Shown here: one piece after another, positions 1 through 64,000 of the stretch
How positions within the stretch are numbered: position 1 is the first letter of the stretch
Layout: every line of letters begins with the position of its first letter
Assembly: GCA_963667755.2 (NCBI GenBank)
Contig: CAXXLK010000004.1
Location: forward strand, 839,739 to 903,738
Source of the DNA: Desulfobacterales bacterium
Lineage (GTDB): Bacteria > Desulfobacterota > Desulfobacteria > Desulfobacterales > 4572-123
Reading direction: 5' to 3'
Length of the DNA: 64,000 bases
Notes under the pieces: generated by a model
Told to the model about the DNA's origin: nothing
Databases searched by the model: none
What the model saw: only the letters and a program-made list of their open reading frames with translations
Translations under genes and position numbers: made by a program

Positions 1-62
1 CCGAAGCGATAGACAAACGCATCGAAGCTATCAAAAAGGTCTTGACGGCTGAAGGCCTTTAA
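1..62 (+). CDS. 3' end of an upstream gene (EAIDKRIEAIKKVLTAEGL*), possibly KdnA-type aminotransferase
   Basis: Open frame from the window edge to TAA at 60-62. Identity is guessed only from kdnA normally preceding kdnB. Confidence 0.4.
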   Translation, partial: EAIDKRIEAIKKVLTAEGL

Positions 63-76
63 TTCAATTTTATTAA

Positions 77-1156
<1,080 letters not shown>

Positions 1157-1178
1157 CCATGCCTTATGAGGGAAACAT

Positions 1179-4100
1179 ATGAATACTGTTCACTGCACAG
1201 TTGTTTTTTTAAAACGATTGGTCGACCGGTTGCGATCATTCCTCCCAGGGGGTATTTATTGGGGCAGATCTCTTGCCCATGCCCCCCGGGGGTCCCTTGT
1301 GTTTTTCCCTTACCGCAACGCCACCTTTTGCTGCGGGCTGGCCGGAATCGTATCCTTTAAGCCACCCAAAGACCGGGTGCCGCCCACCATTGATGTGGAT
1401 GCGATGCTGGCCATGACAGCCACCATCAAAAGCCAGGTGTTGAAAACCGTTTCATCCGATTCCCGGGACTTTGCATCTGACTATCTCGGCGGCCAGGCCC
1501 TTGTTACTGATTTTTCTGAAAAAGTACAGGCCCTGAAAGAAGATGAACAATTTTCAAAAATCTATTTTAATCATTCGTTGCAGTCCCGGTTAAACAGCAT
1601 TGCCGACCAACTGACCGCCGTCGTCGACTCGGAATCCCTTCATATAGCAGCGGTTTCAGGCCATGTCGACACCCACCGGTTTGCGGTCATGTCCCGGCAG
1701 ATGGAAATGCTCAAGGATATCGCATGGTGCCTCCGATTCGAGCTGCTGAATAATATTAAAAAAGTGCGCCATCTGACAGCAGGGGCCACCGACGACCCGT
1801 CCATGGAAACCGTTGCCATATTAAAAAAAATAAATGCCGTCCTTAACAGTATTGACCGTCTTGAAGTGAGAGGCCGGGATTCGGCCGGATTCTCCCTTTT
1901 GTTTGTTATGGCCCCCCAGGAATTCGATCTGTTTCAGATAGCCCTTGGGAAAAAAAAGCTCGTTGAACCACTGGCCGATCGCATGGCCGAATCCGTTTTG
2001 GTCAACAACAGCATCCGTATTCAAAAAAGGGCCGGCCAGAATGTCTCCATTGCATTTGTCTACAAAATTGCCGCGGAAATCGGCTGTCTGGGCGACAATG
2101 TTATCCATCTGCGCTGGCAGATCTCCAACGATCCGATTCTTCAGACCCTGCTCGGGTTTACCCACCGGTATCATACCGTCTCATCCCATACCCGCTGGGC
2201 ATCCGTGGGTGCCATTACCGAACCCAACTGCCATCCGGTGGATAATATCACCACCGGGGACCTGGGCGATCCAGGCGGCATTATCCATATCTGCCTTAAC
2301 GGGGATATTGATAATTTCCCTGATCTCAAGCTGGAATATGAACAAAATGGCGGTGTTATTGATAGGCAAATCACCACAGACACCAAGATTATCCCCCTGC
2401 AGATCGAAAAGTACATCAAAATGGGCAACTGTGTGGAAGAGGCCTTCCGACTGGCGGTCAATGATTTCAAGGGATCCCACGCCATATCCATGCATACGGA
2501 TCTTGCCCCCGGCAAATTTTTCCTGGCCCAGCGGGGCAGCGGCCAGGCGATTTTCGTGGGTCTGGCCCGAAACCATTACATGCCTGCATCGGAAGTCTAT
2601 GGTTTTATTGAAGAAACGTCTGATTATCTGAAAATGGACGGCGAAAAAATCATCACCGGCAAAAAGGGCCCGACCCAGGGCCAGATTTTTATTTTAGACC
2701 AGGATTCAACCGGAGGGATCAGCGCCATTCAGGCCATGTTCTATGACAAAACGGTTATACCCCTCGGTGATGATGATATCAAGCACACCGATATCACTTC
2801 CCGGGATATCGATCGCAGGGAGTTTCCCCACTATTTTTTAAAAGAAATATCAGAGTCGCCGCGATGCGTTGCGCAGACGTTGGAAAACCGCTGGAAAATC
2901 AGCAAATCAGATCCTGGCAGACACCTGATCGCCCTTGATGAAACGGTGATCCCCCCGGCACTTGCAGACGCGTTGGCCCAAAACCGGATTAAACGTATAT
3001 TTTTTATCGGGCAGGGCACCGCCGGTGTTGCCGCCCAGGTGTGCAGCGATATTCTATGCCATTATATGGCCGATCCGTCCATCCAGGTTACGGCTTTCAA
3101 GGCCTCCGAGCTCAGCGGCTTTAAACTGGGAAACGATTCCAAAACGGGTATGGCAGATGCCCTGGTGATCGCCATCAGCCAGTCCGGCACCACCACCGAC
3201 ACCAATCGTACCGTGGATATGGTTCGTGAACGGGGCGCCCATACCCTGGCCATTGTCAACCGCAGGGACAGTGATATCACCTTCAAGGTCGACGGCATCC
3301 TCTACACCAGCAGCGGCCGTGACATCGAGATGTCCGTGGCCTCCACCAAAGCGTTTTATTCCCAGATCATCGCCGGTGCTCTGCTGAGCCTGTTCATTGC
3401 GGACATCAAAGGGTGCCGGACGGCTGATTTCATATCCCGGGAGATTGAAAAGCTGATCAAAATCCCGTCCCAGATGCGCCAGGTACTGGCGTTGAAGGAC
3501 AAAATCAGGACGTCCGCCCAGCGGCATGCCACCGATAAAACATACTGGGCCGCCGTGGGCAGCGGCCCCAACAAGGCCTCGGCCGATGAAATCCGGATCA
3601 AACTCAGTGAATTGTGCTACAAGACAATTTCGTCGGACTTTATCGAAGACAAAAAGCATATTGATTTGTCATCCGAACCGCTGATCATCATCTGCGCCGC
3701 CGGGGCCGGTGATACCGTTATCGGCGATATTATCAAGGACACGGCCATTTTTCAGGCCCACAAGGCAACCCCCATTGTCATCGCCGATGAAGGGGAGAAC
3801 CGGTTTACACCCTATGCCGCCGATCTGTTTCAAGTCCCGCGCATCAGCCCGCATCTATCGCCGATCCTGAATACCCTTGCCGGACATATCTGGGGATATT
3901 ATGCGGCCCTGGCCATTAACGATAATTCGCGTTTTCTCCACCAGTTCCGGGAAGAAATTCAAAAAAACCTGGACGACTATGCCACACAGGGGCTGAATGT
4001 TTACGAAGTTATTCTCGAAAAATCATTTCGAGAAAAATTTGTCCGGTTTTACAAGGAATTCAGGCTTAAAATCGCCCAGAAACAGTTTCCCACCGCCATA

Positions 4101-4928
4101 GCCCCCACAACCGATCTTATTTTGCTGCTCAAATATCTTGCCGGTCGCCTTCCCGTGGCGGATTTCGAGCTTGATTTCAACAAAAAGGGCACAGCCCTGA
4201 ATATGATTGATGCATTGTTTGAATACCTGGGCAAAGCCATCAATAAAACGGCCCGGCCCATCGACGCCATCAAACACCAGGCCAAAACCGTTACGGTGGG
4301 GACCAGTCGCATCAGCACCGCCATTGACGGTATCCTGTTTGACGCCCTGAGCGCCCACGACCTGACCGTCTCCCAGCTTGCCAACCGGAACGTGATCGTA
4401 CTGAAAAATCTTCAGGCCGTGGTGGAACGTATTCAGGGGGGCATCCTGTATAAGATCGGGGGGCTGAATTCGCTGGGAGAACTCACCGATGATACCACCA
4501 TTGAGGTAAAGAAGAAATCCGGTGTATTAAAACCCATTCCGTCACGGGTTGAAACCGATACCCACCTCAAGGGAACCAAAAGAATCATCATAAAAGACGG
4601 TAACGTCTATATCGGCAAGGGCCGCAAGGATAACCGCAGCATCATCGTTATCCCGGTGATGTCCGCCATACCCGATACCGCCAATATGATTGAGTACCTG
4701 CTGCTGCTGAATATCGCCCTTAAAGAAAATATCCCGCTGACCGCAAGGATAAAAGCCCTGGGGGGAAAATATGATCATATCAAAAATCTGGTACAGGAAA
4801 ACTCCATCGCCTGGGAAGACCGTCTGCTGGATGCCATTGCCACAGACCAGCTTTTTGGCAAATCCGCTGAAAAGATAGCAGAGACAATTGTCTCCGGACT
4901 GACCCCCGGTTCATCCCTCAACACATAA
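1179..4928 (+). CDS. Very large GlmS-like glutamine amidotransferase/SIS-domain protein (1249 aa)
   Basis: CGLAG, LEVRGRDSAG, HTRWAS, NCHP, LNGDIDN, TDTK (GATase-2); ISQSGTT, VASTKAF, IKLSELCY, KKH, AKTVTV (SIS/isomerase). Large insertions and extensions. Confidence 0.85.
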   Translation: MNTVHCTVVFLKRLVDRLRSFLPGGIYWGRSLAHAPRGSLVFFPYRNATFCCGLAGIVSFKPPKDRVPPTIDVDAMLAMTATIKSQVLKTVSSDSRDFASDYLGGQALVTDFSEKVQALKEDEQFSKIYFNHSLQSRLNSIADQLTAVVDSESLHIAAVSGHVDTHRFAVMSRQMEMLKDIAWCLRFELLNNIKKVRHLTAGATDDPSMETVAILKKINAVLNSIDRLEVRGRDSAGFSLLFVMAPQEFDLFQIALGKKKLVEPLADRMAESVLVNNSIRIQKRAGQNVSIAFVYKIAAEIGCLGDNVIHLRWQISNDPILQTLLGFTHRYHTVSSHTRWASVGAITEPNCHPVDNITTGDLGDPGGIIHICLNGDIDNFPDLKLEYEQNGGVIDRQITTDTKIIPLQIEKYIKMGNCVEEAFRLAVNDFKGSHAISMHTDLAPGKFFLAQRGSGQAIFVGLARNHYMPASEVYGFIEETSDYLKMDGEKIITGKKGPTQGQIFILDQDSTGGISAIQAMFYDKTVIPLGDDDIKHTDITSRDIDRREFPHYFLKEISESPRCVAQTLENRWKISKSDPGRHLIALDETVIPPALADALAQNRIKRIFFIGQGTAGVAAQVCSDILCHYMADPSIQVTAFKASELSGFKLGNDSKTGMADALVIAISQSGTTTDTNRTVDMVRERGAHTLAIVNRRDSDITFKVDGILYTSSGRDIEMSVASTKAFYSQIIAGALLSLFIADIKGCRTADFISREIEKLIKIPSQMRQVLALKDKIRTSAQRHATDKTYWAAVGSGPNKASADEIRIKLSELCYKTISSDFIEDKKHIDLSSEPLIIICAAGAGDTVIGDIIKDTAIFQAHKATPIVIADEGENRFTPYAADLFQVPRISPHLSPILNTLAGHIWGYYAALAINDNSRFLHQFREEIQKNLDDYATQGLNVYEVILEKSFREKFVRFYKEFRLKIAQKQFPTAIAPTTDLILLLKYLAGRLPVADFELDFNKKGTALNMIDALFEYLGKAINKTARPIDAIKHQAKTVTVGTSRISTAIDGILFDALSAHDLTVSQLANRNVIVLKNLQAVVERIQGGILYKIGGLNSLGELTDDTTIEVKKKSGVLKPIPSRVETDTHLKGTKRIIIKDGNVYIGKGRKDNRSIIVIPVMSAIPDTANMIEYLLLLNIALKENIPLTARIKALGGKYDHIKNLVQENSIAWEDRLLDAIATDQLFGKSAEKIAETIVSGLTPGSSLNT

Positions 4929-4988
4929 CCGGTTCACGCCTCACTTTTAGTATCTTGATACTGAAATTCGTGTTTTATATGTCAAAAA

Positions 4989-5195
4989 AAATAACAATAA
5001 TCAAAAGACAAATTACAAACAAATCACAATGATTAAAATTCCAAAACAGGGAGAAATCAAAATACACAGCAATTCAAGACTATATGGGATTAATCAAATG
5101 GCTTTTGATCTTGTTTGAGATTTGAACATTGTAATTTGGAATTTGTTTGGCATTTGGAGTTTGTAATTTGTGATTTCCGGTTTATCCGGGTTAGG
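4989..5195. repeat. Heptamer-repeat inverted-repeat element (AAATNNC units / GNNATTT units)
   Basis: Left arm aaataac-aataatc-aaaagac-aaattac-aaac-aaatcac (4989-5048). The reverse complement of 5113-5176 is aaatcac-aaattac-aaactcc-aaatgcc-aaac-aaattcc-aaattac. Ends with tccggtttatccgggttagg. Confidence 0.7.
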
Positions 5196-5205
5196 GGACG
5201 CCATC

Positions 5206-6675
5206 ATGCTGAAATTACAATCCGTTAATTTAAAAAAAGACCGCATGGAAACACTGGTCATTCCGGTTTGTGAAGACCGGCAACTTCATGAAAACAAAAC
5301 CATTAAAGCGCTCATTGCCGAGGCTGAAAAATTTCAAGAGTTTGCCGGGGAAAAAAAAGATGAAATCATTTTTTATTCTTTTCCCGAAATCAACACCGGG
5401 CATATTCTGTTCCTGGGGATTGGTAAATTTAAAGACCTCACAACCGGCACCCTGCGGGAAGTGTCCGGCAGGGCCGTAAAAAAATGCATTAAAATAAAAC
5501 GGGAAAGCTGTCATATCGCGGTTCCTTCGGCCAGAAAAACGGGGCTTCAGGCGGACCTGATGCTGGAAGCCATGCTGGAGGGGGCCTGTCTTGGCAACCA
5601 TATCTTTGATCACTATAAATATAAAAAAAAAGAAGCGCCCCTAAAGGAGATGACCCTGATCGCAGGGCCTTCAACAGTAAAAAAATTCAGCCATCTCCCC
5701 TTTCAGGTGTCGGCTGCATGTGCCGGCACCATTCTGGCCCGGGAGTGGGTCAGCACCCCGTCCAATGACAAAACACCGGCAAAATTCGCCAAATCCATTA
5801 TGGAAAAGGCCGGGGCAACCCATTTGAAAATAAGTGTGCTGGATGAAAAAGAACTAACACGGAAAAAATTTGGCGCATTGCTGGCGGTGGCCGCCGGCAG
5901 CCAGAACCCACCGCGGTTGATGATACTGGAACATAACCCCGAAGGCGCCACCAAAACCATTGCCTTGGTCGGCAAGGGCGTCACGTTTGACTCGGGTGGT
6001 ATTAATCTGAAACCCTCCGGATCACTGGACGGCATGAAGATGGATATGGCCGGTGCCGCTGCAGTGGCCGCCACCCTGATTGCCGCATCAAAACTGGACC
6101 TTGACCTCCATATTGTCGGTGTTCTCCCGCTGGTGGAAAACATGCCTTCCGGCAGCGCGACCCGCCCCGGCGATATCGTATTGACCTACGCCGGTAAAAC
6201 CGTGGAAATCGGAAATACCGATGCCGAAGGCCGCCTGATTCTCGCGGATGCCATGGCATATGCCATTGAAACCTTCAAGCCCCGGGTAGTGGTGGACATG
6301 GCCACCCTCACCGGCGCCTGTGTGGTGGCGCTGGGTGAAAAGATTGCCGGCGTTTTTTCACCGGACAAAGCACTGGCCGGCGCCATTGTCGAATCCGGCA
6401 AAAAAACAGGCGAACGCTGCTGGCACCTGCCGTTGCCCGAAGATTACAGGGAACTGCTCAAAAGCGACCTGGCCGACTTGAACAACATGAGTAGCTCACG
6501 CTGGGGCGGCGCCATCACGGCAGCCCTGTTTTTATCTGAATTTACCGGGGACACACCCTGGGTCCATATTGATATTGCCGGACCGACGCTGATCAAAAAA
6601 CCCGATGCCTGCTGCACGGCCGGCGGAACCGGTTTTGGCGTGCGGCTGCTTCTGGACTGGCTGAAAAGCCTATAG
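5206..6675 (+). CDS. pepA: Leucyl aminopeptidase (M17)
   Basis: VGKGVTFDSGG, MKMDMAG, NTDAEGRL, DMATLTG, HIDIAG motifs. ATG 5206 follows aggggacg. Ends in TAG. Confidence 0.95.
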   Translation: MLKLQSVNLKKDRMETLVIPVCEDRQLHENKTIKALIAEAEKFQEFAGEKKDEIIFYSFPEINTGHILFLGIGKFKDLTTGTLREVSGRAVKKCIKIKRESCHIAVPSARKTGLQADLMLEAMLEGACLGNHIFDHYKYKKKEAPLKEMTLIAGPSTVKKFSHLPFQVSAACAGTILAREWVSTPSNDKTPAKFAKSIMEKAGATHLKISVLDEKELTRKKFGALLAVAAGSQNPPRLMILEHNPEGATKTIALVGKGVTFDSGGINLKPSGSLDGMKMDMAGAAAVAATLIAASKLDLDLHIVGVLPLVENMPSGSATRPGDIVLTYAGKTVEIGNTDAEGRLILADAMAYAIETFKPRVVVDMATLTGACVVALGEKIAGVFSPDKALAGAIVESGKKTGERCWHLPLPEDYRELLKSDLADLNNMSSSRWGGAITAALFLSEFTGDTPWVHIDIAGPTLIKKPDACCTAGGTGFGVRLLLDWLKSL

Positions 6676-6698
6676 CGAAGACTTTAGATATTTATGAC

Positions 6699-7382
6699 AT
6701 GACGATGACTGCTGGAATGCCATCCCATCCCATCCTATTTATCGGCAACAGCCATACCTATCTGCATCACATGCCCTGGATGCTCGAACAACTTGCCGAA
6801 GCCGCCGGGCATCAAAAAAAACTGCGAACAAAGCAGGTTACCGGCAAGGGCGCCAGCCTGGAATGGCACTGGCATCAACAGGTCACCCACGACACAATAG
6901 CCGCTGAAACATGGCGTCATGTAATCCTTCAGGAGCGAAGCGGCGGCCCCCTTGAAGACCCGGGTGCCATGCAGAAATATGCCCGTCTGTTTGATGCCAA
7001 AATCAAAAAACAGGGTGCCGGAACAATTTTTTACATGACCTGGGCCAGACGCGATTGCCCCAACAGCCAGAACATTATCAGCCAGGCCTATTCCGTGGCG
7101 GCAAAGGCCACCGGCGGGCTGTTGGCGCCAGTGGGAATTGCCTGGGAAAATGCCTTGAAAACAGACCCTGATCTGAGGCTGCACCATACCGATAATCGCC
7201 ATGCCAACCCGGCGGGTGCCTATTTAAACGCCTGTGTTTTTTTTACACTTATCTGCCAGGCCGACCCACGGGGGCTTCCGGGAACTCTGTATCGGAACCA
7301 CCGATGCCTTATTGAACTGGAAACAGACCTGGCCGGATGTTTACAAAAAACAGCCTTTGAAACGGTTAACAAAGGTTGCTAA
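6699..7382 (+). CDS. SGNH/GDSL hydrolase-like protein (DUF4886-like)
   Basis: ILFIGNSHT block I, LQE, APVG.AW and DNRH (DxxH) block V. Confidence 0.7.
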   Translation: MTMTAGMPSHPILFIGNSHTYLHHMPWMLEQLAEAAGHQKKLRTKQVTGKGASLEWHWHQQVTHDTIAAETWRHVILQERSGGPLEDPGAMQKYARLFDAKIKKQGAGTIFYMTWARRDCPNSQNIISQAYSVAAKATGGLLAPVGIAWENALKTDPDLRLHHTDNRHANPAGAYLNACVFFTLICQADPRGLPGTLYRNHRCLIELETDLAGCLQKTAFETVNKGC

Positions 7383-7388
7383 AACTAT

Positions 7389-7820
7389 TCAGTTGCTAAC
7401 CGTTGTATGATTATTTAAATAATACGCCAACTGGGTGGCCTGATCTTGCTTGAGAGGACCGAATTTGACGCTGCAGCGCCAGTTTGAAATGGATTCTTTG
7501 GGGAGTTCATGGGGCATTCTGATATCCGAGACAACCTTGAAGGGTACTTTTTCAAGGTAAAAACCGCATTCTGCCAGAAGAATTTCCAGCCCCAGTGATT
7601 GTCTGGGGTGTTGTTTGGTCTCCAGATATGAAAATGAAAGCCCGCCTTTGCTGATATCGATAACCCTTCCTATGCGGACAGGCTTGGACCGAAATACCGC
7701 CATGGCAACTTCGGCCATACTCTTGCGGCAGATCGGTCCAAGATCTGCCGGCCGTGATCTCAAAACCGAAAAGGTGTTTTTATTCGCGCGATACCGTTTA
7801 TATTTTCTTCTTTCAGCCAT
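7389..7820 (-). CDS. PilZ-domain (c-di-GMP-binding) protein
   Basis: ERRKYKR (RxxxR) and DISKGG (DxSxxG) motifs. Confidence 0.8.
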   Translation of the reverse strand: MAERRKYKRYRANKNTFSVLRSRPADLGPICRKSMAEVAMAVFRSKPVRIGRVIDISKGGLSFSYLETKQHPRQSLGLEILLAECGFYLEKVPFKVVSDIRMPHELPKESISNWRCSVKFGPLKQDQATQLAYYLNNHTTVSN

Positions 7821-8035
7821 TTTAGATTATTTTTATAAAAAATCGGGTACAGATAAAAGGTCTGGGGGGGTATTTTTTAGTCAAACGAATACAAAAATAA
7901 CACGGTTGGAAAAGCAAAATAGCAGGCCTTTGTTAAAGCCTTTACAGCACTCTGGAGTACCGGAATACAGTCGCTTTAAATCAAGTATTAGACAACATTA
8001 AACTAACCATCAAATTATCATTTGTCAAATACCGG

Positions 8036-8635
8036 TCAGCCATCAGAACCCACCGTCCATTTTGTTTCAAAGCTGTTTTTTGTAACAGCAGCGATATGAC
8101 CATCAAAAAAAAAATGCTCAACATCCCACTGCGTCTCCCTGCATACGATGGACAGATGTGTTGGGTCCAGGATACGATCCACCCGGCATTTTAAAAGATC
8201 CCGCAGACCGGTTCCCATCGCCTTGATTACCGCTTCCTTGGCCGTCCAGTAGCGAAAAAAAAGTTCAAAAGAGAGACTGCCCGGGGCAAGGCGCCATTCT
8301 TCATCGACAGCGGTTCTTTTAAACAGGCCGGGCGAACACGGCCGAATCTTCTCAACATCGATGCCCACATCTGCCACGGCAGCCACGCCGGCGACATATT
8401 CCGGTTTGTGGGCCACTGACCAGTAAATCCCGTCACTGGGCAATGGCGCACCATCTTCATTTTTCAGAAATTCTCTTACCGTCAGCCCACCCTTGCGGGC
8501 TGAGCGTTTCAAGGCGGATCGGGCAAGGCGACTTAAATTCTGAACCTGCTGCCGGCCACTTAATTTTTGCGTTTCTTCGTCGACACGTAAAATTACGGGA
8601 TATAAGGTGGTGTTTTGGCTGGTTCGCATTGACAA
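8036..8635 (-). CDS. 4'-phosphopantetheinyl transferase (Sfp-like); start may be ATG 8629
   Basis: WSVAH, VGIDVEK and FFRYWTAKEAVIKAMGTG motifs. Confidence 0.85.
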   Translation of the reverse strand: MSMRTSQNTTLYPVILRVDEETQKLSGRQQVQNLSRLARSALKRSARKGGLTVREFLKNEDGAPLPSDGIYWSVAHKPEYVAGVAAVADVGIDVEKIRPCSPGLFKRTAVDEEWRLAPGSLSFELFFRYWTAKEAVIKAMGTGLRDLLKCRVDRILDPTHLSIVCRETQWDVEHFFFDGHIAAVTKNSFETKWTVGSDG

Positions 8636-8669
8636 TTATCCAAATTAAAAACTTGGCTTTTTGAGGACT

Positions 8670-8698
8670 GCCGGGTGGGGTTGTTTACCACCCGGCAA
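8670..8698 (-). terminator. Hairpin downstream of the acyl-CoA synthetase gene
   Basis: tgccgggtgg ... ccacccggca 10-bp inverted repeat; no clear U-tract. Confidence 0.4.
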
Positions 8699-8730
8699 GC
8701 CCCGCTTCATCTGTTTAACGATATTTCAAA

Positions 8731-10881
8731 TCACTCCGTTGCCTTTAAAATAATCCGGCAGTCTGCAACGGTGGCCCCACACCCCTCCTCGTGAACCAGC
8801 ATGGGATTGATATCCATTTCCATGATCTCCGGATTGTCCATAACCATATCGGAAATGCTCACCAGGGTTTTTTCGATAATTTCAACATCGGCTTTGGGTT
8901 TGCCCCGGAAGCCGCGCAACAGCTTGTATCCCTTTATTTTCTGCATCATTCTGCGGGCTTCATTTCTACCGATGGGGGCCAGGCGGAACTCCACATCCCT
9001 GAAAACTTCCACAAAAATACCCCCCAGGCCGAACATCAGCAGCGGCCCGAAAACCGGATAGCGATTTACCCCCAGAATGATCTCTTCCCCCGGCGTTGCC
9101 ATCTTCACCACCAGAACCCCGTCGATAACCGCCTTGGGATCATACGCCCTGGCATTGGCGATAATCTGATCATAGGCCTTTTGGACTTCCCCATCGGACT
9201 TAAGGCCCACCATTACACCCTTGGCATCGGATTTATGGAGAATCTGGGCCGATGCAATTTTCATGACCACAGGGTATTTCATATCCGATGCGAGGGCAAT
9301 CGCCTCTTCAGCGGTCTTGGCCAGTTTCGTGGGCAGCACATTCATCCCGTAGCATTTCAACAACTCAACCCCATCTAATTCACCCAGACGGGTTTTTCCC
9401 GCGGCAAGACACCCTTTGATAACTTCGGCCGCCCGCTTTTTATCATGCTTTAATTTATACTGGGCCAGGTGCTGGCGGTTCAGCCATTTGGAGAAACGGA
9501 ACAATGCGGCAAAGGATTTGGCCGCATTTTCGGGGAACTTATACACCGGATAACCATATTCCTGAAGGTATTTCACCCCGGCCGACACATCGACAATACC
9601 CATGAAACAGCTCAAAATGGGCTTGGAGGACCGTCTGGCAATCTTGACAATGGCCTTGGCGGTGCCCTTGACATCGGTCATGGACTGGGGTGTCAGGATC
9701 ACCAGTGCCCCATCCACCCCATCGTCATTGATAACGGCCGCAAGGGCATTTTCATAGCGGTCATAGTCGGCATCCCCGATGACATCCACCGGATTATGGA
9801 TATTGGCTGCCGCCGGCAGATGGCTGGCCAGAACTTCAATGGTTTCGCCACTGAATTTGGCCAGTTCCAGTCCTGATGACATGGTCATATCCGTTGCCAG
9901 AATGCCGGGACCGCCGGCATTGGTGACAATGGCCACCCGATTTCCGGCAGGCATTTTCCGAACCATTTTACCTAGCGCACTTTCTTTTTTACATGCAAAG
10001 GCATTGGCAAAATCAAACAGTTCATCGATGGTGTCCACCCGAATGATACCGGCCTGCTGAAAAATGGCATCGTACACCGCTTCCGATCCGGCCAGGGCGC
10101 CTGTGTGCGATGCCGCGGCTTTTGCCCCGGCACTGGTTCGGCCGGACTTGATGGCCAGTATGGGGGTGGGCCGGTCTCCCGAGGTGATCTTTTTTACGGC
10201 CTCGATAAATTCCGGCCCCCGCCCCAGGGCTTCCTGATAAATCATGATAACATCCGTATCCATATCTTCATGGAAGTATCGCAACAGGTCCAGCTCATCC
10301 ACGTCGGCCTTGTTACCGATGGAGATAAATTTTGAAAACCCGAAATCACGATCCGCGGCAAAATCAAGAACCGCCGTGCACAGGGCACCGCTTTGAGAAA
10401 TAAAAGAGATATGCCCTGCCTGGGGCATCCTGGATGAAAAACTGGCATTCATCCGAACCCCGGCAAGCGGGTTGATTACCCCCAGACAGTTGGGCCCCAC
10501 CAGACGAACCCCCGCCGCCTTGCACATGGCGATGAGTTTGTCTTCCATCTCCACTCCTTCTCCGCCTACTTCACGAAAACCGGCGCTGACGATGACAATG
10601 CCCTTGACCCCTTTTTCAATGGCCTGGGCCACGGATGTCAGGGCCAGTTTAGGCGGCAGAATAATAATCGCCAGTTCCACAGGATCCGGTATGTCCATAA
10701 TCGTTTTATAGGCCTTTACACAGAGTATGGATTTGGATCCCGGGTTTACGGGAAACAGCGTTCCGGTATACCCCCCCTTGAGAATATTGGCAAAAATATC
10801 ATGCCCGACTTTTCCCGGTGTTGCCGAAGCACCGACAACGGCAATGGACTGTGGCGAAAAAATGGCATCGAGTCTTTCCAT
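8731..10881 (-). CDS. ADP-forming acetate/acyl-CoA ligase, fused alpha-beta (AcdAB type)
   Basis: AVVGAS, GPNCLG, SQSGA, catalytic SHTGAL, TNAGGPG, NPVD, ATP-grasp HKSD and MDINP. No C-terminal GNAT domain. Confidence 0.9.
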   Translation of the reverse strand: MERLDAIFSPQSIAVVGASATPGKVGHDIFANILKGGYTGTLFPVNPGSKSILCVKAYKTIMDIPDPVELAIIILPPKLALTSVAQAIEKGVKGIVIVSAGFREVGGEGVEMEDKLIAMCKAAGVRLVGPNCLGVINPLAGVRMNASFSSRMPQAGHISFISQSGALCTAVLDFAADRDFGFSKFISIGNKADVDELDLLRYFHEDMDTDVIMIYQEALGRGPEFIEAVKKITSGDRPTPILAIKSGRTSAGAKAAASHTGALAGSEAVYDAIFQQAGIIRVDTIDELFDFANAFACKKESALGKMVRKMPAGNRVAIVTNAGGPGILATDMTMSSGLELAKFSGETIEVLASHLPAAANIHNPVDVIGDADYDRYENALAAVINDDGVDGALVILTPQSMTDVKGTAKAIVKIARRSSKPILSCFMGIVDVSAGVKYLQEYGYPVYKFPENAAKSFAALFRFSKWLNRQHLAQYKLKHDKKRAAEVIKGCLAAGKTRLGELDGVELLKCYGMNVLPTKLAKTAEEAIALASDMKYPVVMKIASAQILHKSDAKGVMVGLKSDGEVQKAYDQIIANARAYDPKAVIDGVLVVKMATPGEEIILGVNRYPVFGPLLMFGLGGIFVEVFRDVEFRLAPIGRNEARRMMQKIKGYKLLRGFRGKPKADVEIIEKTLVSISDMVMDNPEIMEMDINPMLVHEEGCGATVADCRIILKATE

Positions 10882-10952
10882 ATGATGAGCTCCTTGTTTT
10901 TAAATTTAATTTCAGATACGCCAATAGCTGCCTTAAAGCAGACATCCAGTAA

Positions 10953-10969
10953 AGCAAATTGCAGGCCAG
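10953..10969 (-). promoter_or_regulatory. Putative sigma-54 promoter for the acyl-CoA synthetase gene
   Basis: Minus strand CTGGCCTG-CAAT-TTGCT fits the -24/-12 consensus. An AT-rich tract and a gtgtcaa direct repeat lie upstream (about 11095-11120). Confidence 0.5.
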
Positions 10970-11210
10970 CGCAAACTATTTTTATAATTTTTTTATTTTA
11001 TTGATATTTCAAGCGGTTGAAGAAATACGGGCGAGCGGTCTCAACTTTTGTGTGCCAAATGTCATATTTTTTTATACAGGGTGTAAACCAGGTGGTGTCA
11101 ATGATACAAAAGTGTCAACAACGGACGCATTCATCATTTATCAGTTGATTTGCCGTTTACATCAACGCCGGACAAGCCACAGGACAAAACAAAAAAGGTG
11201 CCCGGGCTGT

Positions 11211-12098
11211 TCAACCGCCTGTTTCGGACTTTATCTTCAGGCCCTTTTCGTAAATCATTTTTCTGGAAAGGCCATGCTCTGCGGCGATTCGCTTGGATAG
11301 AAGAGAGAGTCGTTCATGGCCATTAATCAAACCGTCACGAAGTTCTTTTTCAAAATCCTGTGATGGCGGATCTTTTTTATCCGGGCACCCCGCCACCAGA
11401 AGCGTGCACTCTCCTCTGACAACCGGTCGCTGGCTTAAGCCACTCAAAATATCGGACAGCCGGCCGCGGATAAATTCTTCATGGAGTTTGGTCATTTCCC
11501 GGCCCAGAACAGCATACCGGTCCCCTGCTATTTCAAGCAGTTCTTTAACCAGCGTCAGGATACGCCGGGGTGATTCATAAAATACGAGTGTTCCTGATGC
11601 AGTGGCAAGCTGTTCCAGTCGACGCCGGCGCTTTGCTTTTTTTTTGGAAACAAAGCCTTCAAAAAGAAAAGTGTCGGTGGCCAGACCGGAGGCACAAAGT
11701 GCGGTAACCGCAGCGGAAGGACCGGGTATGGGAACAATTCGCACATCGTTCTTGATGGCCTCTACCACCAGTCGATATCCGGGGTCGGAGACAGAAGGGG
11801 TGCCCGCGCACGAGACCAGGGCGACCGACATGCCCTCCTTGAGGCGGTGGATCAGGGAAGCGGCTCTTTCCTGTTCGTTATGCTCATGACAGGAAACCAG
11901 GGTGCCTTGTATGCCGTGGTACGCCAGAAACCGGGCAGTATGACGGGTGTCTTCGGCGGCAATAAGGTCCACCTGCCGAAGTGTTTTAAGGGCCCGCAGC
12001 GTAATATCTTCCCGATTACCAATGGGGGTGGCCACGATATAGAGCATGCCCGCTGTTTCTTTGGGGGTTGAATCATGGATAAGCAAGTTCAAAGGCAT
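11211..12098 (-). CDS. rsmI: 16S rRNA cytidine-1402 2'-O-methyltransferase
   Basis: LYIVATPIGN, AAEDTR, GTPSVSDPG, FYESPRR, REMTKLHEE. Confidence 0.95.
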   Translation of the reverse strand: MPLNLLIHDSTPKETAGMLYIVATPIGNREDITLRALKTLRQVDLIAAEDTRHTARFLAYHGIQGTLVSCHEHNEQERAASLIHRLKEGMSVALVSCAGTPSVSDPGYRLVVEAIKNDVRIVPIPGPSAAVTALCASGLATDTFLFEGFVSKKKAKRRRRLEQLATASGTLVFYESPRRILTLVKELLEIAGDRYAVLGREMTKLHEEFIRGRLSDILSGLSQRPVVRGECTLLVAGCPDKKDPPSQDFEKELRDGLINGHERLSLLSKRIAAEHGLSRKMIYEKGLKIKSETGG

Positions 12099-12444
12099 TT
12101 TTTATTATTTCCACTTCCGGTTCCGTGGTATTGAACCTTATGGACACCACATCAAAGCGGGCTTTGGCGGTATTCTGCCCGGTGGTTTTAAGATAAGAGA
12201 GGGCCGCCATGGAGAGCGTCCGTTTCTTTTTAGCGGTAATTGCCCATTTGGGGTTGCCATATCTACCGGATCTCCTTGCCTTGACCTCTACAAAAGCAAT
12301 GGTTTGCCGGTCCCTGGCGATAATATCGATTTCCCCCAACGGGGTTTTATAATTCATTTCCAGAATTTTATACCCTTTTTTTTTAAGCCGGATGACAGCT
12401 AACGCCTCGCTGTCTTTACCAAATTGTTGTTGACTGTTCAGCAT
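12073..12444 (-). CDS. yraN: YraN family (UPF0102) endonuclease-like protein
   Basis: GEIDIIA, FVEVKAR, RFDVV, IKNAF; start taken at ATG 12444. Confidence 0.9.
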   Translation of the reverse strand: MLNSQQQFGKDSEALAVIRLKKKGYKILEMNYKTPLGEIDIIARDRQTIAFVEVKARRSGRYGNPKWAITAKKKRTLSMAALSYLKTTGQNTAKARFDVVSIRFNTTEPEVEIIKNAFELAYP

Positions 12445-12655
12445 ATCAAATGGGGTTTTTATCAAGCTGGATAAAATTATTTTTTAAAATCGGCAAAAAT
12501 GAAACAGCACGATGGGAACGCGCGTACCGGATAAAGGGAAAGCCAGACAGGATAGCAGCCGTTTAAAAACTATTTGACCGATTCTCTGGTCGACAAATCG
12601 CCGGCTGAAATTTTTGACAGGTTCTGAAAAAATCACATGCTAAAAAATATTTTGC

Positions 12656-12677
12656 AGGCTATTTTATAAAATAGCCT
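12656..12677. repeat. Perfect 22-bp palindrome
   Basis: aggctattttataaaatagcct equals its own reverse complement. Confidence 0.8.
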
Positions 12678-12732
12678 CAAGGACACGAATCACCCCGGAC
12701 AGGTCCCGGCAATCCGTGCCCTGATCACATCA

Positions 12733-13083
12733 TCAGCTAAAACGGCGTTCCTTGATCCTGGCGGCCTTGCCTCGCAGTTTGCGCAGATAATAGATCTTGG
12801 CGCGGCGTACCCGGCCCCGGGTAACGACTTCGATTTTATCGATAATGGGTGAATGCAGCGGAAAAATACGTTCAACGCCGACGCCATAGGACACCTTGCG
12901 CACGGTGAAGGTTGCATTTGCCGACCCGGCCTTTTTTTTGCTGATGACAACACCCTGAAAAGCCTGAATTCTTTCCTTTTCACCTTCTTTAATCTTGACA
13001 TGTACTTTAACGGTATCCCCCGGAATAAAAGCGGACAAGTCCAGACGCACGGCCTCTTTTTTCAACTGCTCAATTACTTGCAT
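12733..13083 (-). CDS. rplS: 50S ribosomal protein L19
   Basis: [37 protein letters not shown]. Confidence 0.98.
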
Positions 13084-13160
13084 AATTTCCCCCTAAAAAA
13101 TTTAAAACCGATTTGCCCGTTTCCCGATCACATTCAAGGTGCCCGGCAAGATCGATTCTT

Positions 13161-13754
13161 TTAATTCAAATTATGGTTACCCATCAGTCGGTCCAATATT
13201 ATGGCGACGGCACACCGAACTGACAGATGGTTATAACCGGTATTTCCCTTTATGGGTTCCAGGATATAATCGGCCTTTTTAATAAACTGCTCTGAAAGGC
13301 CCCAAGCCGTTCCAAATACGAGCAGGTGCGGCGCCCCACTCTGTAAAATCGTCCGAAACCCATCATAGTCGACACTCGGCCGAGTTTCAATATCGCGGGC
13401 ACAGGTCACAACGACTTTCGGAGAACCTGCGCCACTGGCAACAATGTGTTCACTGACCTGGTCCATGGATTCTTTGATATGAATCATTTCAAGGGCCTTG
13501 CGCCGCTTTGGATTATATTTTGATCCAAACCCCTGGGTCCAGTGGCTGACGATTTTTTCCACCAGCCGTTGCTGATCCGTCAGGGGTGTAACAACATAAA
13601 AGGCCTGTGCACCAAAGGTCCGGACAGCCCTCGCGATATCATGCAGATCCAGATTTGTTACGGCCGAGGTAATCATCTCACCGTTCTTGTTCATCACCGG
13701 ATAATGTGTCAGCGCCACATACAGATTGGGCCTGAATAATGTTTTCAATCTCAA
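13161..13754 (-). CDS. SPOUT-class RNA methyltransferase (TrmD-associated); start uncertain
   Basis: HYPVMNK, TNLDLHDIAR, FGTAWGL, YNHLSVR. Confidence 0.85.
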   Translation of the reverse strand: MRLKTLFRPNLYVALTHYPVMNKNGEMITSAVTNLDLHDIARAVRTFGAQAFYVVTPLTDQQRLVEKIVSHWTQGFGSKYNPKRRKALEMIHIKESMDQVSEHIVASGAGSPKVVVTCARDIETRPSVDYDGFRTILQSGAPHLLVFGTAWGLSEQFIKKADYILEPIKGNTGYNHLSVRCAVAIILDRLMGNHNLN

Positions 13755-14475
13755 GACACCATTTTTTTAAAATTTTGATCTCACGACAGCTTAAACATTT
13801 TGTTTTCAACAGATCCGGCCGCTTTAAAAAAGTTCGAATCAATGATGTTTCCAGACGCCAGGTTTCAATGGCTGCATGATTTCCGGATAAAAGCACATCG
13901 GGGACATCCTGGCCCTCAAACTCCCGCGGCCGCGTGAAGTGAGCATGTTCCAAAAGGTCTTGAGAAAAGGAATCTTTTTCAGCAGAATCAATTCCCCCCA
14001 ATATACCCGGAATCAGTCTCGTTACGGCATCGATAAGAATCATGGCCCCCAGTTCGCCGCCGGTAAGCACATAATCGCCAATGGATATTTCATCATCGAT
14101 AAAACCATAACCGATACGTTCATCCACCCCTTCATACCGGCCACATACGAGAATAAGCCCCTCAAGTTCTGCAAACTCACGGGCAATCCCCTGATTAAAG
14201 GGCCGCCCCTGGGGTGTCAGAAGAATCGTTCGGGCCTCCGGATGCCGCTTTCTGGCGGCCCTGATCGATCCGGCCAGGGGTTCGGGCTTCATCACCATCC
14301 CGCAACCACCGCCATAGGGCCGATCATCCGTAACCTTGTGCCGACCTTTGGCAAAATCCCTTACGTTTGAGGCCCGGGCTGAAATCTTGCCTTCTTCCAG
14401 CGCCCTTCTGACAATCCCGTGGTGCCAGAAACCATCAAACATTTCAGGGAAAATCGTCAGAACGTCAAAATTCAT
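13678..14475 (-). CDS. trmD: tRNA (guanine-37-N1)-methyltransferase
   Basis: DDRPYGGG, LTPQG, CGRYEGVDER, SIGDYVLTGGE. Confidence 0.97.
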   Translation of the reverse strand: MNFDVLTIFPEMFDGFWHHGIVRRALEEGKISARASNVRDFAKGRHKVTDDRPYGGGCGMVMKPEPLAGSIRAARKRHPEARTILLTPQGRPFNQGIAREFAELEGLILVCGRYEGVDERIGYGFIDDEISIGDYVLTGGELGAMILIDAVTRLIPGILGGIDSAEKDSFSQDLLEHAHFTRPREFEGQDVPDVLLSGNHAAIETWRLETSLIRTFLKRPDLLKTKCLSCREIKILKKWCLEIENIIQAQSVCGADTLSGDEQER

Positions 14476-14510
14476 CTATATTTTACCACACCAGCCGTAT
14501 CATCATTAAA

Positions 14511-15020
14511 CTACAATCCTTCAGGCAAATCCACCTGCATTGTTCTGTTTTCAAGATCCACGGCTTTCACAACCTTTGTCAGGGCCGGAATCAATGTTTC
14601 CCTGTTGCCCTTCCGAACGACATACACATCATTGCTGCCTGTCTCGATAATCGATTCAATTTTACCGAGCAAACTGCCGTCCACCGAAAAAACACGCAGC
14701 CCCACCAAGTCGAACCAGTAATAGGACCCCTCTTCAAGTTTGGGCAAGGCTGTCTTATCGATCAAAACATGGGCCCCCTTGAAACCCTGGGCCGCTTCAA
14801 GCGTTGAAACCCCCTCCAGTGACAACAGCAGAAATCGTTTGTGAGGCCGCACCCATTTAATGTGCCATGAATTTACGGATCCATCAGGCTGCCGGATAAA
14901 AATCGAGCTGCCGGAACCGAAAAGCGACCAGGATTCGGAATCGGAATAAACCTTCAAAGTGCCTTGTATTCCATGGGTACCCACCACTTTGCCCATGGGA
15001 AGGAAGTCTTCTTTTTCCAT
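14511..15020 (-). CDS. rimM: Ribosome maturation factor RimM
   Basis: GKVVGTHGIQG, YYWFDLVG, TGSNDV. Ends in TAG. Confidence 0.93.
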   Translation of the reverse strand: MEKEDFLPMGKVVGTHGIQGTLKVYSDSESWSLFGSGSSIFIRQPDGSVNSWHIKWVRPHKRFLLLSLEGVSTLEAAQGFKGAHVLIDKTALPKLEEGSYYWFDLVGLRVFSVDGSLLGKIESIIETGSNDVYVVRKGNRETLIPALTKVVKAVDLENRTMQVDLPEGL

Positions 15021-15033
15021 GAAACAGTTCCCG

Positions 15034-15264
15034 TTACTCAATTATTTCCAGAACCGTACGCTTTTTAATTTTTGCTGAAGCCGCGCTCAAAATCGTTCGC
15101 ATGGCCCGGGCCGTACGCCCCTGTTTTCCGATAACCTTGCCCAGATCCTCCTTGGCAACCTTCAGCTCCAGCACTGATGTCTGATTTCCCTCGACCTCCA
15201 TCACCTCTACCACTTCCGGATTATCAACTAATGCTTTGGCAATGTAAGTAATCAGATCTTTCAT
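15034..15264 (-). CDS. khpA: KH-domain RNA-binding protein KhpA
   Basis: [17 protein letters not shown]; lies between rpsP and rimM. Confidence 0.95.
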
Positions 15265-15424
15265 ATCTTCATCTCCTTTGCAGGTTGTTGAGATTTAGAG
15301 CCCAAGATGTTCTTTGTATCACCATTCCAAACCAGAGAACTCCGATAGTCGGTTGTGCCGGACAAACAATGCGTGAATAAAAAAACAGTCTTTTTCATTC
15401 CGCCATGAACTTATAAAACAGGCG

Positions 15425-15679
15425 TCAGGCCACGTTCGCGAAAACGCCTTCTTTTTTCAAAATATTATTTACGGTATCCGTTGGAATCGCCCCCTGATCC
15501 ATCCAGTGGCGTACCCGTTCCGGCTTCAACATAATTTCCGCAGGATCCGGAACCGGATTGTAGGTGCCGACAATTTCAAGGAATCTGCCGTCCCTCGGAC
15601 AGTCACCATCAGCGACAACAATTCGGTAAAAGGGTCGTTTTTTGGCACCATGCCTGGATAATCTAATTTTTACTCCCAT
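15425..15679 (-). CDS. rpsP: 30S ribosomal protein S16
   Basis: [27 protein letters not shown]. Confidence 0.97.
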
Positions 15680-15691
15680 AAAATCTCTCCT

Positions 15692-17023
15692 TCAAAACGG
15701 CAGCATGCCCCGGCCCATTCCGCGCATACCACCCTGGTTAATTTTTTTCATCATTTTAAGAACTTGGGTATAATTTTTCAGCAAACGATTCACATCCTGA
15801 ATGCTGGTTCCACTGCCTTTGGCAATCCGTTTACGGCGACTGCCGTTTATAATGCTGTGCTTTTGTCTTTCTTTTTTTGTCATGGAATTGATAACGGCCT
15901 CGGTCCTTATCAATTCCTGATCATCCACTTTAAGATTTTTAAGCTGCTTGTTTTTGCCCATACCCGGTATCATGCCCATCAAATCGGACAATGATCCCAT
16001 TTTGCGTATCTGGACCATCTGATCCCGAAAATCTTCCAGGGTAAACTGGCTCTTTCGCAGCTTTTTTTCAAGCTCCGCCGCCTTTTTTTCATCCATCATG
16101 TCCTGGGCTTTTTCAATCATGGTTAAAACATCACCCATGCCCAGAATTCTTGATGCCATTCGCTCGGGGTGAAACGGCTCAAGTGCACTCAGTTTTTCAC
16201 CCACTCCGATAAACTTTATAGGCTTATCCGTAATGGATTTTATGGAAAGGGCCGCCCCACCGCGAGCATCACCATCCATTTTGGTCAAAACGATACCACC
16301 GATATCAAGGATATCGTTAAACGATTTAGCAATATTGACCGCGTCCTGACCGGTCATGGCATCCGCTACCAGCAAAATATCAGATGGCTTGACCCGGTCT
16401 TTTATTCGACTCAGTTCCGCCATCAACGCTTCATCCACATGCAGCCGTCCGGCCGTATCCAGCAACAGCGTATCACACCCTTGAAGTTGGGCCGCCGTCC
16501 TGGCCTGCTGGCAGATATCAACCGGATCCATGTCCGTAGACGAATCAAACACCGGCACATCCAGTTGCTGCCCCAGTTTCTTCAGCTGGTCAATAGCCGC
16601 CGGCCGATAGACATCCGCCGGTACCAGATATGGCTTTTTTCCATTTTTCCGTAAAAACGTCGCCAGCTTGCCAGCCGTCGTTGTCTTGCCTGATCCCTGA
16701 AGCCCCACCAGCATAACAGACACCGGATGGGTCCCTGCCAGACAAAGGTCCTCATGCTGGCCGCCCATCAATTCAATGAGCTCCTCGTTGACAATTTTGA
16801 TAACCTGCTGACCCGGCGTCAGGCTTGCCAGAACTTCCTGTCCCATGGCCCGTTGCCGGATATCCGCAACCAGGTTTTTAACAACCTTATAGTGGACATC
16901 GGCTTCCAGCAGGGCCATGCGCACAGCACGCAGGCCTTCATCAATATTTTTTTCGCTCAGCTTGCCGTGCCCTTTGAGCTTCCGGAATACGGCATCGAGC
17001 TTTTCACTCAGGCTATCAAACAT
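15692..17023 (-). CDS. ffh: Signal recognition particle protein
   Basis: GLQGSGKTT, DVYRPAA, DTAGR, TKMDGDARGG, Met-rich M domain. Confidence 0.98.
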   Translation of the reverse strand: MFDSLSEKLDAVFRKLKGHGKLSEKNIDEGLRAVRMALLEADVHYKVVKNLVADIRQRAMGQEVLASLTPGQQVIKIVNEELIELMGGQHEDLCLAGTHPVSVMLVGLQGSGKTTTAGKLATFLRKNGKKPYLVPADVYRPAAIDQLKKLGQQLDVPVFDSSTDMDPVDICQQARTAAQLQGCDTLLLDTAGRLHVDEALMAELSRIKDRVKPSDILLVADAMTGQDAVNIAKSFNDILDIGGIVLTKMDGDARGGAALSIKSITDKPIKFIGVGEKLSALEPFHPERMASRILGMGDVLTMIEKAQDMMDEKKAAELEKKLRKSQFTLEDFRDQMVQIRKMGSLSDLMGMIPGMGKNKQLKNLKVDDQELIRTEAVINSMTKKERQKHSIINGSRRKRIAKGSGTSIQDVNRLLKNYTQVLKMMKKINQGGMRGMGRGMLPF

Positions 17024-17166
17024 AAATTTATAATCAATTGTACGAGTTAAACCTTGAAATTATAATTTGGATAATGTTATGTCAAGAAAAATAATCAATT
17101 TTAAAAAAGCAACGGCTGTTTAAGACCCGTAGCCCATCAAAAAAACACATTTTTCTAAAAAAAGAG

Positions 17167-18237
17167 ATGCATTTGCCCATAATTAAAAAAAATATCAAAG
17201 AATTTACAAAAGGTCAACTTATCGAATGGCTCACCGACCATTCCATCCGCTCTTTTCGGGCCAATCAAATTTTAAGATGGATTTATGCCCGCCAGGCTGA
17301 CACCTTCACTGCAATGACGGATCTTAGAAAAGAGACCCAAGCGCTTCTGGCCCGTCATTTCACCATCGACCGCCTGGGCATTCAGTGTGTGGAAACATCC
17401 CGGGACGGTTCCATAAAATATCTTTTCAGGCTCAAGGACGGTCACCATATCGAAACCGTGTTGATCCCGGAAAAGGGGCATGCCACCTTATGCATATCCA
17501 GCCAGGTCGGTTGCGCCCAGGGCTGCCAGTTCTGTCTCACGGCCCGCAACGGTTTTACCCGAAATCTCACGGCGGATGAAATCATTTCCCAGGTTCGCGA
17601 TGTAAAAAACGCCATGGTCAATCCCGGCGACCTGACCAATATCGTTGTCATGGGCATGGGGGAACCCCTGGCCAACTATGACAACCTGATCCGGGCCATG
17701 ACCGTTATCCTCGACGGAGAGTGCGGGCTGAAGTTTGCAAAACGCAAGGTCACCGTCTCCACTGCCGGCGTTGTCCCCAGGCTGGCCGATCTGGGACGCG
17801 ACCTTTCCGTTAACCTTGCCATATCGTTGAATGCCACCGACAACAGGACCCGCGACGACCTGATGCCCATTAATCGACGCTACCCCCTTGAAACCCTGCT
17901 GGACGCCTGCCGGAAATTTAATCTGCAGCCGCATCGCCGCATTACTTTTGAATATATCCTGATAAACGGCATCAACGATTCTAAAGCCGACGCCCGGCGC
18001 CTGGCGGTACTGTTGCAGCCCATCAGGGCAAAAATCAATCTGATACCGTTTAACGAACACCGGGGCAGTGACTTCAAATGTCCCACAGAAGCCGTCATCG
18101 AGGACTTCCAGCAAATCCTCATCGACCAGAATTATACGGTTATGATTCGCCGCAGCAAAGGGCAGGACATCTCCGCAGCCTGCGGCCAGCTGGCGGCCAA
18201 ATGCGATACAGGGGCCGTCAAATCATCAAATGCCTGA
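17167..18237 (+). CDS. rlmN: Dual-specificity RNA methyltransferase RlmN (radical SAM)
   Basis: CISSQVGCAQGCQFC, MGMGEP, AACGQL. Confidence 0.95.
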   Translation: MHLPIIKKNIKEFTKGQLIEWLTDHSIRSFRANQILRWIYARQADTFTAMTDLRKETQALLARHFTIDRLGIQCVETSRDGSIKYLFRLKDGHHIETVLIPEKGHATLCISSQVGCAQGCQFCLTARNGFTRNLTADEIISQVRDVKNAMVNPGDLTNIVVMGMGEPLANYDNLIRAMTVILDGECGLKFAKRKVTVSTAGVVPRLADLGRDLSVNLAISLNATDNRTRDDLMPINRRYPLETLLDACRKFNLQPHRRITFEYILINGINDSKADARRLAVLLQPIRAKINLIPFNEHRGSDFKCPTEAVIEDFQQILIDQNYTVMIRRSKGQDISAACGQLAAKCDTGAVKSSNA

Positions 18238-19216
18238 CGTCCGAAGGGGCCAGTCCGATGACCATGATACTGTTTTGGCCCCGGGGGGTTTCTATCTGGA
18301 CATTGACCGGGGTCAACCCCGGCGCCTTACTGTATCCCACGCAAATGGCGCCGGCCAGGGTAAGAATATCGGCATCACCACCGTGGGGCATCAGCACCGT
18401 GGGGCCGGGAAATTGAGTGACCTTGATAATCGTATCTTTTTCAGGGGCCTGACAGGTTAATATATGGTCATTATCCTGCATTGTTCGACCGACAACGATT
18501 TTGGTCGTTTTGTTCAAGCGAAAATGTCGTCCGTACTTGAGCAGCTCAAGTTCTTTTTCCGTGCAGGTTTCCTGGTGGGCAAAAAGATCTTTCAGCCGGG
18601 TCGTATACCCCTTGTCGGTGAGCAGGCAACCGCCCCCCGGTGCCGGGTAGCTTTTCAACCCGAAATCCTTAGCCAGTTGAATTTGTCGTTTGCGTGACCG
18701 GCCCGTTATATCCAGCAGCCTTTCACGATCGATCAGCCCCTGTTTTTCAGGCAGCGTCGGGTCGAGTCGCCTGGCACTCAAAGGGCGCACAATATAACCG
18801 TCAAACAGGGAATTTTTTTCCACATACCGCAGGGAGGGTCGGGTCTGGGACATGGGCCGCTGGCCCAGGACTTCACCACTGAAAAGAAAATCAAAACCGC
18901 GGGCCTGCATCATCTCTCCGGCCAGTCGAAACATCAGGGCATGGCAGTCCAGGCAGGGATTCATATGCTGACCGTAGCCACAGCGCGGATTTTTCAACAT
19001 AGGCAGATAGGTTTCGGTTATGGCTTGAACCGTCAACGGAATGCCGGTCATCCTGGCGGCCTTGCGGGACTTGTCCGCAGAAAAAAACGGTGTTTCAAAG
19101 GTAACCCATTCCACCTCAATGCCCTGTTGCTGAAGCACCAGGGCAGACAGGATACTGTCCAGACCGCCGGAGCAAAGGCCGAGCCCACGAACTTTTTTTC
19201 GATTTGCGTCTGTCAT
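18218..19216 (-). CDS. PP-loop tRNA thiolation-like protein (ThiI/MnmA-like, DUF814-type)
   Basis: SGGLDS PP-loop, NPCLDC, GEVLGQRPMSQ, PGGGCLLT, GRHFR. Confidence 0.8.
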   Translation of the reverse strand: MTDANRKKVRGLGLCSGGLDSILSALVLQQQGIEVEWVTFETPFFSADKSRKAARMTGIPLTVQAITETYLPMLKNPRCGYGQHMNPCLDCHALMFRLAGEMMQARGFDFLFSGEVLGQRPMSQTRPSLRYVEKNSLFDGYIVRPLSARRLDPTLPEKQGLIDRERLLDITGRSRKRQIQLAKDFGLKSYPAPGGGCLLTDKGYTTRLKDLFAHQETCTEKELELLKYGRHFRLNKTTKIVVGRTMQDNDHILTCQAPEKDTIIKVTQFPGPTVLMPHGGDADILTLAGAICVGYSKAPGLTPVNVQIETPRGQNSIMVIGLAPSDVRHLMI

Positions 19217-19297
19217 TTTTTTAAAACCAACAAATCATTTCTGTTGCATATTGTTTTTTATTTTTACAATCCCTTGCAACCGGAGAAAGGAACCGAT

Positions 19298-19933
19298 TTG
19301 GACCACCAGAACCGCACAGATCAAATTTGCAGGCTATTAAAAACCACTTACCCGAAAATCAAGACCCAGCTCCATCACAAAAACCCGTTTGAATTGCTCA
19401 TCGCCACAATTTTATCAGCCCAATGCACTGACCGGCAGGTCAACGGGGTAACCGGGCAGCTGTTCACCGCATTTCCCACCCCTTCAAAGCTCGCAGCGGC
19501 TTCCCTGAAATCGATTGAAGCGATAATCCATTCCACCGGGTTTTATCATAACAAGGCCAGACACATCAAAAACTGCGCCAGGGCCCTGGTGGACCACCAT
19601 AAGGCTGTGGTCCCCTGCACACTACCGGAACTGATCCGATTGCCCGGTGTGGGGCGCAAGACAGCCAATGTAGTATTGGGCGCTGCCTTTGGTATCCCCG
19701 GAATTGTGGTGGATACCCATGTGGCCCGCATATCCCACCGACTGGGTCTGACCCAAAATCGAAATCCGGAAAAAATAGAGTTTGACCTCATGAAAATCAT
19801 TCCTGAAAAAGAGTGGAACGATTTCGGACTACGCCTGATTTATTTCGGCAGAGAATTTTGCCGCGCAAAAAAGCCTGTTTGCCCAGCCTGCCCCCTGGCG
19901 ACAATATGTCCCTTTCCGGAAAAGGTCTCCTGA
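19298..19933 (+). CDS. nth: Endonuclease III
   Basis: LLIATILSAQCTD, LPGVGRKTANVV, VDTHV, C-x6-C-x2-C-x5-C; TTG start after aaagga. Confidence 0.93.
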   Translation: MDHQNRTDQICRLLKTTYPKIKTQLHHKNPFELLIATILSAQCTDRQVNGVTGQLFTAFPTPSKLAAASLKSIEAIIHSTGFYHNKARHIKNCARALVDHHKAVVPCTLPELIRLPGVGRKTANVVLGAAFGIPGIVVDTHVARISHRLGLTQNRNPEKIEFDLMKIIPEKEWNDFGLRLIYFGREFCRAKKPVCPACPLATICPFPEKVS

Positions 19934-20002
19934 GGTCTTACTTCCTTAATGTTGTTTGAAGATAATTTATATTTCCCCGAACCGGGGAAAAAATCAGGCC
20001 CC

Positions 20003-20209
20003 TCACCCGCGAGAAGGGGAGCATGGGGGCGGCTTGAACCCACCTGATCCGCTGGGGATGCCGTGGGCCCGAAAGTTTCCGGCGGACATCAGTTTTTCCA
20101 CATTGGCAGACCGGCACCCGGGACATGTCGGCGCATTTTTATCCGAGGATAAAAACAGCTCTTCAAATTCCCGGCCGCACTCCTTGCAAACAAATTCAAA
20201 TATCGGCAT
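20003..20209 (-). CDS. FmdB-family zinc-ribbon protein
   Basis: MPIFEFVCKECG...CPGC...KLMS; RBS aaggag. Confidence 0.88.
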   Translation of the reverse strand: MPIFEFVCKECGREFEELFLSSDKNAPTCPGCRSANVEKLMSAGNFRAHGIPSGSGGFKPPPCSPSRG

Positions 20210-20484
20210 CGTTATCTCCCTTAACTGAATACAAAAGCCGCCTTTCCGGGCAGCTTCTATCTTTATCGGTTCCCTTCATCATCCACATCCAACAATTTAA
20301 ATACAAGATAGCATTCGTCAAGTTTCATCAGGCAATTCTTTTTTATCGGGATCAGGCGCAGCCCGGTGTGCAGTTGTTTTTGGACGCTTCAGGATATTGA
20401 TAATAAGACTGCCTTCCGCCATAAACCCCAAAAAGCCCGGATGGTTCCGAGCCTTTAAAAGGATTGCAATAAACTGTGCAGATG

Positions 20485-21438
20485 TTAAACGGCAACACCG
20501 TAGGCCTCGCGCATGAACGCCATATTCTTTAGCGCATTTTCATATTTCTCCTGACCATATTTATAGTAATCAAAAGTAATTTTGGAAAACTTCAATTGAA
20601 TCAGACTCCATAAAAACCAGTAGATATCCGGAAACGGTTTAAAAAGGTCGATTAAAAAGAGGATTCGATCAACATCTTCTCCGTTGCAATAGGCCCTCAC
20701 GATCTGCTCTTCCACCGCCCTGGAGACCAGAATCTCCTGAAACATATCCGCGATATCATAGTATTTCGGTGCCATGCCGCCATACTCCCAATCAATGATG
20801 TACATGGGCGCATCATATTTATGTACCGCATCCTCTTTGATAAGGAGAAAGTTGTCTGCCAGCAGATCATTGTGACAGGCGGTATAGTCGGATTCGGGGA
20901 TATTGATGATACCCCATAGCTTGATGAGCCGGTCGATGGTACCGGTAATATCAAATTCAGGATACGCCACATTGAGCTTTTTTTGGATGGCAGACATTTT
21001 CATCACTTCCTGAAGGGGATTGAAAACCCGTTTTAATATGACACCGCTGGTATGAATTTTTCGAATCGGCGTAACGATTTTTTCGTGGAGTGACCGGTCT
21101 GTAAAGTGGTCATTGCTTAAAACAATGACGTCATCGATGAATTCAACAATGGTAACCCCCTGATCAGGCAAAAACTTGATAAGTTTTGACGATACACCGA
21201 TTTCAAACATTTTCTGCAGGGTTTCGGCTTCGTGCTCGCGGTTAATGAAAAGATCTGTCTTGTCCCCATAGATCCGAACCGTGTAATCCCCTTTTTCAGA
21301 TCGTATCCGGTAGAGCTTGTTGGTGATACCGCCGCTCAACTGGGAGATATCAATATCAAGCCCTTTCCACTCGGGCAACAATTCATGGCAGATCGCCTGG
21401 GTGAATTCTTTTTCCAATAGGCTGTTGGCTGATGTCAT
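20485..21438 (-). CDS. Choline/ethanolamine kinase family phosphotransferase
   Basis: LSGGITN, INREHE, Brenner motif CHNDLLADN, IDWEYG, YDIA; ATG 21438 after aaggag. Confidence 0.88.
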   Translation of the reverse strand: MTSANSLLEKEFTQAICHELLPEWKGLDIDISQLSGGITNKLYRIRSEKGDYTVRIYGDKTDLFINREHEAETLQKMFEIGVSSKLIKFLPDQGVTIVEFIDDVIVLSNDHFTDRSLHEKIVTPIRKIHTSGVILKRVFNPLQEVMKMSAIQKKLNVAYPEFDITGTIDRLIKLWGIINIPESDYTACHNDLLADNFLLIKEDAVHKYDAPMYIIDWEYGGMAPKYYDIADMFQEILVSRAVEEQIVRAYCNGEDVDRILFLIDLFKPFPDIYWFLWSLIQLKFSKITFDYYKYGQEKYENALKNMAFMREAYGVAV

Positions 21439-21988
21439 GTCAGGCTCCTTTTTTTCGGGTCGGATTTTTATTTTAGCAGAAGCAATATAACGAGGGGACA
21501 TGTATGGCGTCAATCCCTTTTTGATTGTTACATTTACACCACCCTAATTTTATCAGGACACGAAAGCCCTTTTAACAGGGCCACGCGTGAATTCGGCCGT
21601 ATTCCAATCAACCGGTTCGCCCCCCACAAAAAACTTGACAATACAACATTCGATAATGTACTAAAGCTTATCTTGTCCTAATTTTAATGACTACGTCAAG
21701 TTTGCGCACCAGCCTCTATCCGGCCGGGTTACAGTTTGACGGAATCTCCATGAATATATATAGAGACGTTTGCGGTGGTATCTTCGACAAAACAATCCAC
21801 ACCGATTACGGCATAATGATACCGCCGCTATAGCGTCATCGCATGACGCTTTGATGTATAGACATCTACAATTAAACCCATTGTTGCTTAGCAGTCACCT
21901 TGACATCCTTTGTTGACCCGATTGACTTTTTATATTTTGTCGATTTGAACATCCGTTAACCCCAACAGCACGAAAGGAGCCAGGTAGA

Positions 21989-23065
21989 ATGGAAAAACAA
22001 AAAGAACCCGGTAAAATTAAAAGACGTGATTTTATTAAAAAGGCAGGCATCGGAGCCGCTGCCGTGGCAGCCACAGCCGTAAACGCGCCCTTTGTGCATG
22101 CGGCAAAAAAAACCACCATCAAGTGGAGAATGCAGACCTATGCCGGTGCGGCCCTGTCCGAGCATGTCTGTAAACCGGCCATTGATGCGTTTAACAAAGT
22201 CGCCGATGGTGAGATGGTGATCGAGTTGTACAATGCCGATCAACTGGTGCCCACGGGAGAGTTGTTCCGGGCCATGCAGAAAGGCACCATCGATGCGGTC
22301 CAGAGTGACGACGACTCCATCGCAGCGCCTGTGGACGTATCCGTATTTGGCGCCTACTTTCCCTTTGCATCCCGTTACTCGCTGGATGTTCCCGTTTTAT
22401 GGAACTGGTATGGGTTAAATGAAATCTGGGAAGAGGCCTATTCAGAAGTGAAAGGGGTCACCTGGTTGAGCGCCGGGGCATGGGACCCGTGCAATTTCGC
22501 CACCACCAAGCCGATCCGAAGCCTTGAAGATCTCAAGGGTCTGAGGGTCTTCAGCTTTCCCACCGGCGGCAGGTTCATGCAGCAATTCGGCGTTGTCCCC
22601 ATGTCCCTTCCCTGGGAGGACATTGAGATGGCCGTCCAAACCGGTGAGCTGGACGGTGTCGCCTGGTCCGGCATCACCGAGGACTATACCGTCGGATGGG
22701 CCGATGTCACCAAATACTATCTGACCAATAACATATCCGGCGCCTGGTCGGGGTCTTATTTTGCCAATTCCGATTCATGGAACGCCCTGCCCGAACGCCT
22801 GAAGACCTTGTTCAAGCTGTCCATGGACAGCTCTCACTACTACCGGCAGCACTGGTACTGGTGGGGAGAAGCACACTACCGCACCAAAGGGGGAAAACTG
22901 GAACTGACCTCCATCCCCGATAATGAGTGGAAAGTCGTGGAAGATGCGGCCATCAAATACTGGGACAAAATTGCCGCCAAGAGCCCCAGGTGTGCCAAGG
23001 TGGTAAAAATACTTAAAGAATATAACCAGATCATGAGAGATGCCGGTCCTCCCTACCGCTATTAA
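21989..23065 (+). CDS. dctP: TRAP transporter solute-binding protein (Tat-exported), ethanolamine-binding-like subfamily
   Basis: KRRDFIK Tat motif; WRMQTY, DAVQSDDDS, WDPCNF, WSGITEDYTVGW. Resembles from memory the ethanolamine-binding SBP Csal_0678. Confidence 0.85.
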   Translation: MEKQKEPGKIKRRDFIKKAGIGAAAVAATAVNAPFVHAAKKTTIKWRMQTYAGAALSEHVCKPAIDAFNKVADGEMVIELYNADQLVPTGELFRAMQKGTIDAVQSDDDSIAAPVDVSVFGAYFPFASRYSLDVPVLWNWYGLNEIWEEAYSEVKGVTWLSAGAWDPCNFATTKPIRSLEDLKGLRVFSFPTGGRFMQQFGVVPMSLPWEDIEMAVQTGELDGVAWSGITEDYTVGWADVTKYYLTNNISGAWSGSYFANSDSWNALPERLKTLFKLSMDSSHYYRQHWYWWGEAHYRTKGGKLELTSIPDNEWKVVEDAAIKYWDKIAAKSPRCAKVVKILKEYNQIMRDAGPPYRY

Positions 23066-23132
23066 TCAGCAGGAACGATCGCATTTATTACCGATAATGG
23101 AAAACAATTTTTAAAATTATAGGCTTAACCAA

Positions 23133-23201
23133 CATTGAGCGATTTATTACGAACCGATGCTGCCAATAGAACCGGTGTCGAATCGTAAAAATCGCTCAAT
23201 G
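23133..23201. repeat. Long intergenic hairpin between dctP and dctQ
   Basis: cattgagcgattt (23133-23145) pairs with aaatcgctcaatg (23189-23201); inner ttacga/tcgtaa. Confidence 0.65.
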
Positions 23202-23233
23202 CAGTTTAAAGCAGCGAAAGGAAAGGGGCTTGA

Positions 23234-23743
23234 ATGCCTAAACCAATAAAAATTTTCGTGCGATATGTTGATGCGGTGAACAAGGTCGTCGGCAAGTTCT
23301 CAATGTACCTGGTCTTTGCCATGATGGGAATTCTGCTGTATGAATCTGTCTCAAGAACTATTTTTGACCGGCCCCACATTTGGGCTGTGGAGATGGCCCA
23401 GTTCGTCATGGCGGCCTACTACCTCCTTGGCGGCGGCTACTCCATGATTTTAAAAGGACATGTCAGAATGGATCTCCTCTACGGCCGCTGGTCCGTCAAA
23501 CGTCAGGGACTGGCCGATGCCATCACCATGCCATTTTTGCTCTTCTACCTGGTGTTTCTGCTCATTGGCGCCTACTCCAGCATTGAATATGCAGTCATGT
23601 ACGGGCAGCGGAATCGATCCGCGTGGGCGCCGTATATGGCCCCCATCAAAATCATTATGGGCAGCGGCATCTTCTTGATGACGCTGCAGGCAATTGCGAC
23701 ATGGTTCAAGGACCTGGCTAAGGTGAAAGGGGAGAAAATATAA
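23234..23743 (+). CDS. dctQ: TRAP transporter small permease
   Basis: Four hydrophobic segments, WAVEM, HVRMDL. Confidence 0.9.
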   Translation: MPKPIKIFVRYVDAVNKVVGKFSMYLVFAMMGILLYESVSRTIFDRPHIWAVEMAQFVMAAYYLLGGGYSMILKGHVRMDLLYGRWSVKRQGLADAITMPFLLFYLVFLLIGAYSSIEYAVMYGQRNRSAWAPYMAPIKIIMGSGIFLMTLQAIATWFKDLAKVKGEKI

Positions 23744-23744
23744 C

Positions 23745-25067
23745 ATGAGTCATGAAATGATAGCTGTGCTGATATTCACCTCGATGATGCTCATGCTCCT
23801 TACCGGGCAACGGGTCTTTGCCGCCATTGGCGGTGTCGCCACAATTTTTTCGCTGACGCTGTGGGGAAACGGTGGTGCAGAGATGCCGTTCAACGCCAGC
23901 TTTGCATTGCTGAACTGGTACCCGCTACTGACCCTGCCGCTGTTCATCTATATGGGGTATATGTTTTCCGAGTCCGGCATCGCCAGTGATCTCTACAAGA
24001 TGTTTCATGTTTGGATGGGCCCGATCCATGGGGGGCTTGCCATCGGCACAATGGGGCTGATGGTGGCCGTTTCCGCCATGAACGGCCTGAGTGTGGCCGG
24101 TATGGCCATTGGCGCCAGCATCGCCATGCCCGAGATGCTGAAACGAAAGTACGACAAGGTCATGGTCACCGGCGTCATCCAGGCGGGCAGTTCCCTGGGC
24201 ATCATGGTCCCCCCCAGTGTCGTTCTGGTGCTCTATGGCATGATCGCCCGGCAGCCCGTCGGCCAGTTGTGGCTGGCCGGTGTTTTCCCCGGTCTCCTGC
24301 TGGCAGGCCTGTTTATCGCCTACATCGCGATTCGATGCAGACTTCAGCCGCACCTGGGGCCGGTATTACCCCTGGCAGAGCGACAGATGCCATGGGGAAA
24401 AAAATTGGGGCTGCTCAGGGCCGGCATCATTCCCCTTGTCATTATCTTTTCCATGACCGGACTGTTTTTGATGGGGATCACCAGCCTGGTCGAGTGCTCG
24501 GCAGCAGGAGCCGCGGCAACGACCATTGTCGCCATCCTCAAAGGCCGCCTGACCCGACAGGTTTTAGACGATACCTTGAAAAACACACTGAGCGTCAGTT
24601 GCATGTTCATGTGGGTTATTCTGGCAGCCCTCTGCTTTGGTGCCGTCTTTGACGGCCTGGGTGCCGTTCATGCCATAAAGTCCCTGTTTCTGGACCGCTG
24701 GGGCCTCAGTCCTTTTGGCGTACTCGTTATGATGCAGCTTTCCTACATCCTGATGGGCATGTTTTTAGATGATACGGCCATGCTCATCATTGTGGCGCCG
24801 CTTTACGTCCCCCTGGTCATCGAACTGGGCTACAACCCCATATGGTACGGTGTTCTGTACACCATCACCTGTCAGATTGCCTACATGACACCGCCCTTTG
24901 GCTACAACCTGTTTCTCATGAAGGCCATGGCGCCCAAAGAGGTCTCACTGGGGGATATCTACCGCTCCATTGTCCCTTTTGTCATCGTCATGCTGTTCGG
25001 ACTGGTCCTGGTCATGGTGTTTCCCCAGATCGCCCTTTGGCTGCCCAATGTCTATTTCGGGAGATAA
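23745..25067 (+). CDS. dctM: TRAP transporter large permease
   Basis: LTLPLFIYMG, GSSLGIMVPPS, YMTPPFG. Confidence 0.92.
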   Translation: MSHEMIAVLIFTSMMLMLLTGQRVFAAIGGVATIFSLTLWGNGGAEMPFNASFALLNWYPLLTLPLFIYMGYMFSESGIASDLYKMFHVWMGPIHGGLAIGTMGLMVAVSAMNGLSVAGMAIGASIAMPEMLKRKYDKVMVTGVIQAGSSLGIMVPPSVVLVLYGMIARQPVGQLWLAGVFPGLLLAGLFIAYIAIRCRLQPHLGPVLPLAERQMPWGKKLGLLRAGIIPLVIIFSMTGLFLMGITSLVECSAAGAAATTIVAILKGRLTRQVLDDTLKNTLSVSCMFMWVILAALCFGAVFDGLGAVHAIKSLFLDRWGLSPFGVLVMMQLSYILMGMFLDDTAMLIIVAPLYVPLVIELGYNPIWYGVLYTITCQIAYMTPPFGYNLFLMKAMAPKEVSLGDIYRSIVPFVIVMLFGLVLVMVFPQIALWLPNVYFGR

Positions 25068-25136
25068 TCGCCGCTACTGACGATGCCTTCGGCAATGAGT
25101 GACGTTGATAAAAAATCATATCGCATTAACCGTTCG

Positions 25137-25169
25137 CCAGAGGGCGCATACGAAAAGTATGCCCCTCTG
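25137..25169 (+). terminator. Hairpin after the TRAP operon
   Basis: ccagagggcgcatac-gaaaa-gtatgcccctctgg. Confidence 0.5.
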
Positions 25170-25286
25170 GTGCAACAAAAAATTATGATCCGGCAGGCAG
25201 ACGCAATCTTCTGAGCGCTTACCTTACCCCCGGCTCCATGCCCCATGCCCGATCAAATTTTGTACCCCCCAAAAAAAGGATACACC

Positions 25287-25814
25287 ATGAATTTGCCCAA
25301 TATTCAAATCAAAAAAATCCTGTACGCCACCGACCTGTCGGAAACCGCCCTTTACGCCTTTCCCTATGCCGTCAACCTTGCCGAGACCTACGGTGCCGGA
25401 ATTACGATCCTCCATGTGATCTCAGAAACCGCCAGTGAAGAATTTATATCGAGCATGATCAATGCCCAGGCATTGAAAGAAATCAAGAATCGACACTATT
25501 CCGAAGCCCGGGAAAACCTCATCGGCAAAAAAAGAAAACATATCGCCATAAAGGAGATACTCCAGGCATTTTCCGATGAGGTAACGGCCAAGGCCCAGGA
25601 CCAGACCGTTGTCACCGATGAAATCCTGATCCGGGAAGGCCCCCCTGCCGAAACCATCCTCGAAACAGCCAAAGCCCGAAATTGTGACATCATCGTCCTG
25701 GGTACCCACGGCCAGGGCGGCATGGCTAAAATCCTTGTGGGCAGTATCGCCAAACAGGTGCTCAGGCATGCCGATGTCCCGGTTCTGGTGGTTCGATTGC
25801 CCAAAACCGCGTGA
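25287..25814 (+). CDS. Universal stress protein
   Basis: ILYATDLS, DIIVLGTHG, GSIAKQVLRHADVPVLVV. Confidence 0.92.
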   Translation: MNLPNIQIKKILYATDLSETALYAFPYAVNLAETYGAGITILHVISETASEEFISSMINAQALKEIKNRHYSEARENLIGKKRKHIAIKEILQAFSDEVTAKAQDQTVVTDEILIREGPPAETILETAKARNCDIIVLGTHGQGGMAKILVGSIAKQVLRHADVPVLVVRLPKTA

Positions 25815-25827
25815 ACCGGAATTTATC

Positions 25828-26757
25828 ATGACCTTCGAATCAGCGAAAAAAATCATCAAAAACATCTCCCAGGTGGTGGTGGGAAAGGATAGCGCCCTGG
25901 AATTGCTCATGGCGGCACTCCTGGCCCATGGTCATGTCCTGCTCGAAGATGTGCCGGGCGTGGGCAAGACATTGATCACCAGGAGCCTTGCCAAAAGCAT
26001 CAACGGATCGTTCAAACGAATCCAGTTCACGCCGGACCTGTTGCCCGCAGATGTTACCGGGTTCAATGTCTATGATCAAAAAACCGGGGCGTTCAAATTT
26101 CAGCCGGGGCCGGTGATGGCCCATATTCTGCTGGCAGACGAGATCAACCGGGCGATTCCCAGGACCCAGTCGAGTCTGCTCGAAAGCATGGAAGAGCACC
26201 AGGTGACCATTGACGGCAAGACCCGGCTCCTGCCAAAACCCTTTTTCGTCATGGCCACCCAGAATCCCATTGAACTGGAGGGCACCTTTCCCCTGCCCGA
26301 GGCCCAGCTGGATCGATTTCTGATCAAGATCAGCCTAGGATATCCCGACAAGACAGAGGAGATGACCATATTAGAACGGTTTCAAAGCCATGACCCGCTG
26401 GCGGCACTCACCCCCGTTGCCGACACCGACCAACTCGTCCATATGCAGCAGATGTGCCGAAAAATCAAAATATCGGCCCTGGTGCGGGACTATATTACAG
26501 ACCTTGTGGGGGCCACCCGGCATCATGAAAGCCTGCGTTTCGGGGCCAGCCCCAGGGGATCATTGGGGTTGATGCGCACGGCCCAGGGGCTTGCCGCCTT
26601 AAGAGATCGCAACTATGTCCTTCCCGACGATGTCAAACAGCTCGCCATCCCTGTTCTGGGCCATCGCATCATTTTAACCGAGGCGGAAAAACTCAAAGGA
26701 AAACGCCCTGAGCATATCCTGGAAGAGATCCTTTCCCGCACCCCGGTGCCGGCCTGA
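25828..26757 (+). CDS. MoxR family AAA+ ATPase
   Basis: EDVPGVGKT, RIQFTPDLLPAD, LADEINR, ATQNPIE, LPEAQLDRF. Confidence 0.95.
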   Translation: MTFESAKKIIKNISQVVVGKDSALELLMAALLAHGHVLLEDVPGVGKTLITRSLAKSINGSFKRIQFTPDLLPADVTGFNVYDQKTGAFKFQPGPVMAHILLADEINRAIPRTQSSLLESMEEHQVTIDGKTRLLPKPFFVMATQNPIELEGTFPLPEAQLDRFLIKISLGYPDKTEEMTILERFQSHDPLAALTPVADTDQLVHMQQMCRKIKISALVRDYITDLVGATRHHESLRFGASPRGSLGLMRTAQGLAALRDRNYVLPDDVKQLAIPVLGHRIILTEAEKLKGKRPEHILEEILSRTPVPA

Positions 26758-26773
26758 GCGACAAAGGTGAACA

Positions 26774-27973
26774 ATGAGACCGCCGTTGCCTGAAGCGCCC
26801 GCGTCCATCTTCCCCGTATTTTTCGTCCAGGCCTTTATCTTTGTCTGCCTGTTTTTTGCCCTGCTGTTTGATGTTGCGGAACTGACCCTCTTTTCCCTGG
26901 TCAGCCTGGCCATGGGCATCGGTTCCTATTTATGGAGCCGGGTCAGCCTGGACCATGTCAACTGTAAAATAGCACTGAAACCCACAAGACTGTTTCCCGG
27001 TGACCGGCTTAAAATCGAGATCCACGCCACCAATTCAAAATTGCTCCCCGTACTGTTGAAAATTGATCTTTTCACCCATAGATCCATGACAGGCAAGGAT
27101 GCGGATCAATCGCTCAGGGAGGAGATCTGCCTTTTCTGGTTTCAACAATCTATAGTTTCAAGGGAATTGTTCCCGAAAAAAAGAGGCGTCTACAACCTGG
27201 GACCGCCGAGGCTGAGCGGTGGCGACCTCTTCGGCTTTTTTTTCAAGACTGGAAAGACAGACGAACGGCTCGAGGTGGTGGTCTACCCCCGCATTGTGCC
27301 CATCAGGCCCCTGTCTCTTCCCCAAAAAGCGTTTTTCGGTATTCCCGGCCCGCGCAGCCCCATAGAAGATCCATGCTATGTTTTTGGAACCCGGGAGTAT
27401 CAGGCGGGACGGCCTGCTCGGGGCATCCACTGGAAGGCGAGTGCGCGGCACCATCGGTTGCAGGAAAAGCTTTGCGAGCCGGCCCAGCAGGAAAAAATAC
27501 TGATCCTTCTCGATGTTGATCAATTTGAAAAGGTGCCGGCCGACTTTGAAAAAAGCCTGGAAGCCATCGCTTCTCTTATCCTTCAATTGGATCGTCAGCG
27601 CATCGCCGTGGGATTTGCCACAAACGGCACCATTGCCGGCACCGGCTCAAACATCATTCCCATCTCAAGAAGTGCCGTGCAGATGGCATCCATCCTTGAA
27701 ACCCTGGCCGGCATCCATGCTGAAAAGGCAGGCCCGGTCACCGATATCCTGGCAGGCGGGTATACCATCCCCTGGGGTGTCACCAGCCTCTACTTTGCCT
27801 GTCATTGTTGCCGGCAAACCCGTCGGGCCAAAGCGTTCATGGACTATCGAAACATCCCCGCCTGCTTTGTCCTGGCGCAAAAATCCAATGAGGAGGAGAT
27901 CCCGGACACCCGGCAACAAGGTCACACCGTCTATCTGGATAACCTGCTGGCCCCGGAGGATCGAAAAAAATGA
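26774..27973 (+). CDS. DUF58 domain protein
   Basis: REYQAG..RGIHWKASAR; follows moxR. Confidence 0.88.
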   Translation: MRPPLPEAPASIFPVFFVQAFIFVCLFFALLFDVAELTLFSLVSLAMGIGSYLWSRVSLDHVNCKIALKPTRLFPGDRLKIEIHATNSKLLPVLLKIDLFTHRSMTGKDADQSLREEICLFWFQQSIVSRELFPKKRGVYNLGPPRLSGGDLFGFFFKTGKTDERLEVVVYPRIVPIRPLSLPQKAFFGIPGPRSPIEDPCYVFGTREYQAGRPARGIHWKASARHHRLQEKLCEPAQQEKILILLDVDQFEKVPADFEKSLEAIASLILQLDRQRIAVGFATNGTIAGTGSNIIPISRSAVQMASILETLAGIHAEKAGPVTDILAGGYTIPWGVTSLYFACHCCRQTRRAKAFMDYRNIPACFVLAQKSNEEEIPDTRQQGHTVYLDNLLAPEDRKK

Positions 27974-29370
27974 AACACCGACCTTCTATTTTTCTGATGA
28001 CAGCATCAGGTATCATGATGATCAGCTGCTTTTATGCCTGCACCGGTTTTATTCTGGCCGGTATCTCCCGGAAACCAATCCATGCAACCCAAGCGGCAAT
28101 GATTCTTTTGTTCGCCGTTATCCTCACCGCCACCCACCGTCAAAGGGGGTGGCGGCCAATATATATCGCCGGACTTCACCTGGCAGGATGGCTGTCTGCA
28201 TCATTATGGCTTTGCCACCGCTATTACAATCTTCAATATAGCTTCCGGGACCCTGGCTGGGTTTTGGATTTTTTTATGCTGGACAGGGCCGTTACCGGCT
28301 GGCTGTTTTTAATTCTCCTCCTTTTTTGTGTCTGTTTCCTGTGGTTCTGCGGAATACGGTTATGGGGCAGGCCCACTGACCAGTCCACCATCAGTCACCG
28401 TTTTGATGCTGGACTGGCCTGTTTTTTGGCCATGGGGCTCATTAAACTGCTCATCAATGTAAAAGGCGGCACACTGCCCCTGGCCCATTCATCGATGATG
28501 CCGATGATCATCTTTATGGTCGCGGGCCTTTTTTCAATCGGCGTTGTCCGTACCCGGGGTGCCTCCCAGACAGGGACTGCCAACGGTTTCAGGGGCGCCG
28601 GCGTTGTCCTGGGTTTTACGTTTATGATATTACTGACGGGCGGCGGGCTGTTCCTTTTTACTTCACCCCAGCTTCAAACCGTTGCTGAAGCAGGCGGCGG
28701 CCTGTTGGGAACCCTGGCAGGTCCCATAGAACAGATGGTGCTTATCCTGGCCCGGTTTTTTCTTGAAAGCGGTTTTCGCCTTAAATTTGGAGCGGATTCC
28801 CCCACCGGTTCACCACCGGCCATACCTGCCATGGAAGGGCCGGCGGTTCCTACCATCATTGTCCACCTTGTCACAGGGCTTACAATTGCCATCCTGCTGG
28901 CAACCCTCGGTTGGTTACTGTATGTTCTGCTGAAATGGGTGTCTGAAAGGCTGTTTGCCAAGACAATGAAGGCCGGGGACAGGTCGGGAATATGGGCCCT
29001 TTTACGCCTATATGCTGACGCGGTAAAACGCCTTTTTATATCCATTTTGAGCCGCATGCACCTTATTGCCGACACCTCCTGTGCCGCCGATAAATTTTAC
29101 CAACGCCTCCTGCGATGGGGCCGGTTAAGCGGCCTGAATCATGATGTGGCTGAAACCCCCAAAGAATACGCGCTTCGCCTGGGGCAACGATTTCCCCAAT
29201 TAAAAAAAGAGATTCGCCTTATCATCCTTGTCCACGATGAGGCCGTCTACGGCGGTATCGCCCCTGACAGCCATCGGATATCAACGGCAACGCTGGCCCT
29301 GAAAAGGCTTCACAATCCCCTCCTGTGGTTTTCCCGCATCAAATCCTTCTGTTTTCAAAACCGCTGCTGA
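27970..29370 (+). CDS. Membrane protein with C-terminal DUF4129 domain
   Basis: Many TM segments; ETPKEYA and EAVYG motifs; third gene of the moxR-DUF58 trio. Confidence 0.8.
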   Translation: MKHRPSIFLMTASGIMMISCFYACTGFILAGISRKPIHATQAAMILLFAVILTATHRQRGWRPIYIAGLHLAGWLSASLWLCHRYYNLQYSFRDPGWVLDFFMLDRAVTGWLFLILLLFCVCFLWFCGIRLWGRPTDQSTISHRFDAGLACFLAMGLIKLLINVKGGTLPLAHSSMMPMIIFMVAGLFSIGVVRTRGASQTGTANGFRGAGVVLGFTFMILLTGGGLFLFTSPQLQTVAEAGGGLLGTLAGPIEQMVLILARFFLESGFRLKFGADSPTGSPPAIPAMEGPAVPTIIVHLVTGLTIAILLATLGWLLYVLLKWVSERLFAKTMKAGDRSGIWALLRLYADAVKRLFISILSRMHLIADTSCAADKFYQRLLRWGRLSGLNHDVAETPKEYALRLGQRFPQLKKEIRLIILVHDEAVYGGIAPDSHRISTATLALKRLHNPLLWFSRIKSFCFQNRC

Positions 29371-29581
29371 AAAATTTTTTCCCAGGTTGGAAGCAAACAA
29401 TTAAAAAAACACCTGACCCTTGACTTTTACTGATGTGCCATTACCTTTACTCAACGGCGCTGATATGAGTGACGCGCAAATGTTTCCTCCTCAAGGTGTA
29501 TATCCCCAACATTCAAATGCGGTTTACCCCCCAAAGTTAGAAACTATTGTTTTTTTATTTTTTATTAAGGAGATTTACAGC

Positions 29582-29785
29582 ATGGCTAACGGTACAGTAA
29601 AATGGTTTAACGACTCAAAAGGTTTTGGTTTTATCGAACAGGAAGACGGCGGAAAAGATGTATTTGTACATCACTCAGGCATCAATACATCAGGTTTTAA
29701 ATCCCTGAATGAAGGGGATCGCGTTTCCTTTGATATTGAAGATGGACCCAAAGGGCCTTCTGCAACAAATGTAACTGTTCAGTAA
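29582..29785 (+). CDS. cspA: Cold-shock protein
   Basis: GTVKWFN, KGFGFI (RNP1), VFVH (RNP2); RBS taaggag. Confidence 0.95.
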
Positions 29786-29838
29786 TAAACCATTTTTATT
29801 TATTTTTAAAAAAAGCCACCCTGGTGGCTTGAAATAAT

Positions 29839-29878
29839 AAAGTCCCTGAACGGAATATCGTTCAGGGACTTTTTTTTG
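29839..29878 (+). terminator. Rho-independent terminator after cspA
   Basis: aaagtccctgaacg-gaatat-cgttcagggacttt followed by a T-run. Confidence 0.85.
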
Positions 29879-29989
29879 TTTTTCGAGGCAGTATTTATTT
29901 TATCTGTAATTGATTCCAGGCAGAATATTAAGGACATTATTTCGAAAAAATTGCTTCATCAAAAAAGAACTACCGAATAGATTCAATTA

Positions 29990-30127
29990 CATGATGATGC
30001 CATCTACGGCGGCATCGTCTCTGACAGCCATCAAATATCGGCGACAAAGCATTCCGGAAAAGAATTCGCAATCCCCTTCTGTGGTTCATCCGCATCAAAT
30101 CCTTCTATTTTCAAAATCGTTGCTAAA
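29990..30127 (+). pseudogene. Diverged, frameshifted copy of the 3' end of the DUF4129 gene
   Basis: Reads HDDAIYGGIVSDSHQIS then, in another frame, RIRNPLLWFIRIKSFYFQNRC*, versus HDEAVYGGIAPDSHRIS...RLHNPLLWFSRIKSFCFQNRC* at 29233-29370. Confidence 0.85.
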
Positions 30128-30200
30128 ATAAATTCTTTTTAATATTTATAAAAATCTTTCATATCAACTTGATGTCAACCCCGTTGTATTCACAGTACAA

Positions 30201-30332
30201 TTATAATGGCAGCCTCGCGGCAAATGCCTGCTCGATCCTCTGGAACGCCCAGTCGACCTTTTCTCTTTTGATCACCAGGGGCAGGGCAAACCTGCGGGTA
30301 TAAGCGTGTGTCTCCTTGCACGGGAGCCCCAG
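30201..30332 (-). pseudogene. C-terminal relic of ornithine aminotransferase (RocD-like)
   Basis: Translates LGLPCKETHAYTRRFALPLVIKREKVDWAFQRIEQAF, matching the RocD tail pattern G.LCKETH...IRFAPPLVI..EE.DWA...I. Confidence 0.7.
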
Positions 30333-30334
30333 AC

Positions 30335-30532
30335 TCAGAGGCCCATATATTCGGCATGATCGGGAATCACCGATCCCAGCCCTTTGTCGCTTCTCACTTT
30401 CGCCATGGTGGTCTCGTCGGTCGGATCCGAAATGGTTAAATTCAGTTTTTGGGCGACATATGCCTTGGCCTGCTCTATTTTCATCCTTCGCGTGAGCTGC
30501 ATCCAGGCGACCAGATCCTGTTTTACCAGCAG
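30335..30532 (-). pseudogene. C-terminal relic of dimethylamine:corrinoid methyltransferase (MtbB-like)
   Basis: Translates DLVAWMQLTRRMKIEQAKAYVAQKLNLTISDPTDETTMAKVRSDKGLG, matching the MtbB tail pattern DLVA.MQ....M.I.EAK.YVA.KL....DL.DE..M...R....G. Confidence 0.75.
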
Positions 30533-30533
30533 G

Positions 30534-32027
30534 CTATTTAATCACGCCGAGTTCCTTTTCCGTCTCACGGATGATCTCCTCAATCTCCTTTTGCGCCTGA
30601 CTGCTGATCGGGATGGGCCGATGGGTCTCGACCACGCTTCTGGCTTTTTTCAACGCCCTTTCATGCAGGCTTTGCTCTCCTTTGGACCTCCAGCTTTCGT
30701 AGGTTTCCCGGTTCATCAATTCGGGCGACATGAAATCCTTGCAGTGGGCAAAGGTACTCGGGTGCGCAAGATAGTTCCCGCTGTGGCCCACCGCCTTGAT
30801 GAGATTCACCGACAGGGTTTCCGCATTGATCTCGAATCCTTTGACCAGATGGGTAATGGCCCGGTTGATTTCGTCGTCCATCAATAACTTTCCGTAGTCC
30901 AGGGCCATCCCGCTGTCCACCATCCCCGTTCCGTAAATCAGATTGGCACCTGCCAATGCTGCCGGAAGGGAGGTCAACAGCGATTCAAAACCTGCCTGGG
31001 CATCGCACAGTTTACTGTCCACCTACCCGCCGGAGACACGCACCGGTATGTGGTAATGCCGGCCCATCTGGGTCAGGGCCGCGTTGAGCAGAGCGCCTTC
31101 CGGTGCACCCACCGCCGCCATGCCGTAACGCAGGTCGAGGGATGTCGTGGAACTGGAGTAAAACATGGGGGCTCCGGGTCGCACCAATTGTCCCAGCGCC
31201 AGGCCACTGAGCACTTCGGCATTGTGCTGCACCACGGTGCCGGCCAGATGGACAGGTGCCGTGCCACCGGCCAGGCACATGGAAAGCACGCTGGTGGTGA
31301 ACCCGTGCTCCACGGCGGCCATGAGGACCTCACTGCAATCGTCCACCAGTTGCAGCGGGCTGACCACACAAACCCCGGTGAAAAAAAACGGCCGCCGGCG
31401 AAAGGTCTCCCGGCCCACGGCGGCTTCTCCGATGGCTGCCATTTTGGGAATCAGATTGGCCGAAGGAGGGATGGCCTCCACCGGTTTGGTCGTGTTGCCC
31501 AGCATGGCCGCCAGGGTATGCAGGGTTTCCGTCACCGGGGATTCATCGGTGGCGTTCAACATGGAGATTAAAATCTTCAGACTATCCAGCGTATCCATGA
31601 CCCGGGTGACCTGGGCCACATCCGCTTTCAGCGCTTTTTTGCGTTTTCCGGTGTAAAGATCGTTGAGATATACGGTACTGCCGAAATTGACGAATCCCAG
31701 CCGGTCACCGCCCATGGTATAATCCCGGGACGGATCACGGCCCGGAATGCAGATTTCCGGCGGAATGGTGGAAAGCGCCTTCTCGATAAGAGTCGGCGGC
31801 AGATAGATGCAATTTTTGTTTTTGTCAACACGGGCTCCGTGACCGGCAAAAACGGACTGGGCCTTTTTGCTGGTCACCACAACCCCGGTTTGTTCGAGCA
31901 GTTCCAGGCTGGCCTGATGAATCCTGTTGCAATCTTCGCTGCTGAGCGCCCGCAGCCGCAGCGCGCCGGGGGGGGCCAGTTTAATTTGGCTTCTGTCGGC
32001 AGCCGTTACTGCATGCTGGGTTAACAT
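30534..32027 (-). CDS. mttB: Trimethylamine:corrinoid methyltransferase with in-frame TAG (pyrrolysine), 497 aa on read-through
   Basis: ORFs 31023-32027 and 30534-31022 are contiguous in one frame, separated only by TAG at 31023-31025: VRVSGG-TAG-VDSKLCDAQAGFES. This is codon 335 (Pyl334 in Methanosarcina MttB). RBS aaggaggg. Confidence 0.88.
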
Positions 32028-32201
32028 ACGTCCCTCCTTTTCAGTACCATCCAGAAATGGCCAATTAGCCCAACATCTGCATTCCGCTCAAAATCTTATC
32101 TTCGGGATATTAACTATATGCCTGCGGTAAAATTTTTCGCAGGCCTTGATCTCGACCCAATTTGCCTATTTCTGGATAAACACTATTTAAACCAAAGAAT
32201 A

Positions 32202-32380
32202 TGTATACAATGTTTGTATGCAAATTAACCATGATCACCGCTTCTTGTCAAGGCCCGTTTTTGGCCATAAATCTTGAAAGCTGCCTCCGGTCAAAGCGTC
32301 CGGACAGCCGGATTTCTATTGACAAAACCATAAAAGTGGCCCTACATGGATACAAATATTAAAATCAATAAATGTATACA
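32202..32380. promoter_or_regulatory. Divergent promoter region with GntR/FCD-type operators
   Basis: TGTATACA at 32202-32209 and 32373-32380, TGTATGCA at 32215-32222, TGGATACA at 32347-32354; TTGACA on + at 32319 and on - at 32251-32246. Confidence 0.65.
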
Positions 32381-32453
32381 ATATTTTGTTAGAATCAACA
32401 CCTGCTCCCTGAAGCGCAGGTTGACCCCTGAACTATAGCTTAGGAAAACGACC

Positions 32454-33887
32454 GTGACGTTACCCATTTACCAGATGCTCGGTGATACACAGGTGCAGAC
32501 CATTCAGGCACACACCTTGGATCTTCTTGAAAACACCGGGGTTGCCGTCCATCACGAAGCGGCCCTGGAAATATTGGCGGAAAAAGGGGCGCGGGTGGAC
32601 ATGGCCCGCCAGCGGGCCTTTTTCCCCCCGGAACGGGTGACACAATCGCTGGCCGCCATCCCCAAGTCCTTTGTCTGTGCCGGGCGGGATTGCGAGTTCG
32701 ATTTTAAGGTGGCCTGGGATGCCCCCCCGATTTGCCGCTGTACCGGGGGGGCAGTGAATATGATCGATCTGGCCACCAACAAGAGCCGGGCGGTAACCCT
32801 CCAGGACTGCCGCGATATCGCCCGGCTCATCGACGGCTTGGACAATACGGCCTTTGCCGCCGCCCAGACCCCCTGCGACGCCTGCCTGCCGGTCTACGAT
32901 ATCCAGGTGCTCAAGGCGATGTTGTCCTCCGGGCGCAAGCATATCTGGTCCCTGGTCAGCAGTTCGAAAAACCTGGCCTACCAGATCGAGATGATGCTGG
33001 CCGTGGCCGGCTCCTCCGAGGCCCTATCCCGGCGCCCCATCTGCCACGGCATCGTCACGGTGATCGAGCAGTTCAACTTCCCAGAGGATGAGATCGAGCG
33101 ACTGCTGCAGTATGGACGCCACAAAATTCCCGTCAAAGTGCCCATCGTTCCCATGATGGGCACCAACGCCCCCACCACCATCGCCGGGGCCATGGTCCAG
33201 GCCAATACCGAGGCGGTGGCCAGCGCCGTTCTCATCGATCTCCTTTGTCCCGGTACGCCCACCTGGTACTATTTTTTCATCCAGGCCATGGACAAACGCA
33301 CCGGCAGCAGTATTTTCATGAGCCCGGAAATCATGCTCTGTTCTCTCGGCCTGATCCAGATGGCACGCCATTATCAGCTGCCGGCGGCGCCCTCTGCCTT
33401 TGAAACCACGGGGGGCCGGCTCGAGGACATCATATACGGCAACGGCATGTCGGTGAGCCTCTTTGCCCTGGCCGGCGCTTTTGAAAACGCCTCCACCGGC
33501 TGCGTCGACATGTCCATGGGGATCAGCAAAGAAGGACTTGTGATCGGCGACGAAATCTGGGGCCACACCCGACGCCTTCTGGAAGGGTTCTGCGATGAAC
33601 CCCAGGCTTTCGGTCTGGAGGCGATCAAGCGGGTCTCGCTGGACAGTGGCCATTACCTCACCGATGCCCACACCCGTGATTTTTTGCGCAAAGAGGCCCA
33701 ATTCGTGCCGAATCTCTTTGCCTATCGCTCCCACAGTACGTGGTCCCAAAACCCCCAACGCCTGGCCCAAGAGGCCCGGGAGCGGGCAAACGCCATTCTC
33801 GCGCACCACGCTGTGCCGCCTCTGGAGAAACAGCTCCTAAATGAATTGGACCGAATTGAAGCGGCGGCTAAAAAGGCACTCGAGTAA
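32454..33887 (+). CDS. Non-pyrrolysine MttB-family methyltransferase (divergent)
   Basis: LLENTGV, GA.VD, MGTNAPTTIAGAMVQANTE, MDKRTG, SPE, GHYLTDAHT; GTG start; no internal TAG. Confidence 0.85.
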   Translation: MTLPIYQMLGDTQVQTIQAHTLDLLENTGVAVHHEAALEILAEKGARVDMARQRAFFPPERVTQSLAAIPKSFVCAGRDCEFDFKVAWDAPPICRCTGGAVNMIDLATNKSRAVTLQDCRDIARLIDGLDNTAFAAAQTPCDACLPVYDIQVLKAMLSSGRKHIWSLVSSSKNLAYQIEMMLAVAGSSEALSRRPICHGIVTVIEQFNFPEDEIERLLQYGRHKIPVKVPIVPMMGTNAPTTIAGAMVQANTEAVASAVLIDLLCPGTPTWYYFFIQAMDKRTGSSIFMSPEIMLCSLGLIQMARHYQLPAAPSAFETTGGRLEDIIYGNGMSVSLFALAGAFENASTGCVDMSMGISKEGLVIGDEIWGHTRRLLEGFCDEPQAFGLEAIKRVSLDSGHYLTDAHTRDFLRKEAQFVPNLFAYRSHSTWSQNPQRLAQEARERANAILAHHAVPPLEKQLLNELDRIEAAAKKALE

Positions 33888-33966
33888 AAAGCCTGGCCCA
33901 AAAGACCATGTTTTTCAGGACAAAATAAAAAGGCCCATCTATCCGGGCTGGAGGCAAGTATCGGTT

Positions 33967-34626
33967 ATGAAAAAAAGCAATGAGGAATTCGTCTACCAGA
34001 AGCTCAAGAACGCCATCATCAAGCGCTATATCAAGCAGGGCACAAAACTGGTTGAGACCGCTCTGGCCAAACAGTTGAAGGTCAGCCGGACCCCGGTTCG
34101 CAGCGCCATCCGGCGCCTGGCCTATGAAGGTTTCGCCATCTATGAAACCAACAAGGGCGTTTGCGTCATCGCGCCCGACATCGAGGAGATCCAGGGGGCC
34201 TTCTTTGTCCGGACACAGCTGGAAAGGGCCGCCGCACAGCTGGCCGCTGAAAACATTACGACTGCGCAATTGGCCCAGCTGCATGGCTACCTCGACGAAG
34301 AGGCGCAGGTTTTCGAAAACCACAATCTGGAGGAATACTACCGCATCAACGAGGGGATCCATTTGACCATTGCCCAGGCCTCAGGCAACCCGGTCCTCAT
34401 CCGCTACATCGAAGAGCTCCTCAATCGCACCAAGATCTACCTTATCCTTTACGACCCATTTTTTTCCATGCCCATTTACCCCACTATCCACGAGCACAAG
34501 CAACTGGTGGACGCCTTGAAAACCAGAGATCCCGATGTGGCAAAGAAAGAGATGGGAATCCATCTCAAGAGCACCTTTGAAGGTCTGGATATCCAAGTGT
34601 TACCCGAGGATTATATCGCCCTTTAA
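33967..34626 (+). CDS. GntR family transcriptional regulator (FCD domain)
   Basis: LVETALAKQLKVSRTPVRSAI HTH; IHLTIAQASGN and EH motifs. Confidence 0.92.
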   Translation: MKKSNEEFVYQKLKNAIIKRYIKQGTKLVETALAKQLKVSRTPVRSAIRRLAYEGFAIYETNKGVCVIAPDIEEIQGAFFVRTQLERAAAQLAAENITTAQLAQLHGYLDEEAQVFENHNLEEYYRINEGIHLTIAQASGNPVLIRYIEELLNRTKIYLILYDPFFSMPIYPTIHEHKQLVDALKTRDPDVAKKEMGIHLKSTFEGLDIQVLPEDYIAL

Positions 34627-34830
34627 ACGCGATATCGGCCGCCCGTCCACCCCTGCTGTATCATCGCCAACCGTTTTGGAAAAAAATATTTTTTCACAAC
34701 TTCCTTTAATCTGCCAATAGTGCAGACGCATAGAACTGCCCCAACAGCATTCATTGCTAAAAAGCATAAACTGAGAAACTGCTTACAGGCTTATCCGATG
34801 CTTTAGGATTCGATATGGCATCCTTCCCAA

Positions 34831-36087
34831 TCAGCCGGGAATCATTAAATGACCGTAGTGCAGGCGGTGGTCGATAATCAGGCCTTTTATGGCCTCGATG
34901 GGCATTTTTTCCCGGATCACGTAGCGGTACAATCCGGCATTACGGATATCGCCGATAAAAACAGCCCCCACCAGCCGGGTGCCGTCCCGGTTGAACACCA
35001 GTTTGCGATACGCGCCGCCACCGGCATGCCGGTGGATTTCCAGATCGGTTCCCGCCGTATGCACCGTCCCCATCGAGACAAAGGGTTCGTCCGCCACCTG
35101 GGTAGCGTTCAAGATGCCGAATGTCCCGGTGTAGGCGGTTTTGACGCCGGCCATATTCATCCCGGCACAGCAACCCATCTCCACCGCGTTGGTCCACAGG
35201 GCCGTCATGATCCGGTCTCCGGAAACGGGGTCAAACGATACGGCCACATCCCCGGCCGCAAACGCACCACCGGCCGGGCAGGCGGTATAGCGGTCCACCA
35301 CAATGCCCTGATCCAGATGCACATTGCTACCGGCCAGAAATGCCGTGTTGGGCCGCACCCCTTTTCCGATACAGACCATCTGGCAGGCCAGTTCACTGCC
35401 GTCATCCAGAGCCACACCGGTAACCCCGGAACCGTCCGACAAGAGTCCGACAGCGCTTACGCCGGTTTTGATGGTCAGTCCGGCCCGGTCCAGGGCCCGG
35501 CGCACCAGAAACGCATCGGAAGGTTCCATCAGCTGGGACAGCACCTCGGGGGAATACACCACCAGGGTCACCTTGACGTCCCTTTCCAGCAGGGAAAACG
35601 CAGCCTTGAGGTTCAGCAAGCCGCCACCGAGCATCACGGCATGGTCGGTACGCTCCACCCGCCGGGCCATCTGGCGGGCATGGGCCAGGGTCCGCAGGGC
35701 AAACACACCGTCGGCATCCGTGCCCTTGATTTCGGGCGGCACATAGGGCCGGCTGCCGGTGGCAAACAGGATTTTCCCGTATCCCATCGAGCCGCCGCCC
35801 GCCAGGGCAACGGTTTTTTCCGCGGTATCCACAGACGCGGCCCGGGCATTGGTAATCACGGCAATGTTCCGGCCGGTGTAGGGTCCGCAGCCGGCCATTG
35901 ACATTTCCGCCTGGTTTTTTTTGCCGGATACCAGGAAGGGAATCAACGGTCTGAAATACGGCCGGTCGCTTTCTTCGGAAAGCACTGTGATCTCCCCGTT
36001 TCGATCCTGCCGACGAATGGCATGGGCCGCGGCCATGCCGGCGGCACTACCGCCCACGATGAGGTACCGGCTATAGGCAGCCGCCAT
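34831..36087 (-). CDS. FAD/NAD(P)-dependent oxidoreductase (FNOR)
   Basis: IVGGSAAG, ATGSRP, GGGLL, GVRPN, AAGDVA; ATG 36087 after aagggg. Confidence 0.88.
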   Translation of the reverse strand: MAAAYSRYLIVGGSAAGMAAAHAIRRQDRNGEITVLSEESDRPYFRPLIPFLVSGKKNQAEMSMAGCGPYTGRNIAVITNARAASVDTAEKTVALAGGGSMGYGKILFATGSRPYVPPEIKGTDADGVFALRTLAHARQMARRVERTDHAVMLGGGLLNLKAAFSLLERDVKVTLVVYSPEVLSQLMEPSDAFLVRRALDRAGLTIKTGVSAVGLLSDGSGVTGVALDDGSELACQMVCIGKGVRPNTAFLAGSNVHLDQGIVVDRYTACPAGGAFAAGDVAVSFDPVSGDRIMTALWTNAVEMGCCAGMNMAGVKTAYTGTFGILNATQVADEPFVSMGTVHTAGTDLEIHRHAGGGAYRKLVFNRDGTRLVGAVFIGDIRNAGLYRYVIREKMPIEAIKGLIIDHRLHYGHLMIPG

Positions 36088-36088
36088 A

Positions 36089-36595
36089 TCAGCCCCCTTC
36101 CGCATGCTGCATTTCCCGGGAGGCCTCCTTGCGCACCTTGCCGGAAAAGGCTTTTACCGTGTCGTAAATCAGGGCTTGGGTGGGGCAGGCGCTCACACAG
36201 GCCGGGATATCACGGTCCGGACAACGGTCGCAGCGAAAGGCTTTATGGGTTTCCAAATGGCGCCCGATGACCCCGTAGGGACACACCATCACGCAGGTCC
36301 AGCAGCCGATGCACTTGTCCGCATCGGTCATCACCACCCCGTTTTCATCCCGACTGATGGCGCCGCTGATACAGGCGTGCATACAGGGAGCGTCCTCGCA
36401 GTGGCGGCAGACCAGGGGCACCTTGGTATCGGGTAAGGCCCATTCCACATAGACCCGGCTCTTGGGAACCGGGGTTTCCGCGATGGCGCCGAAAAGGGTT
36501 TTGCTTTGCGAATGTGCCACTGCACAGGCCATTGTGCAGGACAGGCACCCGACACATCGATCCGGTTTTACGAATATCTCTTTTGGTTCTTTCAT
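36089..36595 (-). CDS. cooF: CooF-type 4x[4Fe-4S] electron transfer protein
   Basis: CVGCLSCTMAC, CRHCEDAPCMHAC, CIGCWTCVMVCP, CDRC..CVSACP. Confidence 0.88.
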   Translation of the reverse strand: MKEPKEIFVKPDRCVGCLSCTMACAVAHSQSKTLFGAIAETPVPKSRVYVEWALPDTKVPLVCRHCEDAPCMHACISGAISRDENGVVMTDADKCIGCWTCVMVCPYGVIGRHLETHKAFRCDRCPDRDIPACVSACPTQALIYDTVKAFSGKVRKEASREMQHAEGG

Positions 36596-36628
36596 GGCCG
36601 ACTCCTTTTCCTGGATATATGGCAGATA

Positions 36629-38509
36629 TTAGATGCCCAATGCACTGCGCTTTTTGTCCATGTGGTCGATCATCAGCCGGGCGCCTTTGACCGGGTCGGG
36701 CTCAACGGCAAATGTGGCGCCGACGACCGCCTCGGCCCCTTTGGTCAAAAGATCGGTCACCACCGGGCTGCCCAGCACCTGCGGCACCGTCCCCAGAACC
36801 GTAAAAATACCCGACGATACCACATAAGAGCCGATGCTCACCGCTTTTTCACTCATCCATTCCGGGGCCGCGCCGGCCACCGGCAGGTCGGCGATATCCA
36901 CCCCCAGGGCATTGGCAATCGCGGCACAGGTGGTCAGAATCCGGCTGATATCCACACAGGACCCCATGTGCAGGACCGGCGGGATGCCCAGGGCCTGACA
37001 GATGCCTTTGAGTCCGTCGCCGGCCTGATCCGCCGCCTCGGGCAGCATCAGACCGAACTTGGCGCAGGCGATGGCATTGCATCCGGTTGTGGTCACCAGC
37101 ACATTGTTTTCAATCAACTCGCGGACCAGGGTCAGGTGACCGTAGTCATGTTTGATTTTTACGTTGTTGCACCCCACCACCCCGGCAATGCCCCGGATCG
37201 CGCCCGATTTTATGGCATCCAGCAGCGGATACAGGGTGCCGCCGAGGGCATTGATGATCGCTTCCGTGCTGAACCCCACCATGCATTCGGTTTTCGCTTC
37301 GGGGATGACCACCTTTTCGGGTACCCGCAGCCGGTAGTTTTCCACCGCCGTCCGGACAATCTCCCCGGCAACCTCAAAGCCCTTTTCTTCGTTAAAGGCC
37401 ACGTGGGTGGCGTCGGGAAACTTGGCCTTGGGAGAGGTGGAGATAAAACGGGTGTGAAAGCACTGGCTCAGGGGACCCAGGGACGGCATGATGCACTGGA
37501 CATCCACGATCATGGCATCCACAGCCCCGGTGATGATGGCCAGCTCCTGCTGCAGGAAATTGCCGGCCATGGGAATGCCGTGGCGCATGAGCACTTCATT
37601 GCCGGTACAGCAGAGACCGGCCACGTTGATGCCTTCAGCGCCGACTTTTTTAGCCAGGGCCGTCAGTTCGGGGTCACCGGCGGCGGCCACGATCATTTCC
37701 GACAGCACGGGTTCATGGCCGTGGACAATGATATTGACCATTTCCTCCTTTAACACGCCGAGGTTGGCCTCTGAACGAACGGGCGTTGGTGTGCCGAACA
37801 GAACATCCGACAGCTCGGTGGCAACGGTGGACCCCCCCCACCCATCGGCAATGGAGGCCTTGAGTCCCTGCAGGATCAAATTGACCGGATCGTTGTCCAC
37901 TCCGATATGGGTGCGGTGCATGATTTCGACGATTTCGCGGTCTATCCCGCGCGGATCGATTCCCAGACCCTTCCACAGGGCTACCCGTTTTTCCGGTGCC
38001 CGGCGGGTAAACCGGATAAATCCTTCCTGTCGGCCGAATTCGGCATACACGGCCTTGGCCAGGTCAAGGGCGATGTCATTATCACCACGATTTTCGGTGG
38101 CAATCTCGTATTCCGTGGCCAGGGCCTTTAGTTTTTTACTGTCCCGGATCTCGTAGCCGCCCCCCTTGCCCTCGGCGGTCAGTAGCAGGGTGTGGGCCAG
38201 GTCCCGGCCATGGTCCGAATGGGCCGCCGCGCCGCCGGCGATCATACGAATCAGATTACGGGCCACAATGATATCCGCGGTGGCCCCGCAGATCCCCTTT
38301 TTCGGACCGTTGTCATCAAAGGGGGTGATGCGGCAGGGGCCCATGTTGCAGTTTCTGCAGCAGACCCCCAGTTCTCCGAAGCCGCACTGTGGCAGCATTT
38401 TTTCATACCGGCCCCAGACGGTTTCCAGGTCCAGTTCCTCGGCCCGTTCCAGCATGCGATGAACGGTGGGGTCGATGCTTTTCGCAGTGATCTTTTCGCT
38501 GTACGCCAT
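36629..38509 (-). CDS. cooS: Anaerobic Ni-containing carbon monoxide dehydrogenase catalytic subunit
   Basis: CGFG..GVCCRNCNMGPC, AAAHSDH, VHGHEP, GLCCTG, DVQC, GCNN, TGCNA, GSCVD, SEKA all present. Confidence 0.96.
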   Translation of the reverse strand: MAYSEKITAKSIDPTVHRMLERAEELDLETVWGRYEKMLPQCGFGELGVCCRNCNMGPCRITPFDDNGPKKGICGATADIIVARNLIRMIAGGAAAHSDHGRDLAHTLLLTAEGKGGGYEIRDSKKLKALATEYEIATENRGDNDIALDLAKAVYAEFGRQEGFIRFTRRAPEKRVALWKGLGIDPRGIDREIVEIMHRTHIGVDNDPVNLILQGLKASIADGWGGSTVATELSDVLFGTPTPVRSEANLGVLKEEMVNIIVHGHEPVLSEMIVAAAGDPELTALAKKVGAEGINVAGLCCTGNEVLMRHGIPMAGNFLQQELAIITGAVDAMIVDVQCIMPSLGPLSQCFHTRFISTSPKAKFPDATHVAFNEEKGFEVAGEIVRTAVENYRLRVPEKVVIPEAKTECMVGFSTEAIINALGGTLYPLLDAIKSGAIRGIAGVVGCNNVKIKHDYGHLTLVRELIENNVLVTTTGCNAIACAKFGLMLPEAADQAGDGLKGICQALGIPPVLHMGSCVDISRILTTCAAIANALGVDIADLPVAGAAPEWMSEKAVSIGSYVVSSGIFTVLGTVPQVLGSPVVTDLLTKGAEAVVGATFAVEPDPVKGARLMIDHMDKKRSALGI

Positions 38510-38706
38510 TGGTCCTTCCTCCTGTCTTGTGGGGTCAAAAAATATGTCTTTGCCTTTGGCCGGAGCTGCAATGCACTTGTTAAGGCCCGGTCAAATGCCA
38601 AGCACCGGCACCGGTTCGGCGCCGAATTGAAACGACAAAAAAACATCTTGAGGAAAGAATTGCATCATGGATATGACGGCGTGTGTTCTCTCTAAATCGC
38701 CTCTGA

Positions 38707-38747
38707 ATTTTATATTTTACATATAAGCGTTTGTCAAGAAACCGACA
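38707..38747 (-). promoter_or_regulatory. cooS promoter with overlapping CooA-like site
   Basis: TGTCA-agaaac-CGACA at 38732-38747; minus strand TTGACA (38737-38732), 17 bp, TATAAA (38714-38709). Confidence 0.55.
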
Positions 38748-38871
38748 CATCCGAACGACGGGCAACAGCAGTTATTCTTAAACCCAAAACAACCAAGACA
38801 GAGCCATCTATCTCTGAGCTGACCCAAAGGACCAGGGTTTTCAGGACAAAATAAACTCGGAGCATAAGGCC

Positions 38872-39105
38872 ATGTTAAAATCTATTCATGCAAATAAAAC
38901 GGCCAGCATCACTGAATTTACGAAAAATCCCCTCGTCGACTCAGCAAAACCAAGGGGGCATTCCAACCTTTACAAAATCAAGCCCTCATCAGTGGGGTAC
39001 AGATTAGCCTATCTTGTGGAAGACAAGACGACCAGCCTATACGGCATTTGCGTTGGCCGCCGGGATAAAACTTACAAAATTTTATCCCAAAGATTGAATG
39101 GATGA
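38872..39105 (+). pseudogene. In-frame fusion of a StbD/Phd-like antitoxin N-terminus with a RelE/StbE-like toxin C-terminus
   Basis: IHANKTASITEFTKNP (antitoxin-like) joined to SAKPRGHSNLYKIK..VGYRLAYLVED.....ICVGRRD (RelE-like). Confidence 0.7.
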
Positions 39106-39107
39106 TA

Positions 39108-40223
39108 TTAGACTAAATAATTACGGAAAACACTTAGCCCTTTTTCGATATTTTTTCGTCCAAACCCAATACGAAACCGGTCCTGTGGCGTTTTTATCAA
39201 CTCGGAATGATAAATTTTAGGCGGCAGAAGCAAGATACCGGTTTTAGCCACCAAATCCTCACAGAACCGATTGGTATTTTCAGCACCTTTGTATCGTGGA
39301 TATCCTACACATCCGCCATCGGGTCGCTGCCACTCGAACAGTTCAGGAAACTCGCTGAAAAAAAGCCCTAATCTTTCGGCGTTATGGTTGACTAAAGATC
39401 GATTCCGTTCCAGGATTCGATCCCTGGCTCTAAGGGCAATGATGGCCAATCGTTCACTGGGCGCAGCGTTACAGATTGAAAGATAATGTTTATACCGTTC
39501 CATCTTCTGCAAAAGGTTGGTATCCTTGGTCATGATCCAGCCAATTCTAAGGCCTGAAAGACCATAGGCTTTGGACATCACATTAAGGGACAATCCTTTC
39601 TCGTAGACATCGGCCACCTGGGGGAGTCGAATCGACGCGTCACGTTCAACCAGTCGATACACTTCATCACTGAACAGATAAATGCCTCTTTCCCGGCACA
39701 GTGTAATCAGATCCTGAAAACGGCTTTTACCCAAAACGGCGCCCGTTGGATTGTTCGGAAAATTAATTGATACGAGCTTTGTCTTGGGCCTGATCTGACG
39801 TTTCACCTGGTCAATATCCAGGGCCCAGTTGTCATCTGCATCCAGGGGAATCCCTGACACGGCACAAATGTCAAGGGGAATCGTTTCCGCTGCCTGATAG
39901 TTGGGCACAACGACAATGGCGTGGTCTTCCTTGCTGAGCAGTACACGCATGGCAATATAAACCCCTTCTTCGGCACCGGCAAAACATAAGATATTGGATG
40001 CGCTTGCGGTATCATAGGTTCTGGCAATTTCTTCCCTGAGCTCCGGATGGCCATAGGTTTCCGTATATCCCAACCATTGCTTTTCAAATGCCGTTCGATC
40101 TTCCGGCGACGCCATGGATAAAAGCTCAGATAAGGGCATGCTTTCAATGTCGGATGCCGTCATGTGATATTTTGCCGTAAATTCCCATTTAGAAAAATAC
40201 CGTTCCAGTGCAAAGTCACGCAT
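39108..40223 (-). CDS. PLP-dependent class I/II aminotransferase
   Basis: FALERYF, NFPNNPTG, FSDEVY, MSKAYGLSGLRIGW; ATG 40223 after gagagg. Confidence 0.9.
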   Translation of the reverse strand: MRDFALERYFSKWEFTAKYHMTASDIESMPLSELLSMASPEDRTAFEKQWLGYTETYGHPELREEIARTYDTASASNILCFAGAEEGVYIAMRVLLSKEDHAIVVVPNYQAAETIPLDICAVSGIPLDADDNWALDIDQVKRQIRPKTKLVSINFPNNPTGAVLGKSRFQDLITLCRERGIYLFSDEVYRLVERDASIRLPQVADVYEKGLSLNVMSKAYGLSGLRIGWIMTKDTNLLQKMERYKHYLSICNAAPSERLAIIALRARDRILERNRSLVNHNAERLGLFFSEFPELFEWQRPDGGCVGYPRYKGAENTNRFCEDLVAKTGILLLPPKIYHSELIKTPQDRFRIGFGRKNIEKGLSVFRNYLV

Positions 40224-40417
40224 GTTCAATTCCTCTCGTCTGTTTTTTTCAGCCTTTCAAATCGTGGGCCGGCATGTTATCCTTAAAGATCGGCAATTGC
40301 CATACATTCTGGTGATTTCTCCATTGCTGCCGCCGTAAACTCGTTTTACAACACCATTATAGTTCCACCGCTTTTTGTAAAACAATTACTTTTCAACTAT
40401 TTCTGGTTAAGGGTATT

Positions 40418-41011
40418 ATGAAAATCATCAATGCCACCATCGTCACCAAACTAAAATTCGTGACCCTTTTTGCCGTCAACTACCTGGATCGAAAAGGCAC
40501 CCTCAAAAACTGGCACATGGTCAGCCGGGAAGAGCAACCCAAATGCATCACCCAGGATAACCAGCGCCCTGACGCAGCCATCATTGTCCCCTATCACGCC
40601 CGGGAAGACAAACTGGTGGTGATCCGGGAGTACCGGATCCCCGTGGGCGACTACATGTACGGATTCCCCGCCGGGCTTCTGGACCCGGGCGAAGATCTGG
40701 CTGTGGCCGCTGGCAGAGAGCTCCATGAAGAGACCGGTCTGGACCTGGTCACCGTCTACCGACACAGTCCCGCCATATACTCTTCTGCGGGTATCACCGA
40801 CGAGGCCATCGCCATGGTCTTTGCCGAGGTGACCGGTACGCCCAGCATCCGGGGCAACCAGGATTCGGAAGATATTGAGATTTTTCTGATGAATAGAAAA
40901 GAGGTAGGACAGCTTCTCAGCCGCGACGATATCGTCTTCGGCGCCCGGGCCTGGCTGGCCATGGATGCCTACGTCCGTATGGGAAAAGCGTACCTGACAG
41001 GGGGCGGATAA
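40418..41011 (+). CDS. NUDIX hydrolase (ADP-ribose pyrophosphatase-like)
   Basis: PAGLLDPGE....AAGRELHEETG Nudix box. Confidence 0.9.
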   Translation: MKIINATIVTKLKFVTLFAVNYLDRKGTLKNWHMVSREEQPKCITQDNQRPDAAIIVPYHAREDKLVVIREYRIPVGDYMYGFPAGLLDPGEDLAVAAGRELHEETGLDLVTVYRHSPAIYSSAGITDEAIAMVFAEVTGTPSIRGNQDSEDIEIFLMNRKEVGQLLSRDDIVFGARAWLAMDAYVRMGKAYLTGGG

Positions 41012-41184
41012 CGACTCATGACAGGGTTTTATGCCGCAGCGACCCATTTAAAACAACAAGGGCCTTTTAAACTTCTATCGAATCAACAAATTCGGCAGTA
41101 ATTAAAAGTATAGTAATATGAGGCGTATTTTTCAAAAGCTTAAAAACAAAACGGGGTTTGATCATTGATCATACCCCGTATCAA

Positions 41185-41211
41185 TTTAAACTGACGGAGA
41201 GACAGGGATTC
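41185..41211 (-). repeat. att-like copy of the tRNA-Ser(GCT) 3' end
   Basis: tttaaactgacggagagacagggattc versus tttaaaatggcggagagacagggattc (42332-42358): 25/27 identical, 17-bp perfect core. Confidence 0.8.
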
Positions 41212-41324
41212 AGACCGGGCGAGTTGAATTACCGTGGGTCAGTACAATGGGATCTGTTTGAATTTACAGGCATAGATTCCCACGACCATAAGGCCGAATA
41301 AATCGCCGAGGATTTTAGCCACCA

Positions 41325-41600
41325 TCAGTTGTCCACTCGCTCCCTCAATTCTTTCCCACATTTAAAATAGGGCAATTTCTTCGGCACCACCGCAACCGTC
41401 TCCCCGGTCTTTGGATTCCTGCCGGTATACCCTTCATACGCCTTTACATAGAAAGAGCACAATCCCCGGATTTCAACCCGGTCACCCTTTTCGAGTGCAC
41501 TGGCCATCTGATCGAAAAACAGGTTTACAATCTTTGATGCTTCAATTTTGGAAATATTGGTGGTGGTGCTGAGGGTCTTGATGAGGTCAATTTTGTGCAT
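41325..41600 (-). CDS. IHF beta/HU family DNA-binding protein
   Basis: RVEIRGLCSF, GRNPKTGE, PYFKCGKELRERVD. Confidence 0.92.
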   Translation of the reverse strand: MHKIDLIKTLSTTTNISKIEASKIVNLFFDQMASALEKGDRVEIRGLCSFYVKAYEGYTGRNPKTGETVAVVPKKLPYFKCGKELRERVDN

Positions 41601-41739
41601 GTGATCCCTTTCTTTGGGCGTTGTTCGTTTTTGTTGGGTCTAAACTGGTGTCCTAAAAAATATTTATAATTTTACACCACTGTGACCGCATCTGTCAAAC
41701 CCATGTGGTAATCTGCAAAAAACAAAGGAGGTCACCTAA

Positions 41740-41928
41740 ATGAGAACACAAGAAATATACACAGAATACCACGACCATTTTGAATATTTCGGAAACACGG
41801 AGATTAAACGGATTCGCAAAAAAGGTGAAAAAACAATACGGCATGACTGGATAATCTTTGACACCGTTGATGAGGCGATGGCGTTTTTCAATGACCCGTG
41901 TGGAGAGATTGCGGGGTATTATGCTTGA
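41740..41928 (+). CDS. Small hypothetical protein (62 aa)
   Basis: Strong RBS aaggagg with ATG start and protein-like composition; no family recognised. Confidence 0.65.
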   Translation: MRTQEIYTEYHDHFEYFGNTEIKRIRKKGEKTIRHDWIIFDTVDEAMAFFNDPCGEIAGYYA

Positions 41929-41950
41929 TTCCTGACGCCTGTAGCGGGAT

Positions 41951-42169
41951 TTACCTTCCGATTCGACCAACAGCTAAAACTTCGCGAAGGGTCTTTGCTG
42001 TTTCCGTCATAATGATCGGTTTCATGACATAGGCAGCTATTCCCAATTGTTTTTCCCTCTCTTCATCGATCAGAACACCGTGACCGGTGCAGATGATAAC
42101 AGGGATATCGGGACGGATGCCCCTTATCTTTTCAGACAGGTTAACACCGGTCATCTGCGGCATCGTCAT
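41951..42169 (-). pseudogene. Truncated response-regulator receiver domain
   Basis: (D)MTMPQMTG...IPVIICTG...YVMKP is only the C-terminal half of a REC domain. Confidence 0.75.
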
Positions 42170-42338
42170 ATCATGAGCCTCCTTCTTTTTGATCAAAATA
42201 AGCTCATTTTACACCTTAAGCAACTGTCCAGTTTTTGGGGAGTATTATATTTTTCAATCGCATTGTACTGATTTCCAAAAACGACCAAACAAAAAGGCCA
42301 ATCCAAGAAAGCTTGAATTGGCCTTAATCCTTTTAAAA

Positions 42339-42431
42339 TGGCGGAGAGACAGGGATTCGAACCCTGGGTGGAACTTTCGCCCCACACTCGCTTAGCAGGC
42401 GAGCGCCTTCAGCCGACTCGGCCATCTCTCC
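42339..42431 (-). tRNA. tRNA-Ser(GCT)
   Basis: GGAGAGATGGCCGAGTCGGCTGAAGGCGCTCGCCT-GCT-AAGCGAG...GGTTCGAATCCCTGTCTCTCCGCCA with long variable arm. Confidence 0.96.
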
Positions 42432-42443
42432 GTATATAGTCTG

Positions 42444-42531
42444 TGGCGGAGGGAGTAGGATTCGAACCCACGGAGCTGTGACACTCAACGGTTTTCAAGA
42501 CCGCCGCTTTCGACCACTCAGCCATCCCTCC
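42444..42531 (-). tRNA. tRNA-Ser(TGA)
   Basis: GGAGGGATGGCTGAGTGGTCGAAAGCGGCGGTCT-TGA-AAACCG...GGTTCGAATCCTACTCCCTCCGCCA. Confidence 0.96.
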
Positions 42532-42666
42532 ACATGGAAAAACAGACTGTTACCATTTAGTAAAATTCAGGTCAATCATTTTTATTGTGAAAACGGCAAA
42601 TTTCTTAAGTTACCGCCCTTTTTCACAACCCTGCGAATGGGCTCCGGCTAAACACCGGACTGACGG

Positions 42667-43245
42667 TTAAAAGGTTACCTTGGGGACGGATTTTTCCGCC
42701 TCGGGTATCTCATAATAATCGGCCTTTGAGACATTGGCAAATGCGGCATAGAATCGACCCATAAAGGTCCGAATATAGGTGTTCAGGAGCTGAACCGACT
42801 CATTATAGCGTTTTCTTTCCACGGCGATTCTGTTTTCCGTTCCCTCCAGGCTGTCCTGAAGCTTTAAAAAAGACTCATTGGCCTTGAGGACCGGGTATGT
42901 TTCCTTGAGCAGCAGCAACCGTGAGAGGGCCCCTTCAAGCTGGTTGGCGGCCGCCACCTTGCCCTTTACATCTTTGGCCTGAAAATACTGGGTCCTGGCC
43001 TGGGCGATATTTTCAAACAACTCCTTTTCGTGTTTGGCGTATCCTTTTACCGTTTCCACCAGGTTGGGAATCAGGTCGTATCGTCTCTTCAACTGGTTTT
43101 CAACCTGTGCCCACTGCCCCTTGACGTTTTCATCCATGGCCACAACATGGTTGTAACCGGCGATGATCTTGCCGAACATCATAAGGCCGGCAATTAAAAT
43201 AACGCCCAGTACGATCAGTATCACTTTAAGCGATTTTGACATCAT
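42667..43245 (-). CDS. lemA: LemA family protein
   Basis: N-terminal TM, WAQVENQLKRRYDLIPNLVETVKGYA, GTENRIAVER. Confidence 0.95.
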   Translation of the reverse strand: MMSKSLKVILIVLGVILIAGLMMFGKIIAGYNHVVAMDENVKGQWAQVENQLKRRYDLIPNLVETVKGYAKHEKELFENIAQARTQYFQAKDVKGKVAAANQLEGALSRLLLLKETYPVLKANESFLKLQDSLEGTENRIAVERKRYNESVQLLNTYIRTFMGRFYAAFANVSKADYYEIPEAEKSVPKVTF

Positions 43246-43384
43246 TATCCTCCCAAAATTTTAATCTGCCCGGATCAATCGTTGTCAGGGCAACGGTTTT
43301 TTTAATTCACGTAATTCTCAATTTTATGTTCATATACACTTGACGCGATACCGCCCCAGTTAAAACAGCGAGGAACCATTTTAA

Positions 43385-44170
43385 TTACCATCCCCCGGAC
43401 GCACCGCCACCCCCGAATCCGCCGCCGCCACCGCCACCGAAACCACCACCACCCCCGAATCCGCCGCCGCCTCCCCATGACCCCCTTCGGCCACCGAGCA
43501 TTGACGTTAAAAAAAACATCATGAACAGTCTTGGGTTTTTAATAAACAGAAATGCGAGGATGATCAGTATGATAATACCGAAAACGGAACTAAAGGGCCC
43601 CCCGGATTTTCCCGGGGAAGTCTGCCTTGCATCAAAATTTACCGTTGGCATACCGGTGATGGTAACCCCGGCATCTTCGGCAATCTTGTTTGCCATGACA
43701 AGGGCCGTGGCAAAAATCCCCTCGGCATAGGCGCCTTTTTTAAAATAGGGGACCAGCACCTGGCGTCCCAGACTACCGGCCAGACTGTCGGGCAGCACAC
43801 CTTCAAGGCCGTAGCCGACCTCGATTCTGTATTTTCGATCTTTGGCCGATATTAAAAACAGCACGCCGTTGTCTTTTCCCCTTTGACCGAGCCGCCATTT
43901 ATCATGGGCGATTTTCAGGGAAAAATCCTCGATGGATTCACCATCGAGACTTGTGATGGTCAGAACAACCAATTGGGCCGTTGTCTTTTGCTCCAGTTCC
44001 CGAAGGTATTGGTTCAGCTTGTTTTCGGTGGCGTTGTCCACCAGACCGGCCAAGTCTACAACATAGTTGGACGGCTTGTCAGGAATGTCAACGGCCATAC
44101 CCGTTGATGTCACCAGAAGGCATAAAAGCAGAACTGAAGCAAAAACCGCGTTTTTACGGATGAATCTCAT
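43385..44170 (-). CDS. TPM domain (YgcG-like) protein
   Basis: DNGVLFLI, RIEVGYGLEGVLPD, Gly-rich tail GGGASGGW. Confidence 0.93.
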   Translation of the reverse strand: MRFIRKNAVFASVLLLCLLVTSTGMAVDIPDKPSNYVVDLAGLVDNATENKLNQYLRELEQKTTAQLVVLTITSLDGESIEDFSLKIAHDKWRLGQRGKDNGVLFLISAKDRKYRIEVGYGLEGVLPDSLAGSLGRQVLVPYFKKGAYAEGIFATALVMANKIAEDAGVTITGMPTVNFDARQTSPGKSGGPFSSVFGIIILIILAFLFIKNPRLFMMFFLTSMLGGRRGSWGGGGGFGGGGGFGGGGGGGFGGGGASGGW

Positions 44171-44891
44171 CTGTCATCTCTCCCAGTTTCTCAATTGCCA
44201 TATAACAGTTTTTAAAAATCGTATTCAGCTGTTCTATGGTCGGTTTTGCTTTCTGCCTTTTCTGCTTTCCGATGGTCCGGAATATATTAACGTCTATTCC
44301 CGAAGCCGCCTCAAGAGCTGCCAGCACATCCTCGTTTTGAACGGGCACCGGTTTGCCGAGAACCAGCAGGATGCCCCGAAAGAGCGGCATAAATCCCGAA
44401 AAAGACGCCGCAAACATGTTCGAAAGCAGCCTGCGGTCTCCCATGGATGCGATATACCCCTGCCGGAGACCGATTAACCTGACTTTCAGTTCTCTTTCAC
44501 ACTGGAGCCGGAGGTGAGGTATATCGATTTCAAGATCGCAAAACAGATCGTCGCCAAGGACTGTTTTATGCAGTAGTTGTATATTCATAAATTCAAGGGG
44601 AAAAACATCCAGCGACTGATCGATGTAGGCCCGGGTCATGATCAATGGTGCAGCCACTTTTTTTTTGCGGTATTTTTTTCCCAGCGGCGCCAGCAGTTCA
44701 AGAAATTTCAAATCCATTTGGTTCAGGACAAAAACAGAGTTGATATCTGATTTATCAGGATCAAAATCGTCGGTCAGTGAACTCCCGGTAATGGTCACCG
44801 AGTGAATATTATCCGGACAGCAGCTGATGATCTCATCCTGAAAGGGTTGAAACTTTTCAGCAGCGGCAGGGTGTAATGTTGGGTCCGTCAT
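44154..44891 (-). CDS. Nucleotidyltransferase-fold protein of the lemA/TPM cluster
   Basis: TGS...SDIN motif, DVFPLEF, LRLQCERELK. Confidence 0.75.
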   Translation of the reverse strand: MTDPTLHPAAAEKFQPFQDEIISCCPDNIHSVTITGSSLTDDFDPDKSDINSVFVLNQMDLKFLELLAPLGKKYRKKKVAAPLIMTRAYIDQSLDVFPLEFMNIQLLHKTVLGDDLFCDLEIDIPHLRLQCERELKVRLIGLRQGYIASMGDRRLLSNMFAASFSGFMPLFRGILLVLGKPVPVQNEDVLAALEAASGIDVNIFRTIGKQKRQKAKPTIEQLNTIFKNCYMAIEKLGEMTDEIHP

Positions 44892-45003
44892 TAAAATCTC
44901 CTTGGTTGGGTGCGGCTTGATAGTGAATGGTCAATATCCAATGATAAGCAGGAATACCTGTGAAAGCAAGGCCTGTAATGAGACTGGTTATCGGTTGACG
45001 GTT

Positions 45004-45833
45004 TCCGGGTAAAGGCACCGGTTACCCGGCGCCCTCCCCACAGATCCGTACGTGAAGATTTCCCTCATACGGTTCCTCGGTTCAGATCCTTTTTACCGGA
45101 TCGTCAACCTGACAGGCGACACCCCGTCAGGCGTATAACTCTGCTCCCCATATCGCAGTTTACAGGGATTCCGGTGACATGATTTGTGGCCTCGGTGTGC
45201 CTCTCATCTTTCCTTCCTGTAAAACGTTATACCCTGCTTCACCTTCCCTACAGTGGGTCGCTTTGGGTGCCACTTCCCCACCTTACCGTCTCGTGTTTAT
45301 ACCCCGAGACATCGGTACTATGATCCGCTAAGACTTCCGAATGTCCATCCCGGGATTGTTCGCTTTTGGCTATCCGCACCCGGTACCTATGTCGTATTCA
45401 TAGGAAACATTCGGACCTCCCGAGTTCCCGAGTCACCCCCATGAGAGCATGCCCTGGTCTCAGACCCCGGTGGTGTCCTGCATACTTGCCATAGCGCATA
45501 CAGGACTGCTGCCTTCCATGTTTTGCACCACGTCGGCTTTCCCCTGTCTCCAGGTTTATCCAATGACCACGACTATACATTTTTCGGGGCTCAATACAGA
45601 GCCTGCACCCTTGATCCATCCGGCTCCAGACTCCCGTCTCCGGGTTTACCTGCGGATTTCACTACTGACCCGCTGGATCGGCTTTGGTCAGGTGGGACTT
45701 TCTTAACCTCAACGCCAGGGCAAGCCCTGCAAGAAGGAAGACGGTTTTACGGCCGCCCGATCACCCACTGGGTAACATTATCGAATTTCAAAGATCTCTC
45801 TTATTCCGACGATTCGGATTTAGCTCGGCGCGA
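45004..45833 (-). mobile_element. ORF-less group II intron (about 830 nt; ends accurate to a few nt)
   Basis: Minus strand DV GAACCGTATGAGGGAAATCTTCACGTACGGATC; DVI GGGGAGGGCGCCGGGTAACCGGTGCCTTTACCCGG; DI motifs GAAAGTCC, TGAGCCCCGAAA, GCCGAC..GGAAGGCAGCA; GGAAGTCTTAGCGGATCATAGTACC at DII/III; no RT ORF. Confidence 0.88.
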
Positions 45834-45896
45834 ACAAAACAAAGGTATGGGGGTATAGACAAACTGTAAGCCGTAAGCCGATAACCGTGACCTGTA

Positions 45897-47456
45897 TCAC
45901 CGCGGATAGCCCGTAATTTCCCGGATGCGGTCGTAAAAGGGTTTCAACCGGCCATACATTTTTTTATATACGTCGTTGAAAAGGGCGTCATAAAGTCTGT
46001 GATTTTTATGATCGGGTTCAAAGACATCCCCCATGTGGGTCATGGCGTGAACTGCCGTTTCAAAGTCAGGATGCAGCCCGAGTCCCACGGCGCCGTCGAT
46101 GGCGGCCCCCAGCCCGGAGGTTTCGTACAGATGGGGACGGGCCGTGGGCAGTCCGAAAATATCGGCGGTGATCTGCATGGCACTGTCGCTCTGGGACCCG
46201 CCGCCGGATACCCGCAGTTCGGTGATGGTTGTTTTGGCCCTTTTCTCGATCCGTTCCTTGCCTTCCCGCAGGGCATAGGCCAGCCCTTCCATAATGGCGC
46301 GGTACATATGGGCCCGGGTATGGACGTCACCAAACCCGATAATGGCGCCCTTGGCCTCGGGCCCCGGCAGCTTGAGACCCGGGGTCCAGTAGGGTTGCAG
46401 CATCAATCCCATGGCACCGGGGGGCACATCCTCCACCAGGCGGTCGAACAGTTTTTCCACTTCGATACCGGCTTTGGCTGCCTTTGCCACCTCGACCTGG
46501 CCGAATTCATCCTTGAACCAGCTGACCATCCAGTACCCCCTGAATATCTGCACCTCAAGGGTGTGGTATCCGGGCAGGGCCGACGGATAAGGAGGCAGCA
46601 GGGGGATGGCTTCCACATATTTTTTAAACGTGACGTTGATGGTGGCGGTGGTGCCGTAACTAATGCAACCTGTTGAAGGCGACAAACTGCCGCACCCGAG
46701 CACCTCACAGGCCTTATCCGCCGCAGCGGCGATGAGCACCAGGCCTTTTGGAATACCGGTGGCCCGGGCCGCCGCACTTGAAATCTCACCCAGACCCTGA
46801 CCCGGCGGCAAAAGCCTTGGCAGCAACCTGCGATCCATGGGCAGGGCCTTCCACTTCCAGTCCCAGTTCCGGGCCCAGTCAAGCCGCCGGTAATCAAAGG
46901 GCAGATAGCCCACCGTACAGCCCAGGGAATCCGTAAAAACACCGGTGAGGCGATGGGTGAGATATGCCGAAAGCAGCAGATATTTATCGGTTTTTTTCCA
47001 TATCTCGGGCTGAAAGGTCCTGATCCAGTTGATTTCCGCTTCCTGCTGGAGATACTCAATGGTGCTGCCGAGGCGGGCAACCTTGAAAAGGGCCCCCCAC
47101 AATCCGCCCAGGGGGGGCTGGCCATAGGTTTTTCGCTGATCAAGCCATAAAATAGCCGGGCGCAGGGGCTGGCCGTGGCGATCCAGGTTGATCATCGTGC
47201 CCCGCTGGGTGGTCAGGGCAACGCCGGCAAGGCGTTCTTTCATACCGGGGTCTTGCCGCCACAATCCCTGGCAGGCCTCACAAAGGGCCTTCCAGAAAAC
47301 ATCCGGGTCCTGTTCGGCCCAGCCCGGGTGCTCTGAAAAATAGGGTGTAAAGGTGACCTGCTGCCGGGCAAAAAGCTGCCCTTCAAGATCAAAAACCAGG
47401 GCTTTGATGCTCTGGGTACCGTTGTCTATGGCCAGAATAAGATCTTTTCCGCTCAT
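45897..47456 (-). CDS. FGGY-family carbohydrate kinase
   Basis: [36 protein letters not shown]. Confidence 0.92.
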
Positions 47457-49162
47457 GGCACCTTTCCTATTGAATCAAGCCCCAATGTGCCGCCGGGGTT
47501 CATGATATTGTCCGGATCGAAATGATGTTTAAGGGCCTTGAGGATATCCATCTGGGTTTCACCCAGGTGCCGGGCCATCCAGGGGGCGATCATTTTACCG
47601 ATGCCGTGGTGGTGGCTCAAGGATCCGCCGGCACCCTGGATCTGGTCGATGATCCCCTTTTGAAATTCACGGTATTGCTGGATATCGTTCATCTTCGCAA
47701 TAAAAATAAAATAAAGATTGGTGCCCTGGGGATAAAAATGGGAAGCATGGGTCATACAGACAGTGTCCGGCCGACCTTTAATAAACCCACGCACCTTCCG
47801 GTGCAGGTGATGAAAATTATCCCAGGTGACGCCGGATTCCAGGGTGTCGATGAGGATACCGTAATCATTCAAATCTTCGCGCATGTAGGGGTCCAGATAG
47901 CGCCCCTTTTCCCAGTTTTTTACCGGATAACCGGTAAGAGACATGCCTTTGTACCGGCGGCAGATTTTTTTGACGTTTCTTTTGACGTTGGCGGCAAATG
48001 CCTTTTCCCCTTCCGCCCTGCCGATGAAAAGGCACCGCTGCATGGGCCTGAATCCGCGCCAGCGCATCACCGTGTCGATGATGGTGCCTTCGATGCCGTA
48101 TAGCTTCAGGGCCACATCGGTTTCTTCGGGATCGGAAATCCGGAACACCGACGGCATGCCAAAACGACCCTGACAGATCTCCCGGGCCGCCGTCACTGTT
48201 TTTTCCCAGTCGGGGAACACAAAGGCAAACTGTTGACGGTTTTCCGGCATATACCGGAAAATTTTGAGCGTGGCACCCACCATTACCCCAAAGGCCCCTT
48301 CACTGCCTTTCATGATATCATTTATCCGTGGACCGGTTGCCGTGCCGGGGAATTCCAGGGTTTTGAACGAGCCGGCCGGGGTAACATATTCCTGGCTCAG
48401 GACGATATCGTACATGTCGCCGTAACAGGAGGACTCCTGACCCGATCCCAGCGCCGAAATCCAACCGCCCACAGTGGAATATTCAAAAGACTGGGGAAAA
48501 TGACCGCCGGTATAGGCCGTGGCGGCATTGAATTTTTCCACGGCCTGATTGAGCATTTTTTCATACGCCGGCCCCATGATACCCGGTTCCACGGTAATGG
48601 TCTGATTTTTTTCGCTAAAGGCCAGGACCCGGTGCATATGGGTGCTCATCACCAGGGTCACCCCGCCCTTTGTATTCCTGAATCCGAAAGTGACCGAACT
48701 GCCGCCCCCAAAGACATACAGCGGCAGTTTTTCGGCCCTGCAAAGCGCAACAACCCCCTGGACATCTTCCCGGGTGCGGGGATGCACCACCACATCGGCC
48801 GGCGCATCGTTGATGCCCTGTCTCAGGCAAAGAAGTTCTTCCATGGTTTTGCCGCTGGCGTATTTCACCCGGGCATAATCATCGATCATCACATTTTCAG
48901 AACCGACGATGGCGACAAGTGCCGCGACTTGTTCTCGGGTCATGCCCATGGGCCGCACATTTCCCACCGGCATATTACCCGTGTGGCATTTTGTTGCAAA
49001 ATCCGCATCGGTGAGCAGGAGCCGGTCTTTTAAGAGTTGGTAGAGTCTCTGGTTGGGATGTTTGAACCCGGCCGGTGCCCCCCATTTAAAAATGCTGCGA
49101 TAACTGCCGGCCAATGGCGGATCACCGATCCAGTGGGGTTTAAAATTATCGTTTTTTGGCAT
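47453..49162 (-). CDS. FAD-linked oxidase, alkyl-DHAP synthase (AGPS)-like
   Basis: [43 protein letters not shown]. Confidence 0.85.
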
Positions 49163-50810
49163 GAGACACCTTTTTTATCGGTGTTGATATCACTGTGCCG
49201 GATATGGCAGGCATTTTATAGACCCGTTGCCACAGGTCAAGATAGAGCTGAATTTCCACGTCCCAGCGCTCCGGACCCCATGACAACGACGGTTCACACA
49301 ATTTTTGAATCCGCTCCAGATATGGCTGCCCGCCCCCGGGGGTCAACAGGCCGAGGCGGACCCTTCTTAGCAGCAGATCGGGAAGATGACGGACCCATTC
49401 ATATTTTGCGACAAAGGGCAGTTCAGCCCATAAAATAGCAGTCTCGCCAATGGTTTCAAGATCATCGGGAGCCGCCGCGCCAACCAGCATAGCGGCAGAA
49501 TTGCCGTACCGGCCGTAAAGCCGCCGCCATGTCTTGGCTGACAGCCCATGATCTTCTGTCGGCCTGTGGGGCACCGGTGAAAAGACCGGCATGCGCGATT
49601 TGTTTTTCGAAAATTCGGGCAAAAACGGCCGGGCCGCTTTCAACGCATCCCAGGCCAGGCAACGAAAGGTGGTAAGTTTTCCGCCGGTCACAGTGACAAG
49701 GCCCCTGTCCTTCCACACGACATGTTCCCGGGATTCTTTGGAGGCATCCCTCTTTCCGCGGCTGAGCACCGGCCTGACCCCCGCAAGGGTGGCGATGCAG
49801 TCACTGGCGGAAATGGCCCTTCCGGAGGGAAAGACGGACCGAATACCGTCCAGGAGATACGCCGCCTCTTTGGCGGTGATGGCCGGTTCGGCAAAAAGGT
49901 CCCGGTCATGATCAATATCCGTGGTACCCACCAGAATCACATTTTCCCAGGGAACGGCAAAAACACTGCGATGGTCGGCAGGGTGACGGAAACTGATACC
50001 GCATGTGAGGGGCAACACCGTCCTTGGCAAGATAAGGTGACTACCGCGCAGGGGCCGCAGATGCCGCTTCTTTTCAGGTAACGGATGCAGGCCCTCGGCC
50101 CAGACGCCGGTGGCATTGATGACGGCCAGGGTAGTCAATTCCCGGGTAATGCCGCTTTCCATGTCCCTGGCCCTGACACCCTTGACATGCCCATTTTCGT
50201 CCCACAGAATCGCAACGGCCCGGGTATAGTTCAAAACAGCGGCACCGGCGGCCACCGCTTCGCCGAGCAACCGCAGAACCAGGCGGCAATCATCCGCCTG
50301 GGCATCAAAAAAACCGTAACCGCCGAGCAGGCCGGTGCGCCGGATCCCCGGGACAAGGCGCATGAACCGCTCTTTGGGATAATACTGATGCCCGCGTTTC
50401 AAGGCAAGCAGATCATACAGGCCAAGCGCTGTTTTCAGGGCCAAACGGCCGGGTTTTTGATGATAAAAAACAGGGACCAGAAATTCCAGCGGTTCCACCA
50501 GGCCCGGAGCCTCCTGCAACAGGTGTTCACGCTCAATGACCGATGCCCGGGTCAGGTGCAACCGGCCCTGTTCGAGATACCGCAGCCCGCCATGGACCAG
50601 TTTGGAAGAGCGGCTGGAGGTGCCCCAGGTAAAATCATTTTGTTCCAGCAGCAGCGTATCCAGCCCCAGACCAAGGGCTTCACGAAGAATGCCCGCCCCC
50701 GTAATGCCGCCCCCGATAACGATAAGATCCCAGTTTTGTTTTAAGTTATTCAGATTCATAGGCCGCTTTTGATGGTTCATGAACGCTACCCGGGTTTTCT
50801 GAATTGTCAC
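49146..50810 (-). CDS. FAD-dependent glycerol-3-phosphate dehydrogenase-like protein; start may be ATG 50780 or 50759
   Basis: IGGGITG, GTSSRSSKLVHGGLRYL, NATGVW, GTTD, GGKLTT. Confidence 0.9.
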   Translation of the reverse strand: MTIQKTRVAFMNHQKRPMNLNNLKQNWDLIVIGGGITGAGILREALGLGLDTLLLEQNDFTWGTSSRSSKLVHGGLRYLEQGRLHLTRASVIEREHLLQEAPGLVEPLEFLVPVFYHQKPGRLALKTALGLYDLLALKRGHQYYPKERFMRLVPGIRRTGLLGGYGFFDAQADDCRLVLRLLGEAVAAGAAVLNYTRAVAILWDENGHVKGVRARDMESGITRELTTLAVINATGVWAEGLHPLPEKKRHLRPLRGSHLILPRTVLPLTCGISFRHPADHRSVFAVPWENVILVGTTDIDHDRDLFAEPAITAKEAAYLLDGIRSVFPSGRAISASDCIATLAGVRPVLSRGKRDASKESREHVVWKDRGLVTVTGGKLTTFRCLAWDALKAARPFLPEFSKNKSRMPVFSPVPHRPTEDHGLSAKTWRRLYGRYGNSAAMLVGAAAPDDLETIGETAILWAELPFVAKYEWVRHLPDLLLRRVRLGLLTPGGGQPYLERIQKLCEPSLSWGPERWDVEIQLYLDLWQRVYKMPAISGTVISTPIKKVSHAKKR

Positions 50811-51008
50811 TCCCTGTTTTCCTTTGTACCCGGATGGCGGCTTTTTTGCAAGCCGCTGTCATCGGATTCAGATCCAGGGGACCTAATATTTGTCAGCTGA
50901 GGTTATCCCGACTCAAAAGAAGGTTCTTGAAAGCATTTTAGACTCATGTTATCTATCGCCCATCTATAAACAATTTGCCCTGTGAGGAACGACTATGAAA
51001 GATCTTGA

Positions 51009-52094
<1,086 letters not shown>

Positions 52095-52125
52095 TTTATT
52101 ACAATCGCGTAACCGGGAGTGTACG

Positions 52126-53196
52126 ATGAAAAACATGCTGGTGACCGGCGGGTGCGGCTTTATCGGGTCCAACTTTATCCGATTTCTTCTGGAAGCGTCT
52201 GATTTTTCAGGAAAAATCATTAATCTGGACAACCTGACATATGCCGGCAACATTGAAAACCTTGCCGGCATCGAAAAAAAATTTCCCCATCGGTATGTTT
52301 TTATCAAAGCAGACATCTGTAACCAGGACATCCTCGCTGACATTTTTCAGACCTACATGGTTGACACCATCTGCCATTTTGCTGCCGAATCCCACGTGGA
52401 CCGTTCCATAACAGCCCCCGACGCCTTTATCCGGACCAACATCACAGGCACATTCAATCTTCTGGAGCAGGCCCGAAAAAACCAGACCCGGATGAAACTG
52501 TTTCACCATATCAGCACGGATGAGGTCTACGGCAGCCTCGGGGAAACGGGCTTTTTCACAGAGCACACACCCTATGACCCCAGCAGCCCCTATTCAGCGT
52601 CCAAGGCCGCTTCGGATCATCTTGTAAAAGCCTACAGCCGCACCTATGATCTTCCGGTGACCCTTTCCAACTGTTCCAACAATTACGGCCCATACCAGTT
52701 TCCTGAAAAACTGATCCCCCTTGTCACGTTTAATGCCCTTGCGGGACAGGCACTGCCGGTCTACGGTGACGGCCGCAATGTCCGGGACTGGCTTTACGTC
52801 ATGGATCACTGCCGGGCCATCTGGGCGGTCATGTGCCACGGTACCCGGGGAGAAACCTATAATATCGGCGGCCGGTGCGAAAAATTCAATATTGATGTGG
52901 TGAACATCATCTGTGATATCCTGGATGATATCACCCCTGATCCCGGTATCGGGCCGCGCAGGCGTCTGATTACCTTTGTAAATGATCGTCCGGGGCATGA
53001 CCTTCGATATGCCATTGATTGCAGCAAGATCGAAAAGGAACTGGGATGGGTTCCCCTGGAATCCTTTTCCGGCGGCATCAAAAAGACCATTTTATGGTAT
53101 CTGGATAACCAGGCCTGGGCGGCAAGGATCATAAGCGGGGAATATATGACCTGGGCCAAGGAGCACTATGGACAATACGTCGACAATAAAAAATAA
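52126..53196 (+). CDS. rfbB: dTDP-glucose 4,6-dehydratase
   Basis: TGGCGFIGSN, AAESHVDRS, STDEVYG, YSASK, DRPGHD. Confidence 0.96.
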   Translation: MKNMLVTGGCGFIGSNFIRFLLEASDFSGKIINLDNLTYAGNIENLAGIEKKFPHRYVFIKADICNQDILADIFQTYMVDTICHFAAESHVDRSITAPDAFIRTNITGTFNLLEQARKNQTRMKLFHHISTDEVYGSLGETGFFTEHTPYDPSSPYSASKAASDHLVKAYSRTYDLPVTLSNCSNNYGPYQFPEKLIPLVTFNALAGQALPVYGDGRNVRDWLYVMDHCRAIWAVMCHGTRGETYNIGGRCEKFNIDVVNIICDILDDITPDPGIGPRRRLITFVNDRPGHDLRYAIDCSKIEKELGWVPLESFSGGIKKTILWYLDNQAWAARIISGEYMTWAKEHYGQYVDNKK

Positions 53197-53923
53197 AAAA
53201 GGCAGTGATGCCATCATCTTTCCCCTGGATGTGCCTTCGGTGGAACAGGCCCGGCACTATGTGGAACTGCTGGGTGATTATGTGGGGATGTTCAAGGTGG
53301 GACTGGAGCTGTTCATCCGGTCGGGCCCGACGCTGATCCGTCTGATTCAAGACAGCACCCGGGCCGGTATTTTTCTGGATCTGAAACTGCACGATATCCC
53401 GGCCACCGTGTTCCGGGCCATGGAAAGAATTGCCGATCTGAACGTTGATCTGGCAACGGTTCATTGTGGTGAAAACGCCAGCATGCTGGAAGCCGCCGTC
53501 AAGGGCAGCCATAGCCGGGTGGGGGTTCTGGGCGTAACGGTGTTAACCAGCGTGGACAGCGACGATATCCGCCGGGCCGGGTTCCGACAGGAATATTGTG
53601 ACACCCTCTCTGCCCTGGTAATGAAAAGGGCTGCCATGGCCAAAGCCGCCGGGTGCAGCGGCGTGGTCTGCTCGGGTCTTGAAGTCAAAGCCATCAAGCA
53701 ACAGCTGGGGAAAAACTTTTTAGCGGTCACTCCGGGTATCCGGCCCCTTAGCACCATTGCCGGCCAGGATGACCAGCGCAGAATTACAACGCCGGCCCAG
53801 GCCATTGCCAACGGATCCGATTATCTTGTTATCGGGCGGCCCATGCGGGATGCCGACGATCCGATCTATGTTGCCGAAAAGATCGCCCGGGAGATTGAAA
53901 ACGCCTGGACAAATGGGCATTGA
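53168..53923 (+). CDS. pyrF: Orotidine-5'-phosphate decarboxylase
   Basis: KVGLELF, FLDLKLHDIPATV, VTVLTS, TPGIR, VIGR. Confidence 0.95.
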   Translation: MDNTSTIKNKKGSDAIIFPLDVPSVEQARHYVELLGDYVGMFKVGLELFIRSGPTLIRLIQDSTRAGIFLDLKLHDIPATVFRAMERIADLNVDLATVHCGENASMLEAAVKGSHSRVGVLGVTVLTSVDSDDIRRAGFRQEYCDTLSALVMKRAAMAKAAGCSGVVCSGLEVKAIKQQLGKNFLAVTPGIRPLSTIAGQDDQRRITTPAQAIANGSDYLVIGRPMRDADDPIYVAEKIAREIENAWTNGH

Positions 53924-54195
53924 AGGCTGAAGGCTTGAATACTTAAGGTATGTTCACACAGGGAATATCGAATGTCGAGGACCGGTAATTTTAGAAACCA
54001 AAAAAATACCGACTGCCAATAAAAATCAGAATACAGACACCAAGAACCAGCACAAAAAGCAGTTGATCCTGTTTAAACCGTTTCATGAGCCCCCGGCCAA
54101 CTTTCCATGCTCTCGTAAACGTTATTTGAGATAGTTAAGTAAAAAATCGTATATACCGGTAGAAGGAGGCCTTCTACCTTCAGCCTTCTACCTGA
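53921..54195. repeat. Heptamer-repeat inverted-repeat element (TGAAGGC / CCTTCTA units)
   Basis: tgaaggc-tgaaggc starts at the pyrF stop; ccttcta-ccttcag-ccttcta at 54170-54190; internal aatatcg-aatgtcg. Confidence 0.6.
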
Positions 54196-54257
54196 GATAA
54201 AGTCGAGTCTCTGGACAACCGTTATAGCAAAGTAGGCGGAGACTTTTTACGACGCCA

Positions 54258-55475
54258 TCATTCTTTATCCAGACCAAAGGCCGTATGCAGGGCACGAACC
54301 GCCAGTTCGGCATATTTTTCCGTAATCACGCAGGAAATTCTGATTTCAGAGGTCGTGATCAAACGGATGTTGATGTTTTCCGCCGACAGGGTGCTGAACA
54401 TTTTAGCCGCCACCCCGGAATGATTCTTCATGCCCACACCCACCACCGATACCTTGGCAATATTTTTATCGCCCAGCACCTCCTCGGCACCGATTTCGGC
54501 ACCGATCTTATTTCCAATTTCCATGGCCGTATCATAATCTTCAACCGGAACGGTGAACGTCAAATCATTTTTTCCATTTGAACGTGTATTTTGAACAATC
54601 ATATCGACCTGAATGCCCGCTTCCGCAATGGGGGTAAAGACAGCCGCTGCGACTCCCGGTCGGTCGGGAACTTTCCGGAGGGTAATGCGGGCTTCGTTTT
54701 TATTGCAGGTAATACCGGAAACCACCAATCGCTCCATTCCGGAGTCTTCACTGACAACCATTGTTCCTTCCTCCTCGCTGAAAGATGACCTGACATGCAC
54801 CGCAACCTTGTATTTTTTGGCTACTTCAACCGATCGGATCTGGAGAACCTTGGCACCCAGGCTTGCCATTTCAAGCATCTCTTCGTAACATATTTTATCA
54901 ATTTTTCTGGCCCGGGAGCATATGTTCGGATCCGTTGTATAAATACCGTCGACATCGGTATAGATCTCACACATATCGGCATCCAGTGCCGATGCAATGG
55001 CAACGGCAGAAGTATCGGAACCGCCGCGTCCCAGTGTTGTAATGTTGCCGTCGGGGTCACAGCCCTGGAAACCCGCCACCACCGCTATCGTGTGTTTTTT
55101 AACCATATCCATGATGGGGCCGGGGCCGATGCCGAGAATCCGGGCATTACCGAAAGTACCGTCGGTAGCCACCTCTGCCTGATAGCCCAGAAGGGATTGC
55201 GCCGGGTAGTTCATGTCCCGAAGCATCATGGCCAGCAACGCTGCCGTGGTCTGTTCACCCGTTGCCAGCAGAACATCCAGTTCCCGTTTACTGGGCGCGG
55301 CAGATGCCTGACCGGCCAGTTTGATGAGGTTGTCGGTGACACCGGCCATGGCCGACAGGATCACCACGACATCGTTGCCCCGATCAAAAATGCGGGTCAC
55401 CCGTCCGGCAACATTTCTTATCCGCTCAATATCAGCCACCGAAGTGCCGCCGAATTTTTGAACAATCAAACTCAT
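54258..55475 (-). CDS. lysC: Aspartate kinase
   Basis: VQKFGGTS, TTLGRGGSDTSA, YTDVDG, two ACT domains. Confidence 0.96.
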   Translation of the reverse strand: MSLIVQKFGGTSVADIERIRNVAGRVTRIFDRGNDVVVILSAMAGVTDNLIKLAGQASAAPSKRELDVLLATGEQTTAALLAMMLRDMNYPAQSLLGYQAEVATDGTFGNARILGIGPGPIMDMVKKHTIAVVAGFQGCDPDGNITTLGRGGSDTSAVAIASALDADMCEIYTDVDGIYTTDPNICSRARKIDKICYEEMLEMASLGAKVLQIRSVEVAKKYKVAVHVRSSFSEEEGTMVVSEDSGMERLVVSGITCNKNEARITLRKVPDRPGVAAAVFTPIAEAGIQVDMIVQNTRSNGKNDLTFTVPVEDYDTAMEIGNKIGAEIGAEEVLGDKNIAKVSVVGVGMKNHSGVAAKMFSTLSAENINIRLITTSEIRISCVITEKYAELAVRALHTAFGLDKE

Positions 55476-55477
55476 CT

Positions 55478-55966
55478 TCAATCCTCAACTTGGTTTTTCA
55501 TTTTTTCCAAAAGGCGTCCTGGGGCCGCACCATGAGCCAGTATGCTGATTTTGCGCGAAGTATCGCTTATTATCGTAAAATCAAGTGCTAAATAGTCCCG
55601 GGGCAGATCACCCGCCAGCCGTTCAGCCCATTCTATGGCGGTAATATTGTTTACGCGAAGAATGTCATACAATCCGATCTCTTCCATGTCAAGGGCTTCG
55701 TTTAATCGATATAAGTCAACATGAAAGAGCGGCAGTCGCCCCGGATATTCATTGATCAGGGTATAGGTCGGACTGGTCACATAGCAGGTGTCCGGCACAT
55801 CCAGTCCGGCGGCCAGTCCCTGGACCAGAACAGTCTTGCCGCTTCCCAGATCGCCGTAAAGGGCCAGGATGGTGCCGTTGACCATGAGTCGACCGATTTT
55901 TTTTCCCAGCGCCCGGGTCTGTTCGGGTGAGTGGGATAAAATCTGGTATGTTAACACAGATGTCAA
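55478..55966 (-). CDS. tsaE: t6A biosynthesis ATPase TsaE
   Basis: GDLGSGKT, TSPTYTL, HVDLYRL, IEWA. Confidence 0.95.
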   Translation of the reverse strand: MTSVLTYQILSHSPEQTRALGKKIGRLMVNGTILALYGDLGSGKTVLVQGLAAGLDVPDTCYVTSPTYTLINEYPGRLPLFHVDLYRLNEALDMEEIGLYDILRVNNITAIEWAERLAGDLPRDYLALDFTIISDTSRKISILAHGAAPGRLLEKMKNQVED

Positions 55967-56682
55967 AGCGTTTTGATCAGATCCAGCATATCCCGGACCG
56001 CCTTTTCAAGCCCGGTGAGCACGGCCCTGGCCACGATGCCGTGCCCTATGAGAAATTCATCTATCTCCGGCAGTTTCTCAAAGGCCCTGATCGTATGGTA
56101 ATCCAATCCGCGACACACCGTCACATGCAGGTTAAGCCTGTGGGCAAGCTTAATGGCATCGACTATTTCATCAAAAGCCCGTTGTTTTTTGATAGTCGTT
56201 TTTGCGTCACGGAACGTGTTTAAATGCAGGGTTACCTGATTGGCATTAATCTGATGGGCAATTCTGATCTGCTCCGGCTCGGCATCCACCAGGACACCGG
56301 CGGACAGCCCGTTATTTTGAAAGGTGGAGATAAATTCAGCGACGGAATCCTTATGCACAATCAGATCGAGCCCGCCCCCGGGGGTGGTTTCTTCATATTT
56401 TTCCGGCACCAGAACAATACGGTCGGGTTTAAGGTCAAGAGCGATGCCCGCCATTTCGGACGTCGGGGCAATTTTCAAAATAAACAAAGATTGGACAATC
56501 TGCCTGAGTATCCGGACATCCCGATCCTGAATATGGCGCCGATCTTTCCAAAGATGAACCGCCACGCCATGGGCCCCGGCCGTCTCGATGAGGACGGCAG
56601 CGGCAGCGGGGTCGGGAACGGCCGATTTACCGATTTGCCGCAAGGCGGCGATTCTGTCAATGTTGACGATTAGTTGGGACAT
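55963..56682 (-). CDS. pdxJ: PdxJ-family protein with degenerate active site
   Basis: Overall PdxJ pattern (VNID, PDP, DRRHIQDRD, VPEK, GGLD, IGH), but several catalytic residues are substituted. Confidence 0.85.
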   Translation of the reverse strand: MSQLIVNIDRIAALRQIGKSAVPDPAAAAVLIETAGAHGVAVHLWKDRRHIQDRDVRILRQIVQSLFILKIAPTSEMAGIALDLKPDRIVLVPEKYEETTPGGGLDLIVHKDSVAEFISTFQNNGLSAGVLVDAEPEQIRIAHQINANQVTLHLNTFRDAKTTIKKQRAFDEIVDAIKLAHRLNLHVTVCRGLDYHTIRAFEKLPEIDEFLIGHGIVARAVLTGLEKAVRDMLDLIKTL

Positions 56683-56753
56683 TTAAAACTCCTCGCCCGG
56701 TAAGTGATCACGTTTACCACAATGGTTTATCATTATTGCCGTTGCACTTTAAT

Positions 56754-56913
56754 ACTTAAATTGAGCGATTAGCAGTAAGCTTTTAGCACAATAATTTCAA
56801 AATATTGTCAAATGCCACCATTTCACCCATTGGGTAAAAATCGCATTGCCGTTAAACGCTCAAAATATAAGCTCTAACTGCTAATGGCCAAGAGCTAATC
56901 GCTCATTTTAGGT
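56754..56913. repeat. Heptamer-repeat inverted-repeat element (NNNTAGC units)
   Basis: acttaaattgagc-gattagc-agtaagc-ttttagc; the reverse complement of 56869-56913 is acctaaaatgagc-gattagc-tcttggc-cattagc-agttaga. Confidence 0.7.
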
Positions 56914-56956
56914 AATAGTCTCGTAAAAAGTCAAATTGTTACGAAACCGTCACCTT

Positions 56957-57403
56957 TTAATCAGTCCGGTTTTTTACCAGTGCCAGCAGTTCATGACTTT
57001 TGGCGTCCATCCGAAAGGCTTCGGCTTCCGAAAGTTCATGATCATAGCCCACGAGGTGAAGAATACCGTGTACCAGAAGTTCAAGCAGGCGTTCATCCAC
57101 ATGGATCCCGGCGATATCGGCTTCTTTTTGTGCCGTGTCCATGGAAACCACCACATCGCCGAGCAGTTGGGGTGAAATGTCGGCAAAATCACCTTCTAAC
57201 ATCGGAAATGCGATGACGTTGGTCGGGCCCTCGCGGTGGAGGTATTGCCCGTTTAACGTTGCGATTTCAGGATCATCCACTATCAAAATTGAAAGCTCCG
57301 CATCAGGAAAGTCCAAGGCGTTTAAGATGACCTGAATCATCGCCTCTATTTTTTTCGGCGCTATCTTGTACCGATTTTGTCTGTCGTTGATCAGAATGCC
57401 CAT
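56957..57403 (-). CDS. ybeY: rRNA maturation endoribonuclease YbeY
   Basis: GPTNVIAF, LGDVVVS, HGILHLVGYDH. Confidence 0.93.
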   Translation of the reverse strand: MGILINDRQNRYKIAPKKIEAMIQVILNALDFPDAELSILIVDDPEIATLNGQYLHREGPTNVIAFPMLEGDFADISPQLLGDVVVSMDTAQKEADIAGIHVDERLLELLVHGILHLVGYDHELSEAEAFRMDAKSHELLALVKNRTD

Positions 57404-59714
57404 TTTTACCCTTTCCATTGTCCCTGGTGGTATCGGCATATTCTATGCGGTGGTGGTATATGCCGCTTAACATGGCATAATAACTTCGGGCAATTTTATG
57501 CAGATCCTTTAATGTCAGTTCGCATTCATCCAGTTGCCCATCGGAAAAAATTTTATTGATCATATTCTGAACCAGCCCCCGTATCCTTGAAGGCGTCGGA
57601 TTTTCCAGGGTTCTGGAGGCGGCTTCAACCACATCCGCCAGCATCACAAGGCCTGCCTCACGGGTTTGCGGCTTGGGTCCGGGGTATCGGTAATTCTCTA
57701 TATTGACATTCTCCTCACCCTTCAATTGCTTGGCTTTTTCATAAAAATAGCTGATGAGGCTGGTGCCATGATGCTGGCTTATGGTGTCGATGATGACCTC
57801 ACCCAGTTTATTTTTTTTGGCAAGTTCGATCCCGTTTTTGACATGGGAGATAAGGATCAGGCCCGACATGGACGGTGCCAGTTTGTCATGCCGGTTTTTA
57901 CCATTTGACTGATTTTCAATAAAATAAAGCGGGTTTTTGAGTTTACCGATATCGTGATAATAGGCGCATACTTTCGCCAACAGCGGGTTGGCGCCGATTT
58001 CCGAGGCCGCGGCTTCAACCATCGTCCCTACAAGGATTGAATGATGGTAGGTCCCGGGGGCTTCGAGCATAAGCCGTTTAAGAATCGGCCGGTCAAGATT
58101 GGCAAGTTCGAGCAGTGAGATATCCGTGGTATACCTGAACGCCATTTCAAAAAGCGGTGTTATACCCAGGGTGACAACACCGGCACTGATGCCCCCCAGC
58201 ATGGCAAAAGACCAGTTCCATAGCAGGTTGAGACCGACAACCTCCCCCATATAAAGCGTAATGACCGAGGTCAGGACCAGGTTGAGAAACCCCACCTTTA
58301 CCCCTGCCTTGATCAGGCTTTTGCGTTCCCTGCAGGTCTGGGTCCAGAATGCCCCCATGAGACTGCTCAGGCAAAAATAGAGGAATATTTCAAACTGATT
58401 TTGAAACAAAACCGCCGTAAGGGCAGATAGAATAAACGCAAAAGGGACGGCAATCTGAAATCCCATAAACAGACAGACGGTCATTGCCCCTGCGGCTACG
58501 GGAATCGCCCCTGTCATGGACGCAACGGAAACAGCATAAGAGGCACTCAGCGCCAGGGGCTGGGACAAAATAGCCGACACTTTGATAATAACAAGAAAAA
58601 TTATCAGGACACTGGATAGAAACAAAATACTTTTGTTGTAATTGCGGGCAATCCGGGGATGATTATGAAGAAAGGAAAAATAGGCGATGAGGAGGAGGCA
58701 GAGAACCACAAGGGCGGCGCCCAGGCCGTTGGCGATGGCCTGATCATCATTGGTCTGGGCCTGCAAATTTTTAAGTTTGAGCAACTGAATCTGGTTGACC
58801 CGTTCGCCCTCCCGCATAAGCATTTCGCCGGCTTTAATTTTATATAAAATGGGCAGAATTGCCTCGCCCGCCTTTTTTTTTCGTTCCTCGGTGGCACTTT
58901 GATTCAGTGTGATATTCGGCTGTATAAGGCGCTGGGAAAAATCAACGATAAGGTTCAGCAATGTGTAATGCATCTCCTTGAGCAGCGGCTGGCCGATAAT
59001 TCTCACCATGGACTTGGACTGGTCAAGGCTGTAAAACTGCTTCAAATTAAAAACAGTGGTTTCGGTTTTGGTGGAAAGGTCTCTTAAGGTAATGCCCCTG
59101 TCAGATTCTGCGAGCAGAATCTGTTTGTTGGCAACCACGCCATTATCCAGAATAGCGGTGATAATCTGGATAATTAATGCCGGAATTTCCTCCGAAAACC
59201 GATTGTTTTCAAGAATCCGATAGTCTTCTTTACTGACACTGATGCCGATTTTTTCTTCAAATTCGGTCTTTTTCTGCCAGATTCTATCCTTCAAGGACGC
59301 TTTGGGGGCCGGCGTTTCAACTATCGGTCCGGCGTCTGCACCGGGCGCGTCGAGGGGGGGGGGCAATGGTGCCTGAGCCTCGGCGGTGATAACCTGCTGA
59401 ACAAGACCAAACGCGGCCTGTATTTTTTTGGTCAATTGAACAAGAAGCGCGGTATTGTGGTCATAGACGGTTAAAACATTTTCAACGGCCCGATTGCGGC
59501 TTTCTTCAGTGGCCCTGTCGTCTTCCACCAGAAAGTCTTTGGGGGCCTTGATGTCCCGTTCAACGACATCACCCAGTTGATAGATGTGCTGATGCGTCGC
59601 CAGATTCGGATAAAAAATAATGGTGAAAATGACGGTAACAAGGACTAAAATACTCCACCGAACCGTGTTGCCCGAAATGATAAAATCGTTGAAAGCGTGT
59701 TTGTTTTTTCCCAT
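57303..59714 (-). CDS. 7TM-HD phosphohydrolase (PgpH-like cyclic dinucleotide phosphodiesterase)
   Basis: N-terminal TM, extracellular domain, 7TM, APGTYHHS, YHDIGK, HHGT, MLAD. Confidence 0.9.
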   Translation of the reverse strand: MGKNKHAFNDFIISGNTVRWSILVLVTVIFTIIFYPNLATHQHIYQLGDVVERDIKAPKDFLVEDDRATEESRNRAVENVLTVYDHNTALLVQLTKKIQAAFGLVQQVITAEAQAPLPPPLDAPGADAGPIVETPAPKASLKDRIWQKKTEFEEKIGISVSKEDYRILENNRFSEEIPALIIQIITAILDNGVVANKQILLAESDRGITLRDLSTKTETTVFNLKQFYSLDQSKSMVRIIGQPLLKEMHYTLLNLIVDFSQRLIQPNITLNQSATEERKKKAGEAILPILYKIKAGEMLMREGERVNQIQLLKLKNLQAQTNDDQAIANGLGAALVVLCLLLIAYFSFLHNHPRIARNYNKSILFLSSVLIIFLVIIKVSAILSQPLALSASYAVSVASMTGAIPVAAGAMTVCLFMGFQIAVPFAFILSALTAVLFQNQFEIFLYFCLSSLMGAFWTQTCRERKSLIKAGVKVGFLNLVLTSVITLYMGEVVGLNLLWNWSFAMLGGISAGVVTLGITPLFEMAFRYTTDISLLELANLDRPILKRLMLEAPGTYHHSILVGTMVEAAASEIGANPLLAKVCAYYHDIGKLKNPLYFIENQSNGKNRHDKLAPSMSGLILISHVKNGIELAKKNKLGEVIIDTISQHHGTSLISYFYEKAKQLKGEENVNIENYRYPGPKPQTREAGLVMLADVVEAASRTLENPTPSRIRGLVQNMINKIFSDGQLDECELTLKDLHKIARSYYAMLSGIYHHRIEYADTTRDNGKGKNGHSDQRQTKSVQDSAEKNRGDDSGHLKRLGLS

Positions 59715-59801
59715 AAGTATGACTTGTCCGGTGTTTGTCAATCATTCGGCATTCTATTTACAAGCAAATTTAAATATTTGAAATCATAACGGATCACTTG
59801 T

Positions 59802-60791
59802 TTATAGGACATCGGCGGCCTTTTTCGCCGCCAAATCTTCGTATGCCTTGATAATATCCTGAACCAGTCGGTGTCTTACGACGTCGGTTTTAGAAAAAAA
59901 GACAAATTTGATACCGTCTATATCCTGCAGAATTTTTTTCGCCTGGACCAAACCGGATATTTTTTCAACAGGGATATCCACCTGCGTAATATCTCCGGTG
60001 ATCACCGCTTTAGAGTTGAATCCGATCCGGGTAAGAAACATTTTCATCTGTTCGGAAGTTGTATTTTGTGCTTCATCCAGAATAATAAAGGAATCATTCA
60101 GGGTCCGCCCGCGCATAAATGCGATGGGGGCAACTTCAATGATCCTTTTTTGCATCAAATCAGCCACTTTTTCAAATTTCATCATATCGTGCAGCGCATC
60201 GTATAACGGCCGCAGGTAGGGGTCGACTTTTTCCGTAAGGTCCCCGGGCAAAAACCCCAGAGCCTCTCCCGCTTCAACGGCGGGCCGGGTTAAGACAATA
60301 CGGCTGACGATCCCCTTGGCAAGGGCTGAAACCGCCATGGCCATGGCCAGGTATGTTTTTCCGGTTCCGGCGGGGCCGATGCTGAAAACAATATCGAACA
60401 TTCGAATCGCGTCTATATAGTTTTTCTGGGCAGGATTTTTAGGGGTTATGGCCTGTTTTTTGGAAGTGATGAAAATCTTGTCCAGAAAAAGGTCTTTAAG
60501 GTTGACCTGGTCGTTGCCGCTCAAAGCCGTGATGGCATAGCCGATGTCATTGGGGTAAAGCGGATAATTACTTTTCAAAAGACCGTAGAGCTGTTTGAGA
60601 ATATTTTGGGCTAGGGCCGCCTGAATGCTGTCTCCGGAAACAATAACCGTATTGCCGCGGGCATTAATTTGAATACCCAGCGCTGTTGCGATTTTTTGCA
60701 GATTTTTGTTATGTTCACCGAAAAGCTGCCTGGACAGTTCAATATCTGCAAAGGTTATTTTTGTCTGATTATCTATAATAGAATGATCCAT
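59802..60791 (-). CDS. phoH: PhoH-like ATPase
   Basis: GPAGTGKT, RPAVEAGE, FMRGRT, DEAQN, VVRH. Confidence 0.95.
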   Translation of the reverse strand: MDHSIIDNQTKITFADIELSRQLFGEHNKNLQKIATALGIQINARGNTVIVSGDSIQAALAQNILKQLYGLLKSNYPLYPNDIGYAITALSGNDQVNLKDLFLDKIFITSKKQAITPKNPAQKNYIDAIRMFDIVFSIGPAGTGKTYLAMAMAVSALAKGIVSRIVLTRPAVEAGEALGFLPGDLTEKVDPYLRPLYDALHDMMKFEKVADLMQKRIIEVAPIAFMRGRTLNDSFIILDEAQNTTSEQMKMFLTRIGFNSKAVITGDITQVDIPVEKISGLVQAKKILQDIDGIKFVFFSKTDVVRHRLVQDIIKAYEDLAAKKAADVL

Positions 60792-61047
60792 TTATCATTA
60801 AAAGAAATAAGGTGACCCCGCACAAATCGAAAAAAAGGATATTTTTTATCGCTAAACGACATGAAAGTCAATATACGATTGATATCATTTAAGTCAAGAC
60901 TGTTTTGACCCGGTAAAAGGATACAAAATTTTCAGGCCCATTGCGAACGGCACTTTGATTTTACCTAGCCGTGAATAAAATGCCTTGACGGGGAAAATAG
61001 GCTTTGTTAATTTAGCAGCCCGATACCGTTTAACCAAAGGGAATAAT

Positions 61048-61575
61048 ATGAATTTTTTTGATATCGCCGTCATTATCATCATGGGTTACTGCCTGGTTCG
61101 AGGCATTTTCAGGGGCCTGATAAAGGAAATCTCTTCTATTGTCGGTGTACTGGGGGGGTTTTATGCCGCCTATACCTATTATGGCCATCTGGGGAAACTG
61201 CTGGCCCGGTGGATATCCGATACGGCCTATCTCAATATATTGAGTTTTTTGATTATTTTTGTGGGCGTATTTTTAATCATCAGTATCCTGGGTGTCATTA
61301 TTAAATATATTCTGAACATCTCCTTTCTGGGATGGTTTGACCGCATTTTCGGTGCTTTGTTCGGCCTCATAAGAGGCGGACTGATTGTTTGTGTCATTTT
61401 CATACTGCTCACCGCTTTTCTGCCCAAAGGGGCCCCCATTATTGCAAAATCCATACTGTCGCCCCATGTATCCCAGGTGTCTGAGAAAATGGTCAAGGTC
61501 GTTTCTCACAATATGAAGCGTGATTTTTCAGCTAAGATTGAGGAACTTAAAAAGATTTGGAAAAATCACAAATAG
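61048..61575 (+). CDS. cvpA: CvpA family (colicin V production) membrane protein
   Basis: FFDI, RGIFRGLIKE, DRIFGALFGLIRG. Confidence 0.9.
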   Translation: MNFFDIAVIIIMGYCLVRGIFRGLIKEISSIVGVLGGFYAAYTYYGHLGKLLARWISDTAYLNILSFLIIFVGVFLIISILGVIIKYILNISFLGWFDRIFGALFGLIRGGLIVCVIFILLTAFLPKGAPIIAKSILSPHVSQVSEKMVKVVSHNMKRDFSAKIEELKKIWKNHK

Positions 61576-62405
61576 AAACCGCCCCTGCAGACAAACCGCA
61601 TACGGCGCTAAAGGACCTGCTTGAGGTCGTTGAACGGTTGCGGGGGGAGGGCGGGTGCCCCTGGGACAAAAAACAGACCCCCGATACCCTCTCGGTTTAC
61701 CTCATCGAAGAGATGTACGAACTGGTCACTGCCATTGCATCCGGCAGACCGGGCGATGTCTGTGAAGAACTCGGGGACGTCCTTTTCCAGATTGTGTTTA
61801 TTGCCAGATTGTACCAGGAGGCCGGACATTTCAATATCCGGGACGTGATGGCCGTCAATATTGAAAAAATGATCCGGCGGCATCCCCATGTATATGGAAA
61901 CGAAGCCCTTGAGACCAGTGAACAGGTCAGGCAGAGATGGCACCAGATCAAGGCAGTGGAAAAAAATCATGCCCCAAAAACGTCTTTGCTTGATTCCGTA
62001 CCGAATAAACTTCCGGCGTTGATGAGAGCCTACAGGATCTCCGAAAGGGCCGCCCGTACCGGTTTTGACTGGAATGACAGCCAGGGGGTGATGGACAAGG
62101 TTGAAGAGGAGTGGACTGAATTCAAAGAGGCCCTGGAAACCCAGGGGAAAACCGTTTCTCCGGGCAAAGAGGATCATCGGGATATATCAATGGAATTTGG
62201 TGACCTGCTGTTTACCTTAACCAATATGGCCCGGTTTGCCCATATTCATCCGGAAACCGCTTTGAATGACGCCATTGGCAAGTTCAAAAAAAGATTTAAT
62301 TATATGGAAACGATTTTAGCGGAAAAAGGCGGCGATATGGATGCGGCTTCCCGAAAGGAGATGGACCATCTCTGGGATGAAGCCAAACGAAACATTGCGG
62401 ATTGA
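61557..62405 (+). CDS. mazG: Nucleoside triphosphate pyrophosphohydrolase MazG
   Basis: GCPWDKKQT, EELGDVL, RRHPHV, GFDW, EFGDLLF. Confidence 0.95.
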   Translation: MEKSQIETAPADKPHTALKDLLEVVERLRGEGGCPWDKKQTPDTLSVYLIEEMYELVTAIASGRPGDVCEELGDVLFQIVFIARLYQEAGHFNIRDVMAVNIEKMIRRHPHVYGNEALETSEQVRQRWHQIKAVEKNHAPKTSLLDSVPNKLPALMRAYRISERAARTGFDWNDSQGVMDKVEEEWTEFKEALETQGKTVSPGKEDHRDISMEFGDLLFTLTNMARFAHIHPETALNDAIGKFKKRFNYMETILAEKGGDMDAASRKEMDHLWDEAKRNIAD

Positions 62406-62459
62406 TGGCTTTTTCCGGCCCGGTTTTAATCCAGTCGAATTTTCTTGCGCTATTGTTTA

Positions 62460-62508
62460 AACTTCGCACCGGGCCCCACATCCGGATGTAGCGCCCGGGC
62501 ACGAAGTT
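62460..62508. terminator. Hairpin between convergent mazG and fba
   Basis: aacttcg..ccgggc..acatccggatgt..gcccgg..cgaagtt nested inverted repeat. Confidence 0.5.
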
Positions 62509-62577
62509 GTTGTCACTTGATTTTTAACACCCGCGTATCCTCAGCAAGTCACCAAAACAGTTCGCCGGGTGCCGGCC

Positions 62578-63867
62578 TTAATCATCAAACTCGCCTTTTT
62601 CACCCTTGTCGCTGTCGAGGGTGCCGGCTCTCGCAGTGAATTTCTCGGGTGTCCATTCGTCCGGATCTTCGATACGCCCTGTTTTGGCGCCGGCATCATA
62701 GGATCCGGCGGCAAGAATCGCCTCAATGGCCAGCGGCGCGGTATCCCCGGCATTGAAGACATTGATGAGCATGTTATAAACAAACTTTTCAACTCTTTCA
62801 GCCATCCTCTCCCGTATCTCCGCCGGTTGCCCCAGCAGTTTGTTTTCAAAGGGCAGATTCAGTTTTTTAAAATTTCCGCCCTTCAATCCCCCTGCATCGG
62901 CTGCGGCAAGCATCTGTGCCCACATGGCTTCGGTCATTCCCTCGCCTTTGACTTTGATAAACCCGCCCTTGTCATCGAGGATGGCATTGCCGTAATCATT
63001 TACCTGAAGCCCCCAGGAAATCATCTGCAGGGCCGTGGCAACATTGGCTTTGGTGGTTTTGGTTTTGGCGGCAATGGCCCGCAGCCGGTCGGAGTTGTTA
63101 CCGGATGTGCCGTGCTGGGCACCGGACATGTTGTACGGTGCCAGCGCCTTGTGGATATCGGCGGTCAATTCGATCTGAATTCCCTGATCGCTGGCCTCAA
63201 TGCCGTGGGTGGTACCGTTGTTTAAGGCGATCCAGTCCGGAAAGATACCATGGGCATTCAGGCCCTGAATCAAAAATCGGGCTTCCTCAACGGTGGACAG
63301 GCCGGTCTTGCCTTTAATTTCACCCACTTCCGTTTCAAGCCCCGCCCAGCCTGGGATAACGGGGTTAAGGGCGATATTGGCGGCAAGGTTCTTATCATCG
63401 GGCAGGTGAGACGCATCAATGGCAATGGAGGTCAGCCCGGCTTCGAAAATAGTCGGAATTTCAATCTTGGCACCGGCGATATCCGCTTCTTTTTTAATGC
63501 CGTAATGGTCGGCATGGATCGCAACGGGAATCGTAATGCCCATCTCGTTGCAGAGCGCGTCCACCTGTCGGGCAATATTCCAGTAGTTAACGGCACAATA
63601 GGCAGATGCGCCGCCTTCGGAACGGGCAATTTCAATCATAATACAGGCGTTTGCCTTTTGAGCAGCCCTCAGTGCACCACGGATGACAAAACTGTTTCGG
63701 CCATTGGCCGCCATGGCAATGGCCTGACCTTTGGCCAGCATGGCACGGTCGATAAATTTACCACTGACTAAAAGTGCTTTCGAATTCGGAAAAAGCTTTA
63801 CCACATTGGGCGGACGCCCTATTTCAAGTGCTTTTTCAAAATCTAAAGGCGCCATATTTTTCTTCAT
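62578..63867 (-). CDS. fba: Class II fructose-bisphosphate aldolase (deltaproteobacterial type)
   Basis: HADH, IDASH, ETEVGEI, NGTTHG, HGTSG, KANVAT. Confidence 0.9.
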   Translation of the reverse strand: MKKNMAPLDFEKALEIGRPPNVVKLFPNSKALLVSGKFIDRAMLAKGQAIAMAANGRNSFVIRGALRAAQKANACIMIEIARSEGGASAYCAVNYWNIARQVDALCNEMGITIPVAIHADHYGIKKEADIAGAKIEIPTIFEAGLTSIAIDASHLPDDKNLAANIALNPVIPGWAGLETEVGEIKGKTGLSTVEEARFLIQGLNAHGIFPDWIALNNGTTHGIEASDQGIQIELTADIHKALAPYNMSGAQHGTSGNNSDRLRAIAAKTKTTKANVATALQMISWGLQVNDYGNAILDDKGGFIKVKGEGMTEAMWAQMLAAADAGGLKGGNFKKLNLPFENKLLGQPAEIRERMAERVEKFVYNMLINVFNAGDTAPLAIEAILAAGSYDAGAKTGRIEDPDEWTPEKFTARAGTLDSDKGEKGEFDD

Positions 63868-64000
63868 CGTTTCTCCCTCCGGTTTTGATGGTTTTTAAAA
63901 ATATGTTTAATATCTATACCTGTTGCTGCGTTTGTCAATCATTTTTACCCACACGAAACAGCAAGAAGCCCTTTTTATTTTTTTTCGGTTTGATAAATAT

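Follow-up and report, generated by a model that had tools for sequence, protein, structure and literature searches.

The Correia/NEMIS sequences of Neisseria are bacterial MITEs. They are small, non-coding, intergenic and hairpin-forming, occur in many copies and vary between strains. REP/RAYT palindromes, derived from IS200/IS605, combine a short hairpin with a conserved tetranucleotide at its end and insert next to a fixed 4-mer, and IS608-type elements insert 3' of a tetranucleotide. The STRR of cyanobacteria are heptamers. In Xanthomonas, GGGAATC heptamers form 70 and 75 convergent intergenic pairs in two genomes; in the available text of that study, the lengths of the pairs vary between relatives, most pairs lie between the same genes and the arrays are read as G-quadruplex-forming (PMC4692102). 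Direct TAACTGA heptamers occur in Beggiatoaceae, Cyanobacteria and Bacteroidetes, with 169 direct sets and 1 inverted set; the part of that report at hand suspects mobility and gives no mechanism as known (PMC4679880). The 23S rRNA of some bacteria contains intervening sequences (IVSs). According to the accessible text on the Coxiella IVS, tandem GACAGAT heptamers precede the S23p ORF in a number that varies between strains, an RNase III site is located at the first repeat, and a terminal inverted repeat forms a stem (PMC4990558). The same text calls the 23S IVSs of Coxiella, Leptospira and Salmonella selfish, and tolerated because RNase III removes them (PMC4990558). In the full-text literature, with subscription journals outside the scope, we could find no description of heptamer-armed cassettes outside rRNA or of gene-less families, and "heptameric repeats" were found together with S23p only in PMC4990558.

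We analysed a 64,000-nt stretch of DNA (the window) from a Desulfobacterales genome of 6.02 Mb in 4 contigs (G000). A first-pass annotation of the window had described four intergenic hairpins with inverted arms built of 7-nt units, and had interpreted them as empty members of a mobile cassette system. This interpretation is partly supported. The first hairpin, here called E1, is located in the 277-nt spacer between a gene with GATase and SIS domains and pepA (Table 1). The E1 unit is bigger than the arms that had been flagged. It comprises 244 nt in the window, and the family unit is about 245 nt long. The inverted arms reported for this copy are confirmed, with 41 nt and 71% complementarity (4989-5029 and 5136-5176). 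One arm pair (I3) of 18 nt is 89% complementary and comprises AAATTACAAAC with its flanks. A short AAAC unit in AAATTACAAAC had been taken for a phase slip shared by the two arms of this copy. It is indeed present in both arms. It is also conserved across the family copies, so that it was inherited with the family sequence and did not arise as a slip in the window copy alone. The description of E1 as cargo-less agrees with the ORF listing of the window, which holds no ORF of at least 40 aa wholly within the unit.

Table 1. Positions in the window of E1, its neighbours and the three other elements.
Feature	Position	Strand	Evidence
Upstream gene, GATase/SIS domains, 1249 aa	1179-4928	+	
TTAG, target or duplicated site, adjoining E1 left end	4947-4950	+	read from sequence and empty sites
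E1, whole unit, gene-less dispersed repeat	4951-5194	+	47 loci in this genome; ends set by alignment of the 20 longest
E1 left end module, consensus nnnCTAAATTCTGAAATTCGTGTTTTTTATGTC plus A-run	4951-4988	+	conserved, family alignment
E1 left heptamer arm, AAATNNC units	4989-5045	+	top lag 7; inverted relative to right arm
E1 core / loop region, conserved, non-repetitive	5046-5108	+	core query 5030-5128
E1 right heptamer arm, GNNATTT units	5109-5176	+	lag 7; TRF period 7
E1 right end module CCGGTTTATCCGGGTTAG, small CCGG/CCGG hairpin plus GTTAG	5177-5194	+	genome motif count
pepA, leucyl-aminopeptidase (M17)	start ATG at 5206	+	
Second element, left arm, GGTTNNC	44985-45008	+	lag-7 fraction 0.71, p=0.002
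Group II intron, ORF-less, at loop/arm junction of second hairpin	44997-45833	-	Rfam RF02005 99.9 bits, RF00029 42.1 bits
Second element, right arm	45862-45893	+	lag-7 fraction 0.64, p=0.001
Third element, left array, TGAAGGC	53920-53948	+	lag-7 fraction 0.55, p=0.007
31-aa hydrophobic small ORF between the arrays of the third element	53991-54086	-	translation
Third element, right array, CCTTCNN, partly local hairpin GGTAGAAGG/CCTTCTACC	54158-54198	+	lag-7 fraction 0.50, p=0.001
Fourth element, terminal-inverted-repeat hairpin, ends CTTAAATTGAGCG...CGCTCATTTTAGG, arms NNNTAGC	56755-56912	+	

In the family alignment, no inverted-repeat relation exists between the extreme ends of E1 (TATCTTGATACTG... 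and ...CCGGTTTATCCGGGTTAG), and its inverted arms lie further inside. The right end forms a small hairpin, followed by TTAG 1 nt later. At the left end, the hairpin of the window copy is not a conserved feature of the family. TRF calls period 7 for the right arm only, with 72% matches and degenerate units. We considered a phase-variable simple sequence repeat and rejected it, as the units are degenerate and no tie to a reading frame or a promoter was found.

The 7-nt units ascribed to the four elements are seen in all of them. Over lags 4-12, lag 7 is the top lag in 8 of the 8 arms, with p values of 0.001 to 0.039 against 1000 dinucleotide shuffles per arm. The lag-7 fraction of the left arm of E1 is 0.54 against 0.43 in the shuffled sequences (p=0.039), and that of the right arm is 0.62 against 0.35 (p=0.001). 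The intergenic DNA of G000 (0.886 Mb, delimited by a crude ORF map) contains 66 lag-7 arrays, compared with 0-3 (mean 1.1) in ten dinucleotide shuffles. Control lags of 5, 6, 8, 9, 10, 11 and 13 give 0-16 arrays in the same DNA, and 20 lag-7 arrays are found within genes (5.13 Mb on this map). Filtered and unfiltered whole-genome counts agree. With a local alignment score of at least 26 as cut-off, an inverted partner is present within 1.5 kb of 64 of the 227 lag-7 arrays, against 6 of 227 with the reversed query; for arrays of lags 8, 10, 11 and 13 the figures are 0/48, 7/69, 3/59 and 4/40. The inverted pairs merge into 48, and their spacers measure at most 250 nt in 29 cases, 251-600 nt in 11 and more in 8. 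The detector caught one arm each of E1 and of the second window element, no pair passing, and it missed the third and fourth elements, so that all its counts are lower bounds. The heptamer-armed inverted architecture is a real and strongly enriched feature of G000, as the first-pass annotation had anticipated.

Pairs more than 600 nt apart were evaluated as cassettes and rejected, the enclosed genes being ordinary host genes (ArsA-like ATPase, gas-vesicle proteins, T2SS protein C and a cohesin-domain protein). The gas-vesicle operon of G000 has CAATCAA-type arrays in all its spacers. We read the wide-spaced pairs as separate arrays in neighbouring spacers.

A BLAST search of G000 with the E1 spacer identified 47 loci at E<=1e-5, 22 of which extend over at least 185 nt. 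With the core alone as query (5030-5128), about 30 loci are found at 81-96% identity; the best match reaches 95.6% over 90 nt (contig C2, 692438-692527). The 20 longest copies share one order of parts. A TTAG-like flank is followed by the left module, the AAATNNC arm, the core, an optional segment of 14 nt and the inverted arm. The left module reads ...CTAAATTCTGAAATTCGTGTTTTTTATGTC plus an A-run. After the inverted arm come an optional piece, GCGGCGTACGCC...CAACAGCG, and the right module CCGGTTTATCCGGGTTAG, where similarity stops. With up to 3 mismatches allowed, the right module is found 48 times in G000 and its reversal 4 times; most of the 48 follow E1-type right arms. For the left module, 52 blastn-short matches compare with 6 for the reversed query. 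Both modules also border hairpins of another heptamer family, of GTGAAAA type; the left module precedes such hairpins at C1:147832 and C2:2090502 and in the congener G002.

The family is well represented in the genus, with 44, 48, 43 and 21 matches in the congeners G001, G002, G003 and G004. Outside the genus, we compared 36 genomes of the same order but different families, and 8 gave matches. These are to the arms only and not to the core, save in one genome (G035, positions 41-227, 70%). Copies occur in both orientations and are intergenic, 39 of 47 overlapping crude ORFs by at most 30 nt. In three cultures, contigs break within E1, where the summed depth is 10- to 40-fold that of the flanks, an excess expected for a repeat. 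The best pair of full-length copies in G000 is about 91% identical and no two are near-identical, so that this genome gives no sign of a very recent burst. The first-pass annotation had held that the elements are defined by structure and periodicity rather than by sequence. This is not supported for E1, with its 47 loci, or for the fourth element, with at least 8 core-matching loci. Both are ordinary sequence families with conserved cores and ends.

Comparison with the congeners reveals presence, absence and replacement at orthologous sites, as the idea of a mobile element predicted. At the site upstream of pepA, E1 is present in G001 (97% protein identity), there with a variant segment of 14 nt. 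G004 has a bare spacer of 70 nt without any element, G002 has other sequence, and in G003 the place is taken by an NNNTAGC-family hairpin whose core matches the fourth element of the window. Twenty-seven further copies of G001, with flanks 90-100% identical, were compared with G000. Eleven are shared, 13 are either missing from G000 or shorter there by 90 nt or more, 1 is replaced by a heptamer element of GCTAANN type and 2 could not be placed. One of the copies absent from G000 (L056) lies in G001 inside a TGAAGGC hairpin, and this hairpin is intact in G000.

Two absent sites are clean. At L064, the sequence ...TTTAG/GC... of G000 corresponds to ...TTTAG/element...TTCAG/GC... in G001. At L040, TTAG is present on both sides. 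Both clean filled/empty pairs (2/2) have TTAG on both sides; as TTAG is also fixed at the element end, a duplication is indistinguishable from a site-specific insertion. Among 20 real copies, 12 have TTAG, TTAA or TCAG as the 4-mer at the left junction, read by eye. The other absent sites contain 4-133 nt of unrelated sequence, so that deletion or replacement is possible there, and one of them (L096) retains a remnant of the right end. Within the genus, E1 has been gained, lost or replaced at orthologous sites.

Synteny with contig C37 of G001 ends near 29.9 kb of the window, and separate searches served to find the sites of the other three elements. The second element is a hairpin hit by a group II intron, and the intron is not cargo. 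The hairpin is uninterrupted in G001, which lacks exactly the 837-nt intron, and no hairpin is present at this site in G003 and G004. The idea that the intron targets heptamer hairpins was dismissed, as two other near-identical copies in G000 sit in unrelated contexts. The third element consists of two arrays around a host gene and is not a cassette. Its left array is missing from G003 at the same site. The 31-aa coding sequence is kept in G001, G002, G003 and G004, with or without arrays. The right "arm" of this element is largely a local hairpin.

Like a classical MITE, the fourth element combines terminal inverted repeats with a duplicated target. It is flanked by direct TAATA repeats of 5 bp (56750-56754 and 56913-56917). 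Its core matches 8 other loci in G000, about 10 in G001 and more than 35 in G003, and the element is absent at the window site in G001, G003 and G004. Three filled/empty pairs of this family show the duplications GTTTAA, ATTCAC and AAATA, that is, 5-6 bp of varied sequence. The four elements, which had been regarded as one kind, do not represent one kind of event: one has end modules next to TTAG, one has terminal inverted repeats, one is an intron-hit hairpin and one is a pair of arrays around a host gene.

A change in unit number is known from the fourth-element family. At L116, orthologous copies of G001 and G000 differ by 21 nt, which corresponds to exactly 3 heptamer units. Slippage does occur, then, and the over-representation of heptamer simple repeats in bacteria is ascribed to it in the available text of one study (PMC4692102). 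The arrays could on this basis have grown locally from short seeds through polymerase slippage, their inversion being due to chance or to local duplication-inversion, and without mobility. For E1 this is extremely improbable and already contradicted, since 47 loci at unrelated sites share a non-repetitive core and end modules. The clean filled/empty junctions and the excess of inverted partners over the control also speak against it.

Heptamer-armed elements with cargo do exist in the genome. TIGR02436 has 11 matches at 10 loci of G000, and the window is not among them. As the first-pass annotation had stated for such genes, 7 of the 10 loci lie between inverted arms, with a lag-7 fraction of at least 0.5 on both sides. 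One further locus is borderline and two are without arms, both being partial genes. All four cargo ORFs tested (4/4) match PF05635, with E values of 1e-10 to 2e-34. The right arm of E1 shares homology with the two arms of the cassette at C2:2236429-2237028, whose ORF matches PF05635 at 2.7e-18. The end modules of E1 are absent from the cassettes examined, including this one. Similar 7-mer flanks had also been claimed for GxxExxY genes, and this part of the claim is not supported. The four GxxExxY loci of G000 have inverted flanks (scores of 21-55 against 14-20 in the nulls) without period 7 (lag-7 fraction 0.00-0.45).

PF05635/TIGR02436 cassettes resemble E1 by the architecture of their arms and, in the case of C2:2236429-2237028, by arm sequence as well. 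They differ from it by the gene in the loop and, for those examined, by the lack of E1 end modules. Without a PF05635 ORF, E1 is at most a gene-less derivative of a cassette. We suggest that E1 may be a gene-less relative of the heptamer-armed four-helix-bundle cassettes, which in turn would resemble ORF-bearing 23S rRNA IVSs. The likeness of the arms and their repetitive nature may be maintained by replication slippage within the hairpin.

The most likely explanation of E1, to which we give good confidence, is a non-autonomous, MITE-like mobile element, one of about 47 copies of a genus-specific family. It is small (244 nt), non-coding and multi-copy, being found at 47 loci in G000 and in 4 of 4 congeners. 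Terminal inverted repeats, another mark of MITEs, are present in the fourth element and not in E1. We suppose that E1 was spread by a host- or IS-encoded enzyme cutting at TTAG. Candidates would be a DDE transposase making a 4-bp duplication of YTAR type, or an HUH (Y1) enzyme inserting 3' of TTAG.

The second candidate corresponds to a distinct mode of spread, in which E1 would move as single-stranded DNA by means of an IS200/IS605- or RAYT-type Y1 (HUH) transposase, with insertion 3' of TTAG and with the right-end hairpin and TTAG as the cleavage signal. The asymmetric ends without terminal inverted repeats, the presence of TTAG to the left of E1 and at its right end, and the right-end hairpin followed by TTAG after 1 nt are in keeping with this. 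Moreover, G000 has 29 Y1_Tnp matches, and three 665-nt copies of IS200 type are each located directly 3' of TTTAG. However, the hairpins of these resident copies are unlike those of E1 and their right end is TTTAC. About 20 other genes with a Y1 domain (312-351 aa) are bordered by inverted repeats of GGGGACG type and not by E1 ends. No parent element sharing the ends of E1 was found at the Y1_Tnp loci examined (11 for motifs, 13 for flanks). Subterminal hairpins at both ends would be expected, but that at the left end is not conserved. The orientation of the copies relative to local GC skew is 22 to 25 (p=0.77), which gives no strand bias, in a genome where the skew is weak (genes 533 to 467) and the replichores are uncertain on 4 contigs. 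Finally, the sister family represented by the fourth element has terminal inverted repeats and varied duplications of 5-6 bp, the signature of a DDE enzyme. Single-stranded transposition by a Y1 enzyme appears rather unlikely in view of these observations.

E1 might alternatively be mainly a functional cis-acting RNA kept by selection, its spread in many copies being secondary. It could act as an intercistronic processing or stabilising stem-loop, as a partial terminator of the upstream gene or as a leader controlling pepA translation. Several features of the pepA start region point in this direction. The right module lies 11 nt upstream of the pepA start codon. The AG at the end of the module, together with GGGA, is the sole SD-like sequence there; the last bases of E1 would form part of the pepA ribosome-binding site. 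Congeners without E1 bear an unrelated AAGGAA SD. A start codon of an ORF of at least 80 codons is found 3-16 nt past the right motif in 10 of 48 cases, against 336 of 5565 intergenic TTAG (6%). There is here a hint of either target preference or selection. A 223-nt contig from a metatranscriptome library, in which DNA is possible, covers 4833-5054 with 1 mismatch, reaching from the upstream gene to within the left arm. Copies between divergent genes are under-represented (5/47), and 10 copies lie between convergent ones.

Against a main role as RNA, copies with co-directional neighbours are oriented 18 sense to 14 antisense, without bias. The fold is weak. Compared with dinucleotide shuffles, E1 has z scores of -1.84 (whole spacer) and -1.50. 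Folded one by one, 17 of 18 copies have z between 0.1 and -5.1; the eighteenth, at -11.3, has an extra nested hairpin. The RNAalifold consensus (energy -3.6) has 20 pairs, of which a double-sided change is seen in 1, and so shows no covariation, in an alignment that holds little information (15 of the 18 copies spanning both arms, 75-95% alike, 3 with large indels excluded). Inside E1, no Rfam family is matched, either at gathering thresholds or with E<=1. The scan for promoters and terminators yields no excess, with 2 promoter-like sites against 1.4 expected and 0 terminators inside. Congeners with the same flanking genes have the site bare or otherwise filled. A cis-acting RNA as the main function of E1 is improbable on this balance. 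As a MITE-like element that happens to be transcribed, E1 would form an imperfect stem-loop; such a structure may be tolerated, and RNase III might cleave it in the way it cleaves intervening sequences.

The systems described so far each share some features with E1. In the accessible text, 23S IVSs have a terminal complementary stem around a loop, as E1 does, and the loop is either empty or occupied by an S23p / PF05635 four-helix-bundle ORF; in Coxiella the tandem heptamers are located in the stem region (PMC4990558). E1 differs by its position between protein-coding genes, and not in rRNA helix 25 or 45, there being no rRNA in the window. It also differs by its additional conserved end modules and core, its copy number of about 47 and its weak stem (71% complementary). 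Unlike Correia/NEMIS, E1 has arms made of degenerate 7-nt arrays and ends that are not inverted, and a parent IS was not found among the Y1 loci examined. It is distinguished from REP/RAYT in that no Y1 gene with E1 ends is present at the loci examined, which have other repeats, and in that it shows no strand bias as far as the weak GC skew allows. The Xanthomonas arrays resemble the window elements as convergent intergenic heptamer pairs; no core, cargo or junctions are reported for them in the available text (PMC4692102), and the A/T-rich units of E1 cannot form G4. TAACTGA arrays, as far as the part of the report at hand describes them, are likewise intergenic, often just upstream of start codons and patchy in their phylogenetic spread. 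They differ in that one fixed, direct heptamer takes the place of many heptamers in inverted pairs (PMC4679880).

These comparisons bear on two puzzles that are without a mechanism, namely the excess of 7-nt repeats in bacterial intergenic DNA and the origin of the hairpin intervening sequences of rRNA. We propose, tentatively and with considerable doubt, that heptamer-armed hairpins are a distinct and widespread type of bacterial selfish DNA. Their sole cargo would be the PF05635/TIGR02436 protein, perhaps a reader of the arms. Slippage would rebuild the arms, so that lineages would come to have heptamers of their own, and derivatives such as E1 would multiply as MITEs. Such a type of element could explain both the origin of 23S IVSs and the intergenic heptamer excess. 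In G000, gene-less and gene-bearing versions have the same arms. The genus is tractable: several relatives are in culture, copies number in the dozens and filled/empty sites are many, so that the junctions, the mobilising enzyme and the fate of the RNA are workable by ordinary comparative and bench work. For annotation, such elements matter because they remodel ribosome-binding regions, that of pepA in the present case, and break assemblies.

Copies of E1, the gene-less repeat dispersed in the genome holding the window (G000), differ by a 14-nt segment of the ACC.AATTTTAAGATCAGGT type. This segment distinguishes the orthologous copies of G000 and the congener G001. The same segment is variably present among paralogous copies, being found in 8 of 20 aligned copies. 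Because it differs between orthologues and comes and goes among paralogues, the pattern in these alignments suggests conversion between E1 copies or their re-insertion.

The right end of E1, CCGGTTTATCCGGGTTAG, is found at 48 sites in G000. A start codon is located 3-16 nt after this module at 10 of them, as compared with 336 of the 5565 intergenic TTAG sites of G000 used as comparison set. The final TTAG of the module is often included in an SD-like TTAGG(A/G).

On its 3' side in the window, E1 is abutted by GGGGACGCCAT (5195-5205), similar to repeats of the GGGGACG(T/C)CCAT type. In G000, inverted repeats of this type are located on both sides of each of about 20 genes encoding 312-351-residue proteins with an N-terminal Y1 transposase domain, an arrangement that is RAYT/REP-like. 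An IS200-type element of 665 nt, with tnpA only, occurs three times in G000. Each copy is immediately preceded on the 5' side by TTTAG, and the right end is TTTAC.

The ORF-less group II intron that splits the second heptamer hairpin of the window has two further copies in G000 (99.9% identity). Fragments of it are found at contig ends of G003 (97-99% identity), and G001 lacks it at the matching site. The 31-aa hydrophobic ORF surrounded by the third element (MKRFKQDQLLFVLVLGVCILIFIGSRYFFGF) is conserved in sequence in all four congeners. Loci L080 and L081 hold a distinct small repeat whose terminal inverted repeats, GACGGTCTCGTAAAAAG...CTTTTTACGAGACCGTC, are perfect. This repeat occupies the pdxJ-ybeY spacer of G001 (C6) and the spacer next to the aspartate kinase gene of G004 (C83); only a remnant is present in the window, at about 56919-56955.

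Elsewhere in the window, an Rfam PYLIS_3 match, the mttB pyrrolysine insertion sequence, was obtained with 67.7 bits. It sits where two adjoining minus-strand ORFs meet, an arrangement that suggests an mttB gene whose in-frame TAG would be read through as pyrrolysine.

Coordinates of the features in the window and in G000
Feature	Location	Strand	Remark
Group II intron, ORF-less, 837 nt	window 44997-45833	-	
31-aa hydrophobic ORF	window 53991-54086	-	downstream of aspartate kinase gene
PYLIS_3	window 30926-31025	-	
ORFs meeting at PYLIS_3	window 31023-32027; 30534-31022	both -	
14-nt E1 segment difference	window 5118-5124 vs G001:C37 (L017)		orthologous copies compared
Y1-domain genes (examples)	C1:660417-661424; C1:1067460-1068476; C2:2459826-2460842		
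IS200-type 665-nt copies	C2:1771621; C2:2216879; C1:477809		
Gas-vesicle gene region	C1:723-747 kb		GvpA-type, GvpK, ArsA-like ATPase
GxxExxY (TIGR04256) genes	C4:998006-998350; C4:961302-961655; C4:1004094-1004435; C2:49442-49771		

In the gas-vesicle region of G000, many consecutive spacers carry arrays of a single heptamer family, TTGATTG/CAATCAA. Two PF05635 cassettes, in which a four-helix-bundle gene lies between inverted heptamer arms, are also located there, one of them broken. Inverted flanks surround all four GxxExxY genes of G000 as well, and the units repeated in these flanks exceed 7 nt in length (CACAGAG.. units, for instance, have a spacing of about 10 nt as judged by eye). These genes and their flanks may represent a parallel cassette type.

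Follow-up and report, generated by a model that had tools for sequence, protein, structure and literature searches.

An in-frame UAG in a Pyl-type MttB-family gene of a separate, arginine-bearing clade in a Desulfobacterales genome

To our knowledge, pyrrolysine (Pyl) occurs in nature in three methylamine methyltransferase families only, and all Pyl-containing MttB proteins have been assumed to act on trimethylamine. An MttB-family frame interrupted by a TAG codon in the 64-kb window, the whole stretch of DNA that was analyzed, raises two questions: i) is the TAG read as pyrrolysine; and ii) is trimethylamine the substrate of the protein? The frame, a member of what is called clade X below, has the following features.

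30534..32027, minus strand: Pyl-type MttB-family methyltransferase gene (clade X member), 497 codons plus a terminal TAG
31023..31025, minus strand: in-frame TAG, codon 335, probably decoded as pyrrolysine; stands opposite Pyl334 of M. barkeri MttB
30534..30536, minus strand: the gene's own terminator, likewise TAG; 110 residues would be appended on read-through
32032..32039, minus strand: Shine-Dalgarno-like AAGGAGGG, 4 nt upstream of the ATG, read by eye

Translation of the window shows that the TAG at codon 335, in the context SGG-TAG-VDSKLCDAQAGFE, is the sole internal stop of the 497-codon frame, with no frameshift and no second stop. The initial annotation had reported such a TAG, with both halves intact and no strand given; the frame is found on the minus strand. 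The plus strand of 30534-32027 is full of unrelated frames. The table-11 ORF list cuts the gene at the TAG into 31023-32027 (334 aa) and 30534-31022 (162 aa, with a spurious GTG start), and the two pieces flanking the TAG fall in one MTTB family match, in keeping with the earlier proposal that an ORF caller had split one gene in two. TAG also serves this genome as a normal stop codon, ending 453 of 2512 long ORFs. Contigs from two public runs, belonging to two studies, include the 30534-32027 stretch; they show 0 and 1 differences from it, with no change listed at the TAG. One of the runs is possibly the window's own source. In an RNA-library run (X11), 31358-31552 is represented by a contig of 195 nt with 1 difference, and most of the gene is uncovered; RNA-library contigs do not show transcription.

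The frame belongs to the MttB family over nearly its entire length. In profile searches, Pfam MTTB (PF06253) spans residues 24-493 with 314.8 bits, and NCBIfam TIGR02369 gives 545.1 bits, a marginal pass at 20 bits above the curated equivalog cut-off of 525. M. barkeri MttB (PDB 7XCL/7XCM/7XCN) is of the same family and length and aligns over residues 23-491 with an E of 1e-79, at only moderate identity. In this alignment residue 335 stands opposite X334, the pyrrolysine of chain 7xcl_A, which places the TAG on the Pyl column as had been predicted. G116-S117, M250 and Y365 correspond to Gly110-Thr111, Met249 and Tyr364, the residues that Li et al. 2023 (PMC9842639) identify as catalytic in the M. 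barkeri structure. Gly110, Met249 and Tyr364 are thus kept, while Thr111, Tyr329 and His346 are replaced by Ser, Arg330 and Phe347 (Tyr at 347 in most orthologs), and the QAGHEK of M. barkeri MttB is replaced by QAG[F/Y]ES, as in the glycine betaine methyltransferase MtgB. The host also differs from M. barkeri: it is bacterial, its pylS is split, and the methyl acceptor is presumably tetrahydrofolate (THF) rather than coenzyme M.

The machinery for reading UAG as pyrrolysine is encoded in the genome. The genome search returned tRNA-Pyl(CUA), pylSc (336 bits), pylB (472.5), pylC (392.1), pylD (250.8) and pylSn (132.3), all above curated cut-offs, with the pyl genes at C4:375825-380739, on the same contig as the gene and about 460 kb apart from it. 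With this machinery present, the gene is no stranded acquisition, an outcome that the initial annotation had tied to absence of these genes, and a recent foreign acquisition without machinery is rejected. Single TAGs are found in 9 of the 32 MttB paralogs of the genome, all in one column, and in the tree the TAG-bearing paralogs fall within one clade (support 100/99). Besides the clade X gene there are 8 canonical TAG-mttB and 8 TAG-mtbB genes. The alignments indicate that chance does not explain the internal TAG, since the same column holds a TAG in the 8 paralogs and in the orthologs of 7 other genomes.

The remaining parts of a demethylation pathway lie elsewhere in the genome. Three corrinoid proteins pass the TIGR02370 cut-off, and all are encoded outside the window; of 10 TIGR02370 matches in total, none falls in the 64 kb, so that a cognate corrinoid protein gene (MttC) is not found beside the methyltransferase gene. 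The genome encodes four RACo/RamA-like activases, and a methyl-THF:corrinoid methyltransferase gene adjoins pylD. With these parts, the internal UAG would be read as pyrrolysine through the organism's own pylT/pylSc/pylSn/pylBCD, and, as homology to M. barkeri MttB suggests, a methylated tertiary amine would be captured by the Pyl imine of the full-length protein. One methyl group would next go to a corrinoid protein whose gene lies at another place in the genome, then to tetrahydrofolate, and finally into the Wood-Ljungdahl pathway.

That the TAG is maintained is evident from relatives. It is retained in 8 of 8 genomes with a clade X ortholog (this genome and 7 others), and the nearest homologs, where a sense codon might have been found, all have TAG at the Pyl column. 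The four congeneric orthologs retain it without exception at pS of 0.26-0.73. The dN/dS is about 0.07-0.19 on both sides of the TAG; in the congeneric comparison it is 0.067-0.134 upstream and 0.070-0.160 downstream. This conservation makes it highly probable that the UAG at codon 335 is translated as pyrrolysine.

Pyl-mttB genes are already known in Desulfobacterales; what differs here is the separate, Arg-bearing branch. Two reports on marine members, Kivenson et al. 2021 (PMC8318568) and the delta1 symbiont study (PMC1976440), likewise describe pylTSBCD, TAG-mttB and TAG-mtbB, together with non-Pyl MttB homologs and a nearby regulator. The canonical Desulfobacterales copies in these accounts and the 8 of this genome carry Pyl at about residue 327-328 of 485-492, and the clade X gene at 335 of 497. 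Clade X has a single member in this genome, distinct from its eight canonical Pyl-mttB copies and only 36-43% identical to them; its TIGR02369 scores are 536-564 bits, against 570-760 for 7 canonical paralogs. A database comparison gave 62 clusters at 65-93% identity, then two fragments at 56% and 50%, and full-length proteins at 43% or less; one representative at 50% identity scores 542 bits and the next one 271. For all 62 clade X clusters the database lists fragments only; 44 have a length of exactly 334 aa, and 61 of the 62 end just before the TAG codon. These comparisons delineate what appears to be a sharply separate and widespread clade that gene callers have cut at the TAG. The description of the gene as hidden was therefore fair, although the phenomenon itself is well known.

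The residue that sets clade X apart lies five positions before pyrrolysine.

31038..31040, minus strand: codon of Arg330, which lies five residues ahead of Pyl and opposite R312 of MtgB and Tyr329 of M. barkeri MttB

Desulfitobacterium hafniense MtgB (PDB 2QNE/9YCE, PMC13080624) belongs to the same superfamily (E 4e-63) and shares the motif DSKxxDAQAG[Y/F]ES with the clade X gene. At the Pyl column MtgB has Leu (9yce_A) and acts on a quaternary amine, whereas the clade X gene has TAG. Arg330 stands opposite R310 of chain 9yce_A, which is R312 in the numbering of the paper (the +2 offset was derived from H348 and F356); according to that paper, R312 binds the carboxylate of the substrate (JBC 2026, PMC13080624). 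The placement of Arg330 in the pocket is predicted by homology. The other MtgB substrate residues, H348, Y97 and F356, are unmatched in the alignment, the clade X gene having Gly366, Gly116 and Gly373. Arg330 is found in 61 of the 62 clade X database fragments. Among 35 TAG-type gene rows compared, only clade X and one other lineage have Arg at this position; 25 of the 26 non-Arg rows have an aromatic residue, as the canonical Desulfobacterales Pyl-MttB does, and the other has Gln. Arg is also rare among TAG-truncated representatives (2 of 31).

The surroundings of the gene add to the substrate question. In relatives, the clade X gene is part of a module with a divergent Pyl-mtbB (mtbB'), a non-Pyl MttB-like gene (Y), a GntR/FCD regulator and a Lys/Arg/Orn/His-type ABC importer. 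The following parts are present in the window.

30350..30523, minus strand: mtbB' relic, matching the last 52-58 residues of a divergent dimethylamine methyltransferase of the Pyl type
32454..33887, plus strand: non-Pyl MttB-like gene Y, divergently transcribed from the clade X gene
33841..34626, plus strand: GntR/FCD-family regulator; homology to orthologs begins near residue 34-44 of the ORF
32202..32209, strand not applicable: palindrome TGTATACA, candidate GntR operator, first copy
32373..32380, strand not applicable: palindrome TGTATACA, candidate GntR operator, second copy

The relic begins 16 nt past the mttB stop in a different frame, and a full-length gene occupies its place at orthologous loci. 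The mtbB' of one relative (genome L019) passes the dimethylamine equivalog (440.2 vs 369.1), yet mtbB' and the clade X gene are each only about 40-49% identical to canonical copies. The order mttB then mtbB is found at four canonical loci of this genome as well. Gene Y accompanies the clade X gene in 6 of 8 genomes and is devoid of the MtgB substrate residues R312 and H348. The palindrome occurs just twice in the 64-kb window, and in relatives it is common to the module and the importer. A repeat element is present in the 5' region of the clade X gene. The module is evidently eroded in this genome, its mtbB reduced to a relic and its importer absent, and it is likewise eroded in one relative (genome G004). 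Because mtbB' has been deleted and no ortholog of mtbB' or of the importer was found elsewhere in this genome, the clade X gene may be an orphan here. There is no sign of relaxed constraint following the loss of the partners: dN to outgroups is no higher than in orthologs with the full module.

A small RNA structure follows the UAG.

30942..30957, minus strand: 16-nt hairpin AUUGGC-AGGU-GCCAAU, starting 66 nt past the UAG

The hairpin sits inside a 17-nt run that is invariant across the 8 orthologs. It tracks TAG-type genes, being present in 48 of 64 as against 0 of 86 sense-codon genes, in a control that located 25 of 28 sense-codon genes and missed 3. When the 117 nt past the TAG of the 8 orthologs were folded with RNAalifold, the small hairpin alone was kept, and the covariation term was just -0.05. 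Rfam RF02510 (PYLIS_3) matches the stretch directly after the UAG with 67.7 bits (gathering score 38), but 6 of 8 sense-codon paralogs exceed that score too (40.5-60.8 bits) and the model's alignment to the gene includes non-standard pairs; as evidence of a recoding element the match was rejected on both counts. Since sense-codon paralogs match as well, the match mostly mirrors coding sequence. The hairpin 66 nt past the UAG is not in the annotated structure of the model, and no common structure was found for mttB (or bacterial Pyl genes) in two earlier studies (Theil Have 2013, PMC3639795; Zhang & Gladyshev 2007, PMC1976440).

Taken as a whole, the locus is likely, and we hold this with good confidence, to be an intact Pyl-type MttB-family gene of the separate clade X whose UAG is decoded by the organism's own pyl system. 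Two other accounts of the TAG itself are much less attractive. That faulty assembly or sequencing turned a sense codon into TAG is hardly credible: nothing was found in favor of an error, the same codon is seen in the contigs of the two public runs from two studies, 7 other genomes have it, and 61 of 62 database fragments end right before it. Alternatively, the gene could be dead or dying, with the TAG acting as a stop, a 334-residue fragment or nothing being made, and the locus decaying after the loss of its partners. The deletion of the downstream mtbB' to a relic, the lack of importer and mtbB' orthologs in the genome, the repeat element in the 5' region and the erosion of the module in G004 would fit such decay. 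It is nonetheless quite improbable, as the 497 codons are free of frameshift and second stop, dN/dS to congeners is low downstream of the TAG, dN to outgroups is not above that of full-module orthologs, the catalytic residues and the hairpin are all intact, and a complete pyl system is present.

The substrate is where the readings diverge. The initial annotation had proposed that the organism or its donor uses the 22nd amino acid for trimethylamine demethylation. This stands at the level of the organism, where Pyl-dependent methylamine use rests better on the 8 canonical Pyl-mttB and 8 Pyl-mtbB genes than on the clade X gene; for the clade X copy, Arg330 and the gene context leave trimethylamine about evenly balanced. 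A carboxylate-bearing tertiary amine may come close to an even chance, trimethylamine is a serious possibility short of even, and some other substrate, or none, would take the small share that is left. The clade X gene may quite possibly be an ordinary isozyme, a ninth trimethylamine:corrinoid methyltransferase, with the mtbB' of relatives taking dimethylamine and Arg330 and the context irrelevant to specificity. It passes the TIGR02369 cut-off, it retains MttB-type catalytic residues (the equivalents of Gly110, Met249 and Tyr364), the mttB-then-mtbB pairing mirrors the four canonical TMA/DMA loci, and the L019 mtbB' clears its dimethylamine cut-off; the same catalytic residues and pairing, and the unmatched H348, Y97 and F356 of MtgB, count against a substrate other than trimethylamine. 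Against an ordinary isozyme counts the Arg in place of the aromatic residue of 25 of 26 non-Arg TAG-type rows, at a position where the aligned arginine of MtgB is described as binding carboxylate (PMC13080624). Furthermore, the genome already has 8 canonical copies, the clade X gene and mtbB' are far from these in identity, and in relatives the palindrome is shared with the Lys/Arg/Orn/His-type importer. On the strength of these points we tentatively put forward a joint reading, which falls somewhat short of an even chance: clade X would use Pyl to remove a methyl group from a carboxylated tertiary amine (e.g., dimethylglycine or a dimethylated basic amino acid), with Arg330 holding the carboxylate and Pyl activating the amine. 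Pyl-MtbB', acting on the secondary amine, and the importer would operate in series with it under one GntR/FCD regulator, for complete anaerobic N-demethylation of a methylated amino acid, and in TAG-type mttB genes a selected hairpin would take part in the handling of the UAG.

A literature search for a non-trimethylamine Pyl-MttB or for the hairpin returned only an open remark in PMC9768040; the supplementary alignments of PMC9842639 and PMC13080624, which were outside the search, may bear on the Tyr329/R312 position. Holland et al. 2022 describe the dimethylglycine step as unassigned. Because public gene calls hold fragments only, clade X is invisible to annotation-based surveys. If none of the substrate and hairpin readings is true, the gene would be one more ordinary Pyl-mttB in a genome with many. 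What makes clade X stand out is that pyrrolysine is joined with the arginine corresponding to the carboxylate-binding residue of betaine enzymes, in a gene accompanied in relatives by a Pyl-MtbB of its own and by an importer of amino-acid type. The hairpin bears on an old question, how bacteria in which UAG also serves as a stop read it as pyrrolysine. Clade X thus offers a concrete case for testing whether the 22nd amino acid serves a broader set of substrates, and it is a candidate for the unidentified anaerobic demethylases of tertiary and secondary methylated amino acids.

Gene X, a Pyl-type MttB-family gene, runs on the minus strand from 32027 down to 30534 of the window as one frame of 497 codons. 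Its one internal stop is codon 335, a TAG (window 31023-31025) flanked as SGG-TAG-VDSKLCDAQAGFE. The standard ORF list breaks it into 334 aa and 162 aa. The single in-frame TAG at codon 335 and the splitting of the gene by the ORF caller, both reported in the initial annotation, stand; the strand was unnamed there, and the terminator of X, likewise TAG, was a point absent from it. TAG is not rare as a stop in this genome, since it closes 453 of 2512 long non-overlapping frames. With the TAG read through, residues 24-493 of the protein hit Pfam MTTB at 314.8 bits, and the NCBIfam equivalog for Pyl-type trimethylamine methyltransferase, TIGR02369, scores 545.1 bits (cut-off 525).

A search against solved structures gave M. 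barkeri trimethylamine methyltransferase as the closest to X (E 1e-79). Residue 335 aligns exactly with X334 of chain 7xcl_A, a non-standard residue, bearing out the expectation that the TAG would fall in the Pyl column of MttB. The structure paper names Gly110-Thr111, Met249 and Tyr364 as residues that matter around Pyl334 (PMC9842639); their equivalents in X, by alignment to 7xcl_A, are G116-S117, M250 and Y365. The window is C4:839739-903738 of a 6.02-Mb genome in 4 contigs, which has 35 PF06253 matches, 9 of them with exactly one TAG. When 32 of the 35 were aligned (three short fragments omitted), the TAGs of all 9 shared one column, at which the other 23 have sense residues. Maximum-likelihood analysis groups the 9 TAG genes in one clade (support 100/99), within which four sense-codon genes nest, and X is its longest and deepest branch.

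Among 41 related genomes, X orthologs with 72-75% identity and one TAG each were found in 3 of the 4 congeneric genomes; the best match in the fourth is only 42% identical. A codon alignment of four genes has TAG in 4/4 at pS 0.26-0.73, with dN/dS of 0.067-0.134 upstream versus 0.070-0.160 downstream of it. A species-genome scan added X loci in Desulfobacteraceae, Desulfosarcinaceae and Desulfobacter MAGs (72-81% identity); three of the added loci are the same contigs as congeners, and the number of distinct genomes is therefore 8. The possibility that the nearest homologs have a sense codon at the site did not materialize: TAG is at the Pyl site in 8/8 distinct genomes with an X ortholog. The X stretch also appears in contigs of two public runs from two studies, with 0 differences in one and 1 in the other; no difference is listed at the TAG, and one of these contig sets may be the source of the window. 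The UAG of X is very probably translated as Pyl.

The initial annotation proposed searching for pylT, pylSn/pylSc and pylBCD, and all are present, on contig C4. One tRNA-Pyl (CUA) was predicted by ARAGORN at C4:375825-375898, followed in order by pylSc (336 bits), a thioesterase-like ORF, pylB (472.5), pylC (392.1), pylD (250.8) and a methyl-THF:corrinoid methyltransferase; pylSn (132.3 bits) is 2 kb farther along, and the five pyl protein genes all score above curated cut-offs. The genome also has 8 full-length TAG-mtbB genes, 10 corrinoid-protein matches (3 exceeding the cut-off) and 4 RACo/RamA-type activases. Pyl-type mtmB was not found in it, its only two MtmB homologs having a sense codon. 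X is not a stranded acquisition, because its genome also encodes the pyl set, the TAG-mtbB genes, corrinoid proteins and activases. With the full pyl set and the TAG kept in orthologs, the earlier proposal that the organism reads TAG as Pyl appears to hold, and observation and interpretation both survive.

Several features of this gene set were observed in passing. In all, 17 methyltransferase genes are interrupted by TAG: 8 mtbB and 9 mttB, of which one, at C2:2507191-2508494, is split N-terminally. The parts of the literature consulted give lower numbers, 8 for the delta1 symbiont and 7 Pyl-MttB for strain DCMF. The terminator of pylSc is also TAG (10791-10793 of L006, the pyl locus), and read-through would add 17 residues (Pyl and 16 others) before the next stop. 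The ORF between pylSc and pylB (L006 10876-11322) is YbgC/FadM-like acyl-CoA thioesterase (57.5 bits, below cut-off), and pylSn is placed after pylD, not beside pylSc. A corrinoid-protein gene adjoining a TAG-mttB/mtbB block (C2:962452-963036) is possibly a pseudogene, as it has an in-frame TAA.

A hairpin follows the UAG. In the 8 orthologs, 258 codons are degenerate and invariant in amino acid, only 28 of which keep one codon throughout; these are concentrated 18-28 codons past the TAG. Full invariance extends furthest over the 17 nt of TTGGCAGGTGCCAATCT (the second-longest such run is 8 nt), a stretch that contains the inverted repeat TTGGCA/TGCCAA:

Window 30942-30957, 66 nt past the UAG: hairpin with a 6-bp stem (with flanking A and U) and loop AGGU.

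It occurs at the same spot in 9/9 TAG paralogs of the genome, in 8 with the same sequence and in one with a different sequence that still pairs; sense-codon paralogs with the same peptide have CTG and GCC codons and are unpaired. The motif TTGGCAGGNGCCAA has 51 occurrences in the 41 genomes, 48 inside TAG-bearing MttB matches and 3 elsewhere, versus 5 for a reversed control pattern. Among the matches listed, it is in 48/64 TAG-bearing and 0/86 non-TAG MttB matches, counting TAG with another stop as TAG and only TGA or TAA as non-TAG. Across 33 TAG-type sequences the helix is paired in 89.4% of cells, versus 24-55% with a slid partner. The outermost pair, both sides of which are synonymous third positions 15 nt apart, is A-U in 14, G-C in 14 and unpaired in 5, and pair 15-24 is G-C in 28, U-A in 3 and A-U in 2. 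Among genes encoding exactly L-A-G-A-N, the three synonymous-choice pairs are formed in 71/78 cells of 26 TAG genes versus 7/21 cells of 7 sense-codon genes, and all six pairs in 21/26 versus 0/7. All these pairing counts are inflated by shared ancestry, the 7 controls amounting to about two ortholog groups. The Rfam PYLIS_3 match of X (67.7 bits) was rejected as independent support because 6/8 sense-codon paralogs pass too. Our literature search found no description of this mttB hairpin; two earlier studies report no common structure for mttB or bacterial Pyl genes (PMC3639795, PMC1976440). The hairpin is too distant from the UAG to touch the ribosome decoding it. Our guess is that it might act in cis, either shifting the balance between termination and Pyl insertion or affecting whether the downstream mRNA survives.

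X is divergently transcribed from Y, a non-Pyl MttB-like gene (32454-33887; TIGR02369 278 bits, below cut-off), and from a GntR/FCD regulator. Y adjoins X in 6/8 genomes, is reduced to fragments in the related genome G004 and went undetected in the 17 kb of locus L024. Each of the two Y paralogs in the window's genome adjoins a TAG-mttB. Y and its sole paralog (C2:972985-974403) make up a very divergent subfamily (support 100/100, long branches), and Y is without the DxKxxDxQ motif. Directly beyond the GntR gene (window 34831-38509, minus strand) are CooS, the anaerobic CO dehydrogenase catalytic subunit (713.5 bits), a 4Fe-4S protein and an FAD/NAD oxidoreductase.

The closest X ortholog, L019, is part of a larger module. 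One strand has a fused permease, a family-3 binding protein, an ABC ATPase, GntR and Y; the other has X, a TAG-bearing dimethylamine methyltransferase gene, mtbB' (Dimeth_Pyl 530 bits; TIGR02368 440 versus cut-off 369), and a pterin-binding methyl-THF methyltransferase. Five loci have mtbB' after X, and in a sixth the contig end cuts it after 74 residues; identity is 79-81% with the mtbB' of L019 and 43-49% with canonical mtbB. Three loci have the importer, whose binding protein is nearest lysine/arginine/ornithine and histidine types (225-228 bits, below the 256 cut-off). Across the 64 kb of the window, the palindrome TGTATACA is confined to two copies in the X-Y interval; it also precedes X, by 41-239 nt, in 4 loci and stands ahead of importer genes in 2. 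This sharing fits one regulon under the GntR protein, with the palindrome as candidate operator.

In the window's genome the module has lost mtbB' and is without the importer; ortholog searches there gave best matches of only 49% and 35%, respectively. A Pfam search for MtbB recovered a relic:

C4:870088-870261 (window 30350-30523), minus strand: mtbB' relic, a 58-residue MtbB match (model positions 379-436 of 463).

It begins 16 nt past the X stop in a different frame. Over 52 residues it shares 54% identity with canonical MtbB, and visual comparison shows the string DLVAWMQLTRRMKI in the L019 mtbB' as well. About 375 codons have been deleted, since only this C-terminal match remains. The closest methyl-THF methyltransferase to that of the module (69%) is the copy beside pylD. 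G004 also is without mtbB' downstream of X. X itself evolves no faster at the protein level than full-module orthologs (dN to three outgroups 0.164-0.201 versus 0.163-0.214).

Two further elements lie in the window. A 129-nt element (32049-32177), 20-150 nt upstream of the X start, is bounded by inverted repeats of 16 nt (88% complementary) and encloses a GC hairpin. It has 14 diverged partial copies in the genome (70-83% identity), is matched by very many public-run contigs (summed depth reaching 36,816 in a single run) and has no Rfam match above gathering score; it resembles either a MITE-like repeat or a small RNA gene in dispersed copies. At 45003-45701 (minus strand), Rfam matches to group II intron D1-D4 (99.9 bits) and D5-D6 (42.1 bits) may mark an ORF-less or degraded intron, as they span only ~700 nt in total.

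Clade X is sharply separate. A word-indexed protein search with X returned 62 clusters at 65-93% identity, every one a fragment and 44 exactly 334 residues long; next below were two fragments (56% and 50%), and full-length proteins reached at most 43%. Public gene calls therefore record the clade only as fragments cut at UAG. Searched exhaustively, 1.84 billion representatives yielded a single full-length one at 542 bits and a 154-residue fragment at 72% identity; the next distinct relative scored 271 bits. Against TIGR02369, three X members score 536-564 bits versus 570-760 for seven canonical paralogs in the genome of the window.

X has an arginine, Arg330, five residues before Pyl (IPVRVSGG-O), where M. 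barkeri has Tyr329. In 35 TAG-type rows the residue at this position is F in 13, W in 6, Y in 6, Q in 1 and R in 9, the last being 8 of clade X and one other lineage, L015. Among 31 TAG-truncated representatives, R is found in 2, clade X and an MSBL1 archaeal protein; the equivalent is present in 61/62 database fragments of clade X. The L015 gene (G040:C54) is canonical-looking, with LLPCRVAGG-O and a 610-codon open frame, and the archaeal fragment (P0153, candidate division MSBL1) reads PARVSGS. According to a 2026 study of the glycine betaine methyltransferase MtgB, substitution and a ligand-bound structure place R312 in a salt bridge to the substrate carboxylate, and R312 is conserved among characterised members acting on acidic quaternary amines (PMC13080624). 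By phmmer alignment, Arg330 is opposite R310 of chain 9yce_A, which equals R312 because chain H346 and F354 count as H348 and F356 in the paper. The motif after Pyl, DSKxxDAQAG[F/Y]ES, is MtgB-like, whereas MttB has QAGHEK. MtgB H348, Y97 and F356 are unmatched in X, being opposite Gly366, Gly116 and Gly373; Y has Ala at both the R312 and H348 positions.

With the Pyl column occupied and Arg330 opposite R312, the X enzyme would thus have both the MttB-type Pyl apparatus and the carboxylate anchor seen in betaine enzymes, Arg330 presumably lining the pocket. A carboxylated tertiary amine is tentatively the leading candidate for the substrate, at a little under an even chance; trimethylamine (TMA) comes second, as a quite possible alternative. 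By itself, a Pyl-mttB in a Desulfobacterales genome is an ordinary find. What is out of the ordinary is clade X, with its sharp separation, its fragment-only records, its pairing of Pyl with a putative carboxylate-binding Arg and its own module in relatives.
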